A stretch of 64,000 nt of DNA from Phallusia mammillata (lineage: Eukaryota). The notes under the pieces are model-generated. The model saw nothing but the letters and a program-made list of their open reading frames with translations. It ran no database searches and was not told where the DNA came from. A program made the position numbers and the translations under genes. The first letter of the stretch is position 1, and each line of letters opens with the position of its first letter. Where the stretch lies: positions 22,630,001-22,694,000 of the forward strand of contig OZ281495.1 in the NCBI GenBank assembly GCA_965637545.1. Reading direction: 5' to 3'. Below are positions 1 to 64,000 of the stretch, piece by piece.

Positions 1-331
1 TGGGCCAGGCAACTCGGCGACAGAAATATTGTAAGTACATCAAAACCGCCCAATGAAGATAAATATGTAACAAACAAGCTAACAAGTGTCACTTGGGTAA
101 TGACGTATTGTAGGAGTGGATTGAAATCCAAATATTGCTGATTAGTCAAATGTTTGGATGCACTCACACCACATAAAGCACAGATAATGTTTAAAACTGA
201 AAGGCTACTACAAAATTTCCTCATTTTAAATTAACAAACCAAAACATTTCGTTATAAAACTGACTAGACTCCATCATCTTGGTAAAGCACTTGATTGTCT
301 TGTAATATTGTTCCTCAACATCATGCAGCAG

Positions 332-7507
<7,176 letters not shown>

Positions 7508-7637
7508 ACATCGTCCATCGTCGGAATTTCACGTTGTAGAATTTTATCTAACACACCGATTTTCATGTTTACATGCATATTATAAAAACACGGTTTGGAC
7601 TTTTTGTTAGTGAAGGACATTGTAACCAAAGCATAAC

Positions 7638-7643
7638 AATAAA
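7638..7643 (+). terminator. Poly(A) signal of protease paralogue 1
   Basis: AATAAA 130 nt after the stop codon. Confidence 0.55.
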
Positions 7644-8601
7644 AGTCACATGATTAGATTGTAGTAGAAATTTATTTGGGGCATTAGACACAAACTTAAA
7701 AAGCAACTTGGTCCAAAAAAAGTTAAAATATCAAATTCTGCTGCTCTTGACCAAAAAAAAACAAGTTATCACTTTAATGCAATTGACACAAAAATTTAGC
7801 CTTCAGGTAAAAAACGATGTTTTGTTCGGGTCTGCAAACTGCAAAAATATTGATTGACACTAAGTGGTAGGTAGTTTGCAATCAATCAAACTTTATTGCA
7901 TTAGTTGTCGCCCAAAACAAGATCACTCGAACAAATGTAAGAAATTGTGGGTATGGACGTAATTTGCACTAATGACATGGTTGAAAGTGGAATGTGTTGT
8001 ATCTTTTCGTATAAGGGTGTCACGTAATAGAAACAAGACAAGAGTTTGCGTTTTGGTACAACTGAAAAACGTTATCACGAATTTGATAAAAAAGCAAACT
8101 TAAATTCAAATTTTGTTCGATGAAAGAAAATAAAATTGTTGCCTATATACTTCATTTCCCTTATTGTTATGAAATCCGTGACAAATTGAAATCGGATTTT
8201 TAATATTAACTGACACTTACTAAAGATTCCCACATCATATATTTCCTGTTCATGATTTACCGATTAAATTTCTTATCACGTCTCAGTAATCATGGAAAAT
8301 GACAAATTTCAGCAAAACGAAGTCGTATTGCGGGGATTCTGAAAAACGTGACCTCCTAACGGGCTCATCGGATATGTTCAAAATCTGCTTGGCTAAAAAA
8401 ATGTTAATGTTAAAAATAAACCTTTGTTTGTTATTAGATGTGTTAAAATAACTGAGGAGGCTTTATACCAGTGGTTTAATATTATGTTCTGTGCCCCTCT
8501 ACGGCTTCTTCATTTCCCAACGCCATCTTGACTTCATAACGCCATAGTAGAAATAAAACACGTTAACGGCTTAGTTTAGGCCTACACCGCTTCTGTTAGA
8601 C

Positions 8602-9105
8602 CAGGGGTCCCCAAACTTTTTTCATGGCGGGCCGGATAAGTTTAGTAATGATTCGCGCGGGCCGCACAGTTTACGTGACCTAGCGCCGTCTTTCCAAACT
8701 TAGCCCACGAGACGACTTTTGGAAGGGCGCTAAGATTTAGTCTTTATACAATCCCATTTATACCTGGTGAACCGACTGTTAAATTGTGTACAGTAAGTCT
8801 CATCTTACGAGCAATGCTTGTATATTACGTCACAAGTAACAAAAGAAGACAATTGTTTGCGTACAATTAATACTTGTAGTCTTGTCTGTGACGTAACAAA
8901 CTGGCTTTGGATCAACCCTGGGCGTTGTAATCCTATGAAACTAGGTAATATAAATTCTACATATCGTGACAGGAAAACTTTTGTGAGGAGTAGATTATTT
9001 TTTGAATTTTACAAAGTTATCAATGCGAAAAAAAGTGGTCGCGGGCCGGATGAAATGACCTCGCGGGCCGGATCCGGCCCGCGGGCCGTAGTTTGGTGAC
9101 CCCTG
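8602..9105. mobile_element. hAT-like MITE, family M2 (caggggtccccaaact...agtttggtgacccctg)
   Basis: Terminal inverted repeats, exact 8-bp TSD tgttagac, subterminal gcgggccg repeats; second copy at 47551. Confidence 0.9.
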
Positions 9106-9710
9106 TGTTAGACGATTGACGAGATGATGAAATTTTTTTTGCCACTGTCCTTATAGACTTATTTCACCCCATTCCCTTTTTGCAAGCGGTATAGGGGACG
9201 CTTAAGAAGCAGCACATTATAGCGGAATAAAATCGTTTTACCCACAGGGCAATTTTCCGAGTGTCCTTATGTAATACGTGTAATTGATATGGTAACCTAG
9301 ATGCAAAGAGTAAACAGGAAATGCTAGACACGCTTTCAATGTGCGATAGAACGCGGCATACACGATAAAGGGTTTAATGACGAAAAAAGTAATTTTGCGT
9401 TGTCAGTACATATTTTGCATAAAAATAAGTCAGTGAAACAGCATGTTTTTACGCATCAACAAGTTGCATAATGCAAGGCAGGACTTTTTGTGCCCAAGGC
9501 GCTTGTAAACATACGACATGATTCATTAATTGCAAAGGTTTAGCGTCACCGATCTCATGGTAACAATCGGCGTAGAAAGTCATGTATGGTCTTTAATTTG
9601 TGAAAAATAGATACATTGCAAAAGCAATTTAAACTTAAAATTGTATAAAATAAAGCAAGGATTTCTTGCAAACAGTTGTAAACTTTGCGACGTATACTTT
9701 TTAGATCAGG

Positions 9711-9743
9711 CCACCGCGAACCTAAAACCACCGCGAACCTAAA
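9711..9743 (+). repeat. Short direct duplication ccaccgcgaacctaaa x2
   Basis: Units at 9711 and 9728. Confidence 0.7.
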
Positions 9744-10562
9744 TGGTTTAACTGCAACTGACCTTTGTTTCAAATTAAAGAGGTGATTTTCTGACCGATA
9801 AGCGCTGGAATTGCCTGTGGTGTCAATAAAATTTCTTACCGATTAACCGTTTATAACATAGCCAAACGGGCACGTCTGATCTTTAAGTGCTTTGGCGTAA
9901 ATGTATAAGCACGGAAGGGCTTGTAAAGCAGTTTACTAGGAATTTGTAAAGGCTTTGGGAAGCGAAATCGTGATGGTGGAAATTGACGCAAGCAAATTTC
10001 GTCCTTGACATATTCGTGTTGGAATTCTGTATTACTGGGTATTGTAAACACGATTACAATTAAAAGTTTCCCACTAAATTAGAAATTTTGAGAAAAAGTC
10101 TGAAATCGCCAAAAATGCGATTCAACGCAATGAAGAACTGCTAAATTTGAAATATTTTTTCTAGTCGGTTGCAAGATCGCACGAGAACGTGTTTTTGTCA
10201 TGACGTTGCAGTGCGTCATATATCGTAGAAAATATTTGGAACGAAAATTTCCCTGCAGCTCGAGGTTAAATACGTGACATCCCGAGGCGTTCTGTCGGCG
10301 ATTGTTGATGCCGCGAAAGGCGACTGTCGATATGAATTTGACTTCAGCGAAAAAGTAATTTTAGGCCAAGAAAAAATCCGGCTAGTCGGCGACATCTCGC
10401 AGAGATTTGCTATTCGCAAAATTACGCTACACCTCTCACGTCACATAGGCCCCGCAGCAGCAAAACGACTGTAGAGGCAGAAGAGTAAGGGGCAGTGACT
10501 GTACGCTGTTAAAACTTAGGTACAATTTGCTGTGTTTGAAATTCACAGGATTAAGCCTTAAT

Positions 10563-13500
10563 ATGAGTATATCAACATCGGCGGTGCTGGGTATTTTGTT
10601 ATTTTGCATGAGTGATATCACAGTAAACGCACAAGGTAAGAGTTGAACATATTGAAGTGATTTAGTCGTAAACTTACTATCTAAATTAATGTTAAAACTT
10701 TTGCTGTAAAGTATCCCCAAACCCTAACACAAGTTAAATACATCTGTTGGAGTAATGTTTGCCTAGTACGCACACATTTATTAATACTAAACGGTTGGTC
10801 GCGGTAAAATATGAACAAATGACAAAAAGGAAACATAGTGACATAAAAACCTTGTAACATATGCATTTTAAACAGTGTGAACATTTAATGGCAGCGTGTT
10901 TAGGTGTTTTTGGCTTGATGCGTAATAATATTTTTGTTCTATGTACGAGATTTGGTAAAAATGTGATGCATGCTTTAAGAAATTGTGATAAAAAGCGTTA
11001 TACCTACTATAGTTTAAGTGCTAACTATTCATGGTTTGGTAAACCTGTTGCTGTTTTAAATTAGGTACCTGCCAGGATACCAATGCATTTTGTTATCTTT
11101 ACAAAACTTACGGACTCTGCGAAACGTACAAAGCTGCAATGACTCTAACATGTCCTGTAACCTGTGACTTATGCCCAGCACAAGGTAAGAACAAACCGAA
11201 ACTCAAAGACTCAAACACCCGTTTTGAACATTTAAAACTTTTTTTCATTTTGAATAAAAATCTTCAAAGTGTATATGACACAATCCTGCACATATAAAAG
11301 AACTCTATGATCAGAAAGTTTAGTACAAAATATGGGCAAACCCCAGGTAAAACAACAAGAATTTTAATAAAGCGACTATCAACGTAGTCTAGTATTATAT
11401 CAAGTTTGATATCATGGTGTCGTTGGTAGATCATTTCAAAAGTATAAGTCCAGTGAAAGGCTTATTTACCTTACTATGATTTGTATACAAAGCTGTAAAT
11501 TGGTCCGAGTGGGGGGATTGGGAAGATTGTCCAGCTGCTTGTGGAACAACTGGTACACAACTGAGAAGAAGAACTTGTCAGAATGGAAACACCTGCACTG
11601 GTTCCGCAACCGAAAGTAGATCTTGTGCCGGTCCCACCTGTCCACCAGGTAAGGCTTAACAAAACCATTCTAAACAACGGTTACTAAACGCAAAATGGAC
11701 CGAAATGTAAATCTTGTCGGAAGCAATGTAGCGTTTTATTGTTTTAATGACAATCAATAATTTTTCTTTGTGTTGCGTTGTGGTTGTTTAATGAGCACAA
11801 AGGTTAATTTTCTACAACAACTTTCCAGAAGGAAGACGCAGAGACAAAATTTATTTATTTTTGCCAAGCAATTTTACTTAATTGTTAAGAAATCGTCCAA
11901 AAGCTACATATATATGAAATAATGCATTTTAATTGGCGTGGGTTCAAAATATTTCGTCAATTTGTTAGCATTTTAAACTCAAAACATTCCAAAATTGGCA
12001 AATATAACATAAAAAGGTACTACCACCAAATTAAACTTTTTAACACTTATTTGCAAAGCTGTAAATTGGTCCGAATGGGGCGATTGGGAAGGTTGCCAAA
12101 AATGTGAAAAAAGATAACTTACGACTTCTTTATTCATGTTTTTATAAAGTTGTAGAATGGTCTGAATGGGGAGATTGGGGAGATTGCCAAGCTTCTTGTG
12201 GAACAACTGGTACGCAAGAGAGAACAAGAACTTGTCAGAATGGAAATACTTGCTCTGGTTCCAATACTGACACCCAATCTTGTGCCGGGCCAGCATGCGC
12301 CCCAGGTATGATATTAGACTTACCGCACGTAAAAACAATAGGTCTTCCAAGTGCGGACCAGTCTTAAATGTTACAGTGCAAAGCAGTTGCAAGTAGCAAT
12401 ACAAGTTTATAGCAGCGAAACCGTTGTCTACGGTTGCACATACGTTGTACCTTGTTTTAATACATTCCACCTATTAGCACTAAACGCATTGCCAATACAG
12501 AATGGTCAGAATGGGGAAACTGGGGAGCCTGTAATGCTGCATGTGGAACGACCGGAAACCGAAAAAGGACTCGGACCTGTCTTAACGGAAACACTTGCTC
12601 AGGTTTTAATACAATGAGGAAATCTTGCGTTGGGCCCACGTGTTCACCAGGTAACAAAAACCACAGCAAGCAAAGCACAATACATGCTTTAACTATACCC
12701 AAATTTAAAACAACTAGTGTAAATGTTACTTGTAATTGTTTTAAATACAAAAAAAGGTTTGTAGTAATTCTCAGAAAAGAAACATAAGTATACTGCCTCG
12801 GGGTTATCAGGTGATTTAAAGCAGTTAAGGACATTGGATCGAGTTGTCATTTCGTTATCCAATTGCAACTACTGGCACTTGTGAAAAACAGACCACAAGT
12901 CCTGTAATTAAAAAGCAAAAGAACGGTTACTGGTTTATTTATTTCGACCTTTTTTGTGATTTATCAAGTTGTTTCATGGTCCGAATGGAGCAACTGGGGA
13001 AATTGCCAAGCTGCTTGTGGAACAACTGGCACCCAAGAAAGAACAAGAACTTGTCAGAATGGAAATACCTGTCCCGGCAGTAATAGAGGAAGTCGATCTT
13101 GCAATGGGCCGACCTGTCCACCAGGTAACACTAGTAATGCTATGTGAAAAAGCGAACGTTTCCTTTTACCCGAGCCGCGACGTCGTAGAGGTTTTAAAAT
13201 AAAAAAGTGCCAATACTGACTGGTGTGTAAACGTTTGATGCAACTGTATTGCATAGTTCTTACATTTTATACTGCATATGCCTAAAACCGTGCCAACAAG
13301 GGACTTATACAATGTCCCCATTGGTTGTAGTTGTTGCATGGAGCACGTGGGGAAGTTGGAGCACTTGCAACGCCGCGTGTGATGCTACTGGCACACAAGA
13401 AAGAACGAGACAATGTCAGAATGGAAACAGCTGTCCTGGTTCAAACAGTGAGAGTCAATCCTGCACTGGGCCGACCTGTCCTCCTGGTAAGTAAAAGTAC

Positions 13501-16500
13501 AAACGAAACATAAACGTAATTCCACCAAGTTTTGCTAGAAACAATTAAAAAAGAAATGTGACAAGACCTAACAAACAGCTAAAAAGTTTGACAAAAGATG
13601 CCAATAAAAATGCCGTTTATTTTCAAGTTTTAATTTTTTTTGGTTTCTGGAAGTTACTTCACTTTATCTTTGTTACTGCGTATATTTACTGCTACATCAA
13701 ACATATTTGTTTTCTTGCAGGTCAGGTGTGGGATGCGTGGAGCGACTGCAGCCAGTCTTGTGGCATCGGGTATCAGACGAGAACCCGTTCTTGTGCAGTG
13801 GGATGTACGGAATACGGCGGGCAGCAATGTCCTCAAGTTGCAGACTGCACGTACGCACGTTAATCAGTAGTTTTAATATTTTACTTGTCCTAATCTGTTG
13901 GATCTTTAGGTGCACTGAGGACCTTTGCGGCAGTTCAGGGTCTTGTTTTGACGTATTGAATGTGTGTGGACAAATTAAGGCCAATGGTGTTTGTACTCTG
14001 CCGGGTTACGTGGCATACCTCACGGCAAATTGTGCAAAAAGCTGCGGTTACTGTACCGACTGCGTTTGTGGTGAGACTTTTGTTGGTAAAATGTTTGGGT
14101 CAAATTTGTAACTATGATCAATATAGCAACTAACAACAACTGCAAAACTTCGTTAACGCTCGACCAAAGTCTGTATCGTACAGTCCAGTAGTATATCTGC
14201 TCTCACAAGTATTTCTCTCTATGCTTGATAGCTTTATAAGCTCAACGTACTCATGTCCAAAAATATTCCGGGTAAAATACATTGTTTGAACTTAACTGGT
14301 CTGGTTACATCGGATGTCCATTATAAACGTCATACAGTCTAATTGGCCTTAATGGTTGAGGATCGTGAAGTCGCGGTCATAAGATTACTAATTCATGGGT
14401 GTATATGAAAGCAACGGGTCGGAAACCAGACTTATTGTTTTTCCATTTCTCAAGTGGTGAATTTAGGGTATTTGTAATCTTTTTCTGTACTTCCAGAGGC
14501 CGCTTGGTCAGAATGGAACTCTTGGACCGCATGCAGCGAAAGTTGTGGTGTGGGCACACGATGGCGCTACAGGGATTGCAACAAAGTCGCAGGTTGCGGT
14601 GACGAATACTTTGAAATTGGTACATGCAACAATGGAGTGTGTCCAGGTAAACAGTTTAGAAATTACAATTGTTTGTTACGCCGTAATGACGTATTCTCAT
14701 ATGTTACCGAACTGTAAAATGTTGCCAGTTTGGACCGATTGGAGTGTGTGGACGTCCTGTGATTGTGCAACCATGAAGCGTTCAAGAAGTCGAGAGTGTT
14801 CCATCGCAAACGCTTGTACCGGTGAAAGTTTGATGACTGAAGACTGCGTTCCTGTTGGTTGTCCAGGTAACTATATGGCATTTTCCGTGACGAAATATGT
14901 GGCTGGATCGTGCCCAGGTTTTTATGTTACAAAATATACGTTTTAAACTGTCTTGTCTATAGTCTTGTTGTATCGCTAAACTTTTGTGGTTATGTTGTCA
15001 GTAGTTCTTTCAGTTACAAGTAAGCGTATACAGTGAAGTCTAATGTATAATCGTTATATCGTCTTACAAAATTGTTTCAATACTTTGCAGCCTGGAGCAA
15101 TTGGGGTCCTTGGGCAACCTGCGACGCGACGTGTGGTGACGGAAAACAGCTTCGAATTCGCACTTGCATTAACGGTCCTGGATGTGTTGGAAAGAAGAGA
15201 AACCGGAAAGATTGCAACTTAAAGCCATGTCCAGGTAATTATTCAATGACTTACAATCTTGTAGAATTGTTTTTGCGTACATTTGTCTAATAACTGCTTT
15301 TTCACGTCGAAATAGTCAAGATTGCTTTAACTCTGAGTTGTTTTACTTCATAAAGCATGGTCGACATGGGGACCGTTCGCAGTAAACCTTGTGGTGGTGA
15401 AATGAGGACGAGATCCAGGTTAAAACTTTGGCTTGATGAGTTTACCTTTTGCAGGTTGGTCGACTTGGGGATCCTGGGGCAGCTGTGACACAACGTGTGG
15501 CCAGGGCGAAAAAAGAAGGACGCGTACTTGTAGTAATGGACCCTGCTCTGGGGCTAGTTTGGATACCATGACTTGCACAGCAGGCGATTGTCCGTGTAAG
15601 TGGATAATGAACACAAAACAATCGTGCTCTTATCGTATAGTCATTTTAAAACGAAAGGGTATTTTAGTTGGAATTTAAGCTCCTTTGGGATTGCAAGTTT
15701 ACGACTTGTCACTTTTCAAAATAAAATATCAAAGTAAAATTCAATTTACCGACACAATACATATAACCTTTTACCTGATTAAGTAACATTTGTTTGCCAA
15801 TTATAGTTTGATATTTAATTTGTGCACAATTTACAATGTCCTCGAAAGTTTATTTGTCATCCAGCTTAAATTCAAGTCAGAATTTTGTTAATATGACGTC
15901 ATCCTGCAAAACCTAAATCTGATCATAACCTATTTAAAACCGTTAAGTAAAATAATGCAATTGTACCAAACATTTGTATAGTCACAAAAACAATTTAAGT
16001 GTCGCCCAAGGCACAAACGTAACCGTCCTGAAAAAAGCTTGGCACGTGACAAATACGTCATTGGATGCCTTCGGGCATGTACGTCACAAAACAACGTCCG
16101 GATCGACGCATGCAATTAATGCGAGACAGTACGGGGAGCTTTGCCTTAAGCGAAATTTTATGTTTTTTATTCAGTTAATATTCACAAAGCTTACAATTTT
16201 TTGGTTTTTGAATTTTGCAAATCACTCTTCGTTACTTTTGACACTTAAACTTTTAGTACAAAAAGGTGCATCTGTGTTTTTAATGTCTGTCTTTCTCACG
16301 CACAAATTAACTTATTTAACCACTGAAAGCAATCAAAAACTTATCTATCAACTTGGTAAAACACAAAATGGAAGTTTATTGTTTTAAGTCGAAAACAAGA
16401 TAACCAACTCGACTTATGTTGTTTGTAATGTGTTATGGTACGCATTTAGCGTGGACAGCATGGACACAGTGGACTGGATGCGACGAAACTTGCGGTGGTG

Positions 16501-19500
16501 GAGAACAGACCAGAACAAGGACTTGCAACAATGGACCGTGCCAAGGATCATCCAGTCAAACAAAAAGTTGTAATACACAAGTTTGTCCAGGTAAAAAATG
16601 TCATTCAAGTGAATATCATGTTGGAATTCTGCAAAATAGCACCTACAATTGGCAATCGAAAAGTTAAATGTTGTAGGAAGAGGAATACTGTATGCCGAGT
16701 TGTATGTGGACCTAAAACTGGGATCGAACCCGAAAGTAAAGCACAAAACCCAGCCCTAACCCAAGTTATGTTTTTTGTCAATATCCGGATAAGCCCAAAA
16801 GAGTGTGAAGTCAGACCCGAATCAAGCCTGTTTTGTTTAAACTCCAACCCGAGCCCTGGCTGACATACAGCTCGGAGATACAGATATAATATAATTAGAA
16901 CAAAACAAAATTGGTTTACCTTCATTGGTGGGATTCAGCCGCTTCGCACCGTTTTTATAGAACAGTCTCACGATTTTTGTTATCAGATCAGCGATCCGGT
17001 TAGCATTATACTGGTTACTATCAACGAAATTTTTGTAACAGAACCGGCTGAAAAGTATGACCTTTGCGATAGAACCGACTGACAAAAAGTTTGAATCCCA
17101 CCACTGTTTACCTTGCTCTTTGACAATTTTGTATGCTTACTTTAAACTTTAAATCAGTTACAGCCTGGTCACCATGGGGACAATGGAGTTCTTGTGACAA
17201 AAACTGCGGTGGCGGAGAGAGAAGAAGAACGAGGACTTGTCAAAATGGAAGTGTATGTCCCGGATCCATGGAGGACGTGGACGACTGCAATTCCCAAGCT
17301 TGCCCTTGTAAGTAATTTAGATGCTGAACAAGGTAGGGGAAAGTCGTGTAGTTTGGACCCTGCGTGTAATTTGGAACTCGCTTATATTTCGGAATATACG
17401 CAAGGTGGCAGAATATATTTTATAAAGTTTGAAAGAAGACTTGATATAAGGCTTACGGCCGCGAAGCTCCAAACTTGATGCCGTACTTTCTGTTTGTTAG
17501 AAACACAAAATTTGCAAATTTGATAATTTTTTAGGGATCAAACTTTTTGCGTTTCTTTACTACTGTTTAGTGTAAATCTCAGTGTGTATGATTTTTGTGT
17601 GGTACAATTTTTAATGTATTTAGCGTAATGAACAATCCACTAACACTTTCCAAAATGAAAATAAATTGGGTAAAAAAATGCGTATGAAAGTGCGTAATTT
17701 GGACTGGGCAGCTGAAAATAAAGCTTGCATTTATACACCATTCGGGAATGTTTCTGACAGTTTTTAAAGAAGTTTGACTTAAATTGCGACTAAGAAGCTT
17801 ATATCTAAATGGTATCAGTAAAGAAAATCCTTTAATTATTCTGTTTTGTGATGACAAAAACATTCATTTAAGTTAGTAGTATTGAAAGACCAAGCTCAGT
17901 GCAGGATTCACATTCATTGTGTTTTGCTTTAGCAATTATTGCTTTAAAGCAAATCAAATTAATTAATTAATTTGCCATGCTGCTGTTTTGCAGTGTTCTG
18001 CATTTTTTTTCATTTCAGCTATCTTAGTAAGTCCATTTATGGCCTTTTTATTTTCAAGAATTCTTTCATTTATATTTTTTATCCCATTTTTGATTGCATT
18101 CAATAGAATTTAAATATTTTGTGAAACATTGTGGTAATGTAATAAAATCTTGATTAGGTTGGTATCTGAGGCTGTTAACGTTCGTTTTGAGGAACTTATG
18201 GAAAAGAAATCGCACGGATTTTAAGTGGTCTATTTTACACACGACTTTGGTCTAAATTACATACTAAGCGTGTAAAATGGACCACTTCGCGAAAAAAAAT
18301 TCAATGCCTTTTACTCTTTTTACGTTAATATCCAAAGTCCAAACATTGCCTTTTTGCAAATAAATGCTTAGCGTCATAACTTAACGAATCGCATAAACTA
18401 CCTTTAATTTGAAGGACTACTTTTTATTTTATGAAGGTTCAAACTTAAGTGGTCCAAATTACACGACTTTCCCAAATAATTTTGTATTACCAATTTTGTG
18501 TGATGCTTAAATTTCTTCTCTCTGTTTTTTTGTTCATATTAATCTCTCTTATTGTGTAAGGCATTTAAAAAAAATTGAGGCAGCTGCTGGATTTAAATTT
18601 GAGTCATGGATTGAAATTTGTCTTTAATAAATCACAACGTGGTTCGACGCTTATTTAGTGACTAACTCTATTTTTTTTCGCCAAACGAATTTATCGTTGC
18701 AAAAAATGCCGGAGCAAACGTAATTTTATGTATTTCTTAAAAACGAATTGACGTTGTACAATGATGTGAAACTTGATTCCAACTCAAACCGCAAAAGATA
18801 CGTGCTCGCGTTGGGCGTATACAGCGACCTGTCTGGTAAAACCAAAAATACAAATTGAACACATTCTAGTGTTCAGAGTATTTGTTCGCAACTACAACAC
18901 TAGTTTAAACTGCCCACTGTAGAACAAAATGATTAAGCGAATAAAAAGGTGCAATGTGGGCACAGTTCTTAAACCACCAATTGAAGTTTGTTGTCCCAAT
19001 TGTCGAAAGCAAGATAACAAACTCGTCCTATATGTTGTTTGTAATGTGTTATGGTGTGCATTTAGCGTGGACAGCCTGGACACAGTGGACAAATTGCGAC
19101 CAAAGTTGCGGTGGTGGAGAACAGACCAGAACAAGGACTTGCAACAACGGACCGTGCCAAGGATCATCCAGTCAAACGAAAAGTTGTAATACACAAGTTT
19201 GTCCAGGTAATTAAAAGTATCAGAAAAATATCATTCAAGTTCATATAATGTTGAAATTCCGCAATATAACTTAGCACCTACAATTGGCAATCGAAAAGGT
19301 AAATTTTGTAGGAGGGGGGATACTGTATGCAGAGTTGTATGTGGACCTAAAATTGGGCCCGAACCCAAAAGTAAAGCACGAAACCCGGCCCTAACCCAAT
19401 TTTTATTTTTATTTATACCGGGATAAGCCCAAAAGAGTGAAGTCAGACCCCAAGCCTGTTTTGTTTAAACTCTAACCCAGGCCTTGTCTACCATACAACT

Positions 19501-22500
19501 CGGAGATACAGATATAATATAATTTGAACAAAACGAAATTGGTTTACCTTCAGTGGTGGGATTCAGCAGGTTCGCACCGGTTCTATAAAACCGTCTCACA
19601 AATTTTTATCAGATCAGCGAACCGGTTAGCATTATACTGGTTACTATCAATGGACTTTTTGTGACAGAACGGGCTGCAAAACATGACTTTTGCGATTGAA
19701 CCGACTGACCAAAAATTTGAATCCCACCACTGTTTACCTTGCTCTTTGACAATTTTGTGTTCTTGTTTTAAACTTTAAATCTGTTACAGTCTGGTCACCA
19801 TGGGGACAATGGAGTTCTTGTGACAAAAACTGCGGTGGAGGAGAGAGAAGAAGAACGAGGACTTGTCAAAATGGAAGTGGGTGTTCCGGATCCATGGAGG
19901 ACGTGGACGACTGCAATTCCCAAACTTGCCCTTGTAAGTAATTTAGATACTGAACAAGGTTGCACGTCCAATTTTGAGTGATGCTTAAATTTATTCTGTC
20001 TGTTTTGTTATTAGCACTAATTAACATGTAAGAGTACCGTTATATACTGAAGTAAAGCTTTAAATGTTTTTAATCGGTCGGTATCTTTAATCCTGTGCAA
20101 CTTGCGCAAATAATAAAACAATAGCAGCTAGTGTTTTAATTTTGGACATATTTGGTCTGTCTAGCTTATGCTAAACTTTTACCAAACCTATTTTCAATTT
20201 ACAGTATAGTTTTTAACAGCATAAATCTCTTATATTGTGCAAGGCATTTAACAAATTAAGGCAGCGTCTGAATTTACATTTAAGTCATGGATTGAAGATT
20301 GTTTTTATAAAACACAACGTGGTTTGACGCATATTTAGTGACTAACTCTATTTTGTCAAATGAATTTATCGTTGCAAAAAATGCTGGAGCAAACGTAATT
20401 TTAGGTATTTCTCCAAAACTAAGTGACGTTGTACAATGAAGTTAAACTTGATTCCAACTTCAACCGCAAAATATATGTGCTCACGTTGTGCGTGAGGCAA
20501 CCTGTTTTTGAAACCAAAGTACCAATTGAACATATATTACCGTTGAGTTTCTAAAAATATTTATTTGCACATGACACTAGTTTACTGCAAAACAAAATGT
20601 TAAGCGATGGTTAAAAAGTACAATTTATCAGTAAATTGGACAATAATGGTATGGTGCTGTGTATATAGCGTGGTCATCCTGGACGCAGTGGACAAATTGC
20701 GATAAATCTTGCGGTAGTGGAGAACAGACCAGAACCAGGACGTGTTCCAACGGACCGTGCCAAGGATCTTCCAGTGGAAAGAAAACTTGCAACACAAATG
20801 TTTGTCCAGGTAAACGATCTAACAATGAGTATTGTGTAAAGGCGTTCTTCTCTAATTTTTATCAAAGTCTTACTGCACATACTGAGTCCTGATTTGAGAT
20901 TACACTTGGGTGGTAAAAGAAATCCAGTTTATTCAAGTGTCTTACGTACTAGCACTACTCTTATACGTCCATTACTGCAATCGGCTTTTTCAAAACTTGC
21001 GGCGCTTGGGGTATATACAACTTAAAGAGTTCACACGTTCATAAAAGACGCATTTAAAAAAATAGGATTATGCGCAAACATGTGACATTTTATTTAATCA
21101 TGATTTTGATGTATCGAATTGACAAAGAATTGAAAATCTTGTTGCCTTTGAAAAGAGGGGGATAGACCAAAGAGATGGGACTAACCTTCCAGACCAGCAT
21201 CTTTTTGCAACAAGCTTTAGCAATTTCAAAGGAAAGTCTATAACATGTTTCGCTCCGAACCAGGACTGAACAGTTGGGTCAGTTCAGTTGCAACTTTGGT
21301 TCTGACTTCAATTCAGTGTGATAAAAATCTCCACCGGTACCACCTGAAATATTCCGACGTACCACCAGTAGTGGTACCACAGATTGAGAACCAGTGAAGG
21401 GATTCGGCCAAATCGCCTAAAGTTATTCGGCCGAAACCGCATCTCAGTAAAAATCGTGGTTGTTAAAATGACATGGCTTGTTACACAGAGTCTTGTTTTG
21501 GGTAATACTTGCTTTGATTTGAGACTTCAGTCACTAAAACATAAACCACAAGTGTCGATCTGATATGGAGTTTGACTGATAAAAAATGTTCAATCCCCAA
21601 ACTCCATACTTTGCTCAATGACAAGTGATAATTCTTTTACATAGACTGGACACCATGGGGAACATGGAGTGGTTGTTCTAAAACCTGTGGTGGCGGAAAA
21701 AGATCACAAATGAGGACATGTCAAAACGGCCCTGGATGTGTTGGATCAAACAAAACAGAAGAAAATTGCAATGAAGACCCTTGTCCCTGTAAGTGTAACT
21801 TTCACTCAAGACTTTGTAAAAAATGCACTGATTTACTCTAACACGTTTATAATTCTTAAACTCTTTTATTGTTGTTCTGTAGACAATTGGCCTATTGCAA
21901 AGTTTAAGGGCGAAATGCATAGTTACAGATGATATACGTGCAATAAAACGAATCTCAATATCTTTATTGTATTGTGCACTAATTAAGAACATTAATAACC
22001 ACATGAATCTAACTCAAAGTCAAAAAATTGCCAGGAAAATCCGTTTTTTGCAGAAAATTACTCACAACTTTTCAGAGAAACTATATAAACTTATTTGTAA
22101 ATTTACAAATGTCAATTGTTTAATTTTTTAATTTACTTTCGCGAAGAAATGTGAGAAAATCTTTGCAGGAAAATTAGCAAATTTACCAAAGCTTGTTGAT
22201 TCAAGGTCAAAACGAGCATTTTATGATAGATGGAAGATTCATGTTTGTTAAAAGTGAACATCTTAGAAAATTGCAGCATGACAGCGCTCTTTATAAATTG
22301 TACTCCTGTCGTTGTGCAGCAAAGACAACCCACAAAACGGTATGTTTTATGTAGCTTGGACAAAATGGACAAACTGGGGCACATGTGATAAGACTTGTGG
22401 CGACGGAGAACAGACAAGAACTAGAATTTGCAACAACGGACCGTGTACATCAGGTTCTTCATCAGACACACAAACCTGCAACCTTGGAGATTGCCAAGGT

Positions 22501-25500
22501 ATAATTCTGGCACTATTATTAAATTGTAACTGATGTATTTTGTTTGTCTCTCACCGAAATTTGTGTAAACAATGTGAATGTTTTTAATCAGGCTAAAATA
22601 ACCCATTTCGGGGCAAATTGTAAAACAAACTCTAAAGCAGCGGTTCCCAAACTTTTTCATATTTTTTTCAAAACGGTCCTTTTGCCATTATTTTGAGGGC
22701 TCGCGGTCCTTGAGCCTAAATATGTATTTCATAAAAACGAAAGTTGATTTCAGGATTTTAGCTAGTTATGCAAAATTGCGCATAAAAGTCATCCAAACAC
22801 AGCTTGTGACATCACAGACAAGACAAATGCACTACAATTGTGCGCGAACAATTGCATTTTTGATAGTTGTCATTCAATAAAGGCTATTGTTAAGCAATGG
22901 AGACAGTTGATTCTCAATTCTACTTTGATTTAAACTTATTTAGTGGCACAAACTGACGCCAAATAAGATTATAGAATTACTTCAACCGCTTCGCGGTCCC
23001 CCCAAAATTGCCTCACGGACCCCTAAAGGACCGCGGACCCCAGTTTGGGAACCGCTGCTCTAAAGCGATTCAATTGCAGAAGAGCAGAACTAAAGTACAA
23101 GAAAAAAACTAATTTACAAACAAGGAAACAATTTAAAGTCACGATTTCAAAAAACAGGTGTCTAAAATCTAAACCCCAAATAGCGCTTAGTTAACTAATT
23201 AGGCCTACTTGAATGCTACCTCTTAGAGACAAGCCTTATTTTAGTAAGTGCTCTTTATTTTTACATCAGCGAGTTGGAGTTCTTGGGGCCAGTGGTCATC
23301 TTGTGCTGTGACGTGTGGTCGAGGTTCCCAAACCCGCACACGAACTTGCACTGGATCCGGTTCTTGTGAGGGAGACTCCAGTGAAGTAAAAACTTGTGTT
23401 CATGCTACTGTCTGTCCGTAAGTAACTTACGCATTACCAAATTACTGTTTTTTTTTAACTATTACCAGTTAATGACTTTATGGTCCATACTTTAAGGAAT
23501 TGTAGCTCCCGATATTCCTTTTACAGAGCAATTATACTGGAGCTTAAAAAAACAAATTCCGTAGAAGTTTTTGGCTGTTTGCAACTTCTAGCACCCTTAA
23601 CTCAATTAAAGTATTTATTTCCTGTTCAAGTTTTTCGTTATGCATGATATCCGTTGTTGTGTTCTGATGTTTATTTCAAAAACCAATATAAGTTATCAAG
23701 AATTCATCAGTAGTGTGATATGTTTTTGAACGAAAATCTTTTCATTTAAGAATTATTAGGCTATGTGGTAAATCAAAATTACTTGTTTCAAGGTGTACAT
23801 GCACTGGATGCCCAAACAATCCTACTTATGACACTTACTGCAGAGACCCTACAGTAAAAGTATATTGCACCCAGGGGAACTTTATCGCTTGGTTTCATGA
23901 AAACTGTCAAAATACATGCGGCACATGCCAATGCACATGCGGTAAGGGGTATTTTTTGTGTAAATCACACGTTAGACACGGATTCGCTGTGTCGTATTTG
24001 CGTAAGTGTTAAACAAGTTTGTGGTTTTCAAATCAGACTTTATTCAATCTCGTTTAAATGCACATTTATTTTATTTATTTATTGACAATTTATTTTATTG
24101 AACTAAATGTGTGCAAGACACAAAAAAAATGTAAAGACGGAAGAGAATAAAAATAGCATCAATCAAGTAGCTATAAGTTAGAATAAACGCCAGCCCACTT
24201 TACCTTAAGGGTCGCGAGTTTATTAGTGTGCAATGCACTTACATATTGTGAGTTTTTAACCGTCTTAAATAATGAAATAACAAGCAGAGCGTGGGCATGG
24301 GCTGAAATCCAAGACGTTACATCTTTCCAGTAGCTTTTAAAATGTTTAAAATGATAAAGTAAGTGCGATACAGTTTCGGGGCACTTTAGACAGAAAGCAC
24401 ATTAGTCGAAATCAGTGTTTCCAAAGGAGTGGAGTGCTTCGTTTTGTTACAATGGCACGCACGTATTTGGTGCGAGTCTCAAGTCCCGTTTCCACTTTTT
24501 CTTTTCTGGGCAAACTGATACACATTGTTTTAGTTTGTTTTAGAGCGCCCTTGATGTTTTATACACTTGAAATATTTCTAGGCATTCATTAACTAAGTTG
24601 AAGTTGTTTTTGGAAAGGTCATCAGTGTGGTCCCATTCGAAAGGCAGGGCGGCAACCATTTTAATGAAAATTTTAAAGTCATTGTTATTCGCGGTGAATT
24701 TGTGTTTATCTGCCAATTGATCGTATTTATAATATTTTAAAGGCACATGGTCGGATTGGGACAACTGGAGCGATTGTGCGCCATCATGTGGTAACGGTCA
24801 ACGCTCACGTACAAGGACTTGTCCGTCAGGGAAAAAATGTGAAGGTGTTACTGTAGAAGGTGAAGCATGCACCAATCCAGTTGCCTGCCAAGGTAACAAC
24901 ACAATGGCATAAACTTGCTGATTTAACACACCTGATCAACGTAGTTGCAAAAGGTTTACTACATTAGGTTGACCGGATGTAAAATGAAATTTTCCTTTGC
25001 AAATGTTCTAGTCAACGTATAGAATCAAACTATGAACGTAAAAACTTTTCTAACAACTTAATAAAAATGTGCCAATATTTAAATTTTTTGTGTATAATTA
25101 TGCAACAAATTTTTTAGCCGAATGGAATGAATGGGGTGGTTGGGGTGCATGTGTTGGCTCATGTGGCAGCGCTGGGACAAGAACAAGAACACGCGTCTGT
25201 TCCAACGCAAACCTTTGCTCAGGTTCTTCTACAGAGCAAGGATCTTGTACGGGAAGCTGCGAATGTAAGTATTAAGTTCGATTCCGTTACTTGCCATTAC
25301 ATAAAAACAGCCTCTTTAAAGTATAGGACTACCTAAGGTTGCGAATCTTTTCTGTAAAAACAATTTAGGTTTGAGAGACATAGTGGTTTGAAACATTTTT
25401 ATTAAGTGAAAAGTTTTATGCATATTAAGGCTTGCCAAGACAACGATTTTTTTAAACTTTTACATGAAACTTTTGTTATGTTAAGCTTTTCGATGTGTAA

Positions 25501-28446
25501 CATTTTTTGAACATTATCATTATTGTGACTCTTCGTTAAGACTCTTTTAATAGTTGAAGTGTAACGTAACAATTGATCACGCAGCTAATCCCTGGGGACC
25601 TTGCTCTCGAACATGTGGCCAAGGAACAAGGAGCAGACCGAAGTGCGTGGGTTGCGCTTTGGAATACGATGATTGCGAAATTATAAAGTGTCCAACACGT
25701 GAGTCGTATAGCTGCACAGAAAAACCTATAAAGTATTATTAATTTAAAAAAAAACACTAGCCACCTAATAAAATATATATTATTGAACCTATGTTTAGTG
25801 AATTGTGCGGCTAACCACTTCCGCCGTTACTCGGTGAACAATCACACCTGCTGTAGTGGAAACATCGGCTCATGCGGGAGAAGCAGAACCCAGGGGCGAA
25901 TCGTCAACGGCAGGGAAGCAAAAGCTGAGCAGTGGCCGTGGATGGTAAAATTATAACCTAGCTTATCCGTCGATTTTGACTTAAACACGTGGATAAAAGG
26001 GTGCAAGTCAGAAAATAACTGCGGAGCTCTGCTTTAAAAATTTCACAGTGTTGCCCAATTTAGCCCAACTTGGTACTAAATGAAATTTTTTTTTTAAATT
26101 TGAATGAATTTAAGAAACTATTGCCTAAATGTAAGTTTTAAGTTAAGATCAAATTTAAATGATCCAGCAACAATTCAGAAAGTTTATGTCCTTCGGTTTT
26201 TACGACTATATAACTTACTAATCGGTTTTTAAGTACAGCTGATTGAGGTAGTCCTATAGGCCTTTAATTGGGTTTAATTTCCTGCGATGACCATAGTGTT
26301 TATAACAACTGCAACCATTATTACACTTTTATCAGAATTATCGTGGAAACAGTTGGTTGTCTTAACTTTGTAACGTTAACGTCATGGAAATTACAAGCAC
26401 GGGTTAGATGTGCAGTCTTAAAACATTATTTTCTGTTTTTACAGGTGTATATGATTTTCAACAATAACCTTTGTGGAGGAATGGTGATTTCTAATACCTG
26501 GGTATTAAGTGCTGCTCACTGTTTTAGGTATGCTGTTGTAGTTAACTTACGTTTTTTTCTTGCCTTTGTTGTTATATCCCGCACAACACTTACTAACAGT
26601 CTATGTTCTTTCTTAAATCTAATGTGTAAGTTATTTCTTAAAGAGAGCAGACGTTATTTTTTGCTATATTTGTGTATAAAATGTTTTGTAATATATAATG
26701 TTTTTGTTTAGTGGTGTGCAGGCAAGTGCCATCACCGCAACGTTCGGAGCCTTGCTATTTCAGAAAAGCAGCCCCCATCAGCAAACCAGATCGGTGTCTC
26801 AAGTTATCATACACCCACAATACTCATTCCCGAAACATGATGTCGCACTTCTCCGGGTAAGAGACCGCACACAGTCCTACAGCATAAGTTATGTTGTGGT
26901 TGTAGTGCTATCGCAGAATGATACTGATGTGCTTGAAACGGTCTGGTTTTGTTAATATTCAGTTCGTGGAAAATCCAATCAATTTTGGATAACCTCTCTA
27001 CACAGTAAAAATAGGGGTAAGATTATACAGAATAAAAGCATATATAAGTGCTATAAACATTTGGCACATACAATAGTTATAACAGTGCTTGCAAGTACCA
27101 CTTGTAGAAGGTGAGTTACTATGGTTGCTACAGTACCTAATATGTTGAATACCTATTAGGATCGATGACAACTTGCTCATACTTTTCAGCTTTCCAGCGC
27201 AGTAAACTACGGCGCTTACGTACAACCGATTTGTCTTCCCCAAGGAGAAAGGGCGTTGGTTGGTAACATGTGTGTTGCTGCTGGATGGGGAAAACGTATG
27301 TTGAAAAAATGCCACATCTATGTTAAATACCTCAAGTTGGCAAAATATTTACGAGCAGAAAAAAACTCGAAAATAACTTTTTTGTATAAAATCAAAGTTT
27401 GCTCATCTAAAATATGTCGTTTACACTTTCAAACCAAGAAAAGATTTATATGTTATGAAGGCACATTTCGTCTGGGTTTTTGAATTGTTAAACCTTAGTG
27501 GCCAAACAATTGTCGACCACTTGTATATACCCAGTGGTGGGGTTTAAATTTTTGGTCAGCCGGTTCTATCATAAAAGTAATATTTTTCAGCCGGTTCTGT
27601 TACAAAAAGCCCTTTGACAGTAAAAAGTAATGCTAACCGGTTCGCTGATCTCATAAAATTTAGTGAGACTGTTTTATAGAACCGGTGGGAACCGGCTGAA
27701 TCCCACCACTGTATGTACCTCGATCTGATTCATATTATCTTTCATTCAGTGGCAAAGGGCTCTGCACTGCCAAAAACTTTGATGGAAGTAGACTTGAGAA
27801 TTCTTGAACATGTAATATGTTCCAACGCATATCAAACAAAAGCAAACTTTGATGAAAACAGTCACATTTGTGCAGGAGCTGTACGAGGAGGCGTCGACAC
27901 TTGTAACGTAAGTTTAAGACGCACGAACTGCTGTTTTGAATTGACATTTATACATATATTTTGATGGCGGTGTTCAGAGTACAGTAAAACTTGGTTAAAC
28001 CGGATACGGTTATTCCAGGTCTTTACCTAATTCGGAAAAACTACGCAGTACAAATAATCAGTAATATGATAAGACTTGAATTAATCGACATCAATTAATG
28101 CGGACCGGTTCGGGCCAAATAAAATTGTCCGAATTAGGCAGATCCGTATTACTGTTAAATGTATTCAAATTGGCGGAAGTGCGGAAAGACCATAATAAAT
28201 GTTTCTGCGAATAGTAAAAGAAACATACTAAACTTCCTGCATTTCCAGGGCGACAGCGGTGGGCCGCTTATGTGTCAGAGATGTGCAAACTGCGGATGGT
28301 TTGTTGCTGGTATAACTTCGTTCGGGGACCCGAATTGTGGAGGAGCAAAAACGCCTGGCATGTACGCGCGAGTGCGGTCTTATGAAAGTTGGATTCGGAC
28401 TTACACTGGCATAGCTGCCGGAGCCACCCACACTGCATGCCGCTGA
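10563..28446 (+). CDS. Modular serine protease, paralogue 2 (complete, 1457 aa): signal peptide + ShKT + 6 TSP1 + ShK + 12 TSP1 + ShK-like + 3 TSP1 + trypsin (S1A)
   Basis: 31 exons summing to 4374 nt (1458 codons incl. stop): 10563-10635 ([24 protein letters not shown]), 11065-11184 ([35 protein letters not shown]), 11493-11648, 12150-12305, 12501-12650, 12969-13124, 13331-13486, 13721-13850, 13910-14070, 14497-14646, 14729-14866, 15091-15234, 15455-15595, 16450-16590, 17164-17307, 19066-19206, 19790-19933, 20669-20809, 21645-21788, 22355-22498, 23270-23417, 23793-23941, 24743-24892, 25118-25264, 25585-25698, 25799-25944 (R-IVNG), 26445-26527 (SAAHC), 26712-26856 (HDVALL), 27190-27295, 27750-27907, 28249-28446 (GDSGGP). 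Confidence 0.92.
12059..12117 (+). other. Truncated TSP1 pseudo-exon with intact acceptor and in-frame stop
   Basis: caaag|ctgtaaattggtccgaatggggcgattgggaa is a near-identical copy of the start of exon 11493. It diverges after about 38 nt and hits TAA at 12115-12117. Confidence 0.75.
15356..15418 (+). other. Decayed, frameshifted TSP1 pseudo-exon
   Basis: taaag|ca tgg tcg aca tgg gga ccg ttc (AWSTWGPF). After a frameshift it reads agt aaa cct tgt ggt ggt gaa atg agg acg aga tcc ([12 protein letters not shown]), followed by ag|GTTAAA. The entry frame stops at TGA. Confidence 0.6.
16695..16875. mobile_element. Non-autonomous TIR element, family M5
   Basis: TIR ccgagttgtatgt / acatacagctcgg (12/13 match); no clear TSD. 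Confidence 0.65.
16923..17106. mobile_element. hAT-like MITE, family M1 (cagtggtgggattc...gaatcccaccactg)
   Basis: TIRs, exact 8-bp TSD tttacctt, internal aaccgg repeats; 4 copies in the window. Confidence 0.9.
17337..18473. mobile_element. 1.1-kb non-autonomous TIR element (gggaaagtcgtgtaatttggacc ends)
   Basis: 23-bp TIR (22/23 match) and subterminal inverted repeats at 18223-18287. Absent from the duplicated intron copy near 19960. No clear TSD or transposase ORF; superfamily not assigned. Confidence 0.75.
19330..19503. mobile_element. Non-autonomous TIR element, family M5 (duplicate of the 16695 copy)
   Basis: cagagttgtatgt...catacaactcgg at the same intron position in the duplicated unit. 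Confidence 0.65.
19551..19732. mobile_element. hAT-like MITE, family M1 (duplicate of the 16923 copy)
   Basis: Same TIRs and same TSD tttacctt. Confidence 0.9.
22638..23057. mobile_element. hAT-like MITE, family M3 (cagcggttcccaaact...agtttgggaaccgctg)
   Basis: TIRs and exact 8-bp TSD ctctaaag; second copy at 63681. Confidence 0.9.
27532..27711. mobile_element. hAT-like MITE, family M1 (opposite orientation to the 16923 copy)
   Basis: cagtggtgggg...gaatcccaccactg; TSD tatatacc/tatgtacc (7/8). Confidence 0.85.
27980..28155. mobile_element. Degenerate Tc1/mariner-pogo-like MITE fragment (tacagtaaaacttggttaaacc end)
   Basis: Starts with TA-CAGT. Its left end is the reverse complement of 35851-35873 (gggtttaaccaaggtctactgta), and both share ttgtccga(a/g)ttagg. 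Confidence 0.4.
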
Positions 28447-28655
28447 GTGGAGCGTTTTTCTTTATTACATAGAAATGTTAGATGGACCTTTGTGCATGCA
28501 TATCCACAAAAGGCTTTAATTTTTTGTCAAAATAGTTAGAAGCGTTTGATTTATGCATTGCCTTGTTGTAAGTAGTGAAAAAAAAAACTTCGGTCTTTAT
28601 ATTACTTTGGTTTTTAATCATTTTGTTGATGCGTGTAAACGATTTGTTTCAATAC

Positions 28656-28661
28656 AATAAA
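28656..28661 (+). terminator. Poly(A) signal of protease paralogue 2
   Basis: AATAAA 210 nt after the stop codon. Confidence 0.55.
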
Positions 28662-28763
28662 ACGCAGTAGCGAATTTTTTGTTGTTTTGAGATAGTAAGT
28701 TTTATTTAATAACAAACCTCGTGGTTTTCTACCGGTGGCTTATTTTAGGTTTGGGAATATATA

Positions 28764-29157
28764 AACAGGGTTGCCACTTGCCATACCGTCCTTATTTTAA
28801 AGAGCAAAGCCTTAGAAAAAAGTATTGTTTTTATTTCTTGGAAATATCCTTGTTTTCGACTTGAGTCCTTGTTTTGTCTTATTTTCGACAATTACAAAAC
28901 TTATAAACTTATTATAGTAAAATGACAGTCATATCCTTGCGACAAGGAAAAGTAAACCTAGAACTGGGTTGTCGTGAGAAATATTTTCTAAAAACAAGGA
29001 GTTGCTGAGACAGATTGTTTGTGGCAAAAAGTATGGCAAGTGATATGCCATGGCTCATATAAATGTAAAGATTTGTATCAAAGCGTTTGTTTCGTTTCGT
29101 ATTAAAATTTTATTTTTCGGTTGTCCTTTTTTGGGATCCATGTCGATGGCAACCCTG
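28764..29157. mobile_element. hAT-like MITE, family M6 (cagggttgcca...tggcaaccctg)
   Basis: Perfect 11-bp TIR; flanks tatataaa/tttacaaa (6/8); internal inverted cacttgccatac/gtatggcaagtg. Confidence 0.6.
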
Positions 29158-30386
29158 TTTACAAACCTATCTTTGTCGTAGGCTGTGTAAAACGCAACAA
29201 GATCGAAACCTTTGTTACTTTGGTCAGACAACAAAAGGCATCAACTTATATGGAGTGATTGCCAAACTCTATTTTACAAAACGCAAATTATCCTTGCGAT
29301 AAAGAGGTTGATTCCGGGGGTAAAATGCTCTTATAAGTGCTACAACAAAAGCATTGGCATTAAGCCCCACTGTAATACCTGCAGTTCGTAAATCTTTGTT
29401 GATCGCTTCCAGCACTGACGGACTGGTTGCGTTCTATCAGCTAACAATTGTGCAACAGATCGATGGGGAAATTGGGTTGGCGTTTGACGCAAGCCAAATA
29501 CAACACTGCAGCTGTAGCTGTCAAGATTTGCTTTTCACGCCACGCAGTTTTGTTTAAATGATTTATTCTTTCCATCTAGTTTGAGCCTAATGCATTGCAC
29601 GATTGTGAATTTAGAAATAAAGTGGGATCGAGGATGCTACCTGTCTGTTGTCCAAGCTGGGACACTTTCGTGCTTCAGGCATAAGCTGAAGTTCATTACT
29701 GCTCTCGGCAACTACCAATAATGTATGTTGTGAAAAAATGACACACATAATTAAATTACCTGTAATTTGTAAGAACGCAAAATTCATACAATACAACGGC
29801 AACTTTAAGATGCGGTAAAACTGGTATGAGGACAATACCTTATCACTGAGGCACAATGACATCTGGGCAGTTTGGTAAACAAATGTTAACGGAAACAACA
29901 TTTATTTAACCAACGAGTTATTAGGTGTTCCTAACAAGTGTTGTTTTTAAAGATTTATCACATTAAACAACAAAATATTGTTGGTGTTAATTGGTTTCAG
30001 TCGGACAGTCCAATAGAAAAGTCGCATTTGAAAAAACAACACAATATATCTATGTACACATTGTGATAGAGCAAACAACTTACCGTTGCTCACGCGAAAT
30101 TGAAAAGCACACACAAAACACGGAGAAATCTCAAGCACTTACGTTAAAGTTGCTGAATATTTTAAAATAATCAGTTCTAAAAGGGGCACAGCGTTGATTG
30201 GCTGTTCGGCAGTTTACAAGATTAAACTACAGCTTTTGGATTTGAGGATGAAGGCTTTATAACTAGTCTGCCAAACCTGACAAATTCTGATAAACCGATG
30301 CCGACTGTGGCATGAGAGGATTGTGCAACAATAAAGAATAAAACACCAGCCTTCAAATGGTTTAGTCCAGCAGGGAGACAAACTGT

Positions 30387-31240
30387 TTATGAGGAGTTGG
30401 ACATGACGAGGTTGCTTTGAGAGGCTTTCCTTACCCGAGGTATCTCATCCGGTGTTGGCATATGGTCGCCAGTTACTTGCGTCAGTTTCTTATTCTCAGG
30501 CATTCTACTCGGCTTGTTCATCTGCGCGCGCGCCATGTTGTAATCGCCCGAGTCAAAGTATTTCTGGAAAGCAGTAAAATACCAATGACACATAAACCGT
30601 TTTGCGCTTTATAACGATTTAACGTTGCGCAGCTATTTGCGGCTTGGTGATTGTTTTAGTGCAATTGTGTAGCTATGATTTCTTTTACAAAGCGATATAA
30701 ACTCAACTCAATCTAATAATGATCTTCTGGCAAATGTATATTCTTAACCGACGTTTCAACTTTATCAGGGTAATAATTGATATATCATGCCTGGTAAATA
30801 CCACCTGTCTGCATTATCATCCGGCAAGGACACACAAAGTTTGTTATTTAAAGAGTTGTTTCTTTTTTAAAGTACATGTTATCATGGTGGCAAAAAAAAT
30901 GTCTGAATTACTGCATAACAACAACCTCAGCCATGGAAGTGCATGCTTCAAACATGTCTGAGGTTGTTTAGCAAAGAAACGATTGCTCGTGCATGTTAGG
31001 TGGAAACTATAAATAAGGTATGACCTCACCTTTTGGTTCATTCTTTTCTGCAACATGCTCGATCCTGCTTTTGGTTTTAGATTACCATATTTGCTTTTGA
31101 GCATTTCCTCCTGTTGCTTTTCAATATTCTACATGCAAGACACAATTGGTTGCATTTATCTGTCAATAAAACATGTAAACATGCAAACTCACCACTGCTG
31201 AAGCAGGCTGCTTAAACTCTGGGGATTCTTCACTTGACAT
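30387..31240 (-). CDS. ENSA: Alpha-endosulfine / ARPP19 family PP2A-B55 inhibitor, 107 aa
   Basis: Three exons 31240-31193 ([16 protein letters not shown]), 31128-31030 ([27 protein letters not shown]) and 30563-30387, with phase-0 GT/AG introns. Contains the diagnostic Greatwall site [18 protein letters not shown], and a C-terminal RKAS PKA-type site. Confidence 0.93.
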
Positions 31241-31912
31241 GGCTTCAATTTTAAAACAACAAAGCACAAAAAATAGTTCCAAAATTTTTTACACCTTTAT
31301 CCTTAGTGTTGACTGTTCCTAGAATCTATATGTAAGACACAGGAAGTAAGCTTCTCAGTCCATGACGCAACACACAGGTGGCACTCAACACAAACGGCTC
31401 ATTGTACATTATATGATGCATCAGAATTGAGTCATGCACATTCATTACAACAGGGCCAGACCCGTAATTACTAAACCAAAGTAAGTTTGCTACTGCATGA
31501 ATGTTGCATAAATAGCATCCTGACACATTTGACATTGGAACCACATCTAAATGAGACATGAAATAATGTAGGCTATGGAAATGTTAAGCATATTAAACAT
31601 AAGCAATTTTCAAATTATTCAAACAGTGCTTGAAAGGTATTTCTACACACCAAAACAGCAGCAACAAAAATGTACACATAGTTCATGTATGATTCTTTTC
31701 TTGTCATTGGAAATCTCAGAAATAAAAACAACTTTCTATTTACTAGCACCATCATGCCCAGCAATTCAAAAGGGAAACCAATTTTATCACAAGGCAACTT
31801 AAGACCCTTTTAAACCCAAAACACCTCAGTCAGTTACATTAATTACAGTTTTATGCAATCATGTAAAACCAAACCAAAATTGACCTGAGGGTTTATTATT
31901 CATCATGTCAGA

Positions 31913-32353
31913 TTACTTTTTGGGTGCTAAAGGCTGTCCCTTGTCTTTCCCTCTGAGCTTAATTCCAATTGCTCTTTCAATTTTGCCCAATACTTGGTTG
32001 TTAGGAATTGCTTTTCCATTTTCATATTCATTGATGACTTGAGCTTTTTCGTTGATTTTGGTAGCCAAATCCTTCTGGGTAAGATTCTTCGCCTGTCGGC
32101 CCTTCTGAATCAATCTACCAACATCTAGAGATACCTTGTTATGATGCAGCTCCTCAGTTTCACGGTCAAGTTTAGCTGTATTTTTGCTTGTTACTGCTTT
32201 CTTGTTTGTGCCTGCTGCAAACTTTTGCCTTGTCTCTATATCATCACCACGCCTCAAGGCCGCATTGACAGCCTGACTTGATTTCGCAGCACCAGGTGCA
32301 GGTTTTGACTTACGTAGGTAAGTAACAGTGTCCCAATCAGTATTGCTTTGCAT
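31913..32353 (-). CDS. EDF1: Endothelial differentiation-related factor 1 / multiprotein bridging factor 1 (MBF1), 146 aa, intronless CDS
   Basis: Single ORF with [11 protein letters not shown]-terminus, [21 protein letters not shown], and HTH region [44 protein letters not shown]. Confidence 0.96.
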
Positions 32354-32863
32354 TTCAGCTTTAATAGTTACACCCTAGTAGTAATTCCTGCTAATGTCAC
32401 AAAGCACAGTGATTAAACATAGAACATACATTTAAAAATCAGGTAACAAGGAAAAAAGTAAGTCTGTTTTAGTGTATCATCTGCATTTCAACACAATTAT
32501 TTAATCGAAATCAATAAAAGCAGTCGCTTGAATTAATTACTTTAAATTGCAAATATTGCACACATATTTCTTAAACTGTTGGGTATGCTTAAATGTTACC
32601 ACATAAAAGAGCAGTTACAAGAAAAGGTAACAGATTTATTTGATAATAATGTACTAGACAAGTTACTTGACACCTTTTTATAATTTAGCTGTTCAGTGTT
32701 ACCAGAATCTGGTAGTGGTACACAACAATAAATATGCAAATATAACAATGTACATGACAATATGTATGCATGTATACAAAATAAAACAGAAACTGACACC
32801 ACATTATTGAACCAGTTCTTAACCACCGTTTTTTGATCAATACTTTTTTCCTCGTTAATAAGC

Positions 32864-35215
32864 TCAGTAAGCATAGATGGAAGGAAAATGCAAAGCATCC
32901 AAACCATCATCATCTTCTGTTGTAAAATCCTCTGCTTCCCTAACCTGATTTATCCAGTTTCTTGTGATGACACAGGGATCAGGTGGCCTTTCAGCCATTA
33001 GCTGCTCAAATGGCACACTCTTAATATGTTCTGCAACTTTACTGTTTATTTCAATCTGTTCTTTTCTTGATATTGGCGGCTTGTTCAAAAGCTGCTTAAA
33101 ATATTGGTAAGTAATAGCTTCAACAGGCTTAACACCAACTGCAGTCATTGATGGTGCTTCTTTATTAATAGGAAATTCAATATTGATTGACTCAATATCT
33201 ACTGGCCCACGATGGCCATCTGCACTTACAGTGTCTATTTGATAGCTAGCCAGGGGTTGACTTAGTTTTTCCACGTTAAAACCACCCCTGCCCCTTAAGG
33301 AATCAGATATCAATGTACTAGAGAACACAATCTTTGACAATGAACTAGAATCCAGCAATGTATTGTTCAACCTTTTGCGCCCGGGTGTGAAACTTGGCAT
33401 GATTTGAGGTGCGACAGAGTTTCTTTCCAACATTACTTGGTTGGCATAGTGCTGAAATTCAGGCACAGCTGACAAATGTGCAAGCACCAAAATGCATGCA
33501 GCTGTTGAGGACAAAAGCTGCATTGTTTGTTGATTACTGTCTACCTGAAAGCTTTCTCCGCTGTTTTCCACTACTGAATTTTGAGCAGCTAGAACAATGC
33601 GACACAACTCCAAAATAACATCAGCTGACATAACTGATAAGCACAACACAGACACCAATTTGTACAAAGCTTGAAAATTGTCTGTTGAGTTATCTTCAAG
33701 AGTAAAGCATTCATAAAGCCACAAATATATGCTATGTAGTCTTTGGTCCAAAAATTCACAGTCTTGCTTACTTGCAGTCGATGACACCAAACCAAGTTGG
33801 TCAATATCAGACTCTGAGTTTACCAACTTTAACTTTGTTCTGTTATTATTCTTGTCCAACAAAACAAGTAATACATTTTGTGCAATTAATCTGTCATTTG
33901 GACCAACATTCAGGGTGATTTTAAGTAGAGGCTCTAACAAGCTGGATGATAAAGAAGATAAGGTATTTATTCTGTAAGTCTTTGAAATTTGTTGAATACA
34001 CTGCAACAACAAACTGGAATAGTTCAAGTCAGCAGTTGTTGCTTCTCTTAAATCATGGTCAGATATAGCTTCAAGTGCTCTGTTAATATAAAACGACATC
34101 GCTTCAAGTTTTTGGTAGTCTGGAACCACACTGGACAGAACACCAGTTGTTTCGATTAGAGCAGTTTGAAATGTTTTTTGATTAGTAGATTCTGCTGAAA
34201 TTCTTAGATGTTGTGACAGTCTGTTAAACACATCAATTACAGATGGCCCAATAGCTGTGGATGCTGGAATAGGGACAATTGCGCACAAAACTTTAAGTAT
34301 GCTTGCCCTAATTGGCTGGTCATTATTGTCATGTGTGTCAATGTGATCCAGCAGAAGTTTGACAATTACATGGCTGTATTGACCTTGTATGGAGTACATG
34401 ATGATTTTAAAGGACTTAATGGCAAATGAATTGTCAGGTGCCCAAAGCTCATGATTATCCATGTGCGCTAAAGCAGGATAAATAGCTGCAGAAACATTGG
34501 AGAAAGCTGCTCTTGAAAGTAATTCACGAAGCGATTCTTCAGCTAAGGTTGAAGGTTGTTCAACATCAGAAGCCGCATCTGAAGGATTTTTTTCTTGACT
34601 GTTTTGCATACTGTAAAGCAATGATGGGATAATCTTGTCCATGTGCTGTTTCTCCCATATGTTCACTTGTAACTCATCACTGACTGTTTTGCGTATTACA
34701 CCTCTCAGACCATGAACACCATGAAGCTGTATTTTTCTTCGAATTGAAAGATTTTCTTCGTTGCTGTGGCACATTGCACTAAACTTAGACACAAAAAAGT
34801 CGTATCTTCTATGATATGAAGCAGTGTCTTCTTCAATTTTAGAAAACTTCTCAAATGAGTTTGTTCCAAGTGCTTGAAAATTGTAGTTGTCAGACTCTAA
34901 CAGTGTTGCAACCATTTTTAAAAAGCTTTCAACAAACAAATTTATTTGCTGAGCATGGCATGCCAAAAGTAGTTGATTAAGGGCTTCCATTGCCACAAAC
35001 ACTGATTGGTCTCTTTTCCTTGCAATATCTCTTGTCAATCGCCTAGCAAGATAATCCCCAATCCTGTCCAATTTCTCTGGTGCAGAAACAGCATAGTAGG
35101 TCAACTTTTCCATTTCACTGCGAACCAACCCTTCTGATTGTACTGATGGAAAGATATTGTCCACAAGGCGCTTATACCGCGGCCGAAATGCTGGGCAACA
35201 GGAGCAACTTGCCAT
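32864..35215 (-). CDS. EFR3: EFR3 homolog (plasma-membrane scaffold of the PI4KA complex), 783 aa, intronless CDS
   Basis: Start placed at MASCSCCPAFRPRYKRLVDNIFP (Cys-cluster palmitoylation N-terminus; ATG at 35215). Continues EMEKLTYYAVSAPEKLDRIGDYL, LLLACHAQQINLFVESFLKMV and YHRRYDFFVSKF; ends FPSIYAY, similar to the EFR3 C-terminal tail. Confidence 0.95.
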   Translation of the reverse strand: MASCSCCPAFRPRYKRLVDNIFPSVQSEGLVRSEMEKLTYYAVSAPEKLDRIGDYLARRLTRDIARKRDQSVFVAMEALNQLLLACHAQQINLFVESFLKMVATLLESDNYNFQALGTNSFEKFSKIEEDTASYHRRYDFFVSKFSAMCHSNEENLSIRRKIQLHGVHGLRGVIRKTVSDELQVNIWEKQHMDKIIPSLLYSMQNSQEKNPSDAASDVEQPSTLAEESLRELLSRAAFSNVSAAIYPALAHMDNHELWAPDNSFAIKSFKIIMYSIQGQYSHVIVKLLLDHIDTHDNNDQPIRASILKVLCAIVPIPASTAIGPSVIDVFNRLSQHLRISAESTNQKTFQTALIETTGVLSSVVPDYQKLEAMSFYINRALEAISDHDLREATTADLNYSSLLLQCIQQISKTYRINTLSSLSSSLLEPLLKITLNVGPNDRLIAQNVLLVLLDKNNNRTKLKLVNSESDIDQLGLVSSTASKQDCEFLDQRLHSIYLWLYECFTLEDNSTDNFQALYKLVSVLCLSVMSADVILELCRIVLAAQNSVVENSGESFQVDSNQQTMQLLSSTAACILVLAHLSAVPEFQHYANQVMLERNSVAPQIMPSFTPGRKRLNNTLLDSSSLSKIVFSSTLISDSLRGRGGFNVEKLSQPLASYQIDTVSADGHRGPVDIESINIEFPINKEAPSMTAVGVKPVEAITYQYFKQLLNKPPISRKEQIEINSKVAEHIKSVPFEQLMAERPPDPCVITRNWINQVREAEDFTTEDDDGLDALHFPSIYAY

Positions 35216-35539
35216 GTTTAACGAAAATATCACAACTTCATTAACATACACATGGATGCTGCAATAATGTAACATCTGGCGGTTTACACATAAAACTAAC
35301 ACATGTTTATGCAATTTAATGTGTTAAATAATTAGCACACATTCAAAGGTTTTGATTGCATACATAATGTTGTGTTTGCATAAAAATGTACATGTATGAC
35401 AACACATGTATGTCACACAAAAATATAGCATGCATATTAAACACAAGTTTTTTAAATGTGGCTGGCTTGTTGTTTTTAAATACAGTAAACATTAATACTT
35501 ACTAATACAAACCCGCTGTACCAAAAAAAATGTTCAGAT

Positions 35540-35747
35540 CAGCGATTCTCAACCGCCGCTCTCAGGGCCGCATGCAGCTCCCAACTACTTATTTTGTGGC
35601 TCGCACCACACCTCAGAAAACCACCAAAGATTGCTGTTTTAGCTCAAGGTAACACTCTTTTGTGATTTTCTGAGGTCTCATTTTATTGCGGCTCCTTACA
35701 CACTTAAAAAACTACCATTTGGCAACAAAAAAATTTGAGAACCACTG
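35540..35747. mobile_element. hAT-like MITE, family M4 (cagcgattctcaa...ttgagaaccactg)
   Basis: TIRs, TSD gttcagat/gtccagat (7/8); second copy at 56107. Confidence 0.85.
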
Positions 35748-35809
35748 GTCCAGATTAACCGATGTCTATTAGTGTAAGCCTTACCACAATACAATGCATT
35801 TGTACCTCA

Positions 35810-35873
35810 CATTTTGTCCGAGTTAGGTTAGGATCCAGATTAAACGAATCGGGTTTAACCAAGGTCTACTGTA
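35810..35873. mobile_element. Fragment of the Tc1/mariner-pogo-like MITE family seen at 27980
   Basis: Terminal gggtttaaccaaggtctactgta and shared ttttgtccgagttagg. Confidence 0.35.
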
Positions 35874-36449
35874 AAACTAAACTTTAATCATGCAAATTTT
35901 GGGTTGTTTACCTCTATAACGTTAACACCTGGGATGCTTGGTGCATTGTTATTGTTACCACTACTAAAGGCACATCTCACTTTGTGTAACATTATACTGC
36001 TTGGAAATCTTAGTGCCCCCTCTTGCCCCTACGTGGCGGCGCCCATGATTGCATGGTGTACCTTCATATCACTTAAACACCATTTTATTACTTTGTGCAG
36101 TTTTATATTCTTTGCTGCACCTTTAAATCAATTGGCAGACCTTAAAATCATTTAGTACGGTAATAGTGCAGTAAACAATCCAAACAAATAGCAATCACAA
36201 ATACATTTCATAAAATACTCAAAACACAATTTTGTTGTGCAATACTGTTCAAAAAATGACACAAGTAATACTTAGTTGTCAATACTATGTGTTAGTTCAT
36301 TCATATATTTATGTAACTCTTTTAAATTGCAATGCTTTGTTTAGGTTAAAATCACTCAACAAAACAGCACTTTGTAACAGTTCAGGTTTTCAATTATTTC
36401 ATAATCTGTTTCTGTTATTTTGGTTAGATCATAGATGACATGATTCAAT

Positions 36450-37190
36450 AACGGTGCGTACTGCTTACAATTTAAAAAAATGTAAATGTTTTTTGATTAA
36501 ATTTAAAGCAGTTTGAAGTATACTACAATGTTGCAAAATGCAAATAGCAACGTCACAGCTATTGGTTAACACTAACATCAAAACTCCACAGTTTCTCACA
36601 TTGTTGCAAAACAACGGTACTGAGCAGGAATGAAACGTCGTTTATTTTTGTTCTCTACCTTACCAATACCATCCATGTAATGATTACGTACGTTTATTCC
36701 CGCTCAAATTTTGTCATTGTAAGCTATTACTTTGGCAGTCATTCACTTAAAACGACAGCACAGGGCTATACTTATATTATCGTTTTATTCTGTGTGATTT
36801 GCCAAACTTAATTTAAGATTCGCAACATTGTTACAAAGCGATTCATCACGTCCAAAATCAGAAAACCATTAGTCACGTGACTATGTAACGGGCATTAGTT
36901 TCTCTTGCAGTTTGCAACTTGGAAATCGTATTTACAGTTAGCGCACAGCATAATTACTAATAGCATAGTCGGTAAGCTATTTTTAACCTAAATAAACAAT
37001 GCTTGATAACCTGAGAATTATTTCACTGTGTTTGTTTCGACTTTGGCAGTCACAATAAATTTTAAAAAATGATATCTTGTCACGCTTTAGTGGGTTTACG
37101 TCATGATTTAGTTATGCACCACCGAACGTAAGAAGACATGCTGTTTTTAACATTAAAAAAAGTAAGATTCATAGTTTTCTGTCGAACATA
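36450..37190. promoter_or_regulatory. Putative bidirectional promoter for the EFR3 cluster (-) and DGCR8 (+)
   Basis: CpG-retaining island between CpG-depleted gene bodies. Palindromic E-box gtcacgtgac at 36872-36881 and CRE-like ttacgtca at 37096-37103. Outward-facing donors GTAAGG (-, 36663) and GTAAGC (+, 36972). Confidence 0.55.
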
Positions 37191-37943
37191 GGCAGAAGGT
37201 AAAAAAGTGGTTAAACTGCTAGTTAATTGTATTTTGTATGTTCAGTGTAACTGTAAGATTAGTGCTTACTATTACTTGTTGTGTGTAAAATCATTTTGCT
37301 GTAAAAATCAGCTGGAACACAAGAAAAGTTGTTTGTTTGTTAACATCAACCATATAGCTTTTGGTGCTGCCTTCTTATAGTTGTTTTTCTGATTTGTTAC
37401 AAAAGAAACAGAATACATCTTAAAAGCAGCAGCACCATGAGCAAATATACCACTGCGTCAAACAGTATTTGTCAACTGATTCCATTAAAATTGGTCGGTG
37501 TGGTGGAAAACAATATATAGGGTTGACATGCTTTTGATTCCAGCCACTAGGTTAATCATGTTGGCTCAGTGGCATGGAGTTGCAAGGCATGGTTAATCCA
37601 CACGCATTAATGTAATGTACTATTGAGATGTTACATAAAATGAAGTTTTGTTTAATGTTTTAATTTATTGTGATAACATTGAAGAGGATTTTTTGTGTTA
37701 TTATGTTGCAAATATTTTGAGAAATCAATAGTATGTACATTGTACATGCTATAATTGGGTGGCTGGTTGGTGTAAAAGCAACTTCATACCAGATTAAAGT
37801 AACAGTTTTTGTCAGTAATAAGTTTAAAGACTTCGACAGAACTCTTGTAACAACCAATAGCAGTTCAAGCATATCTTATGAAAAATAACGTATGTTTAAG
37901 TGGTTGCATTTAGTTTTTTAGAAGTTTTCATACAGCATAAAAC

Positions 37944-40900
37944 ATGTCAGAAGTGGATATGGATGTAAAGCTCAAAGTAGGTGATGAAAATTCACAATCA
38001 AAACAGATGGAAACAGATTCCCAAAAATGTCAAGACAACTCAGCTGATGAATATTCATATGAGGAAGAAGAACAACCACCTGATGAAGATGAACAGAGTG
38101 GGATAACTTACATTTTTGTTAAAATCCATTATACATTACCCTTTGCCAGCGGTGGACATAGGCGTCGATTCCTGGGGTGGCAGGGGTGGCGTGCCTCCCT
38201 ACTAAAAATCTCTGGGGTGGCAGCCATTATAAAATAGCTATGCTGCCACCCCAGAAATTGCTTGGCCGTATTTATATTCGTGCATTACAGATATGCGTTT
38301 ATTTCATTTACATGCGCTCTTTATATTTCGAGCATGTAAAAAGCAAGCTCCGTGAAATCTCTTTTGTTTTTAAACAATGCATGGTGAAAACCAATTTTGC
38401 GCTACTCGCTTTAGTGATTTTCGTCAAGTTTGCTTCTCCAGAGCAAGTCTGAACAAGACGTAACAATGGCAAAATTTTACGTTTTTATGTGCTCTAGATG
38501 TTAATTAGCAGTTGGGGATTATATTGTAACATAGAGTGTTCCATTTCTATGCACGGAAAATTTAATTGCAGCGGCCACCCATGTGCGCAAATTTCGTGTC
38601 AAAACTGCAATGCCGATTCAATACCTTTGCAAAATTGAACATGTAAAATTAATTTACAGATCTCTGCTTATGTATCACATGTCACGTTGCGTTTTCTACG
38701 TTATGTTACCTTTTGAATTTTGAACCACACTACTTGGGATAAAAAACGCTACTCAGCATGAGATACACTTTTTCTGCCACTAACCAGTACGCCGCTGTGA
38801 TTACATCACTATCGCATTGTGACATCATAATTACACAACTAGACTGACGATTTGTGACGTGACTTTCATAGTTGTTACGCCCAAGTTAAGCAAGATTGCG
38901 TACAGAGTAATATACGTGTTTTTATCCTGCCAATATCCGCGAAATGCCATCTACAAACCTTAACGTGTATCATAGTGTGTTTTGATCACGTAAGGAACTA
39001 CCTGACAAAATTTTGCCACCCCACAAGCGAAAATTTATGCTAAAAAATCGACGCCTATGGAGGTGGAATTCAATTTTTTTGTCAGCCGGTTCTATCACAA
39101 AAGTCATATTTTTCAGCCGGTTCTGATACAAAAAGTCCATTGACAGTAACTAGTAATGCTAACCGGTTCGCTGATCTCTTAAAGTTTCATAAGACGGTTG
39201 TATAGAACCGGTGCAAACCGGCTGAATCCCACCACTGCCCTTTGCTATGTGATACAGAGAAAAATATTTTAAAAAACTGCTGTTTCAACAGCTTAACAGT
39301 TTTAGTATGTTTAATTTTTGCAGAAACTTCTCAAGATGATTTAAATGGGGATCAACAAAGTTCAAAGGTATACTGAACTACTGATATTGCCATGTAAAAA
39401 ATAGCATGTGGTTGTAAATTACTGTAAAATATCTGTTTTATATTTTCAGAATTCGGAAGCAGATGTCACAGAACCAGTTAGATATTACACCAAGAGAAAA
39501 CTAAAGGTTTTAGCATTTGTTTTTATTGTACACCACATAGACTGGAGGTTATGTAATTGTAGATATTATTTGTTTTGTCTTATACAACCCACAAAACCAG
39601 ACCAAGTCCCCAAAATAAATTAAGTCAGTAAACAAAGTCTAATTAGACAAAAAATGGTACATTTCATGATTTGTATTACAAAACCATAATTAGCAAATTT
39701 GCACATTTTGGAACCCTATGTGTTTTAAGTACAAGGTGATAAACATGTATTTTTCACATAGGTCACATGTGAAACAACAAAATGGCACCCTTTTTGCTTT
39801 CTAGTTATTAAAATTTTACACAAAACTCTTGTTTTAGTATCAAACCCCTGTTTCATCCTTGGAACCTTTGCCCGAAGGATGGGTTAACATACCCCACTGT
39901 AGTGGCATTCCTTTTTATTTGCACAAACAAAGCAAAGTTGTTACATGGTCACGTCCATATGTTGTCAGCATGAGTGGAATTCGGGTAAGAAAAGCCAAAT
40001 ATGTTTGGCCAACTATCCAAAAATTTGTGTTTTTTTCCTATTTCACAGAGACACAATCCACCATTGGCAAGTTTTCCTTGTTTGGAAAGTCTGAATAATA
40101 GAGTGAAATTTGAAAAGGAGGTTATTAAAACAAAAAGTTCAGATAACCCGAACCCATCTGCATCAGAAGATAAGGAAGTACCAAGCAATACAACAGTGAA
40201 TGGAGCTTCTGATGACACCACCGATGATGAAAATAAAACTCCAGAGAACCAAAAGCTAGATGAAACTGTCCCAAAAGTATTTCTTCACAAATGCCAAAAT
40301 GAACACTTGGGTATGCTTTACCTTCACCACTTTGTGGTAATTACCTTAGTTTGACCAATTTTTATCTGAATTTAAGATGAAAAAGAGTTGATTGATTATC
40401 TTGACAAACGGTTTGTATTTGATACTGTCGAAGTCCCACTCTTTAATAAATGGTCTGATAAGCGAAGGTACACTCGACAAAAAAAGCAAGAAGCCAATAT
40501 GTCCATACAAGATAACCAATCTGAACCTAAGAAGGTACAAATAAAACTTTGTTGGCAGATCACAGTTCGTAAACAAAAATTTTGTGTCAATTTGTTTAGC
40601 TTGGACCTGCAAAGGTTATAACGTTGTCCGTGCCAAGAGAAGGTGGAAGTGAAAGACCTCATAGTAAGATGAGTTTGTACAGAGGCTTCAACTGTGGTTG
40701 CATGTATAGCCTCTATTTTTTTAAACAGAAAGTGTGCTAAACTAACAAGAAAGTGTCCATTTATATGACCTTTCCAATGTCTTGTACCTTGTTACAGAGG
40801 TTGTGTTCAACACAAGTATTAAACCAATGGTGTGTGTAATGCATGAATATGCGCAAAGTGTGCTGCGAACTCAGCCTCACTATGTCTTTGCAACAAAAGG

Positions 40901-42412
40901 TAAGACGTTGTTACCTTTATTCCAGAATAATGACAAAGCATCAGTACATAAATAGTATCAAGGATCTTCACTATGTGTTGATTATTTCTTTACAGAGGAT
41001 TCAAGTGAGCCTTTTCAGGCCACTGTAATGATCGAGAACAAAGAATATGGCAGAGCATCGGGAATTAACAAGAAATCTGCCAAAAACAAAGCAGCACTTG
41101 CCACCATGGAGATTTTAGTACCAGGTTTTAAGGTTGGTAAGCATCATTACGTCCTTGTTAAAGATGCTGTGCTTAACAACACACCTAAATAAGCTCTCAG
41201 TTTGTTGGTAGGTCTTGCTTAAACGCTAAATCAAACATTTAAATGTTAAATCTATTGTTATTGTTTTTCCTGCAGGAACAGGTGGACAATTTGTCAGGTG
41301 AAACTTCTGTGGAATATTTCAATGACGTTTCAGTTACAGATCCCCGTGTATATGATCTTTGTGTGCACGCTGGAAATTACCTACCTTATCAACTGCTAAC
41401 GGAGTGTCTAAAACGGTACCTTGACAATTAAATCCTATGTTGTTGAGCAACATGCAGCAAAACATTGTCTTATTTCCTAGAAACCAAGGAATAGCTGACA
41501 CTAGTGTTCATTTTGATGTGCAAATTGGTAAAGGCAAAAACATTGAATACAAAATGGAATGTGGAAAGCATGTGGTGAATGTATGTACAGGTGTGTTTGT
41601 ATTCTACCGATTGTCGGTGTGTTACGTTTTGTGCATCACCTTACTTACAGGGAACCGCCAAAAACAAAAAAATCGGAAAACAGATGGCTGCACAGCAGAT
41701 CCTCCAGTTACTTCATCCAAAGGTGACATATGAAGGTTAACACATTAAAAATTAAAACTATTACGCATTTTTTCCAATGCACCAATGTCTATTTTCTAAC
41801 AAACTTACGCATTTCGCTGTGAATTAAACATTCTTGTGTAAAAAGGCAGTTTTATTTTTATGATTTTGTATTAATACCATTAAAATTTGCGTGATTCGGA
41901 GTAATACATCACGAAGTATCTTTATTAGAAGAATAGCTGAGGATCTTTCAAAACAATCCACCAAAGGTTTTCGTGAATCTAAATGTCAAAGTTTGAGTCA
42001 TGTTACTTTGTGCACGCGACAGGTTTCATCGTGGGGCGAGTTAATACGGATGTACGGAACCTCCGTCGCCGAGAAACGCGCAAAGAAGAAAAACATCGAA
42101 CAGGAAATATTTGAACTGAAGCAACGACGCTCTACGGTCGCTGACAGTTCATTGGATGACAGCAGCGCTTTTACCCCAAAGGTGGATGACAGCAACGCAA
42201 CTCCCCGGACATCCGGAAAAGGGCGTGAGACGCGGGAAACACCCGGACCGAATCCTGAACTATTAGCCAAGTTACGCAAAATGATGGAGGACCTAGGAGA
42301 AGCGCGTCACCCAGAAGTAAATGTGGATAGAAGCAAGAAGGATAACGCGGAAGGTGAAAATGAGCAGGAGCCAGATAAAAAGAGAAGAAAACTTTTGCTT
42401 ATTGATGTTTGA
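37944..42412 (+). CDS. DGCR8: Microprocessor subunit DGCR8/Pasha (~608 aa): WW/Rhed, two dsRBDs, C-terminal Drosha-binding helix
   Basis: 13 exons: 37944-38097 (weak GTGGGA donor, least certain), 39324-39367, 39450-39506, 39838-39984 (EPLPEGW..HCSGIPFYLH..VVTWSRPY), 40049-40310 (HNPPLASFPCL), 40377-40534, 40600-40663, 40798-40899 (VCVMHEYAQ), 40996-41132 (KKSAKNKAALATMEIL), 41276-41415, 41481-41580, 41651-41722 (KQMAAQQILQLLHP), 42023-42412 (SWGELIRMYG, PNPELLAKL). Sum 1827 nt, in frame. Confidence 0.92.
38147..39237. mobile_element. hAT-like MITE, family M1, interrupted by a nested element (DGCR8 intron 1)
   Basis: Exact TSD ccctttgc at 38139-38146 and 39238-39245; the left TIR is split by the nested insertion. 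Confidence 0.88.
38157..39059. mobile_element. 903-bp nested TIR element, family M7 (cataggcgtcgatt...aatcgacgcctatg)
   Basis: Perfect 14-bp TIR, TSD gcggtgga/gaggtgga (7/8), subterminal ggggtggca repeats at both ends. Confidence 0.88.
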
Positions 42413-44575
42413 AGCGAGAGTATTTTAAGACTGCCCATGTCGACTTAATACCGAAGTGCATGATGATCGGGATTGGGAACTGATAAAACTATTGTTAGGA
42501 AATTGTAGTTTGTGATTGCCACGTCGAATGCGATTTTGCGCGCATTTGAAGTATTTTGAAGGTTGTGTCTTTTTCCTGTATCCCTTTTTAAATTGGGATA
42601 AAAGTAGCATTCGCAAAGTTATAGCGATAGAAAAAGGATGTGTCGTTTTCGTAATTAAATCGATGTGTTGCATTAAATGCAAATTGCATGTGTTGCCAAA
42701 TCTGCTAAAAGCGGATGGTAAAAACACCCGAAACAAAACTTAGAAAGACCTCTACTTTATTTTGAAAAGGGCTAATGGACTTCAACGCGCTGATTTTTTT
42801 TGTACTTGTCAAAAAAATAACTTGCACTATCATTGCGTTTTAAATACAAGTCACACTGTCATTTAACGACCTTGTCTTAGTTAAATGTCAAAGGATATGT
42901 AGGTGTACTTGTATGTGTATTTATTTATAGGATTTTGCCGTTTTACACATAATTATCCAACTGTTAAACTTTCATGCGGTTGCATCCGGGCTACCTTCAG
43001 AATAGCAAAGGTATGAACGTGATTCGTGACCGTCGAGCTTTGACAACTGAAAGTGTTGCGATGGCCAATTGTGGCGACCCTCCAAGCCGCATTGAGGGTC
43101 ACTCGTCGCAGGTGAGCAAACAAATAACTAATACCAGTCATTCTGCGGCAACTCTATAGAAAAGTTTTTTTACACATACTGACAGATTGGTGTTGCATTA
43201 GTATCCAGTAATACAGGAAACAGATTAATAAAGAGTAAGTGGTTCGTGTTAAAATAAGAACAACGGGATTGTGCGAATTACAAAACTGATTTCAATCACA
43301 TAGAACGAAAAATCGGTCAGTAGGCCTACTATCTTTTAGGCAGCTAATTGGGAAAAAAATTAGTGTAGTGATACACAAAAGCTTCAGTTCGCCAAATTTG
43401 CAAGTTTAGTGAAGATAATAGGCTTCGGCAAAGCATTTTTTGGGAATTAAGATCATAATGCAAAACAGCCATCCTGTTGTTACATGTGTATGTCAAAAGC
43501 GACTACGACGTCACAAACCATTCGGTCGTATTTTTTCGGGAAAACTGACAAACATTCGGTCCAAACTTAATTTTACCGATGCGTTGCATCCCTAGTTTCA
43601 AGAGAAAAACGGAGACAAAACCTACACTTTTCGATGAACCAACATTTGTTGCAGTGTGTAAGTTTAGTTTTAGGTAGCGCCAGGCGGACTTTGCTAACCA
43701 TGTTTATATATCCGATTGTGTGGCGCGCCGGCGCTTGCGAAAGCCGCGACAAAGCAAAGTTCATTATTCCCAACGGCGCGTGAATAAATTCGGTTTGTTG
43801 TGCCAGCGACACAATGCAATGTTGACACGCATTCACGTCAAAACACAGATCCATAGTGACGGCCGGCTTTTGGTAAACATCAGGCTATAGTCAACATCGG
43901 AAAGACAGTTTTATCCTTGGGTATACAACTCTATATCCTGAATGTCATCTGGTGTATATATAGTTCACCACTAAAAGCGTTCACTCTCTTTGTAAGGGTG
44001 CAAGTAAAGTTAGCCAACGCTCTTCGTAACGTGGCCTATAACGTTTTTTGAGATATGTCGCTGACGCATAGGTATGGGATATCTCCCTCCCTCGTTGTCG
44101 CGGGAAATACTAAATGTTGACGTCTGCAACTTGAGATTTTAACACGTTTCTGTATCTCTGATGACAGGTAATAAACATATTGATTGGAGAGCTTGGAATA
44201 GACAAACTGACTGTTAGGGTAGTGTACGTTTGTTTTGTAAACAGTTTCGAGACTCGAACGTTTGTCCCAGCGCTATGTGAAACGATCGTATGTTGAATGG
44301 TCGGCGGCAAAAGACGTGTTTTGTTTTATGTCGCCCGTTAAATGCGACACTCAGGCGGAAACAAACACTGTAGTGCAACTATAGTTATTTTGAAAAGGTT
44401 AGCCATACCCAACTTAATAAGTTTTTAGAGGAATGATATTTTTACATGTCGGCATTTAAAATATTTTTACATTGTTATTTCAGGATTAATGCACTGCCGA
44501 ACAACGACAAGATTTTCGTATTGATATAAAGAAAAATGTGTTTATAAGGTATTAGATGAGAAAGATAGGCTAGCC

Positions 44576-47500
44576 ATGGACGTTGAAACGCTATCGGATC
44601 GACACAAAGGAACCCAATCACCTATGAAAGCAAAATGGGAGCTTGGTACGAGAAGTTATTCTATTAATGTAATTTCAATAAGATCTGTTCTTTCAGTACA
44701 CCTTTTCACAGTCAATACCATATAAAGCAGATCATCACTGTCACATAAATCGTGATACGATTGTACAGGGTACATTAAACAGCTTATTGTGAGTAGTTGT
44801 TTAATGAGGGTACCGTTATTTTGATTTTAGGTCTCTTTATGGTTAATTGTTTAATGTCCATGTCTGCATTGAAAGGTTAATCGAAAGTTGTGTTCAAAAA
44901 TTTTTGCGACTTTTACTCCCACTGCTAAAACCTTCCCTGGTGCGACACGTGTATTAAGTTTGCTTTTCATGCCAGAATGGGATAATACGGAGTGGAAGAT
45001 TCAGATAAAACAAAAACAACTTGCTTCTTTAAAAGATAAAACATCCAACATGCTTCTTTAAAAGTTCAAATTGTTAATGCAACTGTTTTAAAGCCTATTA
45101 GCTAATTGGATTATCACTAAAGACTGTTTATTGTACATGAGATACACTATTGTGTAGGATGGCAAGCTCCGGACAATCTGTTAAAAATTGCGGTATTCGA
45201 TCAAACACAAACCGCGACGAAAAAGAAGAAAGGAGCTTCGGAGGATCTTCGACAAAAAGTTCAAGTGAGGCTACAATTCTGCACTATTTTACCACAAGCA
45301 CGTTTTTGTCGAGAGTGTTGTCCCGCCAGATGACGCAACGGAGCTTCTTTAGATTGACATAGAATTGCAAATCAGATTTTGCCTGTCATGTGGGGCGTTT
45401 GATTCATTTCATGACTCAAAACTGTTTCTTGGTCTGTAAAATTGCATAGGGCAAGATAGAAATCCTACAAAAAAAACTAATTTACTAATTTAGTCGGCAC
45501 CAAGGTATGAATAATTACCTTCAATACCCCTTGTAGACTTGTATTAGGATTGTTAATTTGTTACAGCATTCGAAACCTCTTCTTGTTGTTCTTGATGGTT
45601 TTGGTGTAAAGGTATTTAATGATTTACCTGATCGAGCTTGATCTAACGCAAACACATCAGATTGAGCGCAAACATGCACCTGCGGGACAGTTAAGTGTAT
45701 ATAGACACACGAACGCAACAAAAGGACGTTCGTTTTGTGCTTGCGATTTAATTTACCGAGATGGAATCTTCCGAACTGGAAAAACAAAAGCGAATTGCTC
45801 GTCACCGCTCTGTAACTTTTAAAGTTTTTAAAGCAGGCGACAAGAAATACTCAGTTGCCTCTTTCGACACTCAGGATGATGTGTTTACGGTAATTTGCGA
45901 CTGTTTTACGTCAACGATTCAGGTTTATAGCATAGAGTTATCTTCTGTATTTGTCGGTGTGAGGTTAGGTTACCTTGATAGTTTGTTTGAGATACTTTAA
46001 ACTGTGATGAAATGCAATTCTGCCTTGTTACAGAGAATGGAGGCGGCAATGGCGTTATCTGAAACAGGTAGCACGCGACGGCATCGTTTAAAAGCTTCGA
46101 GCCGACGATCCACATCAGTAAAGGTTTGTTTCTTTTAACCTAAATTAAAAATCACGTACATGTGTCAGCAATGACTAAAGTGTTTTTCATTAGCTTTCCT
46201 CAAGCTATATGGTATTACTAGCTTACCTTGCTTTTGCAGCATTTGAATTACTTTCGAAGCTTAGTGCGCTGTGTGATACTTCTCGTAAGGTGCTTTCGAC
46301 TGCGAAGAAAGTAAGTTTTTTTTTTACTTAATCTTGGTTAGAGCATGTAAAACCATGATTAGACAGTTTACTATTTGTATCACAGATTTGCCATACAGTC
46401 TGATGAATTGACATACACCCATCATGAACGTGTGGTGGATTTTTCATCTCCAGACAAAAGCAGTGTAAGTACTAAATAAGTTTAGAAAGCCGTTTTATCG
46501 ACGGAAGATATACCATAATACGAATTCGAGACTATATTTTGTGTGATTTTTCTTTTTTCATAATGGATTATTACAGTTAAGTTGGGAAATGAGAATGATT
46601 TTTTCAACACCTCCACGTCTACGAAAAGAAGAAGACCTTATTAAAGTCGTCCGTTTTTTACGATCTTGTGGTGCGGTACGTGCCATGCTGGGACAAACTA
46701 TGACCGACAGTGATATGCAGCTTGCAAGGCATGCCGCATATGAGAGGTTGGTTTGCCTTGATTTCAATGACAGTCGGGATGTTTTTCGTTCGTTAAAAAG
46801 TTAACACAACTTAAGACATGTCACACCATGCGGTCCAAAGTCATGAGATTTTCGGCACACACCTTGGCAAATGGCTTGTGCTCTGATTTGCATACAAAGA
46901 GGCCTGCTTCACACGATTTTTTGTCTTTAAATTTTGCCATATTCTGTTACCGCGTTTTATTTATCTTCTAGGTATGAGAGCGGTCGAGTTTTAGCGCAAC
47001 AAGGTCGCCCACCAGACCGTTTTTTCTTCGTGATGTCCGGTAAAATAATGGTAGTAAAAGAATATCACGTAGGCAACAGCGTCATATCTAAAACTGTCGG
47101 TGTGCTGACAAAAGGCTGTACAACAAGCGTAAGTCCATCGAAAACAAATTTTAATCATGTTTAAAAAAACAATAAACATTTGATACATGCAGGTGGATGA
47201 GATGGAACAAGAGCAGGAAAGAAGACAAACGCTTCTATGCCGAGGGACTGTTGAAGCAATTGTATTGGACAAAGACGTATGTTACGTTTGCCGGATTAGT
47301 CTCGGCGAATTTTTTAATACTTAAATGTTTTTTTTGCTCGTAAAAATGATATCTAAAGTTCTACCTGCCCACAATTAGGGTTTGTGGACAATAGCTATAT
47401 AACAAGTAAAATAAAATATAAACAACTAATAAAAAAGTTAAGGTCTTCGTTTCGCATCTGTTATCCTGCCTATTAAGCAGGTTAATTATTACATTATTCA

Positions 47501-50415
47501 TAATAGTGTATAATACAATTGCCCCATAAGTTGTGAAAGATAGTTTAGAGCAGGGGTCACCAAACTTTTTTCACTGCGGGCCGGATGAGTGATAACAATG
47601 ATTCGCGCGGGCTGCATTGCTCATGCCCTACCCAACGAGGCAATTTTTATAGGGGCGCCAAGTCATGGTCTTTCTACAATCCTATTTAAAAACTGGTTTT
47701 GCGACTGTTAAACTGTATAATTAGTCTAATCTTACGAGCAATGTTTGTATATTACGCCACAAGTGACAAAAATAGGCAATTGTTTGCGCACAATTAACAC
47801 TTGTAGTCTTGTCTGTGACGTAACAAACTGGCTTTGGGTCAACCCTGGGAGTTAAAATCCTATGAAACGCGGTAATATTAATTCTGAATATTCCCACAGC
47901 AAAACTTTTGTAAGGAGTAGATTATCTTCCAATGTTACAAAGATATTAATACAATTTGGCAACCTAAAAATGTGGTCGCGGGCCGGATGAAATGACCTCG
48001 GGCTGTAGTTTACCCCCTGGATTAGAGGAACAAGGTTAAAGACCACTTGGTTACACCATTGCTTTGCAATAGTCTATGAGTTTAAACATTACTATCCACA
48101 AAAATAAAGTCTACTAAATCTCAATGCAGTCAGCCTAACCAAATTATTTACACAACTTACGTACACCCCACTTAACTGCTACTTCACCATAATTTGAACA
48201 GCAGTTAATTATTACGAGTGAATAAACAATTACCTGAATGGCCTTCAACTGATCTTTTGTGGCACCAACTTCTTAGCAGAAATCAAATTAGAATTTGAAT
48301 CATTGCCCAATTTCCTTAACGTTAAGAATGAACGTCAGTTACTGTCAAGAAAACTTGTGCAACAAATGTCCTATGCTTTGTCACGGCTGTATAAATCGAA
48401 CGTTGTGTGTTACGAAACAATGACAAACCACAAAGAAGTTTACCAGTATAACCCAACTGTACATCCGGCTTCATGAAACATGATTAACTTTACTTGTTTC
48501 AGGATTACTTTGTTCTCCGTGAAAGTGAAATGGGAGGAGCAAGGGCGTTTCTTGTCAATCATCAATTCTTTCGCCTGTTTCCTACAGAAGTTTTACGGAA
48601 CGACAGCCACATTTTGTTTCTGAAGTACTTTCCGTAAGTTTTTTGGCGTTACCACAGAGCTCGAAACACACGCTTTAAACCTGTCCTTTTATTACATAGA
48701 GATGGTTCGGTTATATTTCCCGGGGGAAGAGATTACGAATGGATTTACATTGTAAAGACGGTGAGGATTTGCAGCTGAAACAGACTATCTTAGACTTGCA
48801 GTATAACAGATCGGAAAATTGTTACAGTTTTCTTTCTACCATTTTTTTCATGTAGGGCGAATGTGCGCTTGTTCGGTCACAAATGGTGGCCAACGTTTCG
48901 TATCAGAAGAAGTCACTCTTCAACAAACTCACACCAGAAGAGCTGGGTTGCGATCGTGGTAGGAGCTTAAAAAGTGGATCTGAACCTCTTGCCGACTTCA
49001 GAATGTGGAGAAGTGGAAGTATGGTGAACTCTTGGCATAATCGATCAACAGACTCCAAACCGTACGTACAAAATAACGTTTCTGACTGTTTCGCCCTGTT
49101 TAGTGGGCAAAAAAATGGGCAAAACCTTGTTCCTAACAGTCAAGTCCGATTAGCAACGTTTGTCTTCATTTAAATTTACCTCATACCTGCATTTTACAGC
49201 CAACATGGTATTTTTATATTAACTCCATGAATTCCGTTATTTCGTCAGTGCACGTTAATCGTTTTTTGCTTTCCTTTAACATATTTGTTTGTCATTCCAG
49301 GTCAGCTTTGAAAAACGAATCAGTGATTTGGAGCGAGAGAAGCAAGACGCCGACCAGCGTTACTTCATTGTCATCGCAATCTCTGGAAAATATGGTTTGT
49401 TGTCGTCTTTTCGCCATACAGTGTGAGAGTCCAAATATCAATCTATATCGCGTTTTAAGACAAATGGCCATGGCAACAAAAAGCTGAGCACTTTACCTTC
49501 CATCCTAAAGTCCGGAAGTCAAGTTACCAACGGAGAAACTGACGTTATTATGGAAGAAGAGGAACATCATATGCGAAATGGAACTTCCTCAGTATTAAAT
49601 CCCATTGACGCATCGATGGCTGGAGTTGACACAGGATCCGCTCGACTCCTCCTTAGCCGTTCTCGCATGTCGGCGTCGTTGTCAAAAGAAAAAGCTCAAT
49701 CCAAAGTGTTGCCAAGGCCTGAAAGACTCATTAGCAGTGCACCACCTGTATTACGCCGAGCTCATCTTGAACTGGGAAGACTGACTGCCAACGACGTTTA
49801 TGTAAGTTTGCTTTTGATATCTTTTTTGCACACCGCTGATTTTTAACGGCATATACAATTCTATTTTTAGGGACTGGATGATTTGTTTAGCGGTAATGAA
49901 GACGTTACACGAATTGCGTTGGTCAGTAAAGGTGCTGACGTGATCTTGATGAGGCGAACCTTTTTTCTACGTCACGCTCCTGCAAATTTGTTGATTCTAC
50001 TTAGTGGCGTGGTACGTAGGTTTTGATTTTAATTGCAATACAAAACACGAAAGCTGACCTGTTTAATTCATCTTGACAGAATCACGACTTTCCGACTGTG
50101 GCAGAAGCAAGAGCGTCACTGGAAGCTTCGGAAACGTGGAAACTTTACAAAAATTCACTGATTAGGCTTTTAACGTCTACGAGAAAAGTTGACAATCACC
50201 ATCGTCAAACCGATCGGTACTCTCCGAATTCCAGAAGGGCAATGACATCGTATGGAAGACGTCCCGCCCCTGCATCTCGATCTTATCACAAACCTTCCAC
50301 GGCGCAACACCGATTGCAAAGAAACGTTGCAAGCGCTCCTCCAATGTCACGATCGCTGGAAAGCATTCGCGGAATTGATCAACAGTTTGCGCCGCATCGC
50401 TCTCTACCAAGATGA
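44576..50415 (+). CDS. CNBD2: Cyclic-nucleotide-binding-domain protein, CNBD2-like (~755 aa)
   Basis: 16 in-frame exons: 44576-44645, 45158-45264, 45761-45889, 46034-46123, 46240-46310, 46386-46464, 46577-46746, 46972-47128 (YESGRVLAQQGRPPDRFFFVMSG), 47193-47276, 48503-48633, 48700-48760 (GSVIFPGGRDYEWIYIVKT), 48856-49061, 49301-49394, 49460-49801, 49871-50011 (LVSKGADVILM), 50080-50415 (FPTVAEARASL..W..YK). The first three exons and the orthology assignment are less certain than the CNB core. Confidence 0.72.
47551..48019. mobile_element. hAT-like MITE, family M2
   Basis: Homologous to 8602-9105; TSD gtttagag/gattagag (7/8). Confidence 0.85.
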
Positions 50416-51215
50416 TGACCGGTCACAAGGAACAAGAAGACCGCAAACCCTTTTTGTTGCCAATTAAATTTACATAATAGGTTTGGCAGTTGATTATAGT
50501 CGCTTGGTGGCACAAGTAAGCTAGCTGATTGCGAAATATAGCTCAGTCGCGTACGTTTGCGGCAACAAGATTCTGTAACGGCGGTGTTGCTACTTACCAA
50601 GTTACTGCTTTTGACTTTTGCAAATTTGGGCGGATTATTAAGGTGTGTACACCGTTCGTGTTGTGCATTGCATTTAAAAGTATTTTTATAAACGCACTGC
50701 ATAAATGTTAGTATATTACCACTGGATTGATATAAAACTGAAAAAATACTTTCTGTATAACAAGGAATTTTGCTGCAATGTGGGAGTGTGGTGACACGAC
50801 AGAAAGCTTATGTTTGTGTGTTTGAATTATTTTATGGCACAATTAACATTAAATTACACGGCAAACATTTTGCAATACGTGTGTAAGCATGTGCGTTTGT
50901 TTGCTGGCTTGTCATGCTACCACCAATATGTTGTTTCTTATAACGTCCAAAGATCCTTAAATACACTTTGTCATTTTCTTCTAACCGCCATTCTTTTTTT
51001 TCCGCTACTGAAAGTATTAATATTTGTTTTACATAGGAACAAACAAATCTGTTTTACAGAGGATTCAAACATATAACGCTGTACAGCTGTGCGTCACATA
51101 TAAAACAAAACCTGGGCATAAAACCCAACTAAGCAATATAATGTACAATTATAATAACCTTTACAATAAGAAAAAAAAAATCAGCAATATGCACAAAGTT
51201 TCAAACACAAGGTCA

Positions 51216-52631
51216 TCAGTCAAAAGCTTGTCTCATCATTTCGATAAGATTAACTTCATCAGAGAGATGCACATGAGCCCTATTCATGGCTCTTTCCGTG
51301 TCCCTGATGTACTTTTGACGCTTGGCTTCTGATTCAAAATCGTCTGCTTGTTTAAAGCAGTCAATCGCCTCTGCATAGGTACCAGCTGCCTTTTCGGGCT
51401 CAGACATTCGCATGTAACTTGAGCCCAGGTTATTTAGGAGCGTGCCGAAAATCTGAAACTTCATAGACTTGTTTCCAAACGTGTTGCGCATCAGCTGTAT
51501 TCCTTCGTTCAAAACCTCTGCACTCGACTGTACATCCTGGTCGCATACCTCGATATAGTGCACAATCCAGGCCGCTTTTACGCACTTAAACTGATCTTCT
51601 ACTCCATCGAAACTAAGTACCTTGTCCTTCATTGACCTCATAAGCGGAAGGACGTAGGTTTGCACAAATGACTTCATGCTTTCGTCGTCCTTCATTATAC
51701 CAAGCACCGGCTCACGCATGGACGACATGCACTTGTCAATCACAGAAATGGTTTTCTTGTTGTTGTTAGGATCAGAGTACATCTCAATTGTCACCAAGCA
51801 AAACAATATTGCCTCAAACTCCTGCCCTTTGGAATGCAGCATCTCAATAAATGAAACAGCACTGTGGACGCTCATATGGACATTTTCGTTGAGGGCGTTA
51901 ATGAGCTCCTTCCTCACCTCGGTACAACGTTTCATACGACCAGTGGCAAGTAGGGTCACTCCATATTTTAAAAGAAACCTTAAGTTGCGCAGCACACTGC
52001 CCAACAAGGACTGCCGGTTGAGAATTCCAAATGCAGCGTCGTATTTACCCTCGTTTAGCAATGCTACACTGGTTTCTATAAAACGAAACACCATAATTAG
52101 CGTTCGTAGCAGACGTATTTTGAATCGTCTATCCACATACCTACACTTCAGTTTCGAAATACACGAAATACAGCACAGACAACGCTAGCAGTGTAAATAA
52201 AACATGCACACAGCTAATAAAACAATACAAATACTTGCCTTCCCAGTCAGACAAAAACACCTGAGAGAGCTTTAATTTCCTCTTGTAGCTTGTGGTCTGC
52301 CGACCTAAAAACGCGGATGTACAGGATAATGCAAGTAAACTAAAGCAAGCAAAATTCTTAATTACAAAAAGAAATAAACTTATACAGCACAAAATACGTC
52401 CTAGTTGAATAAACCCTTGTGGTGGCCGTTTCTAAAAAGCTAAGTCTGTACACCAAATAATTTTAGTCACCTACCTCTTGGCGGATCATTTAATACACTT
52501 TGTTGCTGGCTTGTAGATGGCTCGTCTACAATGGGGTTTTCAGTTTCTGGCACCAAGTCTGCAACGTATATAAGGTAACAAAAGCAAACTTGAACACGCA
52601 CACTTGACTTACCAGCAGCAACATCCGCCAT
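51216..52631 (-). CDS. Unnamed alpha-helical TPR-like protein, paralogue A (314 aa)
   Basis: Exons 52631-52613 (MADVAA, GTAAGT donor), 52304-52239 (GRQTTSYKRKLKLSQVFLSDWE, GC donor) and 52075-51216. All joins are phase 1; sum 945 nt. C-terminal FGTLLNNLGSSY..EKAAGTYAEAIDCFKQADDFE. Confidence 0.8.
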
Positions 52632-53532
52632 TTTTGCTTGCTAACCCGATGCAGGTCGTATTGGTGCTTTCTATAACGTTGGCTGCTATTATTTTCCACA
52701 ATCAAGGCAAAGTATCACGGCACTACTGATGGGTTAAGCATTGGTTCCGCTTTTCTGTACTTTCAACGTCAACCACACGTAACACCAAAATGAGGAACCA
52801 CTGTACAGCAGCCTCTCTCGAAACCTTACACAAGTACAAACAATGAACGCTTTGTTGAATTGCATGCTACACTGGTCTGGTACGGGCATTGCAGCTTAGC
52901 TTGGCTAATAGAAACTGTAACTTTTGTGTACATATCAAATTGCTACTTTGGACTGGGTGCGGATTTTCTGTGCCGTTATACGCTGACATACGCGCTATTT
53001 GCTTTTTGTGGTGTTTTGTTTTTGATTTCATTGGTTTAAAAATAAAGATTAACAGCTGTATAGCCGTTTTTTTACGTGTTTTTTTCTCAACTTTGATATA
53101 GATAATTGCTGTACAGCTTTAATTGTTTAGAATTGTAGGTTTTTGTGTCAATTTTGTTATGGTAAATTTGAATCGTTTTTTGGCCCTCATAGCTATGAAA
53201 CAGTTTGTTAGATAAAAAAATATCAATGTTTTTTGAAGTGCACAGTCTCAACGCTTCACTGGTGTCGTAAAACAAATCAATTTAATGTGTACATACATCC
53301 CAACGGTAAGCACAACAACTACAGCAATTCGTAGGCACTATAGGAATAAAACAATGCAATGCAATAAAAAAATATTTACACTCTCTTTATAAGACTGGAA
53401 TAAAGAGTATACATACATAAATTTAAAATATACGATAAACGTTTGGTCTACTACATTTACGCAAACTTATACGAAGCAAACAACCTTGTTCAATCAATAC
53501 AGATTTATAAAATACATCATCATAGGAAAGGG

Positions 53533-54518
53533 TTAATTTTTGCGCAGTGCTAGGGACAAAGCTCCTTCTGCATCCATTATAAACTTTTCTTTCTTTGCAT
53601 CACTTTCGAAATCTTTTGCATGATGAAAAGCATCGATGGCCCTAGCAAAACAGTCAGCAGCCTGCTCGTATTCAGAGAGGACCAAATATGTGGCTCCCAA
53701 GTTATTCAGGTAGGTGCCGTACATCTGGATATGCGCTGCATTATTGCCGTAGATCTTATCCATGTTGTCGATGGCTTCAAGCAAGGTCTTCTCTCGTGTG
53801 TCGTGGTCCTCGACTTCCAGCTCCACGCACTCCACCACGTGATAGCACACAGATCGAATGAGAAGCAAAAGCTTATCTCCAGCATGTTGGGTGCATTTGA
53901 TGACCTTGCCGTTTATGGCATGCAGCATCGGTGCCACCGTCAGTTCGCCGAACGCTTTGTGAGACGGGTCAGCCTTGATTAACTCGGTGACACACTCGCG
54001 GATGATGTGCATGCAATTAAGTAATGAGGCGGCAGAGGTACCAGAAGGAGGTTCAACATCTAACAGCGACGCTGCTAGGTTTGCAACTGCGATGGCGTGT
54101 AAATATTTCTTCATCTCCTGAAGCTTGAGGGCAAACTTTAGTGCCTCGTCACCTGTGGTTCTTAGCGATTTGCGAACTAAGTTGAAAAGTTTGTCGAAGA
54201 CTTCCTTCGCTTCTTCGTGACGCTGGGTCACAATGAGGCTTTCGTAGTATTTAATGAGAAACGGCAGATCGCGCACTTCGTCTTCTTGCTCGTAGATTCG
54301 ATCAAGAATCCCAAACGCCTCGTCAAAATTGTTTTCTTTCATTAGTTGTGTAGTTCGATCTGTGCAAACAAACTATCAATTTTATATTTGCGAATGCTTC
54401 AAAGTATTTTCGAAAATGTTTTGTTTTTTGGCACTTATAAGAATATCAACTGTATCCAAACTTATACCATGTTCAGGTTACCTTCGAGGTCGAAGAATCG
54501 CTCAAGATTGCTTTTCAT
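53533..54518 (-). CDS. Unnamed alpha-helical TPR-like protein, paralogue B (>=287 aa)
   Basis: Exons 54518-54482 (MKSNLERFFDLE) and 54359-53533. The small exon is open upstream to an acceptor at 54577, so the N-terminus may be longer. YGTYLNNLGATY..EQAADCFARAIDAFHHAKDFE motif. Confidence 0.8.
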
Positions 54519-56106
54519 GGCGGCTTGTTTAGGCTTCCTTCCTGTAGCTTGACTTTTCTTATTTGTCTTCTCCGTCTCTGGCAATATATATGTAACAAAT
54601 ACATGAAAATACGATAAAACATTATTCCAAACTAATTCAAAAAACACATGCTAATACCTGTTGTTTCTCCCAACCCCGCAAATGTTGCACCTTCTCCAGG
54701 AAATACCCTTTGCATGTAATGAGACAGACTTTCTGTTCAAAACAATGAAACACTTACGATAATATCACACATGTCAACGTACACAAGCAAATTGATAAAG
54801 CATACCGACGTTTTGTGCCAACATTCCATACACAGTGCTGCAAAGAATATGAGATTTTATTATTGTGTGTTTTCGACATACGACAAGGTTTCAACTGACC
54901 GATGATCTGGTTTGTGTTGAACGTTGACGTTGAGATTTAAATTCATTCTGTCGTCGTCAGTTGTGACATTGGTTTGATGCATTGTTCTCTTTTTAATTCT
55001 TTACCAAATGAAAATATAAGTGCAACACAAGCTGCAACCAAAGTTGTTGTTGTTATATGGCAAACGACTGCAACCTTTTTCGAATAACGTGTACACAACG
55101 TGTGTGTACCCTAGATGCGAAGCCAAAATATATCGACCTTATTAAGCCACAGGCTAGATTCTAAAAAAACAAAGATTGGCTTTAAATTTACCAAGTATCG
55201 CAAAATAAAACTCGAATTATTGCCATTTGATTTGCTGATAACATATAAGACCGGGCAACAAAAATACTATTCGAGCGCTCTGTTTGACCCGTAGTCCGAC
55301 AAGTTACACATCCCCACGTTGAAGGATGCGTAATACCGAGCTTTTGACTAAAGCTGTTCTGTCAAGCAAAGTAGTAGCTTGCTTATAAGGTAACACAAAA
55401 CGACTATTGAACCACGTAATAAAGCAGCTACACAAACGATGTACGGCTTGTCGATTTCACTTCCCCTTTTTAACGGTTGAATGGTTCTGATTGTGTTACG
55501 ATCACGTGATTTTAATTTATGGCCAGTACCAATAGTTAATGCCGTCATATTATCAAACAACATGGCTTTAACTGTCTGTACAAATAATTTTATTATTTAA
55601 GCAGAAACTTCTTCATATTTCCAAAACATAAAAAAGTTAATCCAAGAAAGAAATGTTTACACCACATTCATTTTTTGAACTAATTATTTTTGGTTATTGG
55701 CTTCTGTCGCGTTTTGCCGCTTTTGTCCGTTTATATGGCGTAATCCGAGTGAAAGATGTGTTAAGTAGTCATTTGTTTTTGCCTAATACGTGAAATTCTT
55801 GACGATGACAGACTGTGTGTATATAAGAACTGACCAGAGGCGAAGAGCGACCTTTAGCGACAAATAAAAAAATATCAAAATTCAGGTTTCAAATTTGATC
55901 ATCTGAAAACTCTCCTTATTAAATAATAAAACTTACTGATAACAATAGTTAATTTATCGTGAAACCTGAATATTAGCTTCAAACAGCTTGCTTTTTCAAC
56001 CCTAGCTTAAAAAGGTAAATAATATTGGCATCACGTGTAAGAAAAGTAAACATTGAGAACATAACATAGCACAGGTCTCTTTGTAAACTTTATTCACAGC
56101 TTAAGC

Positions 56107-56320
56107 CAGTGATTCTCAAACCCGGCTTTCAGAGCCGCTTGCGGCTCCCAACTACTTATTTTGCGGCTCCCACCAGACATCAGAAAACCATCGAACATTG
56201 CTGTTTTAGCTTTCAAAATAATAATCTTTAGTGTTCTCTTAAAGTTTCGTTTTTTTGCGGCCCTCCACACCTAAAAAACTGCCATTTGGTCCCGACAATA
56301 AAAAAGTTTGAGAACCACCG
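56107..56320. mobile_element. hAT-like MITE, family M4
   Basis: Homologous to 35540-35747; TSD gcttaagc/gcttaagt (7/8). Confidence 0.85.
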
Positions 56321-56572
56321 GCTTAAGTGGTTGCCTGTCTTTTTACAAGTAATGGTACAGTTTTCTACCAGGTGATTACATTCGCTGAAGTTTTGCTGGC
56401 AATTAGCAAGTGTTTGTTTCGATGTATTTAAATAGTCATCGGTCACACAAAACTGACCTAATGGACGAGATATTTACAGAACACTTTATTGCATCGGTTT
56501 TGCTTCTGACAGTATCACAAGATGTACATAAAGATTTAATAATACACAGAAACAAATGACATTTTTTTAGTA

Positions 56573-57963
56573 TTAAAATCCTTCCGCTGTATTTAAAGCC
56601 TCATTCGCTGCTTTAAGGTATTTGTTTTTCTTGTCATCCGTTTCAAAATCTGTGGCTAAATTAAAGCATTTAAGAGCCTCTTGCAGATATTTTACAGCAT
56701 TTTCTCTCGAACCAAGGCGCCTGTGTATTGCACCGATGTTAAGACACAGTGTACCGAAAATTTGATGTTTATATACTTGGTCCCCAAGTGTCTCTCGCAT
56801 AGAGTTTAGTGTGTCCGAAATAAGCTGACGTCGCTCGTTATTGTTGGACTCGCAGACTTCAATGCCATGTGTAACCCAAGCAGTTTTGACACACTTATAT
56901 TGTGGGTTGATGCCGTCCAACTCTACTAGAGATTGTTTCATCGCATACATGTTCGGGAGTATGCGACGGCGTACAAATAAGTCCAAATTTTTCTCACTTT
57001 CTACCATTTTTGAAACAGGATTTTTTATGCCCGATATGCAATCTTCTAGTAGCGTGCTTGCCTGGGTCGGCTTACTTCGGTCAAAAAACATGTCAAAGCA
57101 AATCTCATACACAATTATGGAAGCAAAAAGTCTGTTCTTTTTTGCAAGTTCTTGAGCCAGCCACAAAACTGCTGGGCTAGTTGAGTTTAACTTAAAAAAC
57201 AACAATTTGAGTTGCTCCTTAACTTGAGAGTAATCCCGGTTAGTCGACATTAGACTGACACAGCTGTCAAGAAGATAAGGAGCGTTTCTTAACTCTGCAT
57301 CCATTTTATATCTTCCATCCATAACACCAAAAGCTTCCCAGAATTGACCAGTTGCAAAATACGCCAAAGAAGGATCTGTAATTTATGACCACATCACATT
57401 ATTTACTCCTTATAAAAATTGTTTATTTTTATAGTTGTTTGTGTTTGAGTGCTCATGTTTATTCCGCAAAGTCTAATATATACTTTCCAGAAATGGCTTA
57501 CCTGTCCACAGAAAAACTTGCTCAAGGTCAAATTTTGAAGCTTGTTTAAGATTTTGTTCTCTACCTACAATAGAAAAAAACATTTTGTTTTTGTCAACAC
57601 CTAGTACGTTGTTGGCGACTTGGATATAATGTGACACCAACTTATAAAAGATATAACTTACTCCTAACCATTGGCAAATTTCACAAAAACGCAGGGGGGC
57701 AGATGTGAAACAAATCTCATCCAACTTTGACAACACTAATGTTTGCAGCAACTACAGGAAACGCAAACTCAAGTGCCAACATTTATATGCAGAAGTCTAT
57801 TGTTGTTCGTTTTATAACGTTTTTTGTTGGCGTACAGGCCAGACGTGGATATTACAGTGGTTATCAAATATGACCATTATTGGGTCAGGAAAAGAGCTTC
57901 CTTCGAAGTTATAATGGGAATCCACTTACCAAGGATTTCAGTCTCTGATTCTTCATTTTCCAT
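56573..57963 (-). CDS. Unnamed alpha-helical TPR-like protein, paralogue C (299 aa)
   Basis: Exons 57963-57930 (MENEESETEIL), 57564-57502 (GREQNLKQASKFDLEQVFLWT) and 57375-56573. Phase-1 joins; sum 900 nt. FGTLCLNIGAIH..ENAVKYLQEALKCFNLATDFE motif. AATAAA on minus at 56490-56485. Confidence 0.8.
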
Positions 57964-58879
57964 TGTTTCTATTTCTTCTCGGGCTTGTTGTCTGATTCCA
58001 GTAATTGTCAAATCTACAGTACAATGTATTGCCCAATTAATAAAACAACTGTGTTTGCAACAAGTTATGCTATAATTAGTAAATATTGTAGTAAATGTAC
58101 CTCGAAAATCCATTGCGCTTTATCAAAAGATATCCAACTCATGTGGCAGACAATATTTGAACAACGAAATCTTCTCTGTCGCAACAATGTAAAGTTTACA
58201 TTGTAAACTTTCAAAGATTAACCCATGCAAGTACCATGACGACCTTTTTACAAGCATTAAACCTCGTAGGTAAACACAGCTTTTGCAATCTCATTTGTTC
58301 AAACAGATTAGGATCATTGTACACCAAGCTGTTTTTTTGTTTTTTTTTGCTGGTTTGACTGCAACGTTTGTCTTTGGACAGTATCAGTTTATATTTGATC
58401 CATGTGTTTCCAACCTTTGACTTCAGCAAGTTTGTTAAATGTGAATTTATCCATCAAAAAACGCATATAACTGCTGCCGAAGGTCGGGAATAACACTGGA
58501 ATGAACAGATCAGTAGTTAACCACTTCCACGTCAACGCGTAAGTGAAATGTTTTTGTTCATTCAGTAGGAATCTGTAATGTTTTAGAGCAAAATACCTGT
58601 AAAAACGACAGTTTAATTTCTTGGACATACTTACCTGAATATAAGTAACCAACAACTCATTAATTGGAAATAAAAAGAGTTTCGCTAAACTTTGAGTAAA
58701 ATACAACTGTGTTATTACAGGCAAAACGTGGTTTTAAATGTGAACGAAGGAGGTATGTTTCTGTAGACTTGTTTTAACACTTATATCACCAAGTACAGTG
58801 GCATTTATTTACTTACAGACGAATACTTTTGTAATGTTAACCCGGAAAAAAGAGAAGAAGAAACCAATGGAGGTGAAAT

Positions 58880-58933
58880 GATGTGTTTTGTTGAACAGAA
58901 CGATGACTTCACGATGTGTTTTGTTGAACAGAA
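58880..58933 (+). repeat. Short direct duplication gatgtgttttgttgaacagaa x2
   Basis: Units at about 58880 and 58913. Confidence 0.75.
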
Positions 58934-59224
58934 ACGACGTTGATTTTCATAGTGCTTTTTAATTATATACAACTTATAGCAACTACCCGACTTATTCCAT
59001 ACTGCGCTTTATTAGTAATGTTTTGTGGCACTTTTGGGACATCTAGCGTACAAATATTTTTACAACTAAAATACCAGGCCTGACGGTGACATTATGTAAA
59101 AAAAAACGAATTTACGGCTTTGACAGAAAACTTTAAAAGAGTCATGAAGGTTGTTTAATTCAAAGCAATATTAAAAAGGTCAATGCATAATTTTTTTGCT
59201 GTGAACTTTCTGAATTCTTTGCAG

Positions 59225-60448
59225 AACCTGGAACGTCCACAGGCACAGAAAAGGCTAAAGGTACGTTGTTGGATATCGTTTCCAAATTTCTAATACAATA
59301 AGTGTTATGTGTCCTCTATGTAAGAAAATTTAAAAGTGATCACTATTCTGGGTATCGCTAGTGTTCAATCTTGTTTTTTGGTATTAAAGTGCTATTTTCA
59401 CAATTAAAACCACGATGACAATAATAATTCTCACATTACCAGATTTTTTTCGCAGAAGTAAAAACTTCTCAACGCCAGATGGTGTGGCAGACCGACCTAC
59501 ATCGGATATTAAAATACGAGGGTAAGATTTTCCCCAAAAAATTACACACAAAAGATATAAAAATAAAATGAGTCATGTATTTTTATAATTGTAAGCATAT
59601 TTTGTCATGCAGAAGAGATTGCGGATTTGCATGACCGCGGGGATCTTTATCAGGAGTTCAGACATGACTGGGTGAAAGACTACGATCCGTCTCAAAGAGA
59701 AATAGGATTTTTAATGCGTTATTGCCTCAGTCTGATGTTAACGAACCACGAGAGCCAAGCAAATGATATTTTTGATGAAATATTGATTTTGATTCAAAAC
59801 TTGAGTGAAACATTTCTTAGCGTGTTGTCCCTTGCCGAAAAGTACACAGCTGACGATTTTATCACCATGATGCTGGGTCTGATTGCTGCCAAAATGGCTG
59901 ACTTAGACAACAACACCTTTGGTGATGGTATTGAAAAGCTGAAGTGTATGCAAGTTGTTAGAGAAGCTGCTGGAAGTATTTCAAAGCACACACCACCAGC
60001 CAAGCCTTTTCTTAGGCGATTCTGTGTTAAGGCCGTTCGTCCTTTGTTTGAGAACATACAACAAATCGCCTCCAGAGTTGACATACGCAATAATCTTATC
60101 AGATTGAAGATATCCGCCTTTCACAGCTTGGAGATTCTGCTGCTCTACGCAGATGACGACATTGAGAGAGCAAAAGTGCTTGAAAGGGCACTGGACTTTA
60201 TGAAAGAGACTTACAAAGATGAGGTCCACCTGAGAAAGTGGTTCGGCAACTTTTCTCATAACCTTGGCATCACTTACACCAACTTGGGACGACACGGTGA
60301 AGCGGCTACAGTTTTGTTACAAGCCCTCAACACGTTCCAACTAGCAATCGACTTTGATGACAAAAATGAACAACTCCAAGATGTGACCAGGTCGAGAAAT
60401 ATGTTGAGCGTTCCCAGTCTGGGGGGTCTTGTGATAATAGATGATTAG
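59225..60448 (+). CDS. Unnamed alpha-helical TPR-like protein, paralogue D (start codon uncertain)
   Basis: Phase-1 exons 59225-59260 (PGTSTGTEKAK), 59456-59521 (VKTSQRQMVWQTDLHRILKYE) and 59613-60448, plus a further candidate exon at 58819-58872. Possible ATG at 59479. FGNFSHNLGITY..GEAATVLLQALNTFQLAIDFD motif. AATAAA at 60565-60570. Confidence 0.75.
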
Positions 60449-63400
60449 CATGTTTTCTGTGTCCATTTTGTACATTTTAACGTTGTAAATGATCGATTGT
60501 CCATTTGTTTATATTTCGCTACTGCAATAAGTATATTACGTTAAATCTGTTGTGCACTTTTTGAAATAAACATTTTAATGCATTTGATAGTTATTGCGCA
60601 GTATAGTGTGCAATAAAATTAGATTTATTGCAATTGGAATGTACTGCATTGATTGCATTGGCATCAGAATGCCTTTCGACAATATTGCTTTCCACCATAT
60701 TAAGTTGCGGTCTCTAGGTGACGACAAAGAACAACAGATCCCTACTTAAAAGTATATCTTTACTGACGGCATGTCTTTACTTCTTTGCATTATAATACTT
60801 TACATCTAACGTAAACAAAACACAACTCGTTGACTTGGCGTATTCAAACGTATTATTACAACCAGTTCTCAACAACTCTATTTTCTCTTATGTACCCTTA
60901 CGAAGAGTTGCTGTGATTGCAAACGCTTGTGATTGATGACAATTAACTGCCTTTTTGCTGATTCTCAGGCATAAAATGAAGCTATAGAACTGGGGGTACA
61001 CAACTTGCGGCCTCGACAACAAATCTATGGGGACGTTTACATGCACATAAAAACATATGTAGGCCTAGTGGCGGCTGATTCTGCATAAATGTAAATTATA
61101 CCTAAACAAAAAAACATACAGATTCTGGCGGTCGTCGCTGGAACAAAGGCGTATGATAGCTAATGGGTTGCGCAACCATGAGCTGGACAAACGCGAATGT
61201 AAAGTAACATTTTTCGAAAGGAGAGTGTTTTAAAATGGTGATACACATACACTGCAACGAATTGTAACAACTCATTTTTTGTTTTTATCTATACATACAC
61301 TCTTACTAATGAACCCTTGTGACTGCAGTCGTGCACCCCAGTTGGGTAACTGCGGGAAATTACCATTCTTATGCCAGAAATAAAAGCAGAAGAGGAGACC
61401 ACTCAGGCATTCAAGTTTCCAAAAGCGCTTTCACAAAAAGTAGTAGGTACCTCCGAACGCAAATGCTTCACATTGATTTTATTTTTTCAGCTCTTTTGAT
61501 GTTAAATGTATGAACAACATGTAGATTTTTTTAGTAACATTACTAAGTCTATGCACTGAAAAGTGTTGCCAAATATTTTCTTAATTTAGACACTAGGCGA
61601 TGTACCGGTCACGTGACCAAAGTCAAATGATTATATTGCCTCTTTTGTGACCTGACGGGCTTCAACAGCAGTTCGATATGTTTATTACTTATCATGCCAA
61701 CTGACTCCAAACAAATTTTACAATCGCTTGCGTTGCAAACATGCAAACAATATACATTAGGGACACTCTCTTGTTACACTGCCATTGTGTTTTTTAGGTC
61801 TGCAACCGCCGATCCAAGAGTTCGGTACCGGGCCGTATAATTTTTCAGATTAAATGCTCTGAAATATTTCGCCCATGTATTCTTGGGGATGATACACTAA
61901 TTTATGCGTTTTCGTTGCTAAATGTTTGTATTTTTTGAAGGCCGGTCCACGATAATGTTTCAGTTTCAAAAACGGTCCGCAGTAGAAAAACATCTTTGCA
62001 TGAAAATGTTGAGTTAAGTTGGTATTCTTATTACTTTGGAGCCATCCAAACTAACCAAAACTGTTATTATGAATAGTTGGATTAACTAAATTGTCGATAT
62101 ACGGGAAAAAAATGTATCGAAACCTGAAAACATTTTGGATGCGTATAGCATTAACAAATGTTCCAACGGATTTACGGCGACAGCCTCCCGGTTAAAGCCA
62201 CGAAACCAGTTAGTTTCTCTTCCTCATGCCACCTGGCTTTGTGACGTGTTAAAACACAATCTTTTGGCACATGACTTAAATCAGCAACATGAAGCGGAAT
62301 TTCCAAATAGTATACTTTACAATAAAAGAAAATCTTTATCGTTCTGCAAAGTGCCAAAAAGTACACTTTTATATGTCCATCGTTTTTATTGCAGAGGAGG
62401 ATTATTAATTTCTGATCTTTCTACACACGCCCATTGTCTGTGTCACAATTTAAAAGGAAAGTGAATTCAAATCGTTTGTTTGATATTCGAACGCGAATAC
62501 TTAATGGATAGATATACATTCGGTAAAAAATAATTGTGTCCAAACTATAAGCGTATTTTCTTTGCAAACGACGGCATAAAGATAGTCAAATGTCGCACAG
62601 GAGACAATTACGTAACGTTGGGTAAATTGAGGTTCACAGCATTTGTTTATCGCATCTATAAACCCGGGGTGTCCGGTTTTACCTGGATTTATTGCTTCAA
62701 CGTCACTACTAATATTATGCAAAGCTACGAAACCACCTAGTTCCTTTTTCGAAAGAAGGTTTTGATTCAGGAAATGCTGATGTACACGCGGAAGTTAAAT
62801 TTTAAAACCAATATTCACTATCATAGAACGTGGAAGCTGACAGTTTTGTCGCAAGCAAATTACTGTTTCAAGTCAAGATTTTAGTTGCTGGTATTTAAAC
62901 AATTGGGCAATAGAGCAACCAAAATATGCATACAAAAAATTTTACGGGACACTGTCTTGCTACACTGCCATGGTAATGCTAACTTAACGTGAAAACTGAT
63001 GACAAGTGGTCTCTTTATAAAGCATCCTGTTTCACTCAAATCTGTTGGTATCGGTTCAATGGTTGCATGACACAGATATACAGCAACATGAATCACAGAC
63101 CCAAGCGAAAATGTACTGTTTTTCAGTTCCTTCGTACGAGTATGTTAAGTTGAGTTATTATTATTTTGGGGCTATTCGAAGCAGCCAAAATTGTTTAAAG
63201 GAGGCATTTGATCCGCAACGGGCGGATTATCTAAATTGTCGGTGTATGTAAATAAAGGTGTACAAGCCCTTTTTGTAAGCCCTATGTTTTTTCATGTTAT
63301 TGACAAGGGGTTTATCGGTTGAAGTTTTAGTGCCTATCGCGTTGCTGGAATTTCCCACCTGACAACTAAAGGCATTACTTTTTCTAGTCCTGTTTACGTG

Positions 63401-63680
63401 TTCCCAAGCATTGATAAAGGGGCGTTCATTATATCGAACCAATATCCCCTTTTATAGCATTACATGTCCCAACAGATTTGGCGCACCAGCCCTCTCGGGT
63501 TAAAGATACGAAACCGGTCAGTTCCTCTTCCTCACCCTAACTTGCTCTGTGAACTGATAAAAACAACACCCTTTTGTGGTTTCCTGTGGCCCCATTTCTA
63601 TTTATGTCTAGAGGCCGCTATTTTTGTAAAAAAAGTTAAAGCTTGAATTGACAGACAACAACAAAACACACCCAATAAGC

Positions 63681-64000
63681 CAGTGGTTCCCAAACTTTTT
63701 CATATTTTTTTCAAAACGGTCCCTTTGCCATAATTTCGAGGGCTCGCGGTCCTTAAGCCTGAATGTGTATTTCATAAAAACGAAAGTTGATTGCTGGATT
63801 TTAGCTAGTTATGCAAAATTGCGCATAACAATCATTCAAAGACAGCATGTGACATCACAAACAGGACAAAAAACATTACGGTTGTGCGCGAACATGGCAT
63901 TTTTGATAGTTTTTATTCGATAAAGGCCATTGTTCAGCAATAGAGACAGTCGATTCTCAATTCTACTTTGATTTAAAACTTATTTAGTGGCACAAACTGA
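63681..64000. mobile_element. hAT-like MITE, family M3 (runs off window end)
   Basis: cagtggttcccaaactttttc start and colinear internal similarity to 22638-23057. Confidence 0.85.

Follow-up and report, generated by a model that had tools for sequence, protein, structure and literature searches.

Four head-less TPR-like genes of the ascidian Phallusia mammillata: members of an expanded family with possible links to RIPK-type signalling

The window analysed here is a 64,000-nucleotide stretch of the Phallusia mammillata genome (contig OZ281495.1, positions 22,630,001 to 22,694,000). Its positions 51216–60448 hold four intact paralogous genes, A–D, each with one long open reading frame (ORF), which can be aligned end to end (Table 1). 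Identity to A is 33, 30, and 21 per cent for B, C, and D, respectively, and B and D are 24 per cent identical to each other. These values agree with the 'quarter to a third' estimated by eye in a preliminary description of this DNA, which had placed the four ORFs at exactly the positions found here. The genes belong to a larger cluster, of eight genes or more, that extends beyond the end of the window, and the pairing of a C-type with a D-type gene is found three more times in the genome. On a contig of another ascidian, no second family member lies within 6–10 kb of a B-like gene, and the cluster layout is therefore not obviously conserved. With a single family gene per 12–17 kb locus, synteny with that ascidian was uninformative.

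Table 1. Positions of genes, exons, and other features in the window (numbering from the first nucleotide of the window).
Feature	Positions	Strand	Details
Gene A ORF	51216-52136	-	ORF list
Gene A, 342 aa model	51216..52631	-	Exons 52631-52613, 52558-52475, 52304-52239 (GC donor), 52075-51216 (big, 860 nt)
Gene B ORF	53533-54342	-	ORF list
Gene B, 370 aa model	53533..54982	-	Exons 54982-54900 (ends in phase 2), 54837-54806, 54732-54658, 54577-54482, 54359-53533 (big, 827 nt); splice signals
B first coding exon, N/Q/V-rich beta-strand-like N-terminal motif	54900..54982	-	HMM score 5.7 bits
Interspersed high-copy repeat, outside genes, between B and C	56100..56320	.	Deep, mismatched contigs with unrelated loose ends in 4/4 runs
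Gene C ORF	56573-57367	-	ORF list
Gene C, 299 aa model	56573..57963	-	Exons 57963-57930, 57564-57502, 57375-56573 (big, 803 nt)
C/D intergenic region	57964..58402	.	Short, divergent; C (-) and D (+) head-to-head; coordinates from exon models and RNA
Gene D, 353 aa	58403..60448	+	Exon 1 from 58403 or earlier to 58538 (ATG 58501), 58721-58752, 58819-58872, 59225-59260, 59456-59521, 59613-60448 (big, 836 nt)
Gene D ORF	59627-60448	+	ORF list

There are four coding exons in A, five in B, three in C, and six in D. As had been described from the sequence, small phase-1 exons precede one large exon of 803–860 nt in each gene, and all of the shared motifs listed at that time are present. Specifically, all internal micro-exons have symmetric phases (1-1; 84 and 66 nt in A, 75 and 96 nt in B, 63 nt in C, and 54, 36, and 66 nt in D), and in B and D a first exon ending in phase 2 is followed by a 32-nt second exon that restores phase 1. 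The protein lengths of the models (342, 370, 299, and 353 aa) replace the earlier figure of ~290–315 aa; lengths above that estimate are due to B and D having more 5' exons than had been assumed. In all four genes, the penultimate phase-1 exon adds a capping motif to the big-exon domain. The capping motif is also present in Ciona and Clavelina proteins and on another ascidian's contig, and in the model of the Ciona protein P0043 it is predicted to form a short helix.

The models of A, B, and C are based on splice signals and homology only. That of A is in frame, with AG acceptors and GT or GC donors, and its penultimate exon is kept on a contig of another ascidian (L036; E 3e-4), where a GT donor takes the place of A's GC donor. 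The peptide encoded by the penultimate exon of C is also found upstream of two paralogues (L005 and L009), and the L-x-(Q/R)-hydrophobic-(F/L) motif of the penultimate exon recurs in Ciona and Clavelina relatives and on another ascidian's contig. Ab initio prediction of first exons in neighbouring paralogues gave a list with too much noise to be of use. For gene D, RNA confirms both transcription and every splice of the model: its five GT..AG joints are found in spliced RNA contigs with no mismatches, and its joined reading frame is open. The RNA comes from four unlabelled runs of one study, with joints 1–3 seen in all of X1–X4 and joints 4 and 5 restricted to X1 and X2; spliced D RNA is thus present in every run. 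In the same four runs, no RNA contigs were found for gene C or for positions 54300–54982 of gene B, which span its 5' small exons and the start of its big exon. The joined, spliced A–D proteins were used in small local comparisons only; the database, family, and fold searches described below queried the big exons.

The big exon is confidently predicted to encode an all-helical TPR-like alpha-solenoid. The AlphaFold2 model for D (pLDDT 90.1, pTM 0.85) has 12 helices over ~270 aa, arranged as paired antiparallel helices in a right-handed solenoid, and the check by AlphaFold and Foldseek proposed earlier came out in favour of a TPR-like fold. The 34-residue TPR signature is present in one or two repeats and does not extend over the full domain. 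Matches of the last hairpin are to TPR_1, TPR_2, TPR_8, TPR_10, and TPR_12 (E 1e-3 to 7e-5, under the Pfam gathering scores), the family profile matches consensus TPR proteins at 8e-56 through positions 210–240 only, and canonical-TPR matches are confined to profile positions ~172–240. The last one or two hairpins of the family share the pattern G-x-x-L-N-N-L-G...A...A with the TPR_12-type repeats of KLC and LGN/Pins, and the profile matches KLC1 over positions 173–240 (2.7e-8), whereas no TPR signature is detectable in the sequence of the remaining ten helices.

Structural comparisons place the domain in the same broad class. Foldseek ranks Pins/LGN and KLC highest, with TM-scores of only 0.3–0.5; the best 50 VIA-align matches include NASP (Z 13.8), BtubC, LGN/Pins, 14-3-3, and the TPR domains of Sti1; and the best fold matches overall are all TPR-like (Pins/LGN, KLC, NASP, BtubC, 14-3-3, and PlcR; Z 11–14). 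These matches are at the level expected of any helical repeat, and none stands out. The ESM Atlas returned generic TPR clusters alone, with a recognition score under the useful range. Per-helix identity in close pairs is flat (0.42–0.64) and revealed neither a conserved surface patch nor a variable groove. The whole A–D proteins are acidic (pI 5.2–5.6, net charge -4 to -15), as are three of the four domains taken alone (pI 5.2–5.9 for the whole proteins and these three domains together; 7.7 for the domain of C). By eye, they contain no signal peptide or transmembrane segment (maximum hydropathy 0.9–1.7), and we therefore take them to be cytosolic.

A family profile built from the window genes and 20 genome paralogues finds at least 139 copies of the domain in the genome, of which 8 are in this cluster, 74 at 0.7–7.3 Mb of the same contig, and 30 on C1. 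Proteins of Ciona, Phallusia, Clavelina, and Styela match it over its full length in a single stretch (E 1e-40 to 1e-88), and the Ciona protein P0001 has three full-length domain copies (7e-220 summed). The named full-length relatives all come from these four ascidian genera and are all annotated as 'uncharacterized'. The family thus appears to be ascidian-restricted among named matches, many other profile matches being unnamed metagenome or Logan proteins. We found no published description of it in the literature searched. The preliminary description of a lineage-restricted, tandemly expanded, TPR-like cytosolic family with no named member is therefore upheld. A word-indexed protein search returned nothing for B and only one unrelated multi-TPR protein for the family alignment; this blank reflects the tool's index and not missing relatives, since the exhaustive profile search gave hundreds.

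Elsewhere in the family, the domain follows a head. At locus L029, a RIPK1-like kinase ORF (Pfam Pkinase, 9e-30; best PDB match RIPK1, 3.6e-23) lies ~200 nt upstream of the family exon on the same strand, and at L013 a kinase C-lobe lies upstream of the family exon. The Phallusia proteins P0006 and P0151 consist of a Cys-rich ectodomain, a transmembrane helix, and then the family domain. Short forms with a leader predicted to be disordered are found in Ciona, Clavelina, and Styela. The RIPK-like kinase loci with a TPR-like tail in the P. mammillata genome are retrieved by the family profile at E 1e-20 to 1e-36, and they have in common with the window genes a single big 3' exon and phase-1 micro-exon linkers. 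Unlike them, A–D carry just a short leader in front of the domain instead of a kinase, death-fold, or transmembrane head, and they form an old, separate clade. Because RIPK1-like kinase ORFs closely precede the domain in other branches, an immune or cell-death context for A–D is plausible, as is, to that extent, the innate-immunity setting suggested earlier. Such a signalling link would be one of guilt by association, with paralogues whose sequences are only 15–20 per cent identical.

The synonymous divergence (dS) between A–D is saturated, which makes dN/dS among them unusable. The four genes each have a separate closest relative in another ascidian (for B, P0011, with 46 per cent identity), and subfamily-specific C-terminal tails are kept (A with P0010, B with P0011). 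Saturated dS and separate relatives in other ascidians indicate that A–D are old lineages. In the cluster's closest usable pairs, omega is ~0.2–0.35 (0.21–0.35), corresponding to net purifying selection, and the earlier characterization of the genes as 'rapidly diverged' is not supported. In contrast to these more constrained genes, young duplicates in the kinase-linked branches have omega values of 0.55–1.06, and parts of the family may therefore be diversifying. Between locus L006 and P0004, a protein derived from P. mammillata transcripts, ~5 per cent of the residues encoded by the big exon differ, and the micro-exons differ at more positions; this divergence may lie between species or alleles. 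Taken by itself, the window contains ordinary-looking constrained paralogues, with no evidence of an arms race here.

The leaders of A–D are acidic, 30–95 aa long, and disordered-looking, and they are encoded by the symmetric phase-1 micro-exons. The leader of Ciona P0043 has a pLDDT of ~33 in a full-length AlphaFold2 model, which left it unstructured and showed no docking of it on the solenoid. In family members of three other genera, the first ~25 residues contain a motif of alternating aliphatic and N or Q residues, which is closely alike in P0043 and Clavelina P0074. With an HMM built from the N-termini of Ciona, Clavelina, and Styela members, the score of the B leader is matched by 1 of 500 shuffles of itself; that of the D leader is reached by 227 of 500 and is not significant, and A and C are without the motif. 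An N/Q/V-rich motif in the sequences of B and D is thus suggestive rather than proven. A six-frame motif scan of family loci did no better than its reversed-sequence control, and a candidate motif exon upstream of the other ascidian's B-like gene was not counted (no in-frame start; E 1.1).

Several functional readings of these genes can be weighed. One is that they are amyloid-type signalling adaptors, in which the N/Q/V motif found in B, D, and members from Ciona, Clavelina, and Styela would serve as a RHIM- or HET-s-like template, with the solenoid controlling its exposure. Like RHIM, HET-s, and other amyloid motifs, the family combines a short, beta-prone N/Q/aliphatic motif with a disordered N-terminus and RIPK-linked relatives; its recurrence in three other genera and the shuffling result for B also fit. 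However, the RHIM core tetrad, (I/V)-Q-(I/V/L/C)-G in a motif of ~18 residues, is absent from the A–D leaders, and a Pfam search with nine full-length family members lists neither RHIM nor any other amyloid-motif model at E up to 10, a search in which HMMER filters can lose very weak matches. On these two grounds, we rejected RHIM membership of A–D. (An L-Q-V-G tetrad is found in Phallusia P0004, and also in the L006 micro-exon, where one flanking residue differs.) The chance-level score of D, the motif-free leaders of A and C, the six-frame scan, and the failure to find a motif-bearing partner add to our view that the amyloid-type reading is quite unlikely. The vertebrate IFITs offer another model. 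They are ~450–490 aa long, contain about nine TPRs together with a basic RNA pocket, and are encoded by two exons, of which the first holds little beyond the start codon. If A–D were IFIT-like sensor-effectors, their solenoid would recognise a foreign ligand, for example viral RNA, and the tandem copies would track pathogens. Both groups are tandem cytosolic TPR-type genes with all repeats in one large 3' exon, and this part of the 'IFIT-like layout' of the preliminary description survives. The lineage-specific expansion, the elevated omega of the young kinase-linked duplicates, and a weak, sub-threshold Pfam match of one Ciona member to the TPR-S 'sensor' model (E 0.007) point the same way. 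The solenoid of A–D is, however, only ~270 aa (12 helices) long, the genes have 3–6 exons instead of 2, the proteins are acidic, the lineages are ancient and constrained, and divergence is even across helices. Moreover, no IFIT is present among the 60 best PDB sequence matches, the Foldseek matches listed, or the 50 best VIA-align matches, and IFIT homology is accordingly rejected. The analogy is superficial and weak, and we consider an IFIT-like role improbable.

The matches to NASP, BtubC, LGN/Pins, 14-3-3, and Sti1, net purifying selection, and expression of D in all four runs would also be consistent with duplicated housekeeping scaffolds or co-chaperones (NASP-, SNAP-, 14-3-3-, or Sti1-like). 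Fold matches of this kind are typical of any helical repeat, however, and a family that is ascidian-only among named matches, has at least 139 copies, and carries kinase or receptor heads is atypical for housekeeping chaperones; this explanation is unlikely. Determinants of self/non-self recognition (allorecognition) or gamete recognition might be expected in a lineage-specific tandem family of an ascidian, and the divergence between L006 and P0004, strongest in the micro-exons, could be read as polymorphism of such a system. Cytosolic proteins without a signal peptide or transmembrane segment, under purifying selection, make poor candidates, and that divergence may equally lie between species or alleles, so that we regard a recognition role as very improbable. 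None of the results speaks specifically for a sensor, allorecognition, or gamete role.

In our judgement, the chances are about even that A–D act in the cytosol as head-less adaptor or regulator subunits, possibly as decoys, within a RIPK-linked signalling family specific to ascidians. They are head-less versions of a domain that elsewhere comes after a transmembrane receptor or a RIPK1-like kinase. On this reading, their solenoid would bind a partner or peptide common to the family, and short leader and C-terminal tail motifs would recruit other components or compete for them. CARD-only and PYD-only proteins, cFLIP, and MyD88s are domain-only regulators of death-fold and TIR signalling. By analogy, A–D may be comparable to them as small paralogues that keep a docking domain, have no effector head, and exist beside full-length members. 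The fold is unrelated, and in this family the head-less form occurs widely and is probably old rather than recently derived. A bolder proposal, which we hold to be a long shot, is that ascidians, which are reported to be without RHIMs, replaced the RHIM and death-fold wiring of RIPKs by a system of their own. In it, the shared solenoid would be the docking module common to kinases, receptors, and head-less proteins, the N/Q/V motif of the head-less forms in P. mammillata (B and D) and in Ciona, Clavelina, and Styela would be an amyloid-like or beta-augmentation trigger, and the conserved head-to-head C-type/D-type pairs would form a two-component unit.

Ascidians are the closest invertebrate relatives of vertebrates, and the wiring of their intracellular innate immunity and cell death is largely unknown. 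A domain present in at least 139 copies, some attached to RIPK-like kinases, others to a membrane receptor or to no head at all, makes a strong candidate for a signalling network specific to this lineage. A–D are its simplest members, small and soluble proteins with a confidently predicted fold, one of which is expressed, and in them it can be asked directly what the solenoid binds.

The four TPR-like paralogues A–D each end in a large 3′ exon (the 'big exon', of 860, 827, 803 and 836 nt in A, B, C and D, respectively), which carries a TPR-like solenoid. End-to-end alignment gave 33, 30 and 21 per cent identity to A for B, C and D, respectively, and 24 per cent between B and D, and every shared motif listed in the preliminary description was present. 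Exon models read from the upstream DNA have canonical splice signals, and their frames stay open when joined. All internal small exons of A–D are in symmetric phase 1-1, and B and D have in common an unusual start, in which exon 1 ends in phase 2 and a 32-nt exon then restores phase 1. The third exon of A has a GC donor; the exon model is supported by a contig of another ascidian, in which the homologous exon stops at the corresponding position and has GTAAGT there. Intron 3 of D contains an approximately 20-nt direct repeat, its two copies lying about 30 nt apart. Unrelated genes in the window include an EFR3 homologue (816-aa ORF; Pfam, 8e-40).

Features of the window and related loci in the same genome (long ORFs of A–D from the ORF listing; L, family loci; P, database proteins matching the family profile; C1, C2 and C7, contigs, of which C2 carries the window)
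Feature	Coordinates	Strand	Gene model	Nearest relatives (identity; support)
Gene A, long ORF	51216-52136	-	4 coding exons, 342 aa	P0010 (50 per cent; 99)
Gene B, long ORF	53533-54342	-	5 coding exons, 370 aa	P0011 (46 per cent; 99)
Gene C, long ORF	56573-57367	-	3 coding exons, 299 aa	P0005, L005, L009 (up to 52 per cent; 96)
Gene D, long ORF	59627-60448	+	6 coding exons, 353 aa	L006/P0004 and L008 (50 per cent; 99)
Direct repeat, intron 3 of D	58880-58940			
Interspersed repeat between B and C	56100-56320			
EFR3 homologue, MBF1/EDF1 homologue, trypsin-like exon, ShK-domain exon	31913-35314; 26268-26711; 13707-14111	-; +; +		
Pair C/D	56573-60448	-/+		
Pairs L005/L006 and L009/L008, on C2 beyond the window	G000:C2:22695687-22701190; C2:22706508-22718098	-/+ each		
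Pair L011 (D-side)/L007 (C-side)	C7:698653-702005	-/+		
L006 micro-exons, upstream of L006	L031:4829-5843	+		
Young duplicates of kinase-linked branches, L013, L029, L030	C1 ~33.9-35.9 Mb			
Young duplicates of kinase-linked branches, L016-L023	C2 1.1-3.8 Mb			
Family match in long open frame	G000:C1:23110896-23111576	+		

RNA mapping covered window positions 54300–60299 in four RNA-like runs (X1–X4) of a single study, with gene A and the remainder of the B big exon lying outside this interval. Gene D is represented by mismatch-free RNA contigs with five GT..AG joints, which fall exactly on the exon borders of the model; joints 1 to 3 were seen in every run, joints 4 and 5 in X1 and X2. Both the transcription of D and its modelled splicing are thereby confirmed. 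In the same four runs, no RNA contig was found for gene C, or for the small 5′ exons and big-exon start of gene B, which lie inside the interval. The stretch between B and C attracted many deep, mismatched RNA contigs that continue into unrelated sequence, and is a SINE- or MITE-like repeat, interspersed and of high copy number.

Genes C and D form a head-to-head pair: the start codon of C lies about 440 bp from the point at which RNA support for D begins. Pairs of one C-clade and one D-side gene are found at four places, the one in the window included, which suggests that the cluster grew largely by copying an ancient two-gene unit. D alone of the two was expressed in the four runs, so the RNA data show no co-regulation of the pair.

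An AlphaFold2 model of the big exon of D, built from an alignment of 24 big-exon domains, has 12 helices (pLDDT 90.1, pTM 0.85). It was matched by Foldseek to Pins/LGN, kinesin light chain, NASP and BtubC (E about 1e-3, TM 0.3–0.5), and an independent structure search placed NASP at the top (Z 13.8), followed by TPR, 14-3-3, SNAP and PlcR-type solenoids (Z 10–13) in a continuum from which no single match stood out. In Pfam, the A–D sequences each yielded a single sub-threshold TPR (residues about 207–237) and nothing else TPR-like. Matches of the family profile to PDB proteins (consensus TPR, 8e-56; OGT; KLC1, 2.7e-8) are confined to positions about 172–240. On these fold and sequence matches, the domain is a TPR-like solenoid that keeps the canonical signature solely in its last one or two hairpins, for which the kinesin-light-chain-type signature proposed in the preliminary description was correct. 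All database and fold searches used big exons and database proteins.

Members from Ciona and Clavelina, and one ascidian contig, conserve the penultimate-exon motif. In the AlphaFold2 model of the Ciona protein P0043, a short helix capping the solenoid falls on this motif, so the domain starts in the penultimate exon. Upstream leaders, the parts encoded by the small 5′ exons, are predicted to be disordered (residues 1–68 of P0043 have a pLDDT of about 33). Within the first ~25 residues, proteins of Ciona (P0043), Clavelina (P0074, P0067, P0125) and Styela (P0113) have an alternating aliphatic/N,Q motif, and similar strings occur at the N-termini of B and D. The B leader scored above 499 of 500 shuffles, the D leader did not beat its shuffles, and the leaders of A and C are without the motif; a six-frame scan for it did no better than a reversed control, and Pfam RHIM or amyloid-motif models had no match in the family members searched. 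Tunicates have been reported as seemingly lacking RHIMs (Kajava et al. 2014). With such weak statistics, we regard the putative leader motif as a lead only. The C-terminal tails, possibly short linear motifs, are subfamily-specific: the tail after the solenoid is Gly/Leu-rich in D-type members (D, L006, L008, L010), Gly/Ile-rich in C-type neighbours (L005, L009, P0005) and amphipathic in A, whose tail is kept in P0010, as the short B tail is in P0011.

A profile search of the 240-Mb genome found at least 139 places matching the family domain. Eight copies, A–D and four genes just past the window end, form a cluster at C2:22.68–22.72 Mb; 74 others lie at 0.7–7.3 Mb of C2 and 30 on C1, the remainder being scattered. 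One match on C1 lies inside an 867-aa stop-free open frame, where the domain may be fused to a larger protein within a single exon. When 1.84 billion representative proteins were searched exhaustively with the profile, the matches were of two kinds: generic multi-TPR proteins, aligned over the last repeat only, and proteins of 250–500 aa with the whole domain covered in one stretch. The named full-domain matches are all ascidian (Ciona intestinalis, Phallusia mammillata, Clavelina lepadiformis and Styela clava), a range based on the named matches of this general search. Their labels read uncharacterized or, where assigned automatically, 'tetratricopeptide repeat protein', and the remaining full-domain matches are metagenome or Logan proteins without names. 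Our literature search found no paper describing the ascidian big-exon TPR-like family. Five short-form proteins of Clavelina lepadiformis fall within a six-number accession run (CAK8689375–CAK8689380), near-consecutive numbering that suggests a tandem cluster of head-less genes (solenoids without a kinase, receptor or other head domain) in a second ascidian order as well. The P. mammillata protein CAB3261007.1 (P0004) is 95 per cent identical to the neighbouring gene L006 in the big exon, as against 60–85 per cent in the micro-exons; this suggests faster evolution or alternative assembly of the leader. An L-Q-V-G tetrad is encoded in one L006 micro-exon.

Other members carry heads. At L029, the family exon is preceded on the same strand, at a distance of about 200 nt, by a 327-aa ORF for a protein kinase (Pfam, 9e-30). 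Among proteins of solved structure, this kinase best matches RIPK1 (3.6e-23), RIPK4, RIPK3, RIPK2 and IRAK4. A kinase C-lobe is found at the corresponding position in L013. Two transcript-derived P. mammillata proteins, P0006 (CAB3260946.1) and P0151 (CAB3263339.1), have a Cys-rich segment with many N-glycosylation sites and a 23-residue strongly hydrophobic helix ahead of the domain, and are therefore predicted to be single-pass receptors with the TPR-like domain as cytoplasmic tail; both fall within the clade of loci at C2 1.1–3.8 Mb. A–D have no transmembrane segment and are acidic (pI 5.2–5.6). Comparable short forms are spread over the whole tree and are known from each of the four named genera, so the head-less architecture is widespread and probably old.

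The preliminary description of the cluster as rapidly diverged is not right. A quick maximum-likelihood search with 85 domains gave a tree in which the four window genes are separate old lineages; among their nearest relatives, P0010, P0011 and P0005 come from metagenome or Logan assemblies, their origin in another ascidian being assumed from family membership. Values of dS among A–D are saturated, and omega is low in the cluster's closest usable pairs, which include L006–L008 (0.21–0.26 at dS 0.72–0.87) and L005–L009 (0.35), and between D and L006 or L008 (about 0.2). Per-helix identity of close pairs is flat (0.42–0.64), with no hypervariable helix. By these sequence measures, A–D are old, moderately constrained paralogues. 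In the omega comparison, young kinase-linked duplicates lie much above the window cluster (0.55–1.06 at dS 0.12–0.35), which points to relaxed or diversifying selection there.

The analogy with IFIT genes holds for the tandem arrangement of TPR-type genes with one large 3′ exon and for nothing further. A–D do not qualify as IFITs by their number of exons, their size, overall charge and sequence, or their ranking of fold matches, and IFIT was absent among the best 60 PDB matches to the family profile. The reading that fits best, to which we give about an even chance, makes A–D head-less subunits with an adaptor or regulator role, in a signalling family specific to ascidians and built on a shared solenoid. 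The RIPK-like heads of distant paralogues would link this family to immune or cell-death signalling. To the picture of the family, the window adds an old head-less clade, its organisation in gene pairs, one member proven by RNA, and a contrast in selection between the head-less cluster and the kinase-linked branches.
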